A stretch of 59,529 nt of DNA, counting the filler. It is 6 parts of 6 records of this genome, joined end to end, with 100 filler letters (N's around TTAATTAATTAA, not from the genome) between each part and the next. Parts side by side here need not be neighbours in the genome. Positions count along the whole stretch, not along the records: positions 29,417 to 39,413 come from SRR31156797_53674; 5 more parts are not named here. One strand, 5' to 3'. This document shows positions 1 to 59,529 of the stretch, piece by piece. Positions within the stretch are counted from its first letter, which is position 1. Every line of letters begins with the position of its first letter. The notes beneath the pieces were generated by a model. That model was not told where the DNA came from, did no database searches, and was given only the letters and a program-made list of their open reading frames with translations. The translations under genes and the position numbers were made by a program.

Positions 1-136
1 TAACTCCCGCTTGAAGTCAACCTCTTTTTTTAGGTTGCTGAAAAGTTCTTTTCAGCAATCAAAGGTCTGGAATTATTGAACAACTAGTATTCCTCTTCGA
101 GCTGTCCCGACGATGTTTTGTCTGGCACGGGGCGGG

Positions 137-165
137 AAACTACACTATCATTGTCGGCTCGTCAA
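137..165 (-). promoter_or_regulatory. sigma70 promoter of stable-RNA type (TTGACG-17nt-TAGTTT, GC-rich discriminator, AT-rich UP element) firing off the contig edge
   Basis: Minus strand reads TTGACG agccgacaatgatagtg TAGTTT cccgccccg. AT-rich tract at 170-193 lies upstream. A second -35-like TTGACT is at 15-20 (minus). Confidence 0.6.
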
Positions 166-337
166 TAACAATTTATATTTTACTTTTTAATTTAGGTAGA
201 GCTTGTGAAGCATGTTGGAATAACAATGTCTTTTATTATACATTTGCCTTGTACCAATGTTTTAGCTTAACATGGCCTTTGAACACAGTGGTTTTTCCTT
301 TATCTCAACGCATAACATTTTTTGATAACGCATCTTT

Positions 338-1768
338 ATGTCTAACCAAAAACATTTGTTACCTCTCATCCCAAATGTCAATGAGTGTCTTAATCAACTG
401 GCAACCATTCCCGAGGTGCAAGCAATACCTAGGGACCGAATTAAGAAATTAGTACGTGAATTTTTAGAACAAATAAGAGGGGGCATTCTTGCTAATAATG
501 ACCCCGGGCCACTTACTCTTGATTCCACCGGGATCCTCCCTCGTCTTTTACAATATATAAAAAAAGGGCATCGATACCACTTTAGGAAAGTCGTTAACGG
601 AACAGGGGTTATTATTCACACCAATTTAGGGAGATCGTTACTCCCTGATGCTACAATGGAATCGCTTTTCGCGGCTGGTTCTCGTTATAGTAATCTTGAG
701 TTTGATCTTGCCACCGGAAAACGAGGGAGTCGATATAGTCATATTGAAGGTATTCTTTGTGAACTCACAGGCGCAGAAGCTGCACTGGTTGTTAACAACA
801 ATGCCGCTGCCGTCCTTATTGTTTTAGAAACCCTTGCAAAAGGGAAAGAAGCAATTGTTTCCAGGGGCCAGCTTGTTGAAATAGGAGGGTCTTTTAGAAT
901 TCCTGATGTTATGGCCAGAAGCGGTGCGACTTTGGTTGAAGTGGGGGCCACAAACAGAACTCATTTAGCAGACTACCAAAAAGCCATTACTGAAGAAACA
1001 GGGGTGCTGCTAAAAGTACACTGCAGCAATTATCGTATAATAGGGTTTACCAGTGAAGTTGCAAATGAAACTTTAGCTACTCTTGGCAATGAGTACGGTA
1101 TACCTGTTGTAGAAGATCTTGGATCTGGCTCACTTATCGACTTAAGTCGTTTTGGTCTGGAGAAGGAGCCTACTGTACAGGAAGCAATCTCTTCAGGGGT
1201 GGACGTCGTTAGTTTTAGCGGGGATAAGCTTTTGGGGGGGCCGCAAGCAGGAATAATTGTTGGGCGAAAAAAATATATAGAGCAGATTAAGAAAAATCCA
1301 CTGAACAGAGCGCTGCGGATAGATAAATTTACACTTAGTGGGCTTGAATCTATTTTGCGATGTTATTTAGATGAAGAGAGAGCCATCTGTCAGATTCCGA
1401 CACTGTCGATGATTGCCGAATCCATAGATCGCGTACGGGAGAGGGCGGAAGCCTGCCTGTACCAGCTGAAAGGTATCTGTAGCAACACTTTTATCCTTGA
1501 AATTGTTGAGACTGCATCAAGAGTTGGCGGCGGAGCCATGCCTGAGCAGGGGGTCCCAAGCATTGCGATTGCCATCAAACCAAAATCGATTTCTGCCGCT
1601 CAATTGGAGAAAATATTACGTAAACAACCTATACCCATTATTGGCAGAGTTGAACATGAACGGCTGTTATTGGATATGCGTACTGTGGCTGAGGATGAGG
1701 TAGCACTTATTGTTGACTCACTTGCTGCCGTTATTAATGGACAGACAACACCCTCGGTGAGTATCTAA
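338..1768 (+). CDS. selA: L-seryl-tRNA(Sec) selenium transferase
   Basis: Motifs VVNGTGVIIHTNLGRS, YSNLEFDL..GKRGSR, VNNNAAAV, SRGQLVEIGGSFRIP, and PLP-lysine motif FSGDKLLGGPQAG. Confidence 0.97.
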   Translation: MSNQKHLLPLIPNVNECLNQLATIPEVQAIPRDRIKKLVREFLEQIRGGILANNDPGPLTLDSTGILPRLLQYIKKGHRYHFRKVVNGTGVIIHTNLGRSLLPDATMESLFAAGSRYSNLEFDLATGKRGSRYSHIEGILCELTGAEAALVVNNNAAAVLIVLETLAKGKEAIVSRGQLVEIGGSFRIPDVMARSGATLVEVGATNRTHLADYQKAITEETGVLLKVHCSNYRIIGFTSEVANETLATLGNEYGIPVVEDLGSGSLIDLSRFGLEKEPTVQEAISSGVDVVSFSGDKLLGGPQAGIIVGRKKYIEQIKKNPLNRALRIDKFTLSGLESILRCYLDEERAICQIPTLSMIAESIDRVRERAEACLYQLKGICSNTFILEIVETASRVGGGAMPEQGVPSIAIAIKPKSISAAQLEKILRKQPIPIIGRVEHERLLLDMRTVAEDEVALIVDSLAAVINGQTTPSVSI

Positions 1769-3873
1769 TGTTGTATTTCTTACCTCATAATCATGATGAG
1801 CTGGCAATAACCGATTTTTTTATATTGCAAGCTCCCTTTGCTCGGGTTGTTGAAGCGACTCTGCCTATCCCAGCTTCTGTTACCTTTGCGACCTTTCACA
1901 AAAATGAGCAACTGGCTTGTATTGGAGAACTCCTTTCACTTACCTCTAAGCAGATTGCGGACCTGAAAGATGTAACTGTTGCCACAAGAATGCGCGATTT
2001 TCTTATCGTACCACTAAACCTTGGGGCATCTGAAAACATAAGCGTGGTAATCAGTGTTGCTGATCCCGCATTGCTCGCAAAAATGTCTGATCAGTGGCTT
2101 TGTGAACTCCAGGTCTTACTGTTACAGCAGCTTACCTGTGAGCGAAAAATCTATATTGATCCTGAAACGGGGATGTATAATAAACGAGGATTGGTGCTGT
2201 TAAAAGATTTACAGCACGATGCCGCATCTTCTTTTGTGTTTATTCATACGGGAATGTCGAGTCGAGCAGTCTCTATAAACATGATTCGCTATCAACAGGT
2301 GACAGATTTATTGCAGGCAGTAGTACCCGGATTTCTTTTTTCCTGCGGACTTCAAGTGATTGGCGTCTTGTTTTTTGATATTTCTGCAGACAACGCTGCC
2401 AAGGCATGCAGACTGCTGCAAAAGCATCTTAAGCGCGAAGGTGTACGCAAGGTACAAGTGGGAATTGCATCAGGGTGTATTCAGGAGGATATAGTTGAAA
2501 CGGCATGGAATGCCCTGCTTATTGCTGAAAAACGTGGTCCCTTCGGAGTGTGTGATGCCAGGTCGCTTGTTGATCATCCTTTTTCCCTGCCTTCTGAACG
2601 GTTGCTAAAAAAAATGCAGAGGCGATGGCGGGGGTGTTCCCGGTTTGCAGTGGCAGTTTTTGCTTGGGAGATCCCTGCTAAAGATACGATGATGGAACAG
2701 GAGGCGATGGAGATCCTGGGAGGTAAGGGGGAATGTATTGGGAGTGAAAAGGGGCGTACATATGTATTCCTACCGTATAGTAACTCGTTTTCTTTAGCGG
2801 CAGTTGTAGAACATCTTAATAGTAAAAGGGATGCCGCACATGCGTTGCCCGTAAAAGAGATAGGGGCAGCAGAATGGCCGACACTGGCTTATTCAAAAAC
2901 ACAAACCCTTGTCAATTGTGCCAAGGCACTTATGCATGGCTCTTTTTTAGAGCCGGGGTCGGCGGTGGCCTTTAATCACTTAACATTGAATATAAGTGGT
3001 GATTATTATTTTGAAGATGGTGATTACTACGCCGCAGGAAAGGAATATCGTTATGGTCTGCAGCTGCTTCCCGGCAATATTAATCTGCTCAACAGTTTAG
3101 GCGTCACCATGGTTGAGTTTAATCAGTATGCCCGTGCTGCGGACTGTTTTAAGGCTGTTCTCCAGGAACATGAGGATGATCATATGGCCCTTGTAAATTT
3201 AGGGCTGGCCCAACAGGCTGTAGGGGCAAAGAAAGAGGCTATGGCTACTCTGGAAAAAGCAAGGCAGGTGATACCAGAGGGCGAAGCGGTAGGGGGAGAA
3301 CTTTTTCTACCGCTGGGCAGGTTATACACAGAGTTTGGTTTTTCCCAGAAGGCCATTGATGTATTGCTGCAGTGGTCTTCCAAGCCTGGCAGTGAAAAGG
3401 AATTTCTTCTTCATCGCCTGCTTGGCAAAAATTATTTTACAAAAGGCGACTATACAAAAGCTATTACTGCTTGCCAGCGAGCACTGCAGATATATCCGCA
3501 GGACAGTGTCAGTCTTAGTTTACTCGGTGCATTATATGTTGTTGAAAAACAGGGTGATGAGATAGGTCTGCGACTCTGTAAGCAGGCGGTAGAGCTTGAT
3601 CCTGCCAACCCTGATAATTTGTATCGGTTAGCTTTTGTTTATCTGCAGACAGCAAAATGGGGAGAGTCCAGAGATGCTGCAAACCTTTGCCTGCGACGTC
3701 TGCACAATCATGTGGATTGCGGTATCCTTGTGGCAAGACTGGACTGGAAGCAAGGGCGGAGCATCCAAGCCGAACGTCGGCTTAAACGACTGCAGAAAAA
3801 AAGTTCTATTACTGTCCGACAGGAGGAAGAAATCACACGGCATTTGAAAGAAATTACAGCCTGCACTCTGTAG
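1768..3873 (+). CDS. Degenerate GGDEF-like domain(s) plus C-terminal TPR-repeat protein
   Basis: IDPETGMYNKRG resembles the DPLTGLYNRR entry motif of GGDEF domains, but no GG(D/E)EF motif follows. The C-terminal ~300 aa show TPR patterns (LLNSLGVTMV, ALVNLGLAQ, LLGKNYF..GDY..AI). Start overlaps the selA stop (TAATG). Confidence 0.7.
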   Translation: MLYFLPHNHDELAITDFFILQAPFARVVEATLPIPASVTFATFHKNEQLACIGELLSLTSKQIADLKDVTVATRMRDFLIVPLNLGASENISVVISVADPALLAKMSDQWLCELQVLLLQQLTCERKIYIDPETGMYNKRGLVLLKDLQHDAASSFVFIHTGMSSRAVSINMIRYQQVTDLLQAVVPGFLFSCGLQVIGVLFFDISADNAAKACRLLQKHLKREGVRKVQVGIASGCIQEDIVETAWNALLIAEKRGPFGVCDARSLVDHPFSLPSERLLKKMQRRWRGCSRFAVAVFAWEIPAKDTMMEQEAMEILGGKGECIGSEKGRTYVFLPYSNSFSLAAVVEHLNSKRDAAHALPVKEIGAAEWPTLAYSKTQTLVNCAKALMHGSFLEPGSAVAFNHLTLNISGDYYFEDGDYYAAGKEYRYGLQLLPGNINLLNSLGVTMVEFNQYARAADCFKAVLQEHEDDHMALVNLGLAQQAVGAKKEAMATLEKARQVIPEGEAVGGELFLPLGRLYTEFGFSQKAIDVLLQWSSKPGSEKEFLLHRLLGKNYFTKGDYTKAITACQRALQIYPQDSVSLSLLGALYVVEKQGDEIGLRLCKQAVELDPANPDNLYRLAFVYLQTAKWGESRDAANLCLRRLHNHVDCGILVARLDWKQGRSIQAERRLKRLQKKSSITVRQEEEITRHLKEITACTL

Positions 3874-3884
3874 GGAGGCGATCA

Positions 3885-4559
3885 ATGAAAAAACATCAGG
3901 TAAAAAGGGAGAATCAATACTGCCTCGATAATATGGAGCGGGGTGACTCTTGGAGAATGTTTCGTATTCTGTCAGAGTTTGTGGAGGGGTTTGATACTCT
4001 TTCCGGGTTGCGTCAACCTGCAGTTACTATCTATGGGTCAGCGCGCACAATTGAAGAGGATCCTTATTACCAAAAGGCCAGAGAACTGGCTGCAAAATTA
4101 GCTGGTCTCGGTTATGGCGTCATAACGGGAGGAGGACCCGGGATTATGGAGGCTGCCAACCGGGGTGCCATGGATGTGGATGGGCTCTCCGTAGGGTTGA
4201 ATATCGATTTACCCCATGAGCAAGATTGTAATCCATACGTGAATTTACCGCTGGATTTCCGCTATTTTTTTGTTCGTAAAGTTATGTTTATGAAATACTC
4301 GATGGCTTTTATTTGTATGCCTGGTGGGTTTGGTTCTCTTGATGAACTGTTTGAGTCATTGACGTTGATACAGACACGTAAAATAAAACCGTTTCCGATA
4401 ATTCTCTTTGGTTCCGAATTTTGGGGTGGACTCGTAGACTGGCTGCAGGACCAGGCATTGGGTGGCGGGAAAATCGAAAATGATGATTTATTATTGTTTG
4501 AAGTTATGGATAACGTAGATGATGTGGTACGATATGTCCGTAACGCATTGGTTTCTTAG
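3885..4559 (+). CDS. LOG family (TIGR00730) nucleotide phosphoribohydrolase, Rossmann fold
   Basis: VTIYGSAR, ITGGGPGIMEAANRGA, FRYFFVRKVMF, PGGFGSLDE. Confidence 0.92.
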   Translation: MKKHQVKRENQYCLDNMERGDSWRMFRILSEFVEGFDTLSGLRQPAVTIYGSARTIEEDPYYQKARELAAKLAGLGYGVITGGGPGIMEAANRGAMDVDGLSVGLNIDLPHEQDCNPYVNLPLDFRYFFVRKVMFMKYSMAFICMPGGFGSLDELFESLTLIQTRKIKPFPIILFGSEFWGGLVDWLQDQALGGGKIENDDLLLFEVMDNVDDVVRYVRNALVS

Positions 4560-4597
4560 TTGAAATACAACCTGAATGCTGGTGGAAGGAGTAATAT

Positions 4598-5680
4598 ATG
4601 GCTCAGATTGACGCATTTTTTAAACTTATGAACGATGAAGGTGCCTCGGATTTGCATGTAATGGCTGGCCAGCAGCCGGTATTGCGTATCCGCGGTGATA
4701 TGGAGCGGGTCAAGTTTAAGACTTTGGAAAACGAAACACTTAAACAGATGCTGTATGAGATTTGTCCAGAAGATAAGATTAAGATCTTTGAAGAGACCGG
4801 GGATATGGATTTTGGGTATGAAATACCCGGCCTGGCACGCTACAGATGTAATTTTTTTCAACAGAAATACGGAATCGGCGCAGTCTTTCGTGAAATTCCA
4901 AGCGAAATTATGACCTGTGATCAACTGGGATTGCCAAAGGTTATCTCAAAACTTGCTACTTTGCCAAAAGGCTTGGTTCTTGTAACTGGCCCCACTGGTT
5001 CTGGTAAGTCGACAACCCTTGCGGCCATACTGGATGAGTGTAATAAAATCAGAAAAGATCATATCCTCACCATCGAAGATCCCATCGAGTTTGTCCATAA
5101 ATCGCAGCAATGTGTCATTAATCATCGTGAAGTTGGGACCCATACCAAATCTTTTACAGCTGCACTCAGAGGGGCACTTCGTGAGGACCCGGATATTATT
5201 CTGGTAGGTGAGCTTCGAGATTTGGAAACCATAACCCTGGCCATGGAAGCATCCATGACAGGTCATCTTGTTTTTGGAACCCTGCATACCATGAATGCAA
5301 TGAAAACCGTTGACCGTGTGGTTGAGGTCTTTCCTGCTAATCAGCAGGGGCAGGTTCGATCAACTCTGGCAGATGCCTTAAAGGCTGTGGTCTCACAGAC
5401 TTTGTTTAAACGAGTGGATATAAAAGGACGGGTAGCTGCTTTGGAAGTTTTGATATGTACTCCAGCGGTTCGTAACCTTGTGAGGGAAGCAAAGACCTTC
5501 CAGATTCCTTCCATCATGCAAACAGGGAAAAAATATGGCATGCAAACTCTTGATGATGCCATCCTCGAACTCTTGCAAAAGAAGAAAATCAGTGCAGAAG
5601 ATGCCTATACAAACTGTAACGAAAAACAGAAGTTTGTGAAATTTCTGAGAAAGGCACCTGTTGATTTTACGGAAATATGA
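4598..5680 (+). CDS. pilT: Type IV pilus retraction ATPase PilT
   Basis: ASDLH, Walker A GPTGSGKST, TIEDPIEF, ALREDPDIILVGELRD, GTLHT, AVRNLVRE (AIRNLIRE-like). Confidence 0.93.
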   Translation: MAQIDAFFKLMNDEGASDLHVMAGQQPVLRIRGDMERVKFKTLENETLKQMLYEICPEDKIKIFEETGDMDFGYEIPGLARYRCNFFQQKYGIGAVFREIPSEIMTCDQLGLPKVISKLATLPKGLVLVTGPTGSGKSTTLAAILDECNKIRKDHILTIEDPIEFVHKSQQCVINHREVGTHTKSFTAALRGALREDPDIILVGELRDLETITLAMEASMTGHLVFGTLHTMNAMKTVDRVVEVFPANQQGQVRSTLADALKAVVSQTLFKRVDIKGRVAALEVLICTPAVRNLVREAKTFQIPSIMQTGKKYGMQTLDDAILELLQKKKISAEDAYTNCNEKQKFVKFLRKAPVDFTEI

Positions 5681-5699
5681 TATCTTGGGCAGGTAGAAT

Positions 5700-6209
5700 T
5701 TATTCCTGCCTGCCATTTGTCTGGATACATTCAGCCAAGAGCTTTTTTTGCACCTGAGTAAGGTTAAGAAACCGGGCGCCTTTGATTGGCTGGATCTCAG
5801 CAGAGGTTCGAGCAGGGGTTTTCTCGGAAGGGGAGACAATTTCCACTGGCAGTTGATCTATCCCTGTGCCGGTATTGCAGTTAAAAATATCAACCCGTAA
5901 GGTCTTGCTATCAGGCAGGCAGCAACTGAGGCTGTCAAAACTGATACCCCCTTGGCTAATGTTTTTTATGCGGGCAAACTGCGGAGTGTCGCCAGGTATG
6001 CGCAGTAAAAAGGAAGCAGGGAGTGCGAACCTGTTGTGCCTCCGTTGTTCGGCAGATATGGTGCATAGGCCATAGGAGATGAGCCGCTGCCCACATTCAG
6101 TACACACCAGCGGAGAGGCAAAAGAAGTGCGCTCCACCCATGAGTTTTGTCCTCTGGTTATCATCTTTTTTCCGCCACAGCACGGACATTTTTTACCCAA
6201 GCATACCAT
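5700..6209 (-). CDS. Zn-ribbon plus PilZ domain protein (candidate c-di-GMP receptor)
   Basis: CPCC...CTEC pairs at the N-terminus; PilZ motifs EQRRHNR (RxxxR) and NISQGG (D/NxSxxG). Confidence 0.75.
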   Translation of the reverse strand: MVCLGKKCPCCGGKKMITRGQNSWVERTSFASPLVCTECGQRLISYGLCTISAEQRRHNRFALPASFLLRIPGDTPQFARIKNISQGGISFDSLSCCLPDSKTLRVDIFNCNTGTGIDQLPVEIVSPSEKTPARTSAEIQPIKGARFLNLTQVQKKLLAECIQTNGRQE

Positions 6210-6313
6210 TTTTTAAGACTCCAACATTGATGGTCGAACGACGTGGAGGCTGAAAATATTGCATGCAGTAATAAATTTCAAGCAATTAAGAGCCTAAAAG
6301 GATGTAACCGTCA

Positions 6314-8869
6314 CTAATCTTCTATTGTAAATTCTATTTTTTCCCCTGAATAAGTACAGATCTGTAATGAGTTTCCATTGGTAGTGCAGGTAATAGTACC
6401 GTCTGAGGCGGTTATGAAAACTGGTATTTTTTGTTTCTCCCAGTGTTTTATATGCTGGCTGTGCGGGTGTATGCCTTTTCTTGAGGCTCCTGACGAAACG
6501 AGAATTAACCGTGGATGAGTTGTCTCGATAAAAGCTGTGCTGCTTGAGGTAATACTTCCGTGATGAGATGCCAGAAGAACATCTACTGTAAGGCCCTGGT
6601 GGTGATTCAGTAATATTTTTTCTGCTACTGCAGGTATGTCACCAGGAAAGAGAAAAGATCTGGAACCATGATATAGAAGAAATACCAGACTCTGTTCATT
6701 GGAAGACCACTGTTTATGAGTATCTAGTAGACCTCTCATTCCAAGGCATGATAATGAATATTGTTCGGTGGCCGAAATGATATCGTTAGTAGTTCCTTTT
6801 ATAATGTTAATGTTTTGTTGTTTTGCTACGGAAAGGAGATATTGGTAAGGCTTGTCATCTCTTTCTGCCTGTCCGTTGATGTAGAGAGTGTCAGGTGAAA
6901 ATTGCCGCAGCAAGAATGGGATACCGTTAAAATGGTCGGAATCCGGATGGGAGATGAGAATACTATCAAGGTGCCAGATTCGCTGTTTACGTAGAAAAGG
7001 AGCAATTACGCTTCTGCCGATATTAAACCGTTTAGAGTGTGTTCCCCCGCCATCAATGAGGATGTTTTTTCCATCAGGTAGCTGCAGCACAGTAGCATTT
7101 CCTTGACCAATGTCCAGGTAATGGATTGTGGTTTCCTTGCTGTGACGAGGAAGCCAGAAAGAAGAGGTGAATGAAAGCACGAGCAGGGATGATATGCCTG
7201 CTACACCGACAGCCCCGAAAGAGTATCTCTGGCGGAGGCCACCTTGTAAGCATAAGGCAATGATTACATAATAGAGAACAATTTCGTAATATGTCGGGGT
7301 GATGGTCCATAATGATGAATATGGGAAAAGGGTCACTGCTGCAGCACTTTTTTCTGCCAGCCATAGACCTGCCTGACCAACTTTTAGAATCCAGAGCGCC
7401 AAGTCAGGAGCAGGCAGCATAAAGGGAATGGCAATTAGCCCAGCAGGAAGTGCCCATAGACAGAGAAGCGGCTCCAGCAGCAGGTTCATAAGTGGGCCGA
7501 CAAGCGATATTTGATTAAAGTGAAAAAGCATTATAGGGATAGTGCCAACGGTCGCTGCACAGGAGACAATAATGAGAGAGAGAGTGAGCTTGCTCAGTGG
7601 AAATCGTTTGTCTTTTTCCAGTTGTTTTTTACCAGAAGTGAGTGACAATTTCGGCAAGATGACAGCAATGGCAATAATGGCAGCAAAGGAAAGCTGAAAC
7701 GAGGCTGTTGCGAGGGAAAGTGGTTTGTAGCAAAGCATTAATAAGGCTGCCGCAGCAATCAGGTGAATCAGGTTTCTACTTCTTCTGATAAGAAGTGCAT
7801 ACAGGGTTAATGCGGCCATGAGAAATGCCCGTAGGACCGGAGCGTTTGCCCCGGCGATTAAGCAGTAAATGAAGAGGAGAGGGAGTGTCAGGCACACAGC
7901 CAGGGTTGGGACATGGGTATGGAGAAGCAGCCATTGTGAGCGCTTACCTATAAAAGTAAGCAAAAGTACTGTTATCCCTCCTAAAAGTCCCAAGTGGAGC
8001 CCTGAAATAGCAAGCAAATGCATCGTGCCTGCATTTTTGAAATGTTCAATAATTACCAGGGGAATATTGCCTCGGTAGCCAATGAGAAGGGCTTGGTACA
8101 GGCCGCAGGTTGTCCTATCTAAATGGGCATATAGGAAATTTGCAATTTCCTGTCGGATGCGTTGCGGCGTGAAACGTATCTTTTCCCACAGAGATGAGTT
8201 GCTACCTGCCAGGTGAAGAATCCCTGCTGATGATTTGATCCATCCGGTTGTATAGAGTCCTTTTTCTGCGAGATAGAACTTGTAGTTAAATGCTCCCGGC
8301 GTCTTGAAATTTCTAGGCGGAGAAAGCGTGGCAATAGCCATTATTTTCATACCCGGCTGAAACTCACCAGTCAGGTCATGCCTGGTTGCCAACTGCAGCT
8401 TCCCGTATGTTGCATGAAACTTTGTGGGCTGTTCATTCGATAAGTGAGGTAAAATTTCTTCTGCCACCATGGTGAATTTGCTCTTTTCCCCATTATATTC
8501 AACCATGGTATTAATGGTGCCAACTATTGTTGCTTCTTGGCTTTTGGTAATCAGGTTGGCGATGTGGTTTTCTGAACGAGGCCCTTTGAGTGCATGACTG
8601 GTGAACGTGATGCCAAGGAGAAAGAAAAGTACAACACAGGCAATGGGTCCATAATACAAGCGTAATTGTCTGGAAAAATAGAGACCTAGTAAGGGAGGGG
8701 AAAGGCAATATGGCAGGAGAAGGAGTGAACGGTCTAGGAGGGGAAGTGCAAGAGTAAAAGCAGAACCGGCTATATAACCGATAGTAACCAATGGAAGAAG
8801 GTTATCGGAAAGTACCCGATTGAAAGCAACTGGCAAATAATGACCTCCTTTTTTGTAATTCTTCATCAT
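6314..8869 (-). CDS. comEC: DNA internalization competence protein ComEC/Rec2
   Basis: HLLAISGLH, RAFLM, SFQLSF; C-terminal MBL-fold motifs LDIGQGNA, ILIDGGG, ISHPDSDH, LFPGD, SHHGS. Confidence 0.95.
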   Translation of the reverse strand: MMKNYKKGGHYLPVAFNRVLSDNLLPLVTIGYIAGSAFTLALPLLDRSLLLLPYCLSPPLLGLYFSRQLRLYYGPIACVVLFFLLGITFTSHALKGPRSENHIANLITKSQEATIVGTINTMVEYNGEKSKFTMVAEEILPHLSNEQPTKFHATYGKLQLATRHDLTGEFQPGMKIMAIATLSPPRNFKTPGAFNYKFYLAEKGLYTTGWIKSSAGILHLAGSNSSLWEKIRFTPQRIRQEIANFLYAHLDRTTCGLYQALLIGYRGNIPLVIIEHFKNAGTMHLLAISGLHLGLLGGITVLLLTFIGKRSQWLLLHTHVPTLAVCLTLPLLFIYCLIAGANAPVLRAFLMAALTLYALLIRRSRNLIHLIAAAALLMLCYKPLSLATASFQLSFAAIIAIAVILPKLSLTSGKKQLEKDKRFPLSKLTLSLIIVSCAATVGTIPIMLFHFNQISLVGPLMNLLLEPLLCLWALPAGLIAIPFMLPAPDLALWILKVGQAGLWLAEKSAAAVTLFPYSSLWTITPTYYEIVLYYVIIALCLQGGLRQRYSFGAVGVAGISSLLVLSFTSSFWLPRHSKETTIHYLDIGQGNATVLQLPDGKNILIDGGGTHSKRFNIGRSVIAPFLRKQRIWHLDSILISHPDSDHFNGIPFLLRQFSPDTLYINGQAERDDKPYQYLLSVAKQQNINIIKGTTNDIISATEQYSLSCLGMRGLLDTHKQWSSNEQSLVFLLYHGSRSFLFPGDIPAVAEKILLNHHQGLTVDVLLASHHGSITSSSTAFIETTHPRLILVSSGASRKGIHPHSQHIKHWEKQKIPVFITASDGTITCTTNGNSLQICTYSGEKIEFTIED

Positions 8870-9001
8870 ATATGCACTAATTCATATATGCAAAATATAG
8901 CATGCCTGTGGGTGGCCATCTGAGAACTTGCCGAAGAATTACATTTCGTAGTAGTTCAGGGGTTCTATTCTTTTAGCTGTATAGGTTTGTTTTTTAATTG
9001 C

Positions 9002-10324
9002 TTATCTTTGTTCAGGGGGAAGTAAACCTCTTAATACATCCAAGTGGCGTCTGACCACGCCCTGGTTGTCGCGGACCCATTCTCTGGCCAGCCTCCCTTT
9101 TTCTTTTCGATAGGAAGTGTTGGTGAAAATGTTCTTAAGAGATTCTTGTAATGCTGCCTCTCCATCAACCTGTATTCCTCCTCCACAATTGACCAGCTCC
9201 GCTGCAATTTCTGAAAAATCCTCCATGTGGATGCCGAAAAGAACAGGGGCTCCGAACACCGCTGCCTCTAAAGGGTTGTGTCCTCCTCTAGCAACAAGGC
9301 TGCCTCCGATAAAGGCTGCATCTGCCACTTGATAAACACCAGCTAGTTCACCTAGTGTGTCCAGTATAAGGACGTCGTAAATTATAGGCTGTGGAAGAGT
9401 GCTTTTTTTCAAACAACGAAAATTGTAGGTTTGCGCCAGAGAAAGGAGTTCGTTGCTTCGCGCTATGTCTCTGGGAGCAACGATCAGTTGCAGTTTGGGG
9501 ATAACATCTTTGAGCTTTTTAAATATATTAAAGAGAATCGTTTCTTCACCCTCATGGGTAGAGCCGCATATCAAAACCATGGCATCCGGTAGTAATCCAT
9601 AACGTTTTTTTAACTGAGATGGATTCACATTTGGCAGGGGATCAGACAGAAGGAGAGTGTCTAGCTTTAAATTTCCTAAAGTATGGATTTTAGCAGAAGG
9701 TATTCCCAGTTGTTCCATATTTTGACAATCTTCGTCAGTCTGCATGCTCAGGGCGGTGAAGCCCGAAAAAAGAGGCCTGAAAAACCAGGGAAATCGGTTG
9801 TATCTTTTAAACGACTCATGTGAAATGCGGCCATTGACTAGCATCGTTGGTATGGACTTTTGGTTGAGAAGGAAAAGCCAGTTTGGCCAGAAATCTGTTT
9901 CTGTTAATATAAATATATCTGGCTGAATTGAGTGGATAAAAGATTGTATCGTCAGCGGGAAATCCAGCGGTGCGGGAATTACTGTCTCTACGTAAGGTTT
10001 GACAATATCTTCGGCGAGAGCTTGCCCTGAACGAGTGGTCGTTGAGAATATTATTATTGCATCTGGATATTTCTCTCGTATGCCTTTAACCAGGGGAAGG
10101 GCGGAAGTAGTTTCACCTACCGACAGGGCATGTACCCAGATAGTTTGTTTTTTAGGGCTAGGGGGGCGTTGATGGGTGACAGAGAGACCCCATCCCAAAC
10201 GTTTGCCGATTCGTGCCCTGTATTTTTGCTTTAAGAGAACAACCAAAACCAGCAGTGGTAGAAGCAACAGACCACCAGTTATCATAACTAGATTGTAGAG
10301 CAGAATGGTACAGTATTGGATCAA
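9002..10324 (-). CDS. waaA: 3-deoxy-D-manno-octulosonic acid (Kdo) transferase
   Basis: IWVHALSVGE, ETDFWPN, LVNGRIS, GNLK, GSTHEGEE, DTLGEL, GGSL..RGGHNPLE. Confidence 0.95.
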   Translation of the reverse strand: MIQYCTILLYNLVMITGGLLLLPLLVLVVLLKQKYRARIGKRLGWGLSVTHQRPPSPKKQTIWVHALSVGETTSALPLVKGIREKYPDAIIIFSTTTRSGQALAEDIVKPYVETVIPAPLDFPLTIQSFIHSIQPDIFILTETDFWPNWLFLLNQKSIPTMLVNGRISHESFKRYNRFPWFFRPLFSGFTALSMQTDEDCQNMEQLGIPSAKIHTLGNLKLDTLLLSDPLPNVNPSQLKKRYGLLPDAMVLICGSTHEGEETILFNIFKKLKDVIPKLQLIVAPRDIARSNELLSLAQTYNFRCLKKSTLPQPIIYDVLILDTLGELAGVYQVADAAFIGGSLVARGGHNPLEAAVFGAPVLFGIHMEDFSEIAAELVNCGGGIQVDGEAALQESLKNIFTNTSYRKEKGRLAREWVRDNQGVVRRHLDVLRGLLPPEQR

Positions 10325-10406
10325 TTACAATTCCTTGAAAGAGGGGGGAGTTGTGGTATGTCTGCAGGGCCGTTACTGTTTGGTCAAGAACTTGAGGCAG
10401 GTAAGG

Positions 10407-10859
10407 CTACTCAGTTGAAGCCGATTTGCTTATCGATGCCAAAGCTTTTTCCAGTTGTGCTATGACCTTGTCGCACCCTGAAATAGCATGTCTGTCACGT
10501 AGGTATTGCGGGTTGTTATAGGTAACCCATACCTTGCCGTCTTTATCCTCCCACACAAGCATTTTTTGCGGCAGATCAATGGCCACACTCTGCTGACATT
10601 GCATCAGGGGCGCTCCGACAACCGGATTGCCGAAGATGAGGAGTTCTGTTTTCCGTAAATTAATTCCAGCGAGTTTTGCCCCCTCGGAGTGCTTTATACG
10701 GTTAAAAACCGTCAGCCCCTTCTTTTGCATTATTATTTCAAGTCGATCTGCTGTTGTCTGCACAGAGAAAGTACTTGCAACATTTACAATACCATCGGCT
10801 GCCTGTGCAGAAAATGTCATGGAAATGGTGAGCAGAAGAAAAAGGAATGCTTTTTTCAT
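10407..10859 (-). CDS. DUF302 family exported protein
   Basis: Signal peptide, VFNRIKHSEGA, LLIFGNPVVGAPLMQ, IDLPQKMLVWED. Confidence 0.88.
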   Translation of the reverse strand: MKKAFLFLLLTISMTFSAQAADGIVNVASTFSVQTTADRLEIIMQKKGLTVFNRIKHSEGAKLAGINLRKTELLIFGNPVVGAPLMQCQQSVAIDLPQKMLVWEDKDGKVWVTYNNPQYLRDRHAISGCDKVIAQLEKALASISKSASTE

Positions 10860-10912
10860 GTTTCCTCCGAAAAATTCTTGTAATTGTTACCTATTATTGG
10901 GGTACTGTTAAA

Positions 10913-11037
10913 TAAATAGTGCGAATCCATAAATGGACTTTTCACTCAAATTCGGCGTTGTCTCAAAACCTTATCCTCGGAGGCTACACTTACCTGAACT
11001 TTAGCGAAAATCCTCATTCATGTATAGGCACTAAATA
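10913..11037. mobile_element. MITE-like non-autonomous element (113 bp, 10919-11031) with 6-bp target-site duplication TAAATA
   Basis: Imperfect ~35-bp terminal inverted repeats: GTGCGAATCCATAAATGGACTTTTCACTCAAATTC versus the reverse complement of the right end, GTGCCTATACATGAATGAGGATTTTCGCTAAAGTTC. TAAATA occurs at 10913-10918 and 11032-11037. Confidence 0.7.
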
Positions 11038-11401
11038 GTAAAAAACAGGGGAACAAGCTTGTCTCTTACCCATAATATGGGTGTAGGCTTTTTGAAAGGA
11101 TAAAAAAAGAGTGTTTTAGCTGCAGCGTGTATTTTTCCCTCGTTGTTAATAGTATCTTGTTCTTAAAAAGCTGTTGTTGTGGGGCTTTTTTGTTTGTTGA
11201 ATGTGGCGGCTGAACATATGGTGTGCCAATGTTTACACGGATGTATTTCGAAAGCCTTTCTTGCGAAGCGGCATACCAGCCTATGGAGTTTGTTTCTTCG
11301 GGGGTGAAATTCAGTTTCCGTGGCAATAATAAATTTTACTAATTGGATAGCGTGTGTCGTGTCACTTTGTCCGGAAAAATATTTAACAGCGGTAATAAAC
11401 G

Positions 11402-12385
11402 ATGGCCCAAAAGAAGATGGACGTCAAAGTAAACTCATTGCCTGTAGATTTTTCCCAGGCTTTGGATGTGTATACTCATGTTTCAGAGAAGATCCAAACT
11501 ATCATCAGGGGTAAAGAGAAAACCATACGATTGCTGTTGGCAGCCTTTTTTTCCGGCGGACATGTCTTACTGGAGGATGTGCCTGGAACAGGAAAGACAA
11601 CCATTGCAAAAAGCCTGGCTCAATCAGTTGATATAGCTTTTGGCAGACTCCAGTTTACTCCTGATATGCTGCCGGCAGATATCCTTGGTGTCTCTATTTA
11701 CAGGCAGCACAATGGACAATTCGAATACATTCAAGGACCTGTCTTTACAAATATCCTTCTTGCCGACGAGATTAATAGAGCAAGCCCGCGCACCCAGTCC
11801 GCACTGCTTGAAGCAATGGCGGAAAGACAGGTGACGATTGAGGGGAATAATTATGCTCTGCCTGGGCTTTTTTTTGTGATAGCCACCCAAAATCCAGTGG
11901 AGTTTCATGGAACCTATCCTCTTCCTGAGTCGCAGATGGATCGGTTTATGATCGAGCTCTCTCCCGGTTACCTTGATAGAAGTGCAGAGGTAACCGTGCT
12001 GGGTGATCAACTTGTTGACCACCCTTTGAGTTCGATGCGTCCGGTAAGTACCGAAAAGCAGGTCCTCGAGGTCACCCGCTCAATTGCCCATGTACGAATT
12101 TCAGAAGAACTGCAGTACTATATTGTTGATGTGGTAAGCGCGACTAGAAACGCTGAGAGTATTCTGCTTGGAGCAAGTGTACGGGGATCGCTTGCTCTGA
12201 TGAAAATGTCTCAGGCCCTGGCTCTGTTTGGAGGTAGGGAATACGTTATTCCTGATGACATCGTTGAGGCCGCGCCATATGTACTCGCACACCGTCTACA
12301 GCTCACTTCACAGGCGAGGTTCTCTGGGTTGACTGCCCGGGGAGTTATTCATTCCATTCTTGAGCAAGTTCCTCAACCCCGATGA
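11402..12385 (+). CDS. MoxR-family AAA+ ATPase
   Basis: GHVLLEDVPGTGKT, RLQFTPDMLPADILG, LADEINRASPRTQSALLEAM, ATQNPVE..GTYPLPESQMDRF. Confidence 0.95.
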   Translation: MAQKKMDVKVNSLPVDFSQALDVYTHVSEKIQTIIRGKEKTIRLLLAAFFSGGHVLLEDVPGTGKTTIAKSLAQSVDIAFGRLQFTPDMLPADILGVSIYRQHNGQFEYIQGPVFTNILLADEINRASPRTQSALLEAMAERQVTIEGNNYALPGLFFVIATQNPVEFHGTYPLPESQMDRFMIELSPGYLDRSAEVTVLGDQLVDHPLSSMRPVSTEKQVLEVTRSIAHVRISEELQYYIVDVVSATRNAESILLGASVRGSLALMKMSQALALFGGREYVIPDDIVEAAPYVLAHRLQLTSQARFSGLTARGVIHSILEQVPQPR

Positions 12386-13728
12386 GGTACAGACTGTATA
12401 AAATTTACAGGCTTGTTGCCAGAGTAAAACAACGGCTGCATTCCAGAACCACCTCGTTTGGCAGGTTGTTGGCTCTGTTTTCCTTGTTGATGATGTTGTT
12501 CGGTCTTAACACCAGGCAGACCATGATGTATCAACTGGCAGCTGTTTGCCTCACGGTGAGTATTGTTGGCTTTCTATTTTCATTTTTCTGCACCCCTCGG
12601 ATAAGGGTACGGAGAAGATTGCCCAAGACCTGTATCGTTGGAGAAAATATCACCTACGTGTTGGCGGTTGAAAATAACTGCTCTCAGGGGCTAGCCGATG
12701 TTTTTTATCGAGAACAGGCTGGAAATGGTATGCCAACCTACCAGCAATATAGCATTTTCATGAAAGAGAAGGAGATAAAGCGCAATATCATAGATAGGAA
12801 ATTTGGCTATTACCAGTGGCGCGAATTACTTAGGATGGTGGGTGGTGTTGACCTGGAGACTCACTCGTTGCCAAGTTTACTTCCTGGTGAAAAGAAAACT
12901 GTGGAGGTTTCACTGGTGCCTTTGAGAAGAGGGTATCTTTCTTTCACTGGCTATGTGGTTTTTTCTTTGGACCCTTTCGGCCTTTTTAAAAAGAGTGCTT
13001 TTGTTAGTGCTCCTTGTAAAATGCTTGCCCTTCCCAGGAGGTATCCTGTGGTATCCAGAGAACCAACCGGGTCGAGAAAATATCACCAGGGAGGGGTAAC
13101 AGCTGCAGCTGGGAGTGGTGATACAGGGGAATTCATCTCTTTGCGCGAATATTTTTCAGGTGATCCCGTTAAGCATATCGATTGGAAAGCCACCGCAAGA
13201 ACTGGTGAGACAATTATCAGGCAGTTTGAAGATGAATATTTTTCCAGATACGCGGTGGTGGTTGATACCTTCACCACCCAAAAAAGGGGAGCTGTTTTGG
13301 AGGACGTTCTCTCTGTTGCAGCATCGATAATTATTGATCAGGACTTCACAGCTAGTTTTGTTGATATGTTCCTGGCTAGCCAGTTGGGAGTCACCTCGTT
13401 GTCCTGCGGGAGAGGTAACGTTGACCAATATAGTCTGCTTGAAGCACTGGCATGTGCTGAAGCCTGCTGCACGCTCACTTTCCAGACCATGACCAAAACT
13501 TTAATGGAGTATCTGCCTTTGCTGAGCGGGGTGATCCTCATCCTGCTCGATGTTGATGAGCAGCGCATGGAGCTGGTGCGCTTGTTGGCTCAAGAAAAAA
13601 TTCCCTGTAGAGTAATTGTTGTCACCACTGATGAGCAACTCACTCAGGAAAAAATCAGTCGTCACACGCTGTATAAAGCCATTGTTTTTCCTGTTGATGC
13701 AAAAGTTAAGGTTTTGGATTTTCAATGA
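12382..13728 (+). CDS. DUF58 (vWA-like) membrane-anchored protein
   Basis: PLRRG, DPFGLF, EFISLREYFSGDPVKHIDWKATAR; follows the MoxR gene. Confidence 0.9.
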   Translation: MRYRLYKIYRLVARVKQRLHSRTTSFGRLLALFSLLMMLFGLNTRQTMMYQLAAVCLTVSIVGFLFSFFCTPRIRVRRRLPKTCIVGENITYVLAVENNCSQGLADVFYREQAGNGMPTYQQYSIFMKEKEIKRNIIDRKFGYYQWRELLRMVGGVDLETHSLPSLLPGEKKTVEVSLVPLRRGYLSFTGYVVFSLDPFGLFKKSAFVSAPCKMLALPRRYPVVSREPTGSRKYHQGGVTAAAGSGDTGEFISLREYFSGDPVKHIDWKATARTGETIIRQFEDEYFSRYAVVVDTFTTQKRGAVLEDVLSVAASIIIDQDFTASFVDMFLASQLGVTSLSCGRGNVDQYSLLEALACAEACCTLTFQTMTKTLMEYLPLLSGVILILLDVDEQRMELVRLLAQEKIPCRVIVVTTDEQLTQEKISRHTLYKAIVFPVDAKVKVLDFQ

Positions 13729-15734
13729 GTATTCCTTCACTGCTTATTGCCTCCGCCGCCTTGTTCTGGGGGATGGAAAGCAAAAATTTATTCATTGGCG
13801 CGGTGTTGTCAGTTCTTATTGGAGCAGAGTGTTTTCTAAGTAGACGATGGAAGCTGGAACAGGATGACTTCATAAGAGTTTCCGATCTGACGTCTATCAT
13901 TTTTTTGGCTGCCGCGGCTATTATTCTGCTCAATGTGGATAACGTGTTTTTCTTAAAAACATTGATTGTCTGGCAACCAACCGTTCTGCTGCCGCTTCTT
14001 CTTGCCCAGATCTATACAGGGCAGGACAAAATTATTATCGGTACTCGTTTTGGTTTTCGCCGCAAGCAAGCCCATGCCCACGAACCCTTAGATTTTAAAA
14101 TTTATTATCTGGGGATATGCTTTGTTGCAGCCGCCATGGCCAATAGCCGCTCACCATTCTTTTTTCCATACGCCTCTGGATTGTTGTTTTGGCTACTTTT
14201 TGTGAATCGTGGTCAGAGGTTTTCCCGATATATTTTTTGTCTTGCGTTTATTATGGCACTGATTGGTGGTTTTGCTGGGTTCAAGCTGGCGGAAACCGCA
14301 CATCAGTATGTTCGGGAAAAAACCAGGCGCTTTATGCATGATTATTACGCCGGTAAGTATACCGATCCTTTTCAATCACACCTTTCCTACGGCAATATCG
14401 GGCAGTTAAAATTTTCTGGAAAAATTATATTAAGGGTCAAAAGTAATGGTTCTCCCCCAACCTTGCTGCGTCAGGCAAGTTATGAAACTTATCATAAAAA
14501 TACCTGGCACAGTAATAAGCAGTTCGAATACCTGTTGACTCGCGATATAGGCTGGGATTTGCACCCTCAACCCCACACGCCGGAAAAGAAGGCGATCATA
14601 GAATATTACCTGCCAAAGGAGCAGGGATTGCTGCCCCAGCCCTATGGCAGCTATCGGATAGAGGGAGGGACGCTTTATGAACTGTCTCAAAAAAAAGATG
14701 GGGTAGTGAGGATTGTCGATGGAGCGCCACTTATACGTTATGACATTTATTATAACCCTGGAGTCTTTCCATCTGTTGATGCACCAACGTACAGAAATCT
14801 TGCAGTACAGAAGGGTGAAAATCATTACCTCGGTCCCATTGTTGACGGCTTACAACTTGAAGGCCTTACAATAGAGGAAAAAATACAACAGATACATCAT
14901 TTTTTTGGAGATGGTTTTACTTACTCCCTGCGTTCTATTAAATCCGAGCAGTATACTTCTGTTGTAGAGCGGTTTTTAGTTAAGGATCGGTCGGGTTATT
15001 GCGAACTTTTTGCAACTGCCACTGCACTCATATTACGACAGGCAGGTGTACCCAGCCGGTACGTAACTGGATATGCAGTATCCGAAAAAAGCACTTTGGA
15101 AGATAAATATGTGGTGCGAGACCGGCACAGCCATGCTTGGGCAGAGGCGTATGTTCATAATCGTTGGGTGGCGGTCGATACTACACCGGCTAACTGGCTA
15201 ACCTGGGAAAAGGAAAACGGTTCGCGTTTCGAGAAGGTGCGGGATTTTTTTTCGTATATAAAATTGAAATATGATCATTTTCGGATGGGCACAGAGCAAA
15301 ATTATACAGTTGCACTGACTATAGTTGTCGTCATACTTGCGCTGGTCCTTGTATTTAGAATCTATCGGCGTATGGATGCGAAGACCAGAGGCAATGAGGT
15401 GCAAGAAAAGAAGAACGCAACGAGTGTGGATTCGCCATTTTATAGAGTTGTAAAAAAACTATCTGAGTATGGGGTCCCTCGCAAATCCAATGAGTCTTTT
15501 TTATCTTGGGTAACAAGAGTACAGCAGCAGAACAACATTGATATCGTAACTCTAACTCAGATGTTACATCTGCATCAGCGGTTGCGCTTTGATCCGGAAG
15601 GGTTGGAAAGCTATGAAAAACAACAATTGTTGGAACTTACCGACCAATGGCTTGCTGAGCATGGGGTAAGGAAGCCTACGAATATCTCCTCTGAAAGGGA
15701 GAATACTTTGTCTTCTAGGAGTCTGTCGGACTGA
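13725..15734 (+). CDS. Membrane transglutaminase-like protein (TgpA/DUF3488 type)
   Basis: N-terminal TM helices; catalytic triad motifs GYCELFA, HAWAE, DTT; GVPSRYVTGY. Confidence 0.9.
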   Translation: MSIPSLLIASAALFWGMESKNLFIGAVLSVLIGAECFLSRRWKLEQDDFIRVSDLTSIIFLAAAAIILLNVDNVFFLKTLIVWQPTVLLPLLLAQIYTGQDKIIIGTRFGFRRKQAHAHEPLDFKIYYLGICFVAAAMANSRSPFFFPYASGLLFWLLFVNRGQRFSRYIFCLAFIMALIGGFAGFKLAETAHQYVREKTRRFMHDYYAGKYTDPFQSHLSYGNIGQLKFSGKIILRVKSNGSPPTLLRQASYETYHKNTWHSNKQFEYLLTRDIGWDLHPQPHTPEKKAIIEYYLPKEQGLLPQPYGSYRIEGGTLYELSQKKDGVVRIVDGAPLIRYDIYYNPGVFPSVDAPTYRNLAVQKGENHYLGPIVDGLQLEGLTIEEKIQQIHHFFGDGFTYSLRSIKSEQYTSVVERFLVKDRSGYCELFATATALILRQAGVPSRYVTGYAVSEKSTLEDKYVVRDRHSHAWAEAYVHNRWVAVDTTPANWLTWEKENGSRFEKVRDFFSYIKLKYDHFRMGTEQNYTVALTIVVVILALVLVFRIYRRMDAKTRGNEVQEKKNATSVDSPFYRVVKKLSEYGVPRKSNESFLSWVTRVQQQNNIDIVTLTQMLHLHQRLRFDPEGLESYEKQQLLELTDQWLAEHGVRKPTNISSERENTLSSRSLSD

Positions 15735-15877
15735 ACCCTCTTCCATCAACTCGGCCTTATTGCCGAAAAAATTAATACTCGCAGGTAAGCGCAGACTCCG
15801 ATATTAAGTATTTAACTGAACTTAATTTTTCAACAATATCTTGGTTTGCAGTAAAAAGTGTTCAATCCGACAGGCTC

Positions 15878-18800
15878 CTAGTGGTTAAGTTTGGCATCGT
15901 CTAAAGATTTCCGCACTATCCTTGCCAAATCATTTTTGACAACAGGCTTCATTAGAAATCCCTTAACTCCCAATGCAGCAGTATCTATTTCGTTAATCCT
16001 TTCACTGTATCCCGTACATATTATAATTGGTAAACTTGGTTTTATCGCGAGGAGCTTCTTGGCAAGTTTGTCGCCGGTCATACCCGGCATGGTCATATCA
16101 GTAATAACAAGGTCAATTTTTTCCGGGTTTGATTCAAAAGCCTTAAGGGCTTCAATGCTGCTAAGTCGCTCAGTAACCCTGTAACCAAGTCGCTCCAGTA
16201 TTCTTTTTTCCAGGAAAGCAATTGGTGGTTCGTCATCAACAACTAATATGCTTTCTGTTCCACCCGGGCTTTCGAATTGTGCAGACAACGCTCTCGTCAT
16301 ATTTGGAAATGACTTTAAAATAGGGAGAAAGACCTCAAAAACGGTCCTCTCTCCAGGTTGACTAGAAACGAAAATTTCTCCGCCGTGGTCTTTGACGATT
16401 CCTGAAACAGTTGCCAGTCCCAATCCAGTGCCCTTGCCCTGGTCTTTGGTGGTAAAATATGGATCAAATATTTTGTCAGCAATTTCGGGGCGTATTCCAC
16501 AACCCGCGTCAGATACGGATAGAAGTACGTATTTTCCCGGCTTAAGGTCTTTTGCGAGTTTGTCTCCCTCGTTGACTGGCATTTCTTCCAAGCATACGCA
16601 AATTGTGCCATTATTGTGTTCCACAGCATGGTAAGCATTTGTAATTAGATTCATGGCGACTTGATGAATCTGGATAGAGTCTCCCTCTATTAACCCGATG
16701 TCTGCAGGTATCTTCTGCTCTATTTCGATAGAAGAGGGAATTGATGCACGGCAAAGTTTTAGAACTTCCTTCAGCACCACCTGGATCCTCATGGGAATTT
16801 TTTTGTATTTTCTTTGACGGCTGAAAGCAAGTATCTGTTTGACCAACTGGCTTCCCCTGTTTCCTGCATTGAGTATCTGAGAGGCATTTTCATGTTCGAT
16901 ACTGTCTGGCGGGAAATCTTCTAAAAGTATTTCAGCCATACCTATAATCGGAGTAAGGATGTTGTTGAAATCATGGGCGATACCACCAGCCAAGTTGCCA
17001 ATTGCTTCCATCTCTTGGGCCCGCTGCAACTTACCCTGGATCTCTTTCATTTCCGTGGTATCTCTGAACGCAGTCAACTTCAGTATGGAACCGTCAGGCA
17101 ACGTCATGGGAGCACTGGAGACATGGTAGGAGCGGTTATCCAATGGGCTGATGATATCAGTTTCATAAGCCTTATCTGATTTATCGGTAAAAAAACGGCA
17201 CCACGTACATTGTTCATCAAACCCATGCAGAGCTTTGTGACACTCTTCACCCGTTGCATCACGACCGATTCGTTTCACCATTGCTGGATTCATATAGTTG
17301 ATCCTTTTGTCCGATGAACAGATATACAGCGGGTCAATCATGGATTCCATCATGGTGCGGTATTTTTCTTCACTTTCCTTTAGCTTGTTTTCCGTTTGCT
17401 TGGCATTTGTAATGTCAAGTGCCGTAAAGGTGACCCCTTCTGACCAATCCGCAGGATTAAGTGGGGAAGAACTCATTAAAATATCGAGTATCGCACCATT
17501 TTTATGCTGCATGCGAGTCTCTACTGTGCCGGTTTTACTCTCTGTAATTTGCTTGTACTTTTCTCTGCCAACAAATTCATAGTCGGTATCACTACAGTAG
17601 AGCATACGGCTGTCGTGATTTATAAGTTCATCTTTTGAATATCCAACCATTTGGCAGAAGAGGGCGTTAACTTCTGTAAATACCCTGTTGGAGACAACCC
17701 CAATACCAGTAGGGACGGCCCGAAAAATACTTCGCATTTTGTCCTCACTGATTCTCAGTGCATACTCTAACTCTTTATGGCGAGTGATATCTGTATGTGT
17801 GCCAAGCATTCTGAGTGCTTTTCCTGCAGGATTTCTGCTTATGGCCATTCCGCGACCAAGAATCCATCGCCAACTGCCATCTTTGTGTTTCATGCGGAAA
17901 TCAACCTGAAAATTTTTTACGCGATTATCTATGCAGTCCTGAGATGTCTGCATTGTTTCATCTATGTCTTCAGGGTGTATAAGATTTAAGAAGGTATCAA
18001 TATGATTGGGCAGTTCGGTTAAACTATATCCAAGCATCGCTGCATAGGCTGGGCTGAAATACACTTCTCCAGTGGCAATCTTCCAGTCCCATAATCCATC
18101 CCTGCTGGCCTCCATTGCTTTTTTGAACCGTTCCTCACTTTCCGATAGCAGGGCTTCACTTTTTCTTTTTCGGCGAATAGTAATTACCAATATCCAGATA
18201 ACTGCTGCCTGGCAGAGAAGGAACAGGATAATTCCCCATACTAGCATTTGGTTTTCTTTGTAAAAAGACTCTGGGATGTTTTTGACAACACTTCCTGGTG
18301 GTAGCTCAGTCGTATCAATCTTGAATTTTTCAAGCATGTTGTAGTCAAACAGTGGGACGTTTGGGCTTTTTTTGATTACTTGGATTTCGTCGACCGGTTT
18401 TCCTCTGATTATCTGGATAGCCATCTCCCCTGCCTTTTCCCCCTGAAGGGGGAAAAAGGTGACAACCCCACCCAGCACACCATGGGCTATAAAAAAATCC
18501 CATGCCGAATAGATTGGCTTTTGGCAGTGCTTAAGGATTAAAGTCATCTGCTCTTTTGGGGTAAAAGTTCTCCCCTCTCGATCTTTAAAAAATGAAAGTT
18601 GTAATAGAATCGTGTTTTCGGGTAAGGCCTCAAGTTTACCGGTCAGCTCTGTGGCACTGAGGTTCGAAAGATCCAACACGTTCAGACTTTCGGGCAAGTG
18701 AGGTTTAATTTTTCTAAACTTTTTAAGATTAGCAGTTCCCGTGGCTGTAGAGTCACTTATTACCGCAATATGAGTTGTTGCTGGGTGTAGAGACAGGCCA

Positions 18801-19273
18801 AGTTTTACGGTCTCTTCAAGGCTTATGTCCTCAACAACGCCGGTTATCGGATTCATCCCGTCAATTATCGAATCCTCATAGTTGTTAATGCCGCAGAACA
18901 CTATGGGGATATCTGGGAAAAGGCTTTTTCGCACTCTACGGACAAAAGTCAATGCGTTGTTATCGGCGACAATAATAACATCGAATTTATGCTGCTGCTG
19001 GCTGTACTTTTGTCGGTAAAGTTGCTCAGTTGCAGAAAATAACATCTCCGGTGAAAATCGTTTTGAATCCAGGTATTCAAAGTAAAAATCGACTTCCTGC
19101 CTCTTTTTTAAAAAAGCCTTTTTAATTCCGTCTACCATAGGATCTGTACCACCAAAACCTATATGGTAAGATGAAATAACCAGTACCCGGGGAAGTTCCG
19201 CAAAGACAATGTTGGGAAAGTATAAAAAGGTGGAGAGCAATAGAAGAAAACGAGCAGCTTTGAGTAACATCAC
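15878..19273 (-). CDS. Hybrid sensor histidine kinase (periplasmic ABC-binding-like sensor, TM, 3 PAS, HisKA, HATPase, REC)
   Basis: VLVISSYH..EYLDSKR, DGLWDW PAS, LAGGIAHDFNNIL, FDPYFTTK..GKGTGLGL, ILVVDDE, DMTMPGMTG. Confidence 0.93.
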   Translation of the reverse strand: MMLLKAARFLLLLSTFLYFPNIVFAELPRVLVISSYHIGFGGTDPMVDGIKKAFLKKRQEVDFYFEYLDSKRFSPEMLFSATEQLYRQKYSQQQHKFDVIIVADNNALTFVRRVRKSLFPDIPIVFCGINNYEDSIIDGMNPITGVVEDISLEETVKLGLSLHPATTHIAVISDSTATGTANLKKFRKIKPHLPESLNVLDLSNLSATELTGKLEALPENTILLQLSFFKDREGRTFTPKEQMTLILKHCQKPIYSAWDFFIAHGVLGGVVTFFPLQGEKAGEMAIQIIRGKPVDEIQVIKKSPNVPLFDYNMLEKFKIDTTELPPGSVVKNIPESFYKENQMLVWGIILFLLCQAAVIWILVITIRRKRKSEALLSESEERFKKAMEASRDGLWDWKIATGEVYFSPAYAAMLGYSLTELPNHIDTFLNLIHPEDIDETMQTSQDCIDNRVKNFQVDFRMKHKDGSWRWILGRGMAISRNPAGKALRMLGTHTDITRHKELEYALRISEDKMRSIFRAVPTGIGVVSNRVFTEVNALFCQMVGYSKDELINHDSRMLYCSDTDYEFVGREKYKQITESKTGTVETRMQHKNGAILDILMSSSPLNPADWSEGVTFTALDITNAKQTENKLKESEEKYRTMMESMIDPLYICSSDKRINYMNPAMVKRIGRDATGEECHKALHGFDEQCTWCRFFTDKSDKAYETDIISPLDNRSYHVSSAPMTLPDGSILKLTAFRDTTEMKEIQGKLQRAQEMEAIGNLAGGIAHDFNNILTPIIGMAEILLEDFPPDSIEHENASQILNAGNRGSQLVKQILAFSRQRKYKKIPMRIQVVLKEVLKLCRASIPSSIEIEQKIPADIGLIEGDSIQIHQVAMNLITNAYHAVEHNNGTICVCLEEMPVNEGDKLAKDLKPGKYVLLSVSDAGCGIRPEIADKIFDPYFTTKDQGKGTGLGLATVSGIVKDHGGEIFVSSQPGERTVFEVFLPILKSFPNMTRALSAQFESPGGTESILVVDDEPPIAFLEKRILERLGYRVTERLSSIEALKAFESNPEKIDLVITDMTMPGMTGDKLAKKLLAIKPSLPIIICTGYSERINEIDTAALGVKGFLMKPVVKNDLARIVRKSLDDAKLNH

Positions 19274-19692
19274 GGGTAAAGTCCTAAGTTTTACGATAAT
19301 TTTAAGGACAGGAAATCGATCAAGTGAAAACTAGTCACACATAGTATGTTATTAAAAATTTATATTTAAGTCAAAAACAGATCGATTATCCTCTTTTTCA
19401 GAAAAGCATGACACTTCAAATTGAATAAATTTTCTGAGAGCAGGGGAGCATACATACAACTGACTCTTTGTTTTGCAAAATTTTCACGTTCAGCCAATGG
19501 CTGAATCTGTTGAATAAGTCTATCGACTATCAAAACCATGACAAAAACGAAAGAAATGTATGCAACAAATGAATTTGACAAATAAATTTTGAAGAAGCAT
19601 AATCAACTCTCACCTTGAACTAAAATCGTTTTTGGACAGACACGGGGTACATGACCTCTTCTGATCAATCACATCTGCAAATGGAAATAGCT

Positions 19693-20782
19693 ATGCGTAA
19701 ACTGTTACACCTAAAGTTATTTATTGCCATGCTCGTCCTGTCTTTAACTACGGTTCCCCATAGCTTAGCTGAAGATAAGCCCACCCCAAATGACAATCAG
19801 CAGCCGGTAGCGGCCACCGATATTAGCAGTAACCGGCAAAATGAAACTGGAGAGCTGCCGCATCAAAAAAATGATTTTTTGACTGGCTGGCTCCGTATGC
19901 TTGACTCTCATCCCCAGAATGAGGGGGAGCTTGGAAAAGCTGTCACCGTTGTGTCGTTTGTATCACGGGTGCCTGGAGATGTTACGAGAGTTCTTAAAGC
20001 GTCTGGTGGAGAAAAAGGGTTATGGGGACTGGCACTTATGTGCTTTTTATCGTTGGTTTCTATCTCCATTGGATATCTTGCCATGTTTTGGGTAAGAAGA
20101 TCATTTCAACAGTATGTTAAGCGTCTGCAGGCAGTACAAATCCCCAACGATCAGTTTTGGTCTAAAATCATTGTATCCTTATTACATTTGATACCAAGGT
20201 TTGCGGAGCTGTTTATCATTGGGGTTGTATCTACAGTGGTTTTTATCCTGACTGCGGGGTGGATTTCAGTCCACAATAAGATGCTTTTCCAGTTGTTGCT
20301 GGGCACATTACTGATTACAAAACTTACTATTCTTTTTACCCGTGCAGCATTTTCCGTAGATGATGCAGGCAAGAGCCTTATATCTCTTCATACTCAGGTA
20401 GTCACCCCCGTTACAAAAATAGTGGGGTCAACTATCTCGATTGTCTTGATCGGCTTATTGGTTATCCGTTACTTCAGGGAGCTGGGTGTCCAAGGGCAAA
20501 CCATAGCCTGGCTTTTCATCGTATTTGGAACGTTGATGATGTTCTCAATTGGTTATCAATTGTTTTGCATGCAAAAACAGGTTGCATTTGCACTCAAAGA
20601 GGGTGCTGAACAACGATCATTGAAAGTGCAGCTGGCAGATTACTGGCTCCTCCCCGCCTTGTTTTACCTGTTAACATGCTGGGGTATATGGGTGGGGCAA
20701 GAGTTCACCGGCACTGCATTACATGATGGCGCTCTGATTGGCAGCGTGTTGATTCTACCCATTTATTTGGGAGTTTGCAGCA
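19693..20782 (+). CDS. Multi-pass membrane protein, N-terminal part (possibly a large MscS/YbiO-type channel); truncated by contig end
   Basis: Signal-like N-terminus followed by about 7 hydrophobic helices. The diagnostic MscS core is not reached, so the family is inferred. Confidence 0.45.
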
Positions 20783-20882
20783 NNNNNNNNNNNNNNNNNN
20801 NNNNNNNNNNNNNNNNNNNNNNNNNNTTAATTAATTAANNNNNNNNNNNNNNNNNNNNNNNNNNNNNNNNNNNNNNNNNNNN
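20783..20882. other. Artificial contig linker
   Basis: N44-TTAATTAATTAA-N44; GC content and codon style change across it. Confidence 0.98.
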
Positions 20883-23800
20883 GTTATTTGCCTTGTACCA
20901 GAAGTCTACTTGCGCGTTCATACTTCGTCGCTCCAAGGCCGTCAGGTGGTCGCCATAGCAGCAAACATGAAGCGTCACCTGATATTTCACCTTGCCAGCG
21001 ATGTTTACCTTCTGGACCAGATGGGGCCGATAGCCAAGGCGGGAAGGTCTGCGGCTTATAAAAGGCCAATCTTTACTATTAAACACCGTAGATGTCTGTT
21101 CCTTTTCAACGTCATCGGTCAGATAGCGGTGGGCCAGTTGTGCGGCGTACTTGTGATGGTAAGGCAGATTGTCGGCGATCACGGCCTCTTCGAAACGTAG
21201 CAGGGTCGGTCGATTAAGGGGCTCCGGAACCAGCGGTTTCACTCGCAGAGCCGGCTCGCCCAAAAAGATAAAGACCTCGTCGTTCTTGTCCCAGTCTTCG
21301 GGCGCGGCCTGGTCGAGAACGATTGATTGCTCGGATGCAGTCGCGGATTGTATAAATCGCACCCATTGCTCGTTTCCCTTTATCAGAAGAACCAGACGCC
21401 CCAAAAGGGAGTGATCCTCCATGGATATCGGCTGCGAGCTTCTTTTTACGCGGAATTGTTTCTTGTCGTCCAACCAGTGCGGTTGAATAACCGCGTGCAA
21501 CACTGGAAAGAAATCATGCTTCGAATCCGGCAGAAACCACAGCTCATTTGCTTTCCACCCGTTTTGGGCCTCCTCGTCGGATATGCTGATTTTAAGCGTT
21601 ACTTTGCTAAGGTCTTCTGGGGCTGGATTAGAAACCTCTATGGGTTTGCCCGCCAGGAAATGCTTCATCGAATTTTCATCCTCGCAGGCAACCACCGCTA
21701 GGATATCATCCTTTTTATTGAGATCGTCCCATTTACTTTTTTCTACATTGATTTCAACGGCTCCGTTTGTAGGAATGTCTTCTGGAGGGTTGATGCCTGC
21801 AATCCAATATGATGTTAAGCCGTTACCATTTTCTGCCGTAAACTTATCCTGAGCGACGAATTTGTGGTAAAAGGCCAGGTCCGTTCCCGCAAAACCGGTT
21901 CTTCGACGCGACAAGGCGCTGAGTGCGGAACGTTGTCCGGAACGCGGAAGTCTCATCAAAAAGCCCGGGTGTAACGGATGGGGGGCGGGGATGCATTTAA
22001 CGGGCTGCCTGGCGTCCGACGCCGAAGATAGTGGGTTGAAAACTATGTGATGGCGGCACTGCTTGCCTTTGTCGTTTTCCAGGTTACGGATGAAATCCGG
22101 CATCGGCGTTCGATTACGGTGAGGTTCGCGGCCCATGATCCAACGCACCAGCGGTTCGTATCGCGAGATGCGCCGCGCGCCGACCACAAACTCCTGTCCG
22201 GCTTCGTGGGCTAGCGGCCAGAAGCCGTAGGCAGTATCATTGCGAATCGGCCGCTTTTTGAATAGACCGTTTCGCTCTTCCAGAAACAGTTGTAAAGGGA
22301 TTTGATCTTTTTTGGCTTTTTCGGAGGCCCTCAAAGCTGTCCGCATAAAATTGGCGAGTACTTTGCCCTGTTTTTCCAGTTCCGTGTCGTCAACCTTTAT
22401 GCCGCGCACCTCCAGCCATATCTTCAGAAGTTCGCTGCGTTTTAAGCTGTTACCAATGTCGTCTGTACCAATGTCGTCTTTATCGGGCTTGGTTGCGAGC
22501 AATGGAATCAGCGGTCCCGGCAGCACCAGAAGCTTCAGAAATGACGGGCCGATGGAGGTCGCGGGCGATAGATCGCCGTCCGGTTCTCGGATGCGTACCA
22601 GCAACACCCGGTGGTCCGTTTTATTCCCGGCGGTCAACAGCGCCGGCCAGGGTTGGGCCAGTACCAACTCCGCCAACTGCTCCTGGGCCGCCAGGCGACC
22701 CAACTCGTCGCTGGCGGCAATGTCCAGCGCAAAGCCCATGTATTCCAACAGGTTGAATAATCCGACCGCATAACTCCGGGCAAAAACAGATTTGTCTGAA
22801 TCGGCATTTACCAAGGAGTCGCTCCTGGGCGGCGTGACCAATTCGCCGTTCAGGCGACTCAATGTCGGCTGCCCGTCGCTGAAAATTCCATCCGGAAGCA
22901 ATTCAACGAGGTTTTTGTCCTTATCCTCAGGGTTCAACTGGCTGCGCCCACGCCGGATCAACCGCAACCCCCTGGCCTCCAGGTCTTGCTTCAGAGCATT
23001 GACGACTCGCGTCAATCCGGCGGACTGGGGGACGCTGCGGGCTATCCGCTCGCTTATGATTTCCGTCTCCTCTGTTAACAGCCCTTCTACCTCCTCGTTC
23101 AAGCCTTCCTTTTTGCTATAATCTTCTATCAGGACGCTAAGCCTTCTAGCGGCTAAGCGTGCGTTGTTGATAAAGATGGTGTCTAATTGATGAGCGTTAT
23201 CTTCTGGTTTGGTGTGTAAATAACCTGACAACTCTTTGACCAAGTCTGTTAATTCCGATGAAGGGGTCTTCTCTTCATCTTCAGGCCAAAATTTACCCAC
23301 CGCCTTTTTAAAATCGTCAAAATCAATCAGTTCCTTGTAACTTTTCATGATTCCATCATTACTGATCAGGCCACTTAACTCAGAAGAGTCGATCTTCTGA
23401 GGCAGCTCAGCCCCCAGCAAAATGTAAGTTGCGAGCAGCCGCATCTGGCGGATCTGCTTCAATGCGTCCTCAGCGTTTTTTGTCAGGCGCCGGGAGATGG
23501 GTGAGCGGTAGTGTCGCTCCACGGCGTCGAACCAGCTCTGCATTGCCGACACGAGATCCGCAGTCGGCGTTTCACCGTCCTGATTGGAAATGAACAGTTC
23601 ATTGGCAAGATCGAACCTGTGAAGCAAGGCCCCGCTGACGCTGCGCAAAGCTTCCTGTGTACGTATATTCGCCTGCATTTGTTTGTATTCGTCCGGATCG
23701 TCGCGAACTTCTGCGGTGCGCACGTCCAGTGCGCGGATACGCCGGATCAGGTCCATCAGGTCATCAAGCCTGTCATCCAGGACATCAACTTCAGGAGGCA

Positions 23801-26800
23801 TCGGGCCGGCTGAGGCTTGGGCGTCCGAACTGCCAACAAACAGGCCTAATGTATCTTGCACGGTTTTGCGGCTGAAAACAAAGTCCGCTGCTACGGGGTT
23901 TTGGTCCGCCGCGTAGACGTAGTAAGGCAGGATAGCTTTTTTATCAAGATTTATCGGTGTATCCTTCCACGGTATCTCGGATAATTCCTTGCGCGGGGGA
24001 ATAACCCAAAGTTCGTTGTTGTACAGATCCCGTACCAGACCTCGGTACTCCTCTTCGGGCAGCAACTCGCTGGTGGTACGATAGATCGCCCGATGTTCGT
24101 CCGCATCCTGAACAACCAGTTCGAAACCGCCGTCGATGCCGTCCGTCGGGCCGCCTTCATGCCATTCGAATGCAATGCCGCGCTTTTTTCCGACACTCGA
24201 TTTACGCGCGCCGAAGTCTGTTTTTTGCAACCAGTCGGTTGGGTCGGTCTTGTCGCCTTCCCGAAGCGTTCGGTTCCAATCATCCACCGGGATTCGTTCC
24301 AATGCGGGCAGCGTTCTACCCGGCGGCAGGCGCGTGCCGGGATCCGGCAGAGCTTTTCTAACCAGATGCACCGGCAGTGGAGCCAGGGCCGCGTCTTCGT
24401 TTTGATCCTTCGGGTCGCGCCGACGAACCAGGCGTGCATAGAGTCGATTACGCCAACCTGCTTCGAACAAACCGTCTTTGTCCGAACCCAATTTCGACGA
24501 ACTGTTGAGTGCAATGCGCCCAATCAACGTTTTATACCGGGTCGTCGGCGCGACCGGAAACTCCATATGCAATACGTCTTCGGCCCTTTGGACGTTGTCT
24601 TCAGAGGGGTCGCCGTTCTCGCTTTCCATCCCATAATATCCCGATGCAGTGACCGGCTCCCGCTCAGCGTAGATTTCGAGCTCCAGGTCCGACATAAACG
24701 CCGGGTCTGTCCGAGGTGCGGATTGTCCCGGATTCTCCTCATCCAGGGCCATCGGAAGAGGCTGGACCCTAAGGGGTGGGTTATTGTCTTTTTTCAGCAG
24801 CAACCCGTCGGCCTGAACCACCAACGCCATGTCGGGCAGCGGCAGAGACGGCGGCGGGATGTGCAGTTTGATCGGGGTTTTCCAATACATGGCCCCACGG
24901 ATGTCGCCGAAGCCTTCTTTATCGTCGTAACGCACCGCCGCAACCCAATAGCGAAGCCGACTGCGGGCGACGTCAAAAGGGATTTGTCGGCCGGGTATAA
25001 GGCCCCCGGCGCCGCCCGGCGCCGCCTCGGCCACGCACAATAGCGGGGGTCCTTCCGGCTGGTGTTGGACAATCAGCTGATCGGTCATCATCAGGCCGTT
25101 GAACATCAGATAGTTGCGTCCGTTGTTCTCCGCATGATCGAAGCAGAGCTGGACATTGTCCGCCGCCAGTTGGGACTCAGCTGCGCCGCCCATTTTATCC
25201 GTCGCATTTGGCGCCTCACCGGCAGTCACAACGGCGCGATAGACTCGGAAATGACTGATGCCGGGAAGGTGCTCGGTGACGAATCCCTGGGTCAATCGAA
25301 CCGGCAGATGGATCCGCAGCACCTGGCTCGCCGGTGCATCTTCCGGCGCCCCCTTGGTTTCCAACGGTATCAGGTGTTGACGTGGATCCAGGTCAAACAT
25401 GACGTTTCGCAGTTGGAAGGGTTTGAATTCGCGCACGCGAACCAGACTCTGGGCCTGCTCCACGCCGTCCGCGGTTTTGATGCTGCGTCGAAACACCTGG
25501 AGTGGATTCGGTTTTTCAAAATCGAGGCGCCAGTTGGTCCCTTCGGTCTCGAAAAACAGGCCAAGCCGCCGGTCCGTCTCCGCATTTTTGTCTTCAAAGC
25601 GGACAAAGATCCGGAAATCATTTAAATCTTGGTATTCCTGCGAGAGTGGAGTGTCCGTGTCCGCACCCGTAATTTTAATCTTCAATGAAATTTCGATCTG
25701 GTCGTCATGTTTGAATTCACCCGGCGTATTTTGATTGTCCCTGAAATCCGATGCCTTCAGTTCATGATTCCATCCAGGATTGGCTTCCGCCAGGGTCTTC
25801 TCATCGCTGGGAAGGTTGATCGGAGCCAAATCTTCAGGTTCGAAGTTGAACTCCATATCCTTACCGTTTTCCTTACGCTTTAGAACTGCCTTGAGCTCAA
25901 GCTCGACCTGGTCGTCTTTTACGGCGGCGCCTAACAGTTCATCGAGATCGGTGCAATTCTGGAGCACAAGCACATGCAACTGGAATAATTTTGTGTTTTC
26001 GCCACCTTCTTTGGCATTGACGACCACCGGCATCCGTCGTCTGCGGGGAAGTGAAATGATATTCGTCCCCTCTAATTCCCCGCTGAGCGTGATGCCGGGA
26101 TTTTCACCGAACAGGGGCGTTTCTCCGACGGCTTCCAGATCCTGCATCATCATGGCGACGATATCCGCGCGGGCGTCTGCAAGACGCTCTGTCTGTTCCG
26201 GATTGACTGCCAGTTTGCGCTGCTGGCGCAACGCTATCCGCCTCAAGCGATCGAATGCCCGCAGGCGTTCGTTCAGTTCCGGGTCGGCGCCTGCCGTATC
26301 ACGCAGTATTTCCTCGGGTGGGCGCCAATCCGCTGATTTGACCGGCAGGTTCCGGGCCTGAGGTCGAAGCAGGATCGGGTTATCTGATTCCCAGCGCGGG
26401 TCGCTCACCAGCTCCGCCGGCGCCGCCCGGCGCAGGGTGTTATGGTCGTCAGCGTCGCTAGCGGCGGCGCCTTCCAGCATCAGCGTCTCGATGCGGGAAA
26501 GCCTTCGGGCGGCCTCCGTGAGGTCATCGGTCGAGGCGTCCGGGGACAAGGCGTCCAGGTTGTACCTGTCCCAGGGCATCATCAGCTCGATGCGCCGCAA
26601 GGTCGGACAGGGCTCGTGTTCAGGGCTATGACAGGGTTTTTCAATGTCCCGTAAGTGCACCATCATTCGGGTTACGGCTCCGCGCAGGATGGAGGCGTCT
26701 TTGAATTCTTCATCACCTTTTTGGATGATTTCGTCCGAATCTTCATTATTTTCATTGATTACCGGCCAGGAACGGGGCAGATTTACATAGTGGTCGAGAT

Positions 26801-29316
26801 TGCCGTGTTTAGGCGCCAGCCATCGGGAGCCGGGCGCAGGGATTAATAAATGCACTGTCCGATTGCCTCGCTCGCGTCGAATGTAGATCCAGTCCTCCGG
26901 AGCAGCCTCGGGCGAGGAAAGCAACATTGAATCGTCGGACAGCGGCGAATCACTGAGGGAGCCCACAGCGGGGGCGGCAAACGGAATGTCGATACGCGGC
27001 CGCGCCGCGATTCCGCGCAGCTGATTGATGCGCTGCTCGATACCGGCGGTGCGTTTCCGGACCCGATTGACTACATGGGGCTGATATTCCATTTCTGCAC
27101 TGAGTCGGCGGTGGAATCCGCATACATTGACGACCACGGAAATGGAGCCCGAAAATCCGATGGCGCCGCTTTCATCGAACCCGACGTTGCCGCGGATGGA
27201 AACGTTGAGACACTGTTCCGGTGCGTATTTTCGCTCCATTACCGGCTTCGGGATTTGAATAGTGCGTTCGAGCACTTTGCGCTCCGAAAGGGTGATGCGT
27301 TTTTTGCGCCAGCGCAATCGCCAGCCCTTGCGTTTGAGAACGCGAATCGTGATAATGATGGGCGGGATGACCACTCTGATCGTCTTTGAGACGAAAGTCA
27401 CGCCGGGCAGGACCAGATATCCTTTCACCCGAAGATCGAGTTCGGAGACGATCAACGCATAGGATGCGACGCCCCGCGCCGAAACCAGGCCCGCGAATTC
27501 TCCAGCCAGGATCAGTAATCCGCGCACCTGGAAGCCGCTGGCGACAAGGTCGAAGTTTTTCTTAAAATCTCCCCTGAAACTCAGGCTGCAACGGTTGAGG
27601 ATGCCGAAGCGACCGGCGGCCAGACGGTATTGCCCTTCTACGCTGACATTGACGCCCAAAAGATTGTCGCGGTAAGAGACCTCTTCCAGGTAAAAGTCCG
27701 CGAGGCTGTCGGACAAATAGACGGACATCCTCACCCGTCCCCGATCGAACAGTTTGGAAAATTGTCCCCCTTTTTCCATAGCCGGGTTGGGGCGGCTTTC
27801 GGCCGTGAGGGCGAAAGTTTGCCTGCGCAGATTGAGCACCGCTGCACTAACCGCGAGGGGACGATTTTTGTTGGCCGGTGAGTTGACGAAAGATTGCTTG
27901 GAGAACAACCAAAGTTTGCCCGCAGCGGTTATCGCAAGGCTGGAATCGAAGGTCAGCAGGGTTTCCAGAAGGAATAACTGGGTGTCTTCACCGCGCTGGG
28001 ATCCGAGCATGGCGCGCATCAGCACCATGGCCTGGGTTCCCGGTTCACGCACGAATCTCCAGGCAAACGGATCGGCCACGTTCAAGGTCGGCAGCTCTTT
28101 TAAAATCTCGTCCGGGTCCGGATCGGCGCTGAAGCCTTTTGGACGGTTGTTAACGGCGATGCCGGCGCCTGCGCTCTTGACGATGACGCTCGGAAACAGC
28201 TCCGCTTCTATGTCGTACTCGGCAAACAACATGACGTTGGGCGCAATGCTGCCGTCCGACTTGACGCCCACGCCAAATTTGATTGCGGCGGTAACCTCGG
28301 GGAAAGAAGGCACTTTCACTGCCGCCTTGACGCCGATAAAGCGCTCGACGTCATCTTTGAACCAGCCGATGATCCCCGCGCAATGGATGGCGTCGCCAAT
28401 GGTAATGTCGATTCCCAACCTGGCGGGGATGCGCAGATCTACGTTGATATCCGGTCCTTCTTTAACAATATCCACGGCCAGAGCGCCCGATTCGATCGCT
28501 ACATCAAGCGTACCCGGATTGCGATATTCAAACACCGCCTCGGTCATGGTCAGTTCGATAAGTTTTCTCGTTCCATCAATAACCCAGTGGATCTCCAACT
28601 CCTTGGCTCGGACTGCGAATTGTCCCTCCAATATTTCGAAATCGATGGCATTTCGTTTTGTGCGCTCCGGGGAATCCTTATCCTCCTTGGGTCGAAATTT
28701 AATGTTGCCTTTTTCCGGAACGTTAAGTTCGAGGAGATTGACATCATCGGCCCGCAATGCATCCTTTTTTTTCAGAGAGTCGAGGCCGCCTGGCGCGGCT
28801 GCGGACTTGGCAAGCCAGGCCGTGAAGCTGGCAAAAATTTTGATATCCCATTTGTTGCTCACCCAGGTCAGATCGGCCCGGAGCTCGTGAATTTTTGCCT
28901 GAAGTACGTCTAACTTCAGGTCCGCGATCCCTTCCGGGTTGGCGAGCTCGATGCTGGTCTCGATGCGCGGCGGCTTTTTTTCGTCGTCCTGGCGCACTGC
29001 CACGGAAACATTGGCGGTGTAATTCTTGAAGCCCGGGACCTGCATGGAGCCGCTGAGTTCGCCGTATGGGATGACGTTGTTGACCACCACGAACCTGCCC
29101 GCGCCTTCACCGCGATCGACCAGATCGATTGTGATGTTATCCGTGGATTCTTCGCCTGCGGTTAGGATTGGTATCTTTGTTTTGCTGCTGCCGGGTATGG
29201 CTCGCCCGGCCAGGCTCAGTCCCTTGGGGCCAATCCGTAGATGGACCGTGCGGCTCGGGTCCGGATTCTCTGCGGACCAGTCCTCGGGATCGAAAGCCTC
29301 CATCTCCAATTTAAAC
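20883..29316 (-). CDS. Giant uncharacterised protein, more than 2,800 aa, truncated at both ends
   Basis: One stop-free frame spans the whole contig. It continues upstream of the ORF-track TTG (..TTT AAA TTG) to the edge. Beta-rich N-terminal part. Confidence 0.85.
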
Positions 29317-29416
29317 NNNNNNNNNNNNNNNNNNNNNNNNNNNNNNNNNNNNNNNNNNNNTTAATTAATTAANNNNNNNNNNNNNNNNNNNNNNNNNNNN
29401 NNNNNNNNNNNNNNNN
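29317..29416. other. Artificial contig linker
   Basis: N44-TTAATTAATTAA-N44. Confidence 0.98.
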
Positions 29417-30031
29417 CACTTCGCGGGCAAAGCCCATTTCGTGGGTGACAACGACCATGGTCATGCCTTCTTTAGCCAAGGCTTTCATGACGTCGAGAAC
29501 CTCGCCGACCATTTCAGGGTCCAGTGCTGAGGTTGGCTCATCAAAGAGCATGACCTTGGGGTCCATTGCTAGAGCACGGGCTATAGCGACGCGCTGCATT
29601 TGGCCGCCGGAGAGTTGGGCCGGGTAGTTGTCTGCCTTGGCATGAATGCCTACTTTGTTAAGTAAGGTCATGGCATTTTCCGCAGATTCTTTTTTACCAC
29701 GTTTACGAACAGATGTTTGGCCTACAGTGACGTTTTCAAGCACGGTCAGATGCGGGAAGAGGTTGAAAGACTGGAAGACCATGCCTACTTCCATGCGTAC
29801 CTTGTTGATGTTGGTCTTGGGATCGAGGACGTCAACGCCATCAATCATTATATGGCCGGAGTTGGCATGTTCCAAACGATTGAGGCATCGAAGGAACGTG
29901 GATTTACCTGACCCTGACGGGCCGATGACAACAACCACTTCGCCCGGATTGATGTGGTAGGACACGTCATGCAAAGCTTGAATTTCATGCGGGACAAAAA
30001 AAGTCTTGTATACGTTTTTGACGTCTATCAT
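29417..30031 (-). CDS. Polar amino-acid ABC transporter ATP-binding protein (GlnQ-like), 3' truncated
   Basis: Start MIDVKNVYK after a [57 protein letters not shown]. Confidence 0.95.
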
Positions 30032-30035
30032 GTTT

Positions 30036-31046
30036 TTAAACCTCCGCTGTCCTTTTTTCAAGATATTGAACAAACATGGACAGAGTGAATGTGATCACGA
30101 GGTACATGATGCCGCACAGAAACCAGAGTTCGTAGGGCATGAGACTGGTGGTGACCGCCTCACGTGTTGCTTTGGTCAGCTCGCGTATTGCGATGACGCC
30201 GAGCAGAGATGAGTCTTTGATCAGACTGATGAACTGACCAGCCAATGGAGGCAGTATGCGTTTGAAGGCTTGGGGCAGGATGATCTTGCGCATAGCAGTC
30301 GCCTTGGTCATTCCGAGAGATCGGGCTGCTTCCATTTGTCCTTTATGGATGGATTGGATCCCTGCACGAACGATTTCGGCTACATAGGCGCCGGCAAAAA
30401 TAGCAAGGGATGCTACTGCAAACCATAGTTCGGGAATTTGGAACAAGTCGGCTTTTGCCAATAGATTGTTGATGATGGTTCCAAGAACAAAGTACCAGAT
30501 CATGATCTGGACAAGCAGGGGAGAACCGCGGATCAATTCAATATATGTAATGGCTCCCCATTTTAGACAGGGGTTACTGGATATTCTGGCAAGGCCGGTG
30601 AACAGGCCGAGAAGAATACCGAGAAAGATGGAAACAAGGCTGACCTCGATGGTCACCAACAGACCATCAAGAAGCAGGCCCATTCTGCCTTCTTCATAGA
30701 CCCCTATGGGATCCCCCATATAAATAGTGTCGCCAACGTCCACGCGAACGTCGGAACCGGGGATGGTGTAATATTCTGATTCGCCTCCGCCTTCGATTAT
30801 GACGACGGAATCATCATCCTTTTGGGTGATGGAGGCGACTTCACCTTCGATTTCGGCTGTTACGTCTATTGTTTCGACGTAGTAAAAATATCTGGGAAGA
30901 CGGTTCCATCTCCAGATGTAATCAGCTTGTTCTGTGGCCCAATAGAAGCCGCCGATGACAACGAAGAGCAGAACAAAGTAGACTGCCTTCCAAAAAGTAT
31001 TTTTGTTGAATCCCTTGGGAGTTCCAACGGTCGCAGTATCTGTCAT
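30036..31046 (-). CDS. Polar amino-acid ABC transporter permease
   Basis: [16 protein letters not shown] loop [30 protein letters not shown]. Start moved to MTDTA because the ORF-track start lies inside a terminator hairpin. Confidence 0.93.
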
Positions 31047-31073
31047 TGATTTACTCGGTAAGGTAAAGAACGG

Positions 31074-31110
31074 AAAAAAGTCCGGGGACCGTGTGTGCAC
31101 GATCCCCGGA
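31074..31110 (-). terminator. Intrinsic terminator or stabiliser hairpin between the binding-protein and permease genes
   Basis: Minus strand TCCGGGGATCGTG-caca-CACGGTCCCCGGA followed by CTTTTTT. Confidence 0.8.
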
Positions 31111-31124
31111 AGATTCTATGAAGT

Positions 31125-31949
31125 CTACTGAACGTCTTTGAGCCACTTGTTGGAACCGAACCACTTATTGTAGATGCGGTCGTAGCGGCCATCGTTCTTC
31201 ATCTGAACGAGGAAGTTGTTGAGCCAGTTCAGGAAGTCGGGGTCACCTTTGTTGATGGCCCAGCCCAGAGGCTCGTAAGTGAAAGGTTCGTTCAAGAATT
31301 TCATGTCAGCGTCTTTACCACGTTGAGCGTAGAAAATGGAGGTCATAGGCAGGTCGTAAACGGTGGCGGTGGCCTTTCCGTTCAGAGCTTCCAGCATGGC
31401 CTGATCTTCCATTTCAAATGATTTGTACTGCGCCTTGGGAAACATGCGTTTCGCAGCCTGTTCACCAGTCGTGCCGAGTTTGGAAGTGATGGTGTATTTG
31501 GGGTTGTTCAGGTCTTTGTATGTCTTGATTTCGTCAGCCCATTTTTTGTTGATCAGAGCGGTCTGCCCCACAACGATATACGGGTTGGCGAAGTTGACTT
31601 TCAGGTTGCGTTCCTGATTGACGGTCATGCCAGAGGCAATGAGGTCATATTTGTTGGACAGGAGGCCGGGGATAATCCCATCCCAAGCCGTGTTGACGAT
31701 GGTCAATTTGACACCCATGGCTTTGGCCATTTCTTTACACATGTCGATGTCGAAACCGACAACCTGCCCTTTTTTGTCAGTCATTTCGAAGGGCATATAG
31801 CCAGCTTCGGTTCCAATGCGCAGTTCGCCGCTTTGGATGACCTTTTCTAGGGTCGATTTTTTGGCAAGATCGATGTCAGCCGCCTGAGCTGATATGGCGG
31901 CGCACAGAAGCAGAGACAGCGCAGCCAGAATGGTAATGATGCGTTTCAT
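31125..31949 (-). CDS. Polar amino-acid ABC transporter substrate-binding protein (SBP family 3)
   Basis: Signal peptide MKRIITILAALSLLLCAAISAQA after GGAGGAAAGG; GYMPFEM, GFDID, WDGIIPGL, SGMTVNQER. Confidence 0.95.
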   Translation of the reverse strand: MKRIITILAALSLLLCAAISAQAADIDLAKKSTLEKVIQSGELRIGTEAGYMPFEMTDKKGQVVGFDIDMCKEMAKAMGVKLTIVNTAWDGIIPGLLSNKYDLIASGMTVNQERNLKVNFANPYIVVGQTALINKKWADEIKTYKDLNNPKYTITSKLGTTGEQAAKRMFPKAQYKSFEMEDQAMLEALNGKATATVYDLPMTSIFYAQRGKDADMKFLNEPFTYEPLGWAINKGDPDFLNWLNNFLVQMKNDGRYDRIYNKWFGSNKWLKDVQ

Positions 31950-31987
31950 CCTTTCCTCCAGTAAAATTGGGGTTATGGTATGCCCAT

Positions 31988-32142
31988 ACCTTGAAATGTC
32001 GTCCGGGTTAAACGACAAGTCAGAGGCTTTGGAGCCTTTGCCAAGGCTGTTGTCCGGGTTAAAACAACGTGCTGTTGGCTTGGGCCCTATGCCTCGTTCT
32101 GTTGTCCGGGTTAAAACAACATGATGAGGTTTTGGGTCCTTG
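31988..32142 (-). ncRNA. Triple tandem stem-loop motif (51-52 nt units) in the 5' leader of the ABC transporter; candidate cis-regulatory RNA
   Basis: Core GTTGTCCGGGTTAAAACAAC at 32049-32068 and 32101-32120, variant TGTCGTCCGGGTTAAACGACA at 31997-32017. Compensatory stem change, conserved loop, and outer stems that differ in sequence but still pair. Confidence 0.65.
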
Positions 32143-32465
32143 ACACCCGCTCAGTGAACAAAATTGTCTATTGAGCGAAATTATTACTTAGCTTTAATAG
32201 TAAGAAATATCAAGAAAGTTTTCATGTTGTTCAGCTATAGTGCCGTTTTCAACGTCATTCATATAGAAGAGGAAATCAGGGCTTTTATCGGTAGAAGAGT
32301 TTTTCAGGTGTTTATAGTGCAACAAAGGTGAGCGTCCGGCGGATTGTTGACAATAGTGTAATAATGCGTCGTCCTTTAGAAAATAATGATTTTAAGAGGG
32401 TTACCCTTGGTTCTGGGTTATGATAACTATATTGACGTTGAATTAATGCGCGAGGGAGATGCTGC

Positions 32466-34037
32466 ATGCCAACAGAAAAGATTTTGCTTGTGGAAGACGA
32501 TGCTGTCGTCCGACTTGATATTCAGGTTGCCTTGGAGCGGGCTGGATATGATATCGTCGGCTACTCCACAAGTGGAGAAAGAGCCATTGAGATGGCAGAA
32601 TCCTTTAATCCTGATCTTGTGCTTATGGATATTCAGCTTGAAGGAGTCATGGATGGCGTTGAAGCCGCAGGGGAGATTCTTCGTCGTTTTGACATTCCGG
32701 TCATTTATTTAACTGTGATGGTCGATGCGGCCTCTTTAAATTGGGCTAAAAATACGGGTCCTTTGGGGTATCTGGTAAAACCAGTTGACCGCAATGAACT
32801 TAAATTAGCGATTGAAGTTGGTCTATACAAACACCAAATGGAACGAGAACTGAAAAAGGCAAGGCGAGAAGCTGAGGCTGCGAATAGGGCCAAGACTTCT
32901 TTTCTGGCTACAGTCAGTCATGAGTTGAGAACACCTATGAATGGTGTACTCGGTATGACCGAATTACTGCTTATGTCCGATATTGATGCTCAATATCGTG
33001 AGAATGTTCAGCTTATTCGAGAATCTTCCATGTCTTTATTGTCTGTATTAAATCAGATTATTGATTACTCCAAAATTGAGGCCAGTTCTCTTCCGGTTCG
33101 AGAGATGGATTTTCGTCTTGAGGACATGGTATCCGGTCTGTTGTCTCAGTATAAACGGACGTCAAAGATTAAAGGCGTTACACTTGAATATTCCATCTCC
33201 CCGGATGTTCCTGGCTGGATTAGAGGTGATACCACCAAAATTAGGCAAATATTGGGCAATCTCATCAACAACGCCGTGAAGTTTACTTCCTCCGGACAGG
33301 TTATGGTGGATGTGTCTCCGCCCAGTAATGGCGATGAAACGTTTGCGACTGATAGAGATGTCGATTTGGCAGTTCAAGTATTGGTTCAGGATACAGGAAT
33401 TGGTATTCCCGCAGAAAAACTGGATGATATTTTTGAGAGTTTCAATCAGGCCGAGGACCATTTGCGTCATGCGACAGGGGGATTGGGTTTAGGTCTCGCT
33501 ATTGTCAGCAGGCTTGTGAGTGTTCTTGGTGGTGTGATCAAATGTTCCAGTGTTGAAGGAAAGGGGAGTATCTTTTCCGTTATTTTGCCCTTTAAAAGGA
33601 GTCGCTATGAAGATCAGGCTCCATCGGCGACCGTTTTGAGTGATCAATCCCCACTCAAGGGGGCGAATGTCCTTGTGGCGGAAGATGATTTGGTCAATCA
33701 GCGATATATTGTCAGATTACTTCAGAAGATGGGGTGCAATGTCCTTTTGGCAGAAAATGGAGCGCAGGCAGTGGATGTACTCAAAGAGCAGGCGTTCGAC
33801 ATCGTTTTCATGGATGTTGAAATGCCTGTTATGAGTGGTATCGAAGCGACTCGACTTATAAGAAAGGTGGATACGGGCTGTTTGGATCCTGATGTTCCTA
33901 TCGTCGCATTGACAGCGCGTGCAATGTGGGGAGACGAGCAACGATGTATTCATGTGGGCATGAATGATTACGTTTCTAAGCCTGTGGATATTGACACCAT
34001 CGCCGCTATCATACAATCAACGCTGAACAATGAGTAA
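32466..34037 (+). CDS. Cytoplasmic hybrid kinase (REC-HisKA-HATPase-REC)
   Basis: ILLVEDD..PDLVLMDI, AKTSFLATVSHELRTPMNG, NLINNAVKFT, GGLGLGL, VLVAEDD..FMDVEMP. Confidence 0.93.
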   Translation: MPTEKILLVEDDAVVRLDIQVALERAGYDIVGYSTSGERAIEMAESFNPDLVLMDIQLEGVMDGVEAAGEILRRFDIPVIYLTVMVDAASLNWAKNTGPLGYLVKPVDRNELKLAIEVGLYKHQMERELKKARREAEAANRAKTSFLATVSHELRTPMNGVLGMTELLLMSDIDAQYRENVQLIRESSMSLLSVLNQIIDYSKIEASSLPVREMDFRLEDMVSGLLSQYKRTSKIKGVTLEYSISPDVPGWIRGDTTKIRQILGNLINNAVKFTSSGQVMVDVSPPSNGDETFATDRDVDLAVQVLVQDTGIGIPAEKLDDIFESFNQAEDHLRHATGGLGLGLAIVSRLVSVLGGVIKCSSVEGKGSIFSVILPFKRSRYEDQAPSATVLSDQSPLKGANVLVAEDDLVNQRYIVRLLQKMGCNVLLAENGAQAVDVLKEQAFDIVFMDVEMPVMSGIEATRLIRKVDTGCLDPDVPIVALTARAMWGDEQRCIHVGMNDYVSKPVDIDTIAAIIQSTLNNE

Positions 34038-34077
34038 AAATGTCGGCATTTCGGCACCCTGTGGAGCGTGATTTATT

Positions 34078-35184
34078 ATGAGTGACAAAAAGAAATCGGT
34101 CCCGTTACTGGACGGAGGGATCTACAAGGTCTTCTTTCTCCTGCTTTTTTCTTTATCCCTGTATCTGGGCTTTTCTTTGATCGCGCCCTTTTTACATACT
34201 TTGATTTTTTCTACGGTGCTTGCTGTGCTCTTTGCTCCGGTTTTTGTCTGGGCTTTGAAGGTCTGTAAAGGACGGCGCAATTTGGCGTCAGTCATGACCG
34301 TATCCATCATCGTTTTTGCTTTGATTTTGCCGATGGCCTTTTTGTTTATGGCCCTTATCGGTCAAGGGGTTGAATCGCTTGTTTCTTTGAACCAATGGGT
34401 GGCCCAGGGGCTGTATAAGTCTCATATGAGTCTTGATATGTTGGATAAATATGTCCATATGCTCAATGAACAATTGCCGTTCCTGCGGATTGATGAAGTT
34501 GATATCAAGGCAAGCGTAATTCAGTATTCCAGACAATTTGCGCAGGGGATGCTTACCTTCGGCACCGATTTAGTAAGAAACGGTGCAAAGTTTGTTTTAC
34601 ATTTTCTGCTTATGGTTTTTATTTTGTTTTACTTCCTACGTGACGGCGCCAAGATGGTTGAATATATCAAGCACTTGTCTCCGCTGAGAAGACGACAGGA
34701 AGATTTTATTATCGACTCTCTCAAGCGAGTAGCACGGGGAGTGCTCATGGGATGCCTTCTGGTAGCCATTCTGCAAGGCGTTGCCGGAGGGATTGGGCTA
34801 GCGGTAGTTGGTATTCCCGCATTTTTCTGGGGTGCCATGATGGCTCTGTCTTCGTTGATTCCAGTCCTTGGCACCGGATTGATCTGGGTACCATCCGTGG
34901 TATACCTTTTCTTAATTGGGAATTGGAAAATGGCTTTGTTTTTAGCATTATATTGTGGGATATTCGTTGTGGGTATCGACACGATCCTTCGACCGATTTT
35001 CATGCGTGAGGCTGCTCGCGTTTCTACATTTTACATACTTCTGGCCATTCTCGGCGGCGTTTATTCCTTTGGTATGCTGGGCATCTTTTATGGCCCGCTT
35101 ATCCTGAGTTTCGTCATGGTCATGCTGCAAATCTATATTGAGGAATATGCCGAAGACCTCAAGGACTCCGAGGAATGCGAATAA
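34078..35184 (+). CDS. AI-2E (PerM/YdiK) family transporter
   Basis: FYFLRDG, VAILQG, SLIPVLGTGLIWVP, DTILRP, GGVYSFGMLGIFYGP. Confidence 0.9.
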   Translation: MSDKKKSVPLLDGGIYKVFFLLLFSLSLYLGFSLIAPFLHTLIFSTVLAVLFAPVFVWALKVCKGRRNLASVMTVSIIVFALILPMAFLFMALIGQGVESLVSLNQWVAQGLYKSHMSLDMLDKYVHMLNEQLPFLRIDEVDIKASVIQYSRQFAQGMLTFGTDLVRNGAKFVLHFLLMVFILFYFLRDGAKMVEYIKHLSPLRRRQEDFIIDSLKRVARGVLMGCLLVAILQGVAGGIGLAVVGIPAFFWGAMMALSSLIPVLGTGLIWVPSVVYLFLIGNWKMALFLALYCGIFVVGIDTILRPIFMREAARVSTFYILLAILGGVYSFGMLGIFYGPLILSFVMVMLQIYIEEYAEDLKDSEECE

Positions 35185-36404
35185 TGCGTGTGCGATTGAT
35201 TTTACCTGTTATTATGGCGGCTTTACTCATTTCGTTTTTTGGATGTGGACCTGAAACTACTCGAATGCCTGCCATCGATGACAAACCGACATATGTTCCA
35301 CTTGATATGAATGAAGCCGAGGACCTGGCCGACGATTTGTCCAGTCAGTTACAGGGAATGCAATCATGGACGGAACTTCAGCCTGCGTTGGAACAGAATC
35401 TTCGCTACATACGTTCTCGTCCGCAGGAAGCGATTTGTGTTGATCAATCCGGCTTGCAATTGACATGGGCACAGCTTGGAGAATCTGTTACGGAACTTCT
35501 TGGTATGCTTGATCAGCTGGATAAAAATCCGCGTTTGGCAGCGGAGCGTTTCCAATGGTTGAAGCTTGCACCCCGAACATTGCTGACTGGGTATTACGAG
35601 CCATGGTTGGCTGCTTCTTTGACCCCAGATGAAACCTACAAGTTCCCGCTTTATGGTGTGCCTGATGATTTGAAAACGACCAGTTTAAATGGTTTTCATC
35701 CTCGGTGGAAAGGACAATCTCTTGTCTATCGAATGGGCGAGAACGGTATTGAACCATACCATGATCGTGCTGCAATCGATGGAGAGCGTGTGTTGGATGG
35801 AAAAGGGCAGGAAGTTGCTTGGACTTCAGATTTGGTAGACGCTTTTTTTCTTCAGATAGAAGGCTCCGGGCGGTTAGCTTTCCCTGACGGCAGCACCAAA
35901 CATATCCTGTACGCAGGGAAAAATGGGCGTCAATACGTTTCCATTGGCCGTTTGCTTATCGACAAGGGGTATGTCCCCAAAGAAGAGATGAGTATGCAGC
36001 GCATTCGTACTTTTCTTACTGAAAATCCAGACAAGATAGAAGAGATTCTCTATGCAAATCCGAGCTATGTCTTTTTTCGCTTGGCTGATGAAGGCCCGTA
36101 TGGTTCCTTTGGCGGTATACTGACGCCGCGCGTGAGTGTAGCTGTTGATAGAAATATGATCCCGTTGGGGAGCGTTGTGGCACTTAAAACGTCATTGCTT
36201 ACGGCTGATGGCGGTTCTGATCCGTTTATGTCGTTAGTATTGGCTCAAGATACTGGTGGAGCTATCAAGGGAACTCGAATGGATCTGTTTTGTGGTTCTG
36301 GTGATGAGGCCGAAGTTTTGGCTGGTCATCTTCAGGCGGATTCCGAGGTGTTTATGCTTGTGAGTCGGAAGGTTCTTGTTTCGGCTACTGGAAATGCAAA
36401 TTAA
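35184..36404 (+). CDS. mltA: Membrane-bound lytic murein transglycosylase A (lipoprotein)
   Basis: Lipobox FFGC; LLTGYYEP, FFLQIEGSG, YAGKNG..YVSIG, NPSYVFF, 3D motif AVD...AQDTGGAIKG.RMDLF. Confidence 0.93.
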   Translation: MRVRLILPVIMAALLISFFGCGPETTRMPAIDDKPTYVPLDMNEAEDLADDLSSQLQGMQSWTELQPALEQNLRYIRSRPQEAICVDQSGLQLTWAQLGESVTELLGMLDQLDKNPRLAAERFQWLKLAPRTLLTGYYEPWLAASLTPDETYKFPLYGVPDDLKTTSLNGFHPRWKGQSLVYRMGENGIEPYHDRAAIDGERVLDGKGQEVAWTSDLVDAFFLQIEGSGRLAFPDGSTKHILYAGKNGRQYVSIGRLLIDKGYVPKEEMSMQRIRTFLTENPDKIEEILYANPSYVFFRLADEGPYGSFGGILTPRVSVAVDRNMIPLGSVVALKTSLLTADGGSDPFMSLVLAQDTGGAIKGTRMDLFCGSGDEAEVLAGHLQADSEVFMLVSRKVLVSATGNAN

Positions 36405-36440
36405 GTCAGTAGGAAGATTTTACAATAAAAGGACAGATCA

Positions 36441-36842
36441 GTGCAATATGTAGCGTTATTTGAAAAAGACAAGCAGGGATATTCAGTTGTCTTTCCAGAT
36501 TTCCCCGCGTGTACAACGTGTGGTGAAACGCTGGACGAGGCTGTTGATCATGCACATGAAGCCTTGGCTATGTTTGTTGAATACCTTGTCGAAGAAGGGA
36601 AAGTGTTGCCTGAGCCCTCAAAAAAGAAAAAAATTCTGGCGCAAATCGAAAATAAGTCAAAAAAAGCTATCAATATTTCTGTCAAAGGCGATGGAACTGA
36701 CTTTGAAGAGTTCGAACTCGTTATGCATACGCATCTTTTGGAGCGAATTGAGAAGAGTTGTCGGAAAAACAACATCTCGCCCGCTGACTTTTTCGCTATG
36801 GCAGCCAGAAAAGCACTCGATTCTGATGAATTCGACGGGTAA
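36441..36842 (+). CDS. HicB-family antitoxin-like protein (no adjacent hicA)
   Basis: YSVVFPDFPACTTCGETLDEAVDHAHEAL; RHH-like C-terminus. Confidence 0.85.
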   Translation: MQYVALFEKDKQGYSVVFPDFPACTTCGETLDEAVDHAHEALAMFVEYLVEEGKVLPEPSKKKKILAQIENKSKKAINISVKGDGTDFEEFELVMHTHLLERIEKSCRKNNISPADFFAMAARKALDSDEFDG

Positions 36843-37293
36843 ATCTGAATAATTTAATTTTTCTTGTTATTATTTTATAATTCTACTCTGAAAAATGGGA
36901 TTATTTTTATCCTGTTTTTCATGAGACCTACAGTATTCTCCTTTCATTGTTTAAAAAAAGCTACACATTTTTGTTAAAATCTATGAATGTGTTGGGGTTG
37001 CGGCTTTATCTGTTTTCCCCTACCGTTTTCACAGAGGGAGAAAAGTGAGCGTGCTCCTTCCTTTGTGATAGTTGTTGTTAGCCCTCTTGCATAATTGTGA
37101 ATGTCTCCTCATTTCGACGATGTCAAGGTTGATAAAGCAATGGTCAGACGAAAGGAGTGCGCTTACTGCTTTTCGAATTCGGGAGTTTGGCGGCTCTCGG
37201 AGCCATTGGGTTCTTCTCAATTTTCACCAACAGTCGCTTTGACTCTCCCGTATGTGATCCAATCATCCTGTAACGATGGAGTGAGGCGAGAGC

Positions 37294-38430
37294 ATGTGCC
37301 GTTTATTTGCGCTGACTAGCCGTGATCCGGTGTCGCCCATGCGCGCCATTGATGCCCTTAATGTGATGAAGGAAGGGCATGATGGTTCTGGCGTGGGACT
37401 TTTTTTGAGCGGATTGGGAGGAGCCTTTGAGGAATTGAAAGAGTACCCTGTCCTTTCTGGCATTTTTACCGAACCAGGTTTGGCCCGTGTTTTTGAATAC
37501 ATGGCAGACAAGGGATTTCGGTCCAAATATTCAGTTATGTTCAAGCCTGATTCAGAACCACCTGTCGGGACTCCCAAGCGGGGGACCTACGCTTCCATTG
37601 CTTATAAGATACCTAAAGAGTGGGGTGATCGGACGCAGGAAGAGATTGATCGTGGTCTGGTACAGATGCGACTCGATCTGCGAGCCATGGGCGAGGAGTC
37701 TGGTGGTATCATGGTTTTTTCCTTTTGGCGGGACACTATCATGATCAAGGAAGTAGGCGATCCCATGGCCATCGGGGAATATCTTCGGCTTGGTCGTAAG
37801 GAATTGCACGCCAGGCATATTATGGCGCAGGGTCGTCAAAATACCAACTACGCCATCGACCTGTACGCTTGTCATCCTTTCTTTATTGAAGGAATCTCGA
37901 CCATGACCAATGGTGAGAATACGGCGTTTCTTCCCATTCGCGAATATCTCATGTCCCGAGGTGTCACCGGGTATCAGGGCTACCAGTCCGATTCCGAGGT
38001 GTTCACTCATATCGCCCATTTTACCACCAAAAAACTTGGTCTGGATATCAGTTCCTATAAACATGTCATCACGCCTATGAGTGATGAAGAGATGGCTGGG
38101 CATCAAGACCGTGAGTTTTTGTCCAATTTGAAACGATCATGCCGCAAGCTGATTATCGATGGCCCTAACTGTATTATAGGGTGTTTGCCTGACGGTTCCA
38201 TGTTTATGGCGCAGGATCGCAAAAAATTACGTCCCGGTGTTGTCGGTGGTAACCCGGAACTTGGTATCTACGGATTTTCTTCCGAGATATGCGGGTTGAA
38301 TGCCGCTATTCCCGAACGTGATCGGACCAAGGATTTTCAACCCATGCATCTCGATACCGCAATCGTTGGACCTGATTGCCGGGAGGTTTTCCAATGCTCT
38401 CAGAAAGACCCATTACGCCCTCAACGTTAA
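37294..38430 (+). CDS. Class II glutamine amidotransferase, subunit of a split glutamate synthase (GltB1-like)
   Basis: Ntn N-terminal MCRLF, GRQNTN, ACHPFF, TNGENT, SDSEVF, QDRKKLRP. Confidence 0.88.
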   Translation: MCRLFALTSRDPVSPMRAIDALNVMKEGHDGSGVGLFLSGLGGAFEELKEYPVLSGIFTEPGLARVFEYMADKGFRSKYSVMFKPDSEPPVGTPKRGTYASIAYKIPKEWGDRTQEEIDRGLVQMRLDLRAMGEESGGIMVFSFWRDTIMIKEVGDPMAIGEYLRLGRKELHARHIMAQGRQNTNYAIDLYACHPFFIEGISTMTNGENTAFLPIREYLMSRGVTGYQGYQSDSEVFTHIAHFTTKKLGLDISSYKHVITPMSDEEMAGHQDREFLSNLKRSCRKLIIDGPNCIIGCLPDGSMFMAQDRKKLRPGVVGGNPELGIYGFSSEICGLNAAIPERDRTKDFQPMHLDTAIVGPDCREVFQCSQKDPLRPQR

Positions 38431-39413
38431 GTCGCAAGGATCTGCCTTGGCAGATCAAGTGGGACATCAATACATGTACCAAGTGTGGTCGGTGTAAGGC
38501 GGTTTGTCCGGTTAATGCCATTGAACTTGGCGTGTTCCGTAAACGGGATATTAAGACTACTATGGGCCTTGCAGCCAAGCCTACTACCGAATTTTCAACT
38601 TTTTATGGCATCCGGCAGCGTACGGACCCAGCCTATGCGTGTATTGGCTGCTCCATGTGTAATATGGTCTGTCCGAATAATGCTATTGAGCCGAGTCGGC
38701 AGTATGATTCGACTACGCTTCAGTTTCACAATAATGGCGGCGGACAGTCCCGAACCCGTGGTGGACGTCGGAACAGTTCTGAATCTTTGCTGGATCAGAT
38801 CAAATTTATCCGTATTTCCATGTTGACCGATCCCGCTTTGGATGCTGGTCGTCATGAGTTTGAAATGCGGACCTTGCTCGGTCGTGTGTTGCCCCCTGAA
38901 GAAGAAATCAAGTGTTTTCAAAATAACGGTTGGAAACCACCAGTCCGTGAAATATACCCACTTGTTATTGGTGGTATGTCCTTTGGAGCGCTCTCTCCGA
39001 ATATGTGGGAAGGGCTCCAGATGGGCGTGGCATACCTCAATGAAGAAATGAATATGCCGGTGCGTATGAGTACGGGCGAGGGTGGCTGCCCCCCGCGCCT
39101 GTTGCGTTCCCGTTTCCTTAAATACGTGATTTTGCAGGTTGCTTCCGGGTACTTTGGTTGGGATGAAATCATTCATGCCATTCCTGAGATGAAGGAAGAC
39201 CCGTGTGCCATTGAAATCAAATATGGACAAGGAGCAAAACCCGGTGATGGTGGGCTGCTCATGTGGCATAAGGTAAACAGCCTTATTGCCGCGATTCGCG
39301 GTGTTCCCAAAGGTGTGAGTTTACCCAGTCCTCCGACGCATCAGACCAAGTATTCCATTGAGGAAGCCGTGGCCAAGATGATTCAGTCCATGTCCATGGC
39401 CTGGGGATTCCGG
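38394..39413 (+). CDS. Glutamate synthase FMN subunit with N-terminal 2x[4Fe-4S] ferredoxin (GltB2-like), 3' truncated
   Basis: CTKCGRCKAVCP and CIGCSMCNMVCP; GGMSFGALS, STGEGG, QVASGYFG, EIKYGQGAKPGDGG. Confidence 0.9.
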
Positions 39414-39513
39414 NNNNNNNNNNNNNNNNNNNNNNNNNNNNNNNNNNNNNNNNNNNNTTAATTAATTAANNNNNNNNNNNNNNNNNNNNNNNNNNNNNNN
39501 NNNNNNNNNNNNN
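39414..39513. other. Artificial contig linker
   Basis: N44-TTAATTAATTAA-N44. Confidence 0.98.
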
Positions 39514-39514
39514 G

Positions 39515-39901
39515 GAAGCCGCCAGGGAAGTTGAAAACGGGCTCATAGGATTTATTCGAACCCAGCAGCAGGAAAAGTTCCTTGCTGACGCTGCCCGGGC
39601 AGCGGATAGGGCGACCCAAATAGCATTGCTGCAATACAAGGAGGGGCTCACCGATTATACCCGGGTCCTGAACACCCAACAACTCCTGGTGGCCCAACAG
39701 GACACCCTGGCAACCAGCCGCGGGAATATCGTTCGCTATTTAATCGCCGTTTACAAGTCTCTGGGCGGCGGTTGGCAGTCCCGTGTGGGCAAGGACATAA
39801 TACCTGCGAAAACCCTGGAGACCATGCGCAAAAGAACGGATTGGGGGAATCTGCTGGATACCGATTCATTAAAGAGAAACCATGGAAGGAGGAAACAATG
39901 A
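39515..39901 (+). CDS. C-terminal end of a NodT/TolC-type outer-membrane efflux lipoprotein (5' truncated)
   Basis: Frame open from the contig edge: EAAREVENGL...QYKEGLTDYTRVLNTQ...YKSLGGGW. Confidence 0.85.
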   Translation, partial: EAAREVENGLIGFIRTQQQEKFLADAARAADRATQIALLQYKEGLTDYTRVLNTQQLLVAQQDTLATSRGNIVRYLIAVYKSLGGGWQSRVGKDIIPAKTLETMRKRTDWGNLLDTDSLKRNHGRRKQ

Positions 39902-40392
39902 TGAAAGGAATGATTCAAATGGGAATCCTGCTGATTGCGGCAGTTTTTATTGCAGGCACAGCCTTGGCGCAGGATTTATTTATTTACCCCACCAAGGGCC
40001 AGGACAAGGAACAGATGGAAAAGGATAAGTATGAGTGTTACCGGTGGGCCAAAGATCAGACCGGCTTTGACCCCATGCAGCAGCCCCAGACCACGGCCTC
40101 GCCACCTCGGCAGGAAGCGAGCCAGGGAGGGCTGTTGCGTGGCGCGGGAAGAGGCGCAGCGGTGGGGGCCGTTGGGGGTGCTATCGGTGGTGATGCCGGC
40201 AAGGGGGCTGCCATCGGCGCGGCTTCCGGGGCCTTGATCGGCGGCATGCGGAGACGCAGCCAGGCCAAGAACCAGCAACAGGCAGAGGAGCAATGGGCCC
40301 AGGAACAGGCGGCTATTTACCGGCAAAAACGGGAAACCTATAACCGAGCCTTCGGAGCATGTCTGGAAGGAAGAGGGTATACGGTGAAATGA
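39898..40392 (+). CDS. Exported glycine-zipper (YMGG-like) protein
   Basis: ATG after AGGAGG; signal peptide; YPTKGQ..EQ..KDKYEC, GAAVGAVGGAIGG, CLEGRGYTVK. Confidence 0.8.
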   Translation: MMKGMIQMGILLIAAVFIAGTALAQDLFIYPTKGQDKEQMEKDKYECYRWAKDQTGFDPMQQPQTTASPPRQEASQGGLLRGAGRGAAVGAVGGAIGGDAGKGAAIGAASGALIGGMRRRSQAKNQQQAEEQWAQEQAAIYRQKRETYNRAFGACLEGRGYTVK

Positions 40393-40537
40393 TGGATGAT
40401 ATGGGGTTATACGATGAGGCGAGCCGAACAATATTTCCGGGAGATGCATTGGGATACAGCATTGACTATCAAAACCCTTGCCCGGCCCACCATGGCTGAG
40501 GGATACGAAGGATCCCGGGAACAGACCTCGTGAGAGG

Positions 40538-41410
40538 TTAAGTTGTTGCACGGACAAAATTAAAGAGCGTCGATACTTTTCGATGCTTGTTATCCCCATG
40601 GAAATAGCTGTTTCGGACCTCATCAGTTGAACTTTTGAAAATGTGTTTAAAACCATGGTGCTTTAAAAAGCCGTCAATATCATCAGGTTCAATACCGAAT
40701 TTATACGGTTCCCCGTTCTTTTGTGCAAATTTGTTCATCTCCTTCCCGAGCCGGTCGTTTGTGGCGCCGGAAATGACTTCCGGCGGAAAATAGTCGAAAG
40801 CGACGCTACTCCCTTTTGCTGAGTGATCAACGATAAAACCGAGCGTTTTTTCCACCGATTCCTTCTCCAGAAAGTAGATCACACCCTCCCATATGAAAAG
40901 GGTTTTCTCAGAAGGTGAATACCCGGCCCTTGTTAGTGACGCATTTAAATCGTCAGTTTCAAAATCATGGGGAACATAAGTAATATTTTCGGGAATGCTT
41001 TTTAGATGGATTTGTATTTTGGTCAATTTTTCTTTTTGGGTACCGGGATAATCCACTTCAAAAATGTTTGCGTTTCGTAAGATATCATGAAAACCATAAG
41101 CGCTCATATCATACCCGGCGCCGAGGATAACAAGCTGTGTATGGTCGGCGGGGAAACACTCTTTTAGACATTCGTTCATAAATCGGACACGGGCGATGAG
41201 TGAACCAAAAAAACCTGGATATTTGAAATTCCCGATTATCTTCACGAGCCATGAATGAACGGGGCTGGTTATCATTTTTTTCCATTTTTTCCCCAGGAAT
41301 AACTTGGCGTAGGGATCATCGATAACACGTTCGCTTTTCGGCCGCATTGTTTCCAACGCCCTGTAGGCAGCGACGCCTTCCGCGGTTTCGCTGGATCTAT
41401 TCTCTTTCAT
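40538..41410 (-). CDS. SAM-dependent methyltransferase, LCM/TIGR00027 family
   Basis: TAEGVAAYRALE, DDPYAKLF, QLVILGAGYD, FEVD, FIWEGVIYFL. Confidence 0.9.
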   Translation of the reverse strand: MKENRSSETAEGVAAYRALETMRPKSERVIDDPYAKLFLGKKWKKMITSPVHSWLVKIIGNFKYPGFFGSLIARVRFMNECLKECFPADHTQLVILGAGYDMSAYGFHDILRNANIFEVDYPGTQKEKLTKIQIHLKSIPENITYVPHDFETDDLNASLTRAGYSPSEKTLFIWEGVIYFLEKESVEKTLGFIVDHSAKGSSVAFDYFPPEVISGATNDRLGKEMNKFAQKNGEPYKFGIEPDDIDGFLKHHGFKHIFKSSTDEVRNSYFHGDNKHRKVSTLFNFVRATT

Positions 41411-41550
41411 GATGTCATCTCTCCTTTACCGAAATTAAGGGGCGGGGCTGCTATTTTCCTGAAACCATTCATTCCGACGGTTTTGTTGTTTCGAAACACC
41501 CTATTACCTTTTTGGAACCGCCATGATAGAAAAAAACCGATGAAATTTCT

Positions 41551-41586
41551 GTTCCCAGCGGGATTATTTTCGTTCCAGGAAGGATT
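41551..41586 (-). promoter_or_regulatory. Candidate AraC-type tandem direct-repeat operator (21-bp period) abutting the methyltransferase promoter
   Basis: GTTCCCAGCGGGATT (41551-41565) and GTTCCAGGAAGGATT (41572-41586); minus-strand -10 TATCAT at 41523-41528. Confidence 0.5.
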
Positions 41587-41729
41587 TTAAGCCCTTAACG
41601 GACAATGTCAGCTCGTAAAACCCTTGTGTGGGGGCCAACGGAATGGTAGCCTTTCCGATCTGCTCCAAGAAATGCATTTCCGGCGGGTGAATTTACCGTT
41701 GCAGACACATTTTAGATAAGGCGTCCCTT

Positions 41730-42767
41730 ATGACCGGCAAGCGCTCAAGGATCTGTGTCAGTTCCCAAGACATCATCGATATCATCCGGGAATCGAAGGC
41801 CGACCCTCCTCCCAAGAGGGATTCCATGGGGCGGGGTCCTTCTCCATTGGGAGGGATCTTTTGGGGGGATGTGGAAATATTGGCGCCTAGGCCGGGTCTG
41901 AAAATTTACACTTCGGATTTTCGACTTGAGGATGAACTCGAAGTTTCAACTCCCAAGCTCGATCAGACCATGTTTTGTTTCATATTGACCATGGCGGGTT
42001 CCTGGCGTCTGCTGTTCAAGGACTGTCGTGGCCGAAGCGAGGATCTGTCCATTGCCGCGGGTGTAAACGCCGCGGGGATCAGCCCGCCGAAAGCATATAA
42101 GACGAGGCTTGAGGGGGGAAAGCGGCATAGATACGTGAGAGTCGATATTTCAACGGCACTCTTACCGCACTTGATGGCGGAAACCGAGACAAAGGCGAAC
42201 AACGGTATGAATGACGACCCACATTTCCATGATTCACCGGCATTGGATAATCGCGGCATCCTTACGCCCTCATTGGAATATCTGGCCCATGAGGTGATCC
42301 ATTGCCCCATGGAAGCAGGGGCGAGGCGACTTTTCCTGGAAGGCAAGGCGTTGGAGATTGTCGCTCATGAGTTGCACTATTTAAAAGCCGCCGACGATTT
42401 ACGGGGGGGGCGCCCCGAACCGGTGGAGATGGAGCGGTTTCGCCGGGCCAGGCGTATTCTCGATATGGAATTCGCCGATCCGCCGGGTTTATTTGAACTC
42501 GCCCACAGGGTGGGTATAAATGACTTTAAACTGAAACGGGGATTTAAGAAGTACTTCGGGACAACGGTATTCGGCCACGTCCGGAATCTTCGGATGGCGA
42601 AAGCCCGGACATTGCTGGGGTGCGGGGAATTGAGCGTTACCGATACAGCGGGGTTGGTCGGTTATCGCTCCCTGGGGCATTTTGCCGCCGCTTTTAAAAG
42701 ACGATTCGGCATACTGCCGGGAAGATATCGTAATGAGCGGTCAAAGCTGAAAGGTCATGGCGCATAG
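41730..42767 (+). CDS. AraC-family regulator (PchR/YbtA-like)
   Basis: RLFLEGKALE, PPGLFELAHRVGINDFKLKRGFKKYFGTTVFG, VGYRSLGHFAAAFKRRFG. Confidence 0.92.
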   Translation: MTGKRSRICVSSQDIIDIIRESKADPPPKRDSMGRGPSPLGGIFWGDVEILAPRPGLKIYTSDFRLEDELEVSTPKLDQTMFCFILTMAGSWRLLFKDCRGRSEDLSIAAGVNAAGISPPKAYKTRLEGGKRHRYVRVDISTALLPHLMAETETKANNGMNDDPHFHDSPALDNRGILTPSLEYLAHEVIHCPMEAGARRLFLEGKALEIVAHELHYLKAADDLRGGRPEPVEMERFRRARRILDMEFADPPGLFELAHRVGINDFKLKRGFKKYFGTTVFGHVRNLRMAKARTLLGCGELSVTDTAGLVGYRSLGHFAAAFKRRFGILPGRYRNERSKLKGHGA

Positions 42768-42853
42768 CCCCTGATACCTTTCATCTTCAAGCTTCTTCGT
42801 ATACCACCTCCACCACCTTGATGTATCCTGAAAGTTCCTTCACTATTCCTTGA

Positions 42854-42916
42854 ATACTTTGAAATCCTATTGAGAAGATCCCTCTTTTTTAAAGGTTTGG
42901 ATAGATAATCGGTGCA
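42854..42916 (-). pseudogene. Scrap of a receiver (REC) domain C-terminus
   Basis: Translates to CTDYLSKPLKKRDLLNRISKY, with an in-frame stop shortly upstream and no start. Confidence 0.55.
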
Positions 42917-42991
42917 GGTTACTCCGAGCCGGAACAGTATCCATCAGCACTGTCATGGGGAGACTTTTGACCGTCGGAAGTTTGATCCGTT

Positions 42992-44377
42992 TCATTTTCC
43001 GTCCACTTTACGGGCTCCGGTTCCAAACAATTCCAGAGCCGCCGTTGCCATGGCACCAACCCCCGTTTCAATACTCGCCTTTACCACGGGGGCGAACTTG
43101 CTTGAATGTAGAGAGGGCGGTTCTTTTCCGTCAAGAGACCTTTTCATCAACTGATTTTGCCCGACGGCACCCAAGCGGAACATACAAATGGGGATATTCT
43201 CCGCTGTCCTTCCGTAGCGCGCAAAGTCTTCCCCGATCATTTCCGGATCCCTGGATACCACATTCTCCTGACCCAAGTTGCGCTCAAATGTCCTCACCAG
43301 CCGTTTTGTCAGCATCGGATCATTGTAAAGGGCCGGGGTGAAATCTTCTCTGACTTTAAGGGTGGGCGCAGGCGCTCCCCTAGCGGCCGCAATGCCGTTT
43401 GCAATCCGCTTTATGGATGTCAGGAGCCGATTTCGGGTTTCCTCGGAAAAAGACCGGACCGTCAATTGGAGATACGCCTCATCCGGGATAATGTTGTGCT
43501 GAGTTCCGCTGTGAATCGACCCGACCGTAATGACCGCCGGATCCGTCGGATTTATTTCACGGCTCACGATGGTCTGAAGTGCCAGGATTAATTGGGCCGC
43601 CATCACCACGGGATCTTGGGTCTTGTGCGGAGCAGCACCGTGCCCGCCCGCGCCATGAAGGGTGATATCCAGCGAATCCACATTGGCCATTGCATACCCG
43701 CTGCGAAAACCCACCTTTCCAGCGGGAAGGTCCGCCGCCACGTGCAACGCCAGACCGTAATCAGGAATCGGAAACCGGATAAAAAGACCGTCTGCCAGCA
43801 TGGCCTTGGCCCCGGCACCCTTTTCTTCAGCAGGTTGCCCGATCATCATGAGGGTCCCCGACCACCTGTCCTTCATTTTCATGAGCACATAAGCCGTACC
43901 CATAAACACCGTCATATGCATGTCATGGCCGCAGGCGTGCATGACACCCACATTTTGATTCCGTTCATTCTTCGTAACGATTCGACTGGCATAGGGCAGG
44001 CCGGTTTCTTCCGTTACGGGAAGTGCATCCATGTCCGTTCGAATCATGACTGTGGGGCCTTTGCCGTTTTTGAAAATACCCACAACCCCATGCCCGCCCA
44101 CTTGCGTCGTCACGTGAAAGCCGATCTTTTTTAATTCTTCGGCCAGTCGGGCGGATGTCTCCTTTTCATGAAATGACAACTCGGGATGGGAATGGAAATG
44201 GTGGTACAGTTTTTCCAAGAAAGGATAGGCCTGATCCGTGAGAAGTCGAACGGAAGGTTGGGATTCTTGAGAAGTATAAAGAGGTTGCCCCGCAAAAGCG
44301 GGAAGCCGCAAAAAAGACAGCATCAGCACGACCTGGACATACCATCCCAACCTTAATGCACCCGTCATTTTCAGCAT
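42992..44377 (-). CDS. M20D amidohydrolase (Acy1/hippuricase-like), probably exported
   Basis: HSHPELSFHE, RTDMDALP, MHACGHDMH, QPAEE, GGHGAAPH, GEDF, LHSSKF; start after GGAGGAGG. Confidence 0.93.
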   Translation of the reverse strand: MLKMTGALRLGWYVQVVLMLSFLRLPAFAGQPLYTSQESQPSVRLLTDQAYPFLEKLYHHFHSHPELSFHEKETSARLAEELKKIGFHVTTQVGGHGVVGIFKNGKGPTVMIRTDMDALPVTEETGLPYASRIVTKNERNQNVGVMHACGHDMHMTVFMGTAYVLMKMKDRWSGTLMMIGQPAEEKGAGAKAMLADGLFIRFPIPDYGLALHVAADLPAGKVGFRSGYAMANVDSLDITLHGAGGHGAAPHKTQDPVVMAAQLILALQTIVSREINPTDPAVITVGSIHSGTQHNIIPDEAYLQLTVRSFSEETRNRLLTSIKRIANGIAAARGAPAPTLKVREDFTPALYNDPMLTKRLVRTFERNLGQENVVSRDPEMIGEDFARYGRTAENIPICMFRLGAVGQNQLMKRSLDGKEPPSLHSSKFAPVVKASIETGVGAMATAALELFGTGARKVDGK

Positions 44378-44582
44378 GAGCTCTTTCCTCCTCCAAAAAG
44401 GGGACAATCCGTCAAAGAATTTCAAAAGAACCGCCCTCTCCTCCTGTCTTTTTGTTACCTTTCGAACTCTCCATCACCCTAGTGTCGTGTCATGCATCTA
44501 ATACGAAGAAAGTCAAGAACGACGCCATAAATAGTAATTTCTTGCTGTTTATTAACACATTATCCTGTTTGTCGGCAATGTT

Positions 44583-44723
44583 TTACCGGTTATCCTGAGC
44601 GCTCTCCTTCATCACGTCCCCCAGCTGTCCGGTCAGGGTCAGATGGCCCTTGCCGTTCATAAGGGTGGCCTCAATGAACAGGATATCGCCTCCCACCGGT
44701 GTCACGGCCAGACCCGTGGCAAT
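44583..44723 (-). pseudogene. lon: Isolated 46-codon fragment of the Lon protease proteolytic domain
   Basis: [43 protein letters not shown] then DNR-stop; immediately preceded by an in-frame TGA. Confidence 0.88.
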
Positions 44724-44910
44724 TCAATTGAGTCCTTATGCCATGGGACTTTTTCCAAGAGGAAGAACTCAAAGGTCTGCGCATGGAAATCCGGCCTGAC
44801 TTTGAATTCGGTGTCTCCTTCGATGATCACCCGGGTCCAGGAGGTGTTGGGGGCGACCCCATCCGCCAAATCGTGAATGAATGCTAAACCCTGTCAAGAA
44901 TATTTTTTGA

Positions 44911-44940
44911 TTGACAGGGAACTTTTTACAAATGTATCAT
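44911..44940 (+). promoter_or_regulatory. sigma70 promoter for the Met-leader/DUF39 transcript
   Basis: TTGACA (44911-44916), 18 nt, TATCAT (44935-44940). Confidence 0.7.
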
Positions 44941-44972
44941 CGCGGCAACTTCTAAAAGGAAAGTACGCGGAC

Positions 44973-45047
44973 ATGAATTTACGTAACACCCCCCCAAACC
45001 CGATGATGATGTCCATGATGCCCGCCAGAGGTGCGCCCATGGGTTGA
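44973..45047 (+). CDS. Met-rich attenuator leader peptide MNLRNTPPNPMMMSMMPARGAPMG
   Basis: 24 codons, 7 of them Met (ATG ATG ATG TCC ATG ATG cluster). AAGGA upstream. Lies between a promoter and a terminator, upstream of a homocysteine-synthesis gene. Confidence 0.8.
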   Translation: MNLRNTPPNPMMMSMMPARGAPMG

Positions 45048-45070
45048 TTGACATGGATCCTTAATCTTTC

Positions 45071-45107
45071 AACGCCGTGGGCCTTAAAAACCCACGGCGT
45101 TTTTTTT
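45071..45107 (+). terminator. Attenuator (intrinsic terminator) hairpin
   Basis: AACGCCGTGGG-ccttaaaaa-CCCACGGCGTT, running into a T8 tract (45100-45107). Confidence 0.9.
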
Positions 45108-45414
45108 GCCATAAGAACGGTTTTAAACTGCGAAATACCTTTAATTTCATGAAAATTCTCAGCAGCTTCCGGAAAACGAATATCCCTCCGTACCGGCTGG
45201 ATCCTTGCCTATGGATAATGGCCGGGCTCCTTCGGGGGCCGACCCACGTGCGACTACCTTAAACTAATCAAATATACAACAACCAAAAAAGGCGGCGATT
45301 ATTCCCCTCCGGGATTTTAGTGGTTTGGCGGGTTGAAATGAATCAGGTCTGAACCCACCTTGCCGGATACCCGGGGATTGTGGGGAAGCGCCGCCCATAA
45401 TGGAGGCAAGATTT

Positions 45415-46518
45415 ATGGCCAGGACCATTCAGGACATCAACCGTAGAATTCGATCCGGAAAGGTGGTGGTATTTACCGCCGAGGAGATCATCCATGTGGT
45501 TCGTAAAAAAGGGGTAAAACAGACCGCCAGGGAGGTGGATGTGGTCACCACGGGAACCTTCAGCCCCATGTGCTCTTCGGGGGCCTTTTTGAATATCAAA
45601 CAACCAAGGGTAAAGATGAAGCTGGGCGGCGGGTTTGCCACACTGAACGGCGTCCCGGCCTATGCGGGACTGGCGGCCGCCGACGTTTATCTGGGCGCCA
45701 CGGCCCTGGCGGAGGAAGACCCGCGAAACAGTAATGGGGGCCCTGGAAAATTCAGATACGGCGGCGCCCATGTCATTGAAGATCTGGTGGCGGGCAAAAA
45801 GGTTTCATTCAAGGCCATGGGCTACGGAACGGATTGCTATCCCAAAAAGCACCTTGAAAAGGACATTGGGTTAGGGGATATGAATGACGCCTACCTGTTC
45901 AATCCGCGCAACTGCTACCAGAATTACAATGTGGCGGTGAACGTTTCCCACAAGCCGATCTTCACCTACATGGGCAAACTGAAACCCCATATTGGCAACG
46001 CCAACTACTGCAGCGCCGGTCAGCTCTCGCCCCTTTTTAACGACCCCCATTATCGCACCATCGGTATCGGGACGCGGGTGTTTCTGGGCGGCGGTCACGG
46101 GTATGTGGCCTGGCCCGGCACCCAGCATAATCCCCTGGCGCCGAGGCTTGAAAACGGCACACCGAGGAGTCCGGCCGGAACCGTGGCCCTTATGGGCGAT
46201 TTGCGCCGGATGAGCAACCAATGGCTGCGGGCCGTCTCTTTTACCGGCTACGGGGTCACCCTCAGTCTTGCCGTGGGTGTTCCCATTCCCATTCTGGACG
46301 AGGAAATGGTGCGGGCCGTATCGGTTACGGACGCGCAGTTGAAAGCGCCCATTGTGGACTACAGCCGCTTCTATCCCCATGGGGAGGGAGAAGCAAAAAT
46401 AGGCGAGGTCAGCTATGCGGCGTTGAGATCCGGCAGCATCCGGATCGGCGGAAAAGATGTCCCCACCGGTTCCTTTTCCAGCTATGCCATGGCCCGCAAG
46501 GTGGCACGGTACCTCAAA
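45415..46518 (+). CDS. Homocysteine biosynthesis protein (DUF39; L-aspartate semialdehyde sulfurtransferase, MA1821/MJ0100 family), 3' truncated
   Basis: MARTIQDINRRI..GKVVVFTAEE, VDVVTTGTFSPMCSSG, YGGAHVIEDL, GTDCYP, NPRNCYQNY, LSPLFNDP.YRTIGIGT; GGAGG RBS at 45402-45406. Confidence 0.9.
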
Positions 46519-46618
46519 NNNNNNNNNNNNNNNNNNNNNNNNNNNNNNNNNNNNNNNNNNNNTTAATTAATTAANNNNNNNNNNNNNNNNNNNNNNNNNN
46601 NNNNNNNNNNNNNNNNNN
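46519..46618. other. Artificial contig linker
   Basis: N44-TTAATTAATTAA-N44. Confidence 0.98.
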
Positions 46619-46913
46619 CCACGCTTTTGAGAGCGCCCTCAAGCCGGCAGCCTTCGATTTCAACGATCTCTAGAATCTCCACCCCCAGTTTTTCTACCTG
46701 AGACTTGATCCTTTCCATTAAATCCATGCCGGCGATTTTATCGTGGGAAGGAAAATTCTCGATTTCGATCGCCCAGTTGGCCAGTCCGCCGCAGGTTTCT
46801 TCTTCCAATACCAAGGTATGAAGTCCGGCCCTGGCCGTATATATGGCTGCGGTCAAGCCGGCGATGCCGCCGCCCAGGATGATGATGTCGTATTTACTTT
46901 TTTTGCTTTCCAC
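46619..46913 (-). CDS. Thioredoxin reductase-like flavoprotein, N-terminal part (truncated)
   Basis: YDIIILGGGIAGLTAAIYTARAGL, IENFPS. Confidence 0.88.
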
Positions 46914-46924
46914 TTTTTCGGTTT

Positions 46925-47230
46925 TTAAATTCCCTTGAATATTTTTGTCAGGCCCTGGGGGTTGGTCAGCCCCTTCTGCCGGGCTGCTTCCCGCCCTCCC
47001 TTAAAAAAAAGAACTTCAGGAAAGCGATCTACGCCGAAAGCGGCGGCGGATTCACGGTTTTCCAGGCCGTTGATCTGAAATATGCGGACGCCCCGGTTTT
47101 TACGGGCGAACTTTTCCAGGACGCCCTTCATGGTTTTGCAGTACGGGCAAGGGTCTTTATAGAAAAGGGCCAGGCAGTCGCCCGCCGCTATTTCATTACT
47201 AAAATTCTCGTCAACTATTTCTTCGATCAT
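46925..47230 (-). CDS. Thioredoxin-fold protein with CPYC active site
   Basis: LFYKDPCPYCKTM, FGVDRFP cis-Pro motif. Confidence 0.88.
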   Translation of the reverse strand: MIEEIVDENFSNEIAAGDCLALFYKDPCPYCKTMKGVLEKFARKNRGVRIFQINGLENRESAAAFGVDRFPEVLFFKGGREAARQKGLTNPQGLTKIFKGI

Positions 47231-47301
47231 GATTTCCTCTTGGGGGCCGGCGGTTGGAAAAGCAGTAATCGCCGCCGGCTCCGAATTTGGTTGCAGCAGA
47301 C

Positions 47302-48816
47302 TTAGCTGGCTTTCAGATCCAGCATGAAGTCCCGGAGTTGTATCCAGAGATCGTTGGCGACCTTGTCTTTCTCGCCGATGATATTATTGAGCTGGAAAGG
47401 ATCTTCCCGGCGGTTGTACAGCTCATCCTGTTCCGGAGTTTCAGCGGCGGCGCCGGGAGTGCATGACCAGATGCCGTCTTCGTCCGTGAGCTTGAGACCT
47501 TCATCGTAGATATCGGGCAGCATTTGCTTGGTCAGCTCGGCGTAAAAGCCGACCATTTTGTCCAGGTCGTCCTTGTATTCGCCGTCATGAAGCCAGTGGA
47601 TGTAGGACCAGTCGTCAGTGATTATGCTCCAGGAGAAATTGTGGTACCCGGCTATGGCAAAATCACGGAGTTTATCCTTTTCGCCGGAGACCAGCGGCAG
47701 CAGGCTTTTTCCTTGCATTTCCTCGGCCAGTTCGTCTTCCACCCCCAAATAATCGAGCACTGTAGGCGCAAAATCCGGGGTTTGAACAAAAGAGGAGTTT
47801 CTTCCCGGTTCGTCGCCCGGGTTGCGTACTATGAGCGGTATATGAACCAGTTCTTCATAGGGCCAGGGGCGGCATTTCCGCATCAGGCCATGGCCGTGTT
47901 CGCCGTTGCCCAGGGGTTCGCCGTGGTCTGACAGAAAAACGATCAGGGTGTTGTCATAAAGCCCCAGCTTTTTCATCCGGTCGAGCAGCACTCCGATCCA
48001 CTTGTCGGTCATGGTGATTTTTTCAGCATAGAGCATGCGAATATGATGCATTTCTTCTTCGGTATAGGCGCCGTCAACCAGGCAGGGAACCGGCAAAATT
48101 AGATTCTTGCCCTGGTAATCAGGATTGTAGGGGCATTTCATGTCCGGATCGTAGACCGAGGGCGGATCCCAGGGTTCATGGGGATCGAAGAAATCCACCC
48201 ACAGAAAGAAAGGCTTGCTCCGGTCCACGCTGTTTTCGAGATAATTGATCACATTACGGCAGGTGCGGGCCGCGTACTGGTTTTCGTCGCTGGTCCAGTA
48301 CTGGCGGTGGGACAGATACTGGGTCAGTTCCTTGCGGGTGACATAGCTGATCGCTGATTCCTGATTGTTATGGGGGTCGATAACGGGTGTGTGCATGGCG
48401 TCCGGATCCAGGTGCAGCACGGGGTCTTGAGAATAAAAATGGTCTCCTTCCTGTCCTCTCAGGTATTGCACAAAGTCGAACCCCCGCGAATAGCCGTATT
48501 TGGGCAGGTGGAGCATTGGACAATCGGCGATCAATGCGGTTTGGGTGTGGTTGCGGTAGAGAATATCAGCCAGGGTTGTGTCTTCATAAGTCAGGGGCAC
48601 CCATCCGGCAAAGGGAAGCGTGTACCGGCCCGTGGCCAGGGCGCGCCGCACCGGGATAGTGGGCAAGCCCTCGGCGTAAGCATTTTCAAAGACCATGGAT
48701 TCCCGGGCGAAACGGTCGATGTTGGGCGTTTTGATCCAGTCGGCGCCGTAACATCCGAGGTAATTGAACTGCCAGCTGTCGGCCATGATCATAACAACAT
48801 TTTTCACTTGCGGCAT
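47302..48816 (-). CDS. Sulfatase-fold (alkaline phosphatase superfamily) hydrolase with Thr at the FGly position
   Basis: Start MPQVKNVVMIMADS after AAGGAG; TPNIDRFA, PTIPVRRALATGR, FDPHEPWDPP, SDHGE, HIPLIV, ELY..EDPFQ. Confidence 0.88.
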   Translation of the reverse strand: MPQVKNVVMIMADSWQFNYLGCYGADWIKTPNIDRFARESMVFENAYAEGLPTIPVRRALATGRYTLPFAGWVPLTYEDTTLADILYRNHTQTALIADCPMLHLPKYGYSRGFDFVQYLRGQEGDHFYSQDPVLHLDPDAMHTPVIDPHNNQESAISYVTRKELTQYLSHRQYWTSDENQYAARTCRNVINYLENSVDRSKPFFLWVDFFDPHEPWDPPSVYDPDMKCPYNPDYQGKNLILPVPCLVDGAYTEEEMHHIRMLYAEKITMTDKWIGVLLDRMKKLGLYDNTLIVFLSDHGEPLGNGEHGHGLMRKCRPWPYEELVHIPLIVRNPGDEPGRNSSFVQTPDFAPTVLDYLGVEDELAEEMQGKSLLPLVSGEKDKLRDFAIAGYHNFSWSIITDDWSYIHWLHDGEYKDDLDKMVGFYAELTKQMLPDIYDEGLKLTDEDGIWSCTPGAAAETPEQDELYNRREDPFQLNNIIGEKDKVANDLWIQLRDFMLDLKAS

Positions 48817-48842
48817 ATTGGTCGCTCCTTGATTGATTTCCG

Positions 48843-50849
48843 TTAACCGCCCAGAGACGGCAGAGTCTTCATCAGACCCGGCAGATACGTGGCGATGCTC
48901 GGTAGAAAGATCAAAATAAAAACGATGAAGAGCTGAATTAAAAGAAAGGGAATGATTCCCCTGAAGATAGTCGCCATGGGCACATCCCTGGCTACTCCGG
49001 AGATGACAAAAACATTGATGCCCACCGGTGGAGTTATCTGGCCCATTTCCATCATGATTACCGTGACGACCCCGAACCATATGGGGTCGAATCCCAGTGC
49101 AATAACCGTGGGGAAGATAATGGGCAGGGTAAGCATTATCATGGGGATGATGTTCATGACCATGCCCAGTAAAAGGTAGAGAGCCAGGATGAGGGCCAGG
49201 ATTACATATCGAGAAACTTCCATTGTAGCGATAAAGTCGGACATCTGAAGGGGAATTTCCGTGGCCACGGTGAAAAAGCCCAGGATTGAAACCCCGATAA
49301 GGATCAGAAAGATCATGGCGGTCATGCGCATGCTTTCTTCAAGGGCCTGAAAAAACCCTTTCCAGCCCAGGCCCCGGCCGGAAATAAGACCGACGGCCAG
49401 GGCGCCCAGTGCTCCAATCGCGCCTGCTTCCGTTGGGGTTATAAAGCCTGAATAAATGCCTCCCATGACCACGGCGAAAAGCATCAGGACCGGCCAGACG
49501 CCCCTGAGGGCCTTGAGTTTATCGGACAGAGACGCGGCTTTGGCCCGGGGTCCAAGCCCCGGATTAAAGCGGCACCGAAAAAGAATGACGGCGGCGAACA
49601 AAACGGCCATCAGCACGCCCGGTATGATGCCGGCGACAAAAAGTTTGGCCACCGATACTTCGGCAATGAGTCCGTAAACGATAAAGCCGACGCTGGGCGG
49701 TATAAGTATGCCCAAGGTGCCTCCGGCCGCCAGAGCGCCCGTGGCCAGGGAATCGTCGTAATTGTATCTTCTCATTTCGGGCAGGGAGACCGATCCCATG
49801 GTGGCGGCGGTGGCCATGCTGTCGCCGCAGATGGCGGCGAAACAGCCGCAGCCGGCCACGGTGGATATGGCCACTCCGCCAGGCAGGGGCCCGAGCCAGT
49901 GATATGCGGCGTTGTATGCAGACCGGCTAAGCCCGGCCCGAAAGCAAAACATGCCCATGAGGACGAAAAACGGAACAACGCACAGAAAATAATCGGCCAC
50001 GCTTTCATATGCTTTCATGCGGACGACGGAGAGGGCCGTATCAGGGGAGTTAATCAGCCAGATGCCCAGGAATCCCACCAGGGCCATGGCCAAGGCTATG
50101 CGAAGGCCGATTAACATCAGGATTAAAAGAAACACGATGCCGAAGAGTCCGATCATGGACAGGTTAAGGTCACTCCAATAGTTTCGCAGAAAAAACGGCG
50201 CGGTCAGGGTGGCGACCGCCGTTCCCAGGACGAGCATGGAACCCAGATAAGGATGAGAGGATTGTTTTAAAAATTCCGATTTGATCCGGGCCCATCTGAT
50301 AAGCAGGACGAAAAACATCAGGGCCGCGCCAAACAAGACTATCGATAGCACAGCGATCAGGGGGATGCCGGTCACTTCGCCGGACTCGCCTACTTCTGCG
50401 GCTTCGACAGCCTTGAGAATAAGCTGCCAGGCCAGGATAAAAAAAACAGCCAGGGCGTAGACCGAGAAAAGCGATTCCGTGTACCGCTTTAGGCGGGGTG
50501 AAAACCGTGAAGAGAACAGATCTACCCGGACGTGATCGCCTTTGATCATGGCCCAGGCAATGCTGAGATAAACGGCGCAAGCCAGCATGAACTGTTCGAG
50601 TTCGATGGTGATGGTGAACGGCCGGTTGAAAGCATGCCGGAAGATGACATCAACCAAAATCAGGCCGGCCATGGCAAAGATCATCAGCGAACCCGTCAGG
50701 GATGAGTACCTGGCAAGAGGATGGGCGATCCTTTCGAGAACGCCAGCGGCCCGTTCTAGAGCTCCGGCCAGTAAAAGGGCCATGGCGCGGGGCGAGCGGT
50801 CCCCGGTCAGGGAGGCGTTTTCCAGAGTTTTTTCAGCCATGGCGGTCAT
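48843..50849 (-). CDS. TRAP transporter fused small and large permease (DctQM)
   Basis: N-terminal DctQ (DHVRVDL); DctM motifs VPFFVLMG, GDSMATAATMG, GGTLGILIPPS, TPTEAG, ITPPVGINVF. Confidence 0.92.
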   Translation of the reverse strand: MTAMAEKTLENASLTGDRSPRAMALLLAGALERAAGVLERIAHPLARYSSLTGSLMIFAMAGLILVDVIFRHAFNRPFTITIELEQFMLACAVYLSIAWAMIKGDHVRVDLFSSRFSPRLKRYTESLFSVYALAVFFILAWQLILKAVEAAEVGESGEVTGIPLIAVLSIVLFGAALMFFVLLIRWARIKSEFLKQSSHPYLGSMLVLGTAVATLTAPFFLRNYWSDLNLSMIGLFGIVFLLILMLIGLRIALAMALVGFLGIWLINSPDTALSVVRMKAYESVADYFLCVVPFFVLMGMFCFRAGLSRSAYNAAYHWLGPLPGGVAISTVAGCGCFAAICGDSMATAATMGSVSLPEMRRYNYDDSLATGALAAGGTLGILIPPSVGFIVYGLIAEVSVAKLFVAGIIPGVLMAVLFAAVILFRCRFNPGLGPRAKAASLSDKLKALRGVWPVLMLFAVVMGGIYSGFITPTEAGAIGALGALAVGLISGRGLGWKGFFQALEESMRMTAMIFLILIGVSILGFFTVATEIPLQMSDFIATMEVSRYVILALILALYLLLGMVMNIIPMIMLTLPIIFPTVIALGFDPIWFGVVTVIMMEMGQITPPVGINVFVISGVARDVPMATIFRGIIPFLLIQLFIVFILIFLPSIATYLPGLMKTLPSLGG

Positions 50850-50953
50850 GTGCGGTTGAGCATCCTTTTTAGTTTGTTCGGTCGGATTCGTTTATTGCGG
50901 GGCCGGCGCCCGGGGAAATCCCGGAAAACCGACGCCGATTCAACAGGTTCGGG

Positions 50954-52033
50954 CTATTGCCGTTTTTTCCCGGCATTGCCCCACCAGTCGTCCACGCCGT
51001 ACGGGTTTTGCCGACATTTTTCCGAAATGGCCATCATTTGGTCGAATATGCCCTGGCCGTTCATGCCCTTGTCATTGAGCATTTTTATCCAGGCCTGGTA
51101 CATGGGGCTGACAGCCTTTTGCCATTTGGCTTTTTCCTCGGGCGGGAGATAATAAAATTTGTCTCCCCTGGCTTTCAGCTCCTCGATAACCCAGGCGGCC
51201 TCGTTGTCCAGGGTTTCACCGCACAACGCTCCGGCTGAAACAGTCATTTCCTCTAATACCTTTTGTACGTCAGGGGGCAGTTTGTCCCATGCGTTCCTGT
51301 TCATGAAAATACCGAATGTTGCGTTGATCATGTTCAGCATGGTGTGGTTTTCCAGCAGGTCGGTCAGTTTCATGGAGCGGATAGGGGCGTCGGGAAAAAC
51401 AATACCGTCAATCATTTTGCGATGCAGGGCCATGTACAGGTCCTGGGGCTTGATCGGCTGGGCCGAGGCGCCGAGAAGCTTCATGGCCTGTATTACGTTC
51501 GGGGCGGAAGCCCCTATGCGCACCCCCTTCAACTCTTCCATGGTCTTGAAGGGCGGAACGGCCGTATGAAGGTTGACCGTTGCCGTACTGTACAGGCCCA
51601 GGACCTTTACTTTTTTGTATTCTTCTCGCATTTCCGGAATCGTAACGAACATTTCCCGGGCCACCATAGCCGCGTGCTTGGCCGAGTCAGTGACAAAAGG
51701 AAGGTTGAGCCCCATTGTCAGTGGCATTTTTTTAACGATGAAAACCGTGGCGCCCACGCCGAAATCGCACATTCCGCCGGCAACGGCGTCATAGCTAGCC
51801 GGCCATTTGGCGATCGCCCCGGCGTGAAACCACTTGAATTTGACTTTGCCCTTGGTGCGTTTTTCGATTTCCTGTCCGTACCTTTCAAAGCCGTCCTTAG
51901 TCAGGTAGTGATTGACGGGATAGGGAGATGCGGCCTTTATTATGATTGGTTTGGCCAGGGCTGACGTCATATTCAGACCGACCAGGATCAGGACAGCCGC
52001 CAGGGTTGCGATCATTTTACGGGTTATGGACAT
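50954..52033 (-). CDS. TRAP transporter substrate-binding protein (DctP family)
   Basis: Signal peptide after GGAGGAGG; IEKRTKGKVKF, LPF, EELKGVRI, YMALHRKMIDG, MNRNAWDKLPPDVQK. Confidence 0.9.
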   Translation of the reverse strand: MSITRKMIATLAAVLILVGLNMTSALAKPIIIKAASPYPVNHYLTKDGFERYGQEIEKRTKGKVKFKWFHAGAIAKWPASYDAVAGGMCDFGVGATVFIVKKMPLTMGLNLPFVTDSAKHAAMVAREMFVTIPEMREEYKKVKVLGLYSTATVNLHTAVPPFKTMEELKGVRIGASAPNVIQAMKLLGASAQPIKPQDLYMALHRKMIDGIVFPDAPIRSMKLTDLLENHTMLNMINATFGIFMNRNAWDKLPPDVQKVLEEMTVSAGALCGETLDNEAAWVIEELKARGDKFYYLPPEEKAKWQKAVSPMYQAWIKMLNDKGMNGQGIFDQMMAISEKCRQNPYGVDDWWGNAGKKRQ

Positions 52034-52151
52034 GGAACCTCCTCCCGGACTCATTGCCGTGTATGATTTTCAAAATGCGTCTCCAGCTTCCTCCCCAGGG
52101 GAGTTATGGAGCCTTTTTTATTTTTATTGATTTATTGTGGGTTCAGGTAAA

Positions 52152-52168
52152 AGCAAGGGGTGTGCCAA
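52152..52168 (-). promoter_or_regulatory. sigma54 (-24/-12) promoter of the TRAP operon
   Basis: Minus strand TTGGCACACCCCTTGCT matches TGGCAC-N5-TTGC; the adjacent gene encodes a sigma54 activator. Confidence 0.88.
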
Positions 52169-52340
52169 ACTATAAAACCAGTTTAACACATTGGTTTTTC
52201 AAATATAATTGGATTTGGACATTTAACAGGCCAAACAAGAGAAACGGGGCGTTATTGCCCCACAAATTTCATATAGACCTGTTATTGCTTATAATTTATG
52301 ATTTAATCGAAATGGGGCTTTTTTGGTACATTCCGGGGCT

Positions 52341-54202
52341 TTACAGGCCGTATTTTTCCAGGCGTCGGTAAAGCGTCTTACGGTCCACTCCCAATATCTT
52401 GGCGACCCGGCCCCTCCGCCAGCGGTTTTCTTCCAGCAAACGCATAATATACTTCTTTTCATATTCGGCCATGGCTTCCTTCAGGGGCTTTGCGCCGGTC
52501 CGTTCCATAGCGACGTCCGGACCGGCCTGCTCCGGCAGGGGCGGGGTCGGGCCAAGCCACAGGAAGTCCAACCTGTTCAAGGTTATATAACGGTAGAGTG
52601 TGTTCTGAAGCTCCCGCACATTCCCGGGCCAGTCGTGAGCCAGCATCGCATCCAGAACATGGCCGGGTATCTTGGGGTGCGATTCGCCGTCGGCGTGCAA
52701 CGATAGTAAATGTTCAATTAAAAGGGGGATGTCCTCCCGTCTTTTTCTGAGGGGTGGCATATGTATGGGTATGACATGGATGCGATAGAAGAAGTCTTCA
52801 CGAATGCGGCCGCCTTTTAATTCTTCCTGAAGATCCCTGTTTGTGGCGGCTATGATCCTGACGTCCGGCGTCCTGGTTTCCCGGCCGCCCAAAGGGGTGA
52901 AGCCGCTTCCTTCCAGCACGCGCAAAAGCTTAACCTGGAGGCTGGGGCTGATTTCCCCCAATTCATCCAAAAAAAGGATGCCCTGGTCGGCGGTTTCCAG
53001 ATGTCCGGCCCGGTCCTGGTCCGCCCCTGTAAACGCTCCTTTTTTATAACCGAAAAACTCGCTTTCCATCAGGTTTTCGGGGATGGCTCCGCAATTGACT
53101 GGTACAAAGGGGTTTTCACCGCGGATGCTCATTTCATGAATGGCCCTGGCGGCCAGATCCTTTCCCGTTCCCGATTCACCATAGATGATGACGTTGGCCT
53201 CGGATGCGGCAGCTTTGACAATGAGTTCGTATACTTCCTGCATTTCCGGGGAACGTCCTATCATCCGGCCGAAACGGTACCTGTCTTTCATGCTGGAACG
53301 AAGAATTATGTTTTCCTTTCTTAAATATTCCTCGCGTTCAATAAGATGATCCGTTGCCTGTTTTCGCTCGGTGACGTCGGTAATAAAACCTTCTATTATG
53401 GATAGTTCTCCATCCCCGTCCAACACCGGCCGGGCGTTAATGGAAACCCACATTATCCTCCCGTTTTTTTGATACATGGGCGCTTCAAAACCAAAAACGA
53501 ACTCCCGCTTCTTGAGTCGGTTCACAAATTCAAGCCGGTCTTCTTCATTAACGTATATCTGGCGTCCGATATCGCGGATATCGATCATGGCTTCTTCAGG
53601 GGTTTCGTATCCGAGGAGTCTTGCCGCCGAAGGATTGATATCAATGAAGCGGCCGTCCGGCGTGGTCCTGTAGATCCCTTCCACGGCATTTTCAAAGATG
53701 CTCCTGTATTTTTCTTCGGTTTGTTTTAATTCCTCATATAAGCGTGCATTTTCGAGCGCGGCCGCGATACGGGAAGCCAGGAGGTCCAAAACTTCAAGAC
53801 GATCGGGCGGAAAGGCGTCCGGAATGCGAGTGTTTTCCAGGTAGAGAATTCCAATCAGCCGAGTCTGATGAATAACTGGGGCGGAAAGCACGGACCTGGG
53901 TTTGGCGGCCTGGAGATATTCGTCGTTCGCGTACGCGGCCTGTTCGGCCGGATCGGTCAAAACAATAATTTTACGGGTTCGGGCGACATAGTGGATTACG
54001 CCGGATGATATTTGTTCATCTTCATCTATAGGCGTATAGGGTTTGAGCAGAATTTCGGCGCCGCTGACCGTGCCGCGGACGGCGCTGTGAAGCCGTCCTT
54101 CGGATTCAAGAACAAGGGATCCCGCGTCCGCGCCCGCGTTTTCAATAACCGTACGAATAAGCTTGATTAAAAGCCTGTCCAGGTCGAGCTCTCCGACAAT
54201 TG
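52341..54202 (-). CDS. sigma54-dependent enhancer-binding protein (GAF-PAS-AAA+-HTH), 5' truncated
   Basis: GESGTGKD, GAFTGA, FLDELGE, WPGNVREL, Fis-type HTH. The frame stays open upstream of the ORF-track start to the contig edge (IVGELDLDRLLIKLIRTVIENAGA...). Confidence 0.93.
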
Positions 54203-54302
54203 NNNNNNNNNNNNNNNNNNNNNNNNNNNNNNNNNNNNNNNNNNNNTTAATTAATTAANNNNNNNNNNNNNNNNNNNNNNNNNNNNNNNNNNNNNNNNNN
54301 NN
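54203..54302. other. Artificial contig linker
   Basis: N44-TTAATTAATTAA-N44. Confidence 0.98.
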
Positions 54303-55373
54303 ACGGTCCCGCGTCGCGCCACCCGCATTGTCGCGCCGGCGCCCGGTCGAGGCCGTCCCCTGACGGTCACGCTGCTCCTCGCGCTCTTTGCGCCGCTCCT
54401 CAGCCGCGACCTTCCGCTGCAACTCCTTGAACTTGCCATAGTAGCTCGGCGGGAACCAGTCTTCCTCGGCCGAAGCGATCTGGTACGAGTCCGGCTGCAA
54501 CAGGGCCATCGTAATCATCCTGCTGTCAAACTGCATCTGCCGGACCTTGACACCCCCCGGAGGCAACTCCTGAACCTTCTCAACAACAGCAAACAGCTCT
54601 CGGTTCGATTCGATGCGAGCGCGGGGCACCTCGACCCAGGCGTCCCAACTGCCATCGTCCAGCTGCCGCTGTCGCTGCAACTGCACCGCCCCGAAGGTCG
54701 GTTCCGCCAGGCAGGGATCGCGCCACGCCGCTTTCTCCACCTCCGTGCCCGCAAAATGGGCCTGGAACTGGCGATACAGTTCAGCCACGTCGAACTTGGC
54801 CTCCACGGTCACCAAATCGATGTCATTGGGCTCGGTCTCGACATCGTCGTACGTGGTCTCCGACGTCACGGCGTCCAGCGGAACGTAGGCGGCCGCCCGA
54901 ATGTAGCTGACACCCACATCCGTGACCGGACCGATCCGCGGCAGGATGTACTGGGCCTGGACCGACCCGCGCGCCCCCGCTGTGACGGGCGCCGCCGTCT
55001 TGTCGGTCGCCATGAAGGCCAGCGGCGACCGAAGTAGCTCGACGAAGCTCTGAGGCTTGGGTCGCCCCAGAAACACGTCGGCCACCACCGGATCGTTCGG
55101 ATGAATCGGACCGGTGACCTTGGGCGTATAATCTCGGGCCGCATCGCCCGATCCCGTCCCGGACGAAGACGTCCGCAGGTCCTCGGCCTTAGACAGAATG
55201 TACGTGTCGATCTGGCCCGGAGCGAACGTCTTGCCGTCGTAGGCGACGCCGTTGGGGCTGAAGATAACCTTGGTGAAGAAAAGCCAGGCACACGCCAGGC
55301 ACACAATCACGAGAACCAGCTTCTCGACGTGATTCTCGCAAAACCGTCCAATTTTCCCTACTAACTCGCGCAT
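54303..55373 (-). CDS. Membrane-anchored hypothetical protein of the pilM cluster, 3' truncated
   Basis: N-terminal TM after ENHVEK; third gene of a co-oriented cluster starting at pilM. Confidence 0.7.
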
Positions 55374-55419
55374 AGCCTATCCCGGTCTCAGATAACCCTG
55401 TATTCGAATCGTCCTGTTA

Positions 55420-56790
55420 CTAGTCCTCTTCGTCGCCGGCCAGCTCGTCTTTGATCTGCTGCGGCTTGATTCCCTCATATCCCAGTGTCCGTTGGAGGGC
55501 ATACTCGCACAGCAGATCGAGTTCCACGACGGGCATATCGCCGTACCGATACAAATCGTGCGAGCGGCTCTCCTTGTCGACGGGCGCGATGCTGCTTTCC
55601 AGAATCGAGATCTGGTTGTGCAGGAACGTCTGCGCCGGCTGCTCGCCGTAGAAGCCGCGGAAGGTGTGCGACTTGGCGCTGCACACCTCTTCCATGAACG
55701 GCACCACCTGCCCCACGTCCACAATCACGCGCACGTCGAACTGGATGACATCGATCCCCTTCTCGTCACTGGTGAACCGTCCGGTACACGGCGTCGTCAT
55801 GGCGTTCCGCGTATCGATCGCATAGACGGGATTCTCGCTGTCCGCGTCCCGACGCTGGGCCCGCCGGCCCCCGCGCCCGCCGCGGCGACGGCCCCGGTTG
55901 CGCTTCATCTTGAAATCCACGCCCTCCAGCCGCTTGATCGGTGCATCGAGCACGCTGCTGGCATTCTCGTTGATGGCCCGGACACTTTCGGTCACATCCT
56001 CGATGATCCAATAGCCCAGTTGCCAATACCAACAGTCGGTGTAGGCCTTGTCCTTGTTCTCGAATTTCCATTCGTCCCAGTAGGCGTAGCCACCAATGTC
56101 GGCCGGACCGGCAAACACGCGCGACCGCCCCGCCCGGTCCAAGCAGATCTGATCGACGATCTTACGCTGCATCGGGCCCATCATGCGGTAGGACCGTCGT
56201 CCGGTTCCCCCGCCGGCGCCATAGGCCCCCATGCCGCCGCCATAGGCTCCCATGCCACCCCCGTAGGCCTCACCGCCGTAGCCACCGCCCATACCGGGCT
56301 GCATCATCTGACGCGGGGCACTCTTCAGGGCCGTGTCGATCTCGTGGTCCGTTGGACATGTCCCGGCTGCCATCCGCTCCAGCATCGCTTCGATGCCCCG
56401 GCGATAGGCACGTCCGAAATCCTCATACAGCACAATCGAGGTCTCGTTGGTGTCCGGAAAGATATCGTAGCTGAGCAGCTCACGCTGTACGGTCTGCTCC
56501 ATCAAGACATCGATCTGGTTGGCATCGGCTTCATAGGCGTTGATGTACTCTTCCAGCCCCTCGGCGTTCGCCGCCGACCCCGCATCGCTCAGCAGCGACT
56601 CCACCTGCCTGCCGGGACGCACGCTCTCTTCCTCGACCGTGGCCTGCAACCGCTTGCCCAGGATACGAGTCGGGATGAACAGTAGCAACGCCACAATGAC
56701 AATCACGATCGGCACGAGCAGTGCCAGGTTGTTCTTCAGAAAGCTGAGCTTCTTCAGAACGTCCTTGATATTGACATTTGGTGCTTTCAT
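55420..56790 (-). CDS. Bitopic protein in PilO position with Gly/Met-rich low-complexity insert
   Basis: Single N-terminal TM, helical region, GGGMGAY repeats; directly follows pilM. Confidence 0.6.
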   Translation of the reverse strand: MKAPNVNIKDVLKKLSFLKNNLALLVPIVIVIVALLLFIPTRILGKRLQATVEEESVRPGRQVESLLSDAGSAANAEGLEEYINAYEADANQIDVLMEQTVQRELLSYDIFPDTNETSIVLYEDFGRAYRRGIEAMLERMAAGTCPTDHEIDTALKSAPRQMMQPGMGGGYGGEAYGGGMGAYGGGMGAYGAGGGTGRRSYRMMGPMQRKIVDQICLDRAGRSRVFAGPADIGGYAYWDEWKFENKDKAYTDCWYWQLGYWIIEDVTESVRAINENASSVLDAPIKRLEGVDFKMKRNRGRRRGGRGGRRAQRRDADSENPVYAIDTRNAMTTPCTGRFTSDEKGIDVIQFDVRVIVDVGQVVPFMEEVCSAKSHTFRGFYGEQPAQTFLHNQISILESSIAPVDKESRSHDLYRYGDMPVVELDLLCEYALQRTLGYEGIKPQQIKDELAGDEED

Positions 56791-56819
56791 TTCACCTCAC
56801 CTGTCTTGTTTGGTGGTCG

Positions 56820-59045
56820 TTAGCGCTGGAAAGTCGATCCGGCCGCCGGCTCGATTTCCGGGGCGTGTTCCCATTTCAGTTTGAAGTCCAACTGGAACCA
56901 GAAGTCGCGAATCGTCAGGACCGGCTTGCCCAGGGCATCGAGCTTCGGGCTGCCGTAGACCGTCTTCTGAGGCTCGGCGTCGATCCGCTCCCTTGTCACC
57001 GGGTCCACCAGGATCTCCAAGCCCTGATTGTAGCTCATCATCGCCGGCATCCGGCTGCCGCGGCTCGTGCTGCTGGTGCTTTCCTCCGCAACGTATTCGC
57101 TGTCGCCGATGCCGATGGGGATGTCAGTGTCGAGGTCCACCGGCCCCTTCTCGATCCGGAAGTGATCGACATCCTTACTGTATAGCTCAAACGGGCTGTT
57201 GGCATCGACGAAGTCATCGATCCGGTCCAGCCGGGTGACCAACCCCCACAGTTCGGGCCGCGTCTCAACCCCGGGCGGATCGAGCAACGCCATCAGGTCG
57301 CGGTACGGACTGTAGCCGACAATGCTGACGACGAAGCCAGGCTCCTTTTCTTCGCTTTCCCCGCCCATTCCGGCCATGGTCGCGTAGCGGTCGCCGTAGA
57401 TCTCGGCCAGTTGGGCCATCATTTCGTAGTCCTGATCGACCCCGACCTCCATCTGGCTCTCGCGCATCATGGCGTCTTTCCGCATCATGGCCGTCTGGCC
57501 GAACTGAGCCGTGGCCAGATCATCCGAGAAGAAGATGGAGATGTTGATCGGGAAGATCTGCTTGCGCCGGTCGCGGGGCACTTCTTTGATCCGGGCCACG
57601 TCCCCTTGGGCATAGGCTTCGTAGAGCGCGGTCTGAGCGGGATTGGTCGCCGCATTCGGCATCGCCGAGAGGATCAATTTGTAAAGCTGCGGGATGACCT
57701 CGCGGCCGGTGAACATCCCGAACTGCGTCTTGATCTTCTCCTGCAGTTCGATCTTCTGGTTCTCGAAGTCGCTCTCGATGTTCTGGGCCTCCCGGGCCTG
57801 GTTCACAATGCGTCCGATCGTACTCCGCTCGGCGTCGGCGCGGGCATACGCAATCCGATCAAGCCCCACCCGTGCGAAACACATCAGCGAAACAACCAGC
57901 AGCATCACCGCCGCACCGATGAAGTATTTTGTCTTGCTGGCCCACGCCATCGACCGGGCCGCGCTCGTCGGCAGCAAATTGCTCTCGATTCGCGCCAGGC
58001 CCAGCCCCTGCAAGCCCAGGCCGTACACGACGCCGAAATCGGCCACGCTTTCGTGGAACTTCGCGCTCGAAAGACCCTGCGCAATGGCCGCTTTCTTGAA
58101 GGCGTCCGGTTTTTCCACTGGGATCTGGAGTGTTTGTTGCAGATATTTGAGTAGCCCGCGAAGCTTTGTGCCGCCGCCCATCGCGACCACGCGCGTCAGC
58201 TTCACATCCGGGTTCGAATTCGTGTAGAAGCCCAGCGACCGCTGTACTTCGCTCGCCCAGTCGGTGAAGACCGGCCGCATGGCCTGGAAGATCTGGCGGG
58301 CGTACTTGCTGACCGGGGCCGTGCGTTTGAGCTTCTCGGCCTTCTCGAAACTGAGCTTGAACGTCTCGGCGATGGCCTGCGTGAACGTGTTGCCGCCCAT
58401 CATGATGCACCGCTGCCAAACCGCCGACTTCGTGCAGACGACCAGGTCGGTGCTTTCGGCCCCAACGTTGACAATTACCGTCGCCCGATTGTCCGACCGC
58501 ACCAGTTCGGGCCGATCGTAGAGCAGGAAGTTGTATAGCGCCATCGGCGCCATCTGGACGTAGCTAACCACCAGATCCTCGCGCTCGAAGTGCTCCATCT
58601 CCGCCTCGACGATCTCGTTCTTGATCGCGAAGAGGCCGACCTTCTGCTCCGGAGCGTCCGGCTCGGTCATCATCTGGTAGTCCCACTGCACCTCACTCAT
58701 GTCGAACGGGATCTGCTGAGCCGCCTCGAACTTGACAATCTCCGGCAGCCGCTTCTGCTCGACCGGGGGCAATGTGACAAACCGCGCGAAGCTGTTCTGA
58801 CTGGGCACCGAGACGATCAGCGGATCATAGCCGACGTCGTTTCGCTGCACAAACTGCCGCAGGGTAATCGCGATCAACTCGTCTCTTTCGGCCGCGCTGA
58901 CCCCGCTGCTCGAAAGAAGCTTACCGTGCGGAATATGATCGAAGCCAATGACCTGAACAACATCCCCCACGGCCACCAACTGCAGGGCCTTGAGAGAATT
59001 GTTGCCTAAATCAACAGCCCAAATCGCATCCGATGCTGCTGCCAT
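56820..59045 (-). CDS. pilM: Type IV pilus assembly protein PilM with fused PilN-like C-terminal part
   Basis: WAVDLGNNSLKAL, IVKFEAAQQIPF, VNVGAESTDL, GGNTFT..AEKLKR, EVQRSLGFY, GGGTKL; then NLLP, a TM helix and a periplasmic region. Confidence 0.88.
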   Translation of the reverse strand: MAAASDAIWAVDLGNNSLKALQLVAVGDVVQVIGFDHIPHGKLLSSSGVSAAERDELIAITLRQFVQRNDVGYDPLIVSVPSQNSFARFVTLPPVEQKRLPEIVKFEAAQQIPFDMSEVQWDYQMMTEPDAPEQKVGLFAIKNEIVEAEMEHFEREDLVVSYVQMAPMALYNFLLYDRPELVRSDNRATVIVNVGAESTDLVVCTKSAVWQRCIMMGGNTFTQAIAETFKLSFEKAEKLKRTAPVSKYARQIFQAMRPVFTDWASEVQRSLGFYTNSNPDVKLTRVVAMGGGTKLRGLLKYLQQTLQIPVEKPDAFKKAAIAQGLSSAKFHESVADFGVVYGLGLQGLGLARIESNLLPTSAARSMAWASKTKYFIGAAVMLLVVSLMCFARVGLDRIAYARADAERSTIGRIVNQAREAQNIESDFENQKIELQEKIKTQFGMFTGREVIPQLYKLILSAMPNAATNPAQTALYEAYAQGDVARIKEVPRDRRKQIFPINISIFFSDDLATAQFGQTAMMRKDAMMRESQMEVGVDQDYEMMAQLAEIYGDRYATMAGMGGESEEKEPGFVVSIVGYSPYRDLMALLDPPGVETRPELWGLVTRLDRIDDFVDANSPFELYSKDVDHFRIEKGPVDLDTDIPIGIGDSEYVAEESTSSTSRGSRMPAMMSYNQGLEILVDPVTRERIDAEPQKTVYGSPKLDALGKPVLTIRDFWFQLDFKLKWEHAPEIEPAAGSTFQR

Positions 59046-59123
59046 GCCAAACCTCCCGCTTATCGGTCTGCGTATTTCCTGTTAATCTTGTCAACCGGTA
59101 ACAACAAGCTTAGATTATACCAC

Positions 59124-59529
59124 ATGATGAAAAGTTTTTCTATATTAACACTCGGCTGTAAAGTTAACCAATACGAGAGCCAGCAGATTCGCGAACTTAT
59201 CGAGCGTTTCGGCCTCACCCAGGTCGATGTCACCGACTCTCCGGACCTCGTCGTGATCAATACCTGCTGCGTGACACACACAGCCTCAGCCAAGAGCCGC
59301 CAGTTTCTGCGCCAAGCCCTGCGCCAACAACCGGCCGCCGTGGTCGTCTGTGGCTGCCTGCCCACCGTCACAACCGACGAACTGACCGTCACGGGGGAGA
59401 ACATCCATGTTGTAAAGGATCAGCGCGACCTTGCCTCTACCCTGAACCTCCTGGTCGGCGCCCCATCAGCGGCCCCCAATGCAACAGCCCCCAGGTCATC
59501 CGATCACTCTGCCATTAGAGCAGAAACAG
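59124..59529 (+). CDS. mtaB: tRNA methylthiotransferase (MtaB-like radical SAM), N-terminal UPF0004 domain, truncated; not in the ORF track
   Basis: Translates to MMKSFSILTLGCKVNQYESQQIRE...DLVVINTCCVTHTASAKSRQ...VVVCGC. Confidence 0.85.
   Translation, partial: MMKSFSILTLGCKVNQYESQQIRELIERFGLTQVDVTDSPDLVVINTCCVTHTASAKSRQFLRQALRQQPAAVVVCGCLPTVTTDELTVTGENIHVVKDQRDLASTLNLLVGAPSAAPNATAPRSSDHSAIRAET

Follow-up and report, generated by a model that had tools for sequence, protein, structure and literature searches.

An Apparently Undescribed, Genus-Restricted Leader RNA Element with Natural Copy-Number Variants Upstream of an Amino-Acid Importer Operon in Pseudodesulfovibrio

INTRODUCTION

Pairs of leader hairpins with a fixed loop are known as protein targets in the ANTAR sites and the thrS operator. 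Small repeated leader structures may also bind metabolites directly. For example, guanidine-II (mini-ykkC) is defined in the text of PMC5486947 by an ACGR tetraloop on a G+C-rich helix, in two similar hairpins connected by a linker of mostly at least 13 nt, and control at the translation level is considered probable there. Guanidine-III is an H-type pseudoknot formed by a 5′ strand with the loop, as described in the text of PMC5696562. Glutamine riboswitches include 157 doublets and 4 triplets by the count in the text of PMC9481103. According to the text of PMC5473149, only lysine, glycine, and glutamine were directly sensed by known riboswitches as of 2017, and the sole proposed arginine riboswitch was regarded as unvalidated; the question of where riboswitches for the other amino acids might be is raised there.

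The locus treated here lies in the window, that is, the whole stretch of DNA analyzed (59,529 nucleotides including filler), for which a triple-tandem structured RNA motif had been proposed in the leader of an amino-acid ABC transporter operon. As described below, this leader apparently contains a real, genus-restricted, and so far undescribed cis-regulatory RNA that exists in natural copy-number variants.

THE TRIPLE REPEAT AND ITS SURROUNDINGS

The features of the leader and the operon, in the direction of transcription, are as follows.

32185..32213, minus strand: putative promoter, with a -35 element TTGATA at 32213-32208, a 17-nt spacer, and a -10-like element TAAGTA at 32190-32185
32148..32177, minus strand: 5′ hairpin P0, CGCUCA/UGAGCG
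32092..32139, minus strand: unit 1, linker GGACCC, outer stem CCUC/GAGG, inner stem GUUGU/ACAAC
32115-32106, minus strand: unit 1 loop, UUUAACCCGG
32040..32087, minus strand: unit 2, linker GGGCCC, outer stem GCCAA/UUGGC, inner stem GUUGU/ACAAC
32063-32054, minus strand: unit 2 loop
31989..32036, minus strand: unit 3, linker GGCUCC, outer stem CCU-c-UGA/UCAAGG, inner stem GUCGU/ACGAC
32011-32003, minus strand: unit 3 loop, UUAACCCGG
31977..31985, minus strand: conserved GG..AUA-YC strand, expected to form the 3′ side of the weak basal helix P1 by pairing with a linker
31947..31976, minus strand: C/A-rich spacer, Shine-Dalgarno sequence (GGAGG, 31959-31955), and start codon (ATG, 31949-31947)
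31125..31949, minus strand: family-3 solute-binding protein, with 3K4U (Ws0279) nearest to it among solved structures
30036..31100, minus strand: polar amino-acid ABC permease
29369..30031, minus strand: GlnQ-type ABC ATPase, 3′ end cut by a run of N

The three units occupy 32139-31989 of the minus strand with spacings of 52 and 51 nt, and the last ends at 31989, 40 nt upstream of the ATG at 31949. This arrangement, as given in the original prediction, is borne out by the coordinates of the direct repeats (32099-32140, 32047-32088, and 31996-32037; start-to-start spacing 51 and 52), and the linkers, outer stems, inner stems with their one GUCGU/ACGAC change, and loops are likewise as earlier described. 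An 11-mer, TTAACCCGGAC, occurs exactly three times in the whole window, always within the units, against 0.01 expected, and three copies of TTAACCCGGAC were reached in none of 100 shuffles. The folding z-score is -3.78 for the 241-nt leader, and -2.24, -0.86, and -2.98 for the individual units.

The single-contig genome G040, used as a whole-genome stand-in for the window, has the same triple with one substitution in front of a binding protein 100% identical to that of the window. Since G040 has the triple, and diverged triples are found in the genomes G016 and G039 and the metagenome loci L234 and L235, the triple is not an assembly artefact. Some further features of the window may be mentioned. 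A divergent hybrid histidine kinase/response regulator is encoded at 32466-34037 on the plus strand; its homologues form a cluster of 45 loci, some with the Zn-ribbon gene described below, which supports the orthology of the locus. At 20835-29309 on the minus strand, a 2824-aa open frame lies between N runs. In G040, a sugar-nucleotide gene cluster and not this frame follows the ABC operon, so that the window pieces flanking the N runs may not be neighbors.

LEADER ORGANIZATION IN RELATIVES

The orthologue is encoded in 39 of the 42 Pseudodesulfovibrio genomes of the genus set, and inspection of all 39 leaders revealed the element in 34. The triple-tandem motif is real in the window but is not the usual form, as most relatives have one full unit, at the position of unit 3 of the window. 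The order in the leader is promoter-like element, P0, unit, GG..AUA-YC strand, C/A-rich spacer, and a fixed ribosome-binding region. The unit, about 65 nt in size, consists of a GG-N-CC linker, the outer stem P2, an internal loop, the inner stem P3, and a terminal loop of 8–10 nt with ACCCG(G/A) at its 3′ end. The last two loop bases may pair with the first two (U·G or U-A, and by eye C-G in L126); if this pairing is formed, a (Y)(A)ACCC loop is left. AUAYY is present in 32/34 leaders, the loop is 57–67 nt upstream of the ATG across the motif leaders, and the 13 nt up to and including the ATG are identical in all of them.

The element at 32213-32185 was not called by a strict sigma-70 scan. 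The same promoter-like arrangement is found upstream of the units in 34/34 motif leaders, and because of this conservation the transcript probably starts near 32178, in keeping with the 32170-32180 originally expected. At the other end, no terminator was found after the units. For GGAGG, the predicted probability of being unpaired varies between 0.2 and 1.0 among 37 leaders, in which no conserved anti-Shine-Dalgarno helix was found; such pairing as is predicted for the Shine-Dalgarno sequence is weak and differs between leaders, mostly involving the C/A-rich spacer and, in the window, potentially also the CCUC strand of unit 1. The loop shows no bias of reading frame relative to the gene (13, 11, and 10 of the 34 leaders in the three frames), by which a coding origin is ruled out. 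A leader-peptide attenuator was also rejected: there is no frame bias, no conserved peptide, and no terminator.

COVARIATION OF THE STEMS AND INVARIANCE OF THE LOOP

Several lines of evidence indicate that the inner stem is conserved as RNA structure. At its third pair, 33 leaders show CG (23), UA (5), GC (2), AU (2), and one mismatch. P3 has on average 4.5 consecutive pairs, compared with 2.9 ± 0.17 when the arms are swapped, the best of three loop lengths being taken in both the test and the control. On the gene tree, the two partners of pairs 2, 3, and 4 change together on one branch in 4/4, 7/8, and 7/9 cases, and non-partner columns among these pairs do so in 0–4 of 4–8. In an ungapped alignment of 18 hairpins, hand-chosen from the listed hairpins as those with 8-nt loops, 22 cells are double-changed, a number reached in 0/500 shuffles, against 7.6 after shuffling; four pairs covary, and registers slid along the alignment score far lower. 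The outer stem P2 is also supported, with a duplex energy of -8.9 compared with -5.8 ± 0.4 kcal/mol for swapped arms (36 leaders). The loop ACCCG(G/A), meanwhile, is invariant across genes 73–100% identical. The proposal of a conserved RNA structure with covarying stems and a fixed loop therefore stands on the leaders, the gene tree, and the ungapped alignment alike, and a conserved, covarying secondary structure in the 5′ leader, as placed by the inferred transcript start, is one general feature of riboswitches.

On the full MAFFT alignment of 28 units, built from sequence alone, RNAalifold gave no consensus pair; the stems, which differ in length, are out of register in it. Folding energy favors the sense over the antisense strand in only 13/37 leaders. 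Both results speak against the present reading; the strand bias as such is uninformative. In the basal helix P1, the outer pairs are 89% and the inner pairs 61% paired, with almost no double changes, in a model-fitted alignment. A pseudoknot between the loop CC and the linker GG, also suggested originally as possible, is not supported, as in five of 34 leaders the linker GG is missing and the loop is unchanged. More likely, the linker pairs with the downstream GG-AUA-YC strand rather than with the loop; in four of the five GG-less leaders, by eye, A-U replaces G-C in P1.

DISTRIBUTION, GENE EXCHANGE, AND COPY NUMBER

With covariance models, the element was detected once per genome in five single-contig genomes, at the importer locus only. 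Model R1 matched four of 151 genomes of the family, all Pseudodesulfovibrio and all at the importer locus, and the element is confined to one genus and one operon in this search of the family. Model R3 matched 18 of 150 genomes of the class, 15 at the importer locus; its five remaining matches are without the hairpin or inside reading frames. Weak matches were obtained in four of 150 genomes from another Desulfobacterota group, the loop being absent, and a covariance search of 100 further loci gave no element beyond the importer locus. These searches scored 34 candidates per genome, a depth at which weak remote relatives can be missed. A hairpin model gave further matches in 41 genomes, of which 31 were fetched; among these, the about 24 listed lay mostly in reading frames (often as V-Y-P-D codons) or antisense to genes, or were a terminator. 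A loose pattern search of five genomes yielded background only. A second locus or regulon was accordingly rejected, with no convincing other site among the genomes searched, and so was a REP-like dispersed repeat: there is one locus per genome, no intergenic spread in either orientation, and the other matches are weak and mostly within reading frames, which agrees with the original expectation. In the genomes searched, the element is genus-restricted and single-locus.

Of the five orthologous leaders without the element, three have a Zn-ribbon gene instead, one has an apparent remnant by eye, and one, still with the promoter, is eroded. In L154 (genome G042), the promoter-like element and the ribosome-binding region are kept and both the loop and the Zn-ribbon gene are absent, possibly a natural loss of the element. 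An orthologue is present in 95 genomes of the family, and in 40 fetched from outside the genus the Zn-ribbon gene was found in 40/40 and a hairpin near the start codon in 0/40. Among the 42 genus genomes searched, the Zn-ribbon gene is convincing only in three genomes without the motif; three further matches (E 0.0008–0.006) are within long frames. Probably, the swap between the Zn-ribbon gene and the element happened once, and it should therefore be taken as one event, not as a statistic.

The Zn-ribbon gene itself is the head of the operon in many Desulfobacterota and mutually exclusive with the RNA motif. It encodes an unannotated, conserved protein of about 50–60 aa with two CxxC pairs and an LTEGKY-like C-terminus (e.g., L155:3759-3920, minus strand; L014:2801-2965, plus strand; L158-L197). 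The protein matched no Pfam family at cut-off, and its Atlas neighbors are unnamed; the swap with the element is the first lead on this gene.

Copy number varies within the genus and its metagenome relatives. Whole-unit triples are found in L102-L104, L234, and L235. In L105, the inner hairpin P3 is duplicated side by side inside P2, and in seven relatives (L106, L108, L109, L005, L150, L239, and L244) a second ACCCG loop is carried by P0, 49–59 nt upstream of the main loop. In the triples, P1 strands are eroded (e.g., L104 and L234), yet no loop has been lost. The working module may accordingly be the loop hairpin, of which more copies are useful and not required. Loop spacings across relatives are 20, 49, 50, 54, 56, and 59 nt and are not in helical phase.

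Similar-looking leader hairpins precede Desulfobacterales homologues (L027, L046, L049, and L037-L039). They are not kept across the group and gave no R1 score where tested. L037, L038, L039, L034, L027, L046, and L049 are Zn-ribbon-less homologues with pyrimidine-rich leader loops, doubled in L037, and a relationship of these hairpins to the motif is a weak lead. Distant Peptostreptococcus homologues (L063, L064, L066, L067, and L069) have tandem leader repeats that look by eye like T-box antiterminator/terminator modules.

THE LIKELY LIGAND

Among solved structures, the binding protein is closest to 3K4U (E 1.9e-92) and then to AncCDT-1 (E 4e-79). In the text of bioRxiv 10.1101/157495, Ws0279 (3K4U) is described as lysine-binding, and the ligands of AncCDT-1 as arginine, ornithine, histidine, and lysine. 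At the sites of Asp19 and Gln128 of AncCDT-1, which the same text names, the alignments give the binding protein Glu and Lys, as in Ws0279; the Glu/Lys pair shared with Ws0279 leans toward lysine as the presumable substrate. Arginine-deiminase-family genes beside the homologues (23/215 loci, which are partly redundant) lean toward arginine-related compounds. At L014:1979-2752 (plus strand), for example, the operon is directly preceded by a gene of the dimethylargininase/arginine-deiminase family, and the same arrangement is seen in Desulfomicrobium-titled and some other loci. The L-box riboswitch was found in 0/5 genomes with the 182-position model RF00168, for which the control matched in 4/14; this absence in five genomes agrees with the text of PMC545781. 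The element precedes one operon in one genus, and therefore no second gene is available to confirm the ligand.

POSSIBLE MODES OF REGULATION

Tentatively, and at a little under an even chance, the repeats may be read as a translation-level riboswitch for a cationic amino acid, most likely lysine, or else arginine. The loop would form the binding pocket, and the ligand would stabilize the closing of the weak basal helix P1, which would change the balance among short, mutually competing pairings in the region of the Shine-Dalgarno sequence and its C/A-rich spacer. Two or more loops would sharpen the response, either by loop-loop contact in the style of guanidine-II or by independent action as in tandem glutamine aptamers. 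Control at the translation level is the more likely because no terminator follows the units, and intramolecular loop-loop pairing is not required because most leaders have one loop. The small number of conserved nucleotides, mostly in one loop, speaks against a riboswitch and also fits a protein site, and the shortness of P1, its poor covariation support, and its erosion in some triples speak against the switch model, as do the lack of a terminator and of a conserved anti-Shine-Dalgarno helix and the restriction to one operon. A more far-reaching version is less likely than not, though it deserves mention: a very small new riboswitch class, whose modular hairpin loop would bind arginine or lysine, may have arisen within the genus, displaced the Zn-ribbon gene, and multiplied several times independently, tuning cooperativity.

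The main rival, which has a sizeable minority share of the probability, is that a multimeric RNA-binding protein recognizes the hairpin loop and thereby controls translation or stability of the importer mRNA, the copies making the leader multivalent. Conservation is indeed concentrated in the exposed loop and two adjacent pairs, and stem length and spacing vary; the loop hairpin alone is duplicated in L105 and recurs in P0; the triples lose P1 strands and yet keep every loop; and the replacement of the Zn-ribbon gene, which itself precedes 40/40 fetched orthologues of other genera, points to a changed regulatory input. On the other hand, no candidate protein was found at the locus, and the search of motif-bearing genomes yielded no Zn-ribbon gene. 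A regulatory protein could have a single target in each genome, but the gene for such a protein is usually next to that target. The loop also lacks the hallmark of ANTAR sites, a hexaloop with A1 and G4, and that of CsrA sites, as GGA is changed to GAA in several copies. Should a protein nevertheless be the reader, the element would point to an unknown RNA-binding regulator in sulfate reducers. That the hairpins are constitutive stabilizers, processing signals, or ribosome standby structures without any input is improbable. The lack of a clear expression platform fits such a role, and covariation by itself shows structure only; an invariant loop, however, is unneeded for it across genes 73–100% identical, and extra copies with the same loop have been gained repeatedly.

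It is somewhat more improbable that the importer is regulated by a trans-acting RNA (an sRNA or a tRNA) that forms a kissing contact with the loop and has a second target in the C/A-rich spacer. Leaders of sRNA-controlled amino-acid transporters feature a C/A-rich stretch upstream of the Shine-Dalgarno sequence, as this one does, and the exposed, invariant, C-rich loop often starts with a YUNR-like run; the GUGU loop variants, however, are without YUNR, and T-box features were not detected. Three DNA operators for a transcription factor are least to be expected, with only a slight chance. The units are imperfect inverted repeats, and covariation may be mimicked by operators that are symmetric; the spacing in the window is about five turns, and the two strands fold equally well. 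But the arms vary freely, even between copies in the same genome, around a fixed non-palindromic middle; the sites are far downstream of the promoter-like element; and they do not resemble the LysX palindrome as given in the text of PMC545781. The phasing about five turns apart that was once considered fails on the spacings of 20 to 59 nt across relatives, which are out of phase.

If the riboswitch reading is true, the element would enlarge the very small set of known amino-acid riboswitches, and in its more far-reaching version it would be a riboswitch close to its birth, with natural one-, two-, and three-copy versions. Few ligands come into question, the unit measures about 65 nt, and more than 30 natural variants exist in single, double, and triple forms, so that one probing experiment can put the reading to the test.

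COMPARISON WITH DESCRIBED SYSTEMS

The element matches no Rfam family: an Rfam 15 scan of window positions 31000-33500 gave two matches (E 7 and 8.3), both outside the units, and a scan of 13 homologous loci gave four (E 2.5–8.5), none in a leader. The motif was not found described in the literature searched, which left aside subscription papers and survey supplements that could list it; the texts of PMC11109978 and bioRxiv 10.64898/2026.10.21.760802, figures and supplements aside, name no such motif.

The lysine L-box probably resembles the element in its type of ligand and in its target (lysine import), but its model RF00168 has 182 positions, compared with the unit of about 65 nt. Tandem glutamine-I (glnA) and glycine riboswitches share the amino-acid context and the existence of doublets and triplets, whereas the present element has neither their three-stem junction nor a shared consensus, and no Rfam match at E ≤ 10. 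The livJ, trpB, and gcsH motifs, as described in the text of PMC11109978, are also rare, lineage-restricted leaders and candidate amino-acid riboswitches; they differ in taxa, genes, and structures, a distinction drawn from description only. Unlike guanidine-III, the element gives no support for a pseudoknot between a 5′ strand and the loop, the linker GG being lost in 5/34 leaders without change in the loop. ANTAR sites and the thrS operator resemble it in their repeated leader hairpins with a fixed loop, but the loop sequence here fits the consensus of neither, there is no overlap with a terminator, and no cognate protein is encoded beside the operon. Guanidine-II differs in its ACGR tetraloop, as opposed to a loop of 8–10 nt with a U-A closing pair; the present element has additional P2 and P1 helices and precedes an amino-acid importer, and two linked hairpins are not its general form, as most of the 34 leaders have one loop and the hairpins of L105 are adjacent. 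In outline, nevertheless, guanidine-II is the system that the element works most like: it is built of small hairpins in which the loop and adjacent pairs are conserved, the loop ends in C-G-purine, and the hairpins are repeated before a transporter gene.

Follow-up and report, generated by a model that had tools for sequence, protein, structure and literature searches.

The DNA analyzed here (the window, 59,529 nucleotides in its whole length) is composed of joined records, of which SRR31156797_53687 occupies positions 39,514 to 46,518 and is followed by an N gap from 46519. This record ends within a gene of the DUF39/HcyBio family (Table 1), and the PF01837 match bears out the assignment to DUF39/MA1821 that a preliminary description of the sequence had made for the gene at 45415. 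The protein carries the conserved PMCSSG cysteine region and is a predicted homocysteine synthase; an assignment as methanogenesis marker 16, the CoM-synthase relative TIGR03287, was rejected at 115 bits against a cut-off of 364. In Desulfovibrio vulgaris, mutants in DUF39 and NIL/ferredoxin are rescued by methionine and DUF39 is needed for methionine synthesis (PMC5764234, available part). Of 11 close loci that were scanned, 10 have a NIL/ferredoxin gene 3' of DUF39; in the window this partner is invisible because of the N gap.

Two types of DUF39 gene can be distinguished in the order. DUF39 was detected at E <= 1e-100 in 101 of 121 genomes, nearly all of it of a type with 52-60% identity; this widespread copy is located close behind another gene, presumably an M23 peptidase, and none of the 24 loci viewed showed a leader ahead of it. 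In a tree of 66 rows, hand-picked among the collected loci, the window protein belongs to a separate clade of 22 rows (support 100/100) that holds all rows with the attenuator described below, and the widespread copy forms its own clade of 16 rows. Both copies are present in five of five attenuator genomes tested, where the three widespread copies that were readable carry neither leader element. Judged from these sequences, the regulated gene is the second DUF39 copy, and the DUF39 tree alone would place the window among Desulfobacterales-like bacteria. In one genome (G001:C18:56081-57155; L248, L249) the widespread copy is split into two matches and the attenuated copy is whole.

Table 1. Features of the DUF39 leader region and gene (positions in the window)
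Feature	Positions	Strand	Evidence
Candidate sigma-70-type promoter, TTGACA-18-TATCAT	44911..44940	+	11/12 consensus match
uORF1, candidate Met leader peptide, 24 codons	44973..45047	+	ORF reading, conserved frame
Sensor codons, M-M-M-S-M-M	45003..45020	+	151 in-frame ATG in 38 related leaders
Segment 1, conserved protector strand	45011-45017	+	7-bp 1:2 helix, 94% paired
Shine-Dalgarno-like GAGGTG, 5 nt ahead of the last in-frame AUG of uORF1	45028..45033	+	sequence
Segment 2, antiterminator strand, with the stop codon of uORF1 inside	45035..45047	+	pairs with terminator 5' arm
Intrinsic terminator, made up of segments 3:4 with the U tract	45071..45107	+	covariation, 11-bp stem
uORF2, 37 codons, with the W-I-M motif inside	45149..45262	+	conserved start position and frame
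Invariant motif A-TGG-AT(A/C)-ATG (W-I-M)	45211..45220	+	invariant alignment columns
6-bp hairpin, begins 4 nt past the W-I-M AUG	45225..45240	+	covariation
Long 105-nt hairpin before the ribosome-binding site, window only	45291..45395	+	z -2.9
DUF39/HcyBio homocysteine-synthesis gene, second-paralog clade	45415..46518	+	PF01837, 465 bits; cut by N gap

Upstream of the gene, the preliminary description had recognized a promoter, a 24-codon uORF with five Met in six codons, an 11-bp terminator with a T8 tract and a competing antiterminator pairing, and all four were recovered. The promoter is the only + strand sigma-70-like site found by a promoter scan of 44000-47500, which gave none in the interval between terminator and gene. 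The uORF reads MNLRNTPPNPMMMSMMPARGAPMG* with its five Met clustered as described. The terminator stem has a predicted stability of -20.3 kcal/mol and a loop of 9 nt, which is why a simple terminator scanner overlooked it, and two T of the T8 tract (45100-45107) are paired within the stem. The antiterminator duplex between segments 2 and 3 comprises 13 bp with one bulge and is calculated at -22.6 kcal/mol, compared with -20.3 for the terminator. Short ORFs with at least four internal Met in six codons occur once in the window and three times in total in 100 dinucleotide shuffles of it, one of the three with a T5 nearby; the entire leader folds no better than shuffled sequence (z -1.24). Immediately upstream of the promoter, 44 codons bounded by stops match the C-terminal domain of Lon protease (44592-44723, - strand; PF05362, E 2.6e-17). 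They represent a gene remnant and suggest that a rearrangement brought the leader-DUF39 unit to this position.

Two samplings were used to trace the leader in relatives. The first was protein-based and covered the best 80 of 573 DUF39 relatives from genome contigs. The 15 closest loci (71-79% identity) amount to 14 distinct ones, since L004 and L005, which come from two contigs in a single assembly, do not differ in leader and gene start, reflecting duplication or assembly redundancy. Seven of the 14 have a leader with a Met cluster and the ending RGAPM(G/D)* followed by a terminator, six have no attenuator (one of them, L007, with just 328 nt of upstream sequence) and one, L014, has a diverged copy. 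The latter leader (L014:3752-3894) reads MTLQARLDHFRIESMVMPLDKSPRA*, contains two internal Met only and keeps the 8-codon distance to the stop; its terminator stem is different and the W-I-M motif described below is absent. None of the remaining 65 of the best 80 loci had such a leader; three short ORFs rich in Met turned up among them and are unrelated. The second sampling relied on a 20-nt pattern over segment 2, which excludes both the Met run and the terminator and matched 44 metagenome stretches. An in-frame run of 2-5 Met codons lies just 5' of the pattern in 37 of these, with a terminator in 36 (the remaining one is at a contig end), and 32 continue into the W-I-M motif and the start of DUF39, the other five stretches stopping within 266 nt; DUF39 is therefore downstream in 32 of 32 stretches of sufficient length. 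No Met run, terminator, W-I-M motif or DUF39 start accompanies the seven other matches. A conserved Met-rich uORF with a terminator next to DUF39, for which the preliminary description had proposed to look, was recovered by both samplings.

The alignment of 38 distinct leaders (A1) has a mean column identity of 78% and consists of close kin, and the counts drawn from it do not represent independent events because the rows are related. In the ten codons ahead of a conserved Arg, ATG occurs 151 times in frame and never out of frame, and each of the 38 leaders has two to five Met there. A start ATG is found 17-24 codons ahead of the Arg and in frame in 37 of 38 leaders, so that a short leader ORF with kept start, frame and stop is present in the 5' leader, as in classical attenuators. 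The N-terminal half of the peptide is variable, and the Shine-Dalgarno sequence of uORF1 is weak across the leaders. In 32 of 38 leaders, a hexamer resembling a -35 element is found 108-135 nt ahead of the 3' motif, and a full promoter consensus score of at least 9 is reached in only 14. Beyond these relatives, a 15-nt segment-2 pattern gave six matches in 401 genomes of the phylum, five of them chance matches without a leader, and a tandem-Met pattern gave 34 matches in the five attenuator genomes, where the 28 loci viewed combined a Met run with a terminator at DUF39 leaders only; no second Met attenuator is found elsewhere in these five genomes by this query. In or beside the promoter, 11 of the 15 close loci (L001-L005, L008-L011, L013, L015), with or without the attenuator, have a 15-bp near-palindrome centered on ACA-W-TGT that matches at 13-15 of 15 positions, and only 10 of 15 in the window. 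It is likely to be a repressor site, judged from its sequence.

The two helices on which the switch would depend are conserved to a similar degree and differ in their substitution pattern. In the terminator helix 3:4, 98% of the alignment cells are paired, three pairs show two-sided changes and the covariation score was reached by none of 500 shuffles. The 8-bp core of the 2:3 antiterminator is likewise 98% paired without covariation, its 5' side (segment 2) having been fixed by the search pattern in 30 of 38 rows. Of the covariation for which the preliminary description had proposed to test both helices, the 3:4 part is present and the 2:3 part is not. Its proposed protector, 44997-45005 with 45038-45045, turned out to be specific to the window: all 8 pairs form there, compared with 2-6 of 8 in the remaining 37 leaders. 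The conserved 1:2 helix is instead built on 45011-45017, a strand within the Met run that forms 7 bp, is 94% paired and shows no two-sided change. Nascent RNA was then folded up to a transcript end just 3' of the 5' arm of the terminator, with an assumed ribosome footprint of 10 nt downstream. With the first or the last Met codon in the A site, all 38 leaders form 2:3; with the ribosome at the stop, none of the 38 does. Masking the footprint, as the preliminary description had suggested, gives the behavior expected of an attenuator. Without a ribosome, 1:2 is dominant in 21 of 38 leaders and 2:3 is favored in 14, including the window. The antiterminator is mutually exclusive with the terminator, and at equilibrium the terminator prevails in 36 of 38 full-length leaders even when a ribosome is stalled, which means that the switch would have to be kinetic.

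The strongest evidence on the role of the codon run comes from a natural exchange of codons. A covariance model was built from A1 and run on 150 genomes belonging to the order. It returned some 320 matches, and 60 of the 61 best-ranked were viewed, one partial match being left out. Phe/Tyr/Trp runs precede aromatic-pathway genes in 46 of the 60 (28 ADH synthase, 9 DAHP synthase, 7 shikimate kinase-like, 1 aroE and 1 pheA), Trp runs precede trpE or trpC in seven, Met runs occur in six and one match is unclear. The downstream gene classes were assigned by motif with an HMM check on 24 proteins, and the shikimate kinase-like proteins score under the NCBIfam cut-offs. Four of the six Met runs lie directly before DUF39 and two at contig ends, that of G434 overlapping a DUF39 contig by 99 nt and that of G483 without overlap; none is ahead of any other gene. 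Altogether, in 59 of 60 matches the codons agree with the downstream pathway or at least are not at odds with it, and this correspondence argues for the codon run as the sensor. The aromatic and Trp leaders of the order have segment 2, the terminator arms and the place of the stop in common with the Met leader and differ from it in sensor codons and target genes: L255, for instance, reads MMTKTNNQSWQNFYFYYFGRGAPMD and ends as the Met leaders do, with GRGAPMD. The mean identity of the 3' scaffold is 0.62 between Met and aromatic leaders, compared with 0.68 within the Met and 0.67 within the aromatic group, and in 24 of 25 leaders of the two kinds the last sensor codon stands 7-8 codons ahead of the stop (8 in the window). 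Most likely, then, the Met and aromatic leaders share one scaffold through exchange of sensor codons. From abundance, our guess for the direction would be aromatic to Met; a tree of the 3' scaffold is too short for rooting or for the direction of the swap. The large family of Phe/Tyr/Trp and Trp attenuators (L255-L309) includes several with two tandem terminators, and in G432, G473, G503 and G531 aromatic and Trp leaders adjoin back to back.

Taken together, the conserved Met run, frame, spacing and helices and the paralogs that swap codons with the pathway favor the reading of the preliminary description, and it is highly likely that the leader is a classical ribosome-mediated transcription attenuator with AUG as regulatory codon that senses methionine. 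When Met-tRNA(Met) is plentiful, the ribosome would proceed to the stop codon and cover segment 2, and the terminator would end transcription near 45105. When elongator Met-tRNA is short, the ribosome would wait on the Met run and leave segment 2 free to pair with the 5' arm of the terminator before the 3' arm is made, so that read-through would reach the second, inducible DUF39 copy, together with NIL/ferredoxin in relatives. The scheme depends on the initiator tRNA keeping its charge as elongator tRNA-Met runs down, because failed initiation of the leader would give super-attenuation, as described for trp (PMC1183508, available part). The same part of that source describes selective charging of isoacceptors for other amino acids, and by analogy such charging could leave the initiator tRNA charged.

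Three other explanations were weighed. The first is based on initiation: GAGGUG and the last AUG of uORF1 form a possible AUG-X-stop minigene, at which fMet-tRNA initiation would cover segment 2 and favor termination, so that the leader would read initiator tRNA, either in addition to elongator tRNA or in its place. GAGGTG stands 5 nt ahead of this in-frame AUG identically in the window and in seven loci selected by protein search, and a comparable fMet idea was proposed for the fthC uORF (PMC11109978, available part). The purine patch is, however, altered in L253, L254 and L260 and missing in L014, where that AUG is replaced by AGG; the upstream Met run is left unexplained; and the aromatic paralogs share the P-M-X-stop end, where sensing of Met would make no sense. 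We consider this explanation improbable. Still less credit can be given to an independent small RNA or small Met-rich peptide served by a terminator of its own, with DUF39 transcribed from a promoter further down, or to a metabolite-binding riboswitch. Such readings would suit the distance between terminator and gene and the weak upstream promoter consensus in many relatives, but no Rfam family, SAM riboswitches, T-box and amino-acid leaders among them, matches the window at gathering score, a promoter-like site downstream of the terminator is lacking in the window and occurs in only 3 of 38 relatives, at differing positions, the N-terminal half of the peptide is unconserved, and the codons follow the downstream pathway. 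SecM, ApdA and ApdP contain nascent-chain arrest motifs, and the RGAP C-terminus of the leader peptide could be imagined as another, with a metabolite parking the ribosome on segment 2; R, G and A do outlast synonymous changes (AGA 10, CGA 28; CGG, GCA and GGC in L253/L254, L251 and L260), yet most third positions are invariant, as expected from base pairing, and the aromatic paralogs read RLAP, RRLP, RRVP or KRMP and L014 reads DKSP at this place, which makes the idea scarcely credible. As main sensor, both the minigene and RGAP arrest are disfavored by the aromatic paralogs.

To our knowledge, methionine is absent from the textbook list of leader-peptide attenuators, and this absence is to be expected since initiation of the leader itself needs Met and its failure would lead to super-attenuation. 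The classical examples are trpL, hisL, pheL, thrL, leuL and ilvL of E. coli (scheme in the available part of PMC1183508). Like this trp/his/phe class, the DUF39 leader combines, as far as sequence can tell, a leader ORF, a codon run, 3:4 and 2:3 helices and the corresponding geometry; it differs in that the regulatory codon AUG is also the initiation codon, that the target is the anaerobic DUF39 route and that a second uORF follows the terminator. The preliminary description knew of no characterized Met-codon attenuator. None that has been tested was found in the literature covered, outside of which lay subscription papers on attenuator prediction and the supplement of PMC11109978, whose eight uORF candidates, with a Desulfobacteraceae genome among their sources, could hold the motif; an untested candidate is, however, in print, namely metL before metNIQ of Streptomyces lividans, proposed as an attenuator in a single-genome RNA-seq annotation (PMC8079986, available part). 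It is likewise a short leader ORF with Met codons ahead of a methionine gene, and differs, according to that part, in having two internal Met together with Cys codons, no intrinsic terminator and an unrelated sequence. The available parts of PMC2965389, PMC4833913 and bioRxiv 10.1101/803072 contain nothing on Met leaders.

Other systems resemble the leader in part. Mycobacterial polycysteine leader ORFs also respond to a sulfur amino acid via uORF stalling (bioRxiv 10.1101/834739; PMC1262725; available parts), and differ in their Cys codons and in lacking a conserved terminator hairpin; the portion of PMC1262725 at hand reports no conserved RNA structure upstream of methionine operons in Actinobacteria. 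In deltaproteobacteria, the SAM-I S-box, which acts by termination and is found in Geobacter and Desulfuromonas, and SahR control methionine genes in the same phylum (PMC545781; bioRxiv 10.1101/803072; available parts), but sense SAM via RNA or protein. SAM-I (RF00162) was detected in one of the five attenuator genomes, not at DUF39; this riboswitch (L238, G001:C11:134352-134449) scores above the cut-off and has a terminator.

What is new here is very probably a conserved Met-codon form of trp/his/phe-type attenuation, as judged by comparison of leaders. Such a conserved and complete candidate makes it testable whether initiator tRNA stays charged while elongator tRNA-Met empties, and the aromatic paralogs on the common scaffold offer a natural control and illustrate a change of attenuator specificity. 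In uncultured Desulfobacterales-like bacteria, the regulatory signal would also link a second DUF39 paralog to the supply of methionine. In addition, the work on the Met leader exposes a W-I-M leader peptide ahead of DUF39.

This element occupies the gap between terminator and gene. The separation of about 300 nt given in the preliminary description is correct as a distance, and the gap contains a second conserved uORF (uORF2) that had been overlooked. Its W-I-M motif sits 104 nt beyond the terminator. In the frame of the motif, an ATG at least 10 codons upstream without an intervening stop is found in 39 of 46 copies, while the two remaining frames have one in only 4 and 2 of the 46, and the uORF2 ATG is exactly 21 codons ahead of W in 30 of 34 attenuator leaders, including the window. 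In relatives this start mostly has an AAGGA-type site; the window copy has no Shine-Dalgarno sequence. The hairpin after W-I-M is 89.7% paired with three two-sided pairs, and its covariation was reached by none of 500 shuffles. A short form, consisting of a strong Shine-Dalgarno sequence and M-x-W-I-M, occurs in 12 of 151 phylum genomes (a control pattern in none) and lies immediately ahead of DUF39 in 10 of the 12, two of these ten being known beforehand. According to the rows of the DUF39 tree, the W-I-M element is more widespread than the attenuator. In ten aromatic rows, no W-I-M motif was found in this role, with one unrelated match (L266). In relatives, W and the gene are separated by anything between 68 and 415 nt, and the long hairpin of the window, from which a 19-mer occurs only once in the window, was not seen in relatives and is probably an insertion.

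From these patterns, uORF2 is likely to be a real translated regulatory uORF. Synonymous Ile changes are seen in W-I-M together with invariant third positions, and the base ahead of TGG is always A, which counts against a purely peptide role. If uORF2 is real, the foremost, still tentative, possibility is a stall at the Met codon that acts on DUF39 translation; a metabolite-dependent arrest is a good deal more doubtful and a site for an RNA-binding protein somewhat more so again. Translational coupling of uORF2 to DUF39 gave computed signals that are weak at best: pairing of the W-I-M region with the DUF39 ribosome-binding site is no better for cognate than for permuted combinations (3575/10000), and a modeled stall at the W-I-M Met makes opening easier by more than 1 kcal/mol in 17 of 52 cases and worse in 4 of 52, and raises mean unpairing by more than 0.1 in 8 of 43. 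Read-through transcripts would meet this older ribosome-read checkpoint, which most likely would act on DUF39 translation. It is conceivable, and we put it forward with reserve, that the two parts form a two-stage, wholly ribosome-read Met sensor, in which a trp-type attenuator that acquired its Met specificity when codons were exchanged on an aromatic scaffold tells elongator from initiator Met-tRNA and is followed by an older, DUF39-specific W-I-M leader peptide, a new type of translational sensor responding through a Met-tRNA stall or a SAM/homocysteine arrest.

Other identities of the W-I-M motif were tried and rejected. A TPP riboswitch remnant is resembled by eye by the L053 match, and the window has no flanking helix; for a Fur half-site (consensus in the available part of PMC545781), there is no second half and an ATC variant exists; for a promoter -10 element, there is no conserved -35. 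The overlapping AUG would open a further, third ORF (MDN...), which was likewise rejected, being unconserved in length and sequence by eye. In L043, two tandem mini-ORFs led by Shine-Dalgarno sequences (3461-3528 and 3916-3960) precede DUF39 and contain QMIM and MVWIM.
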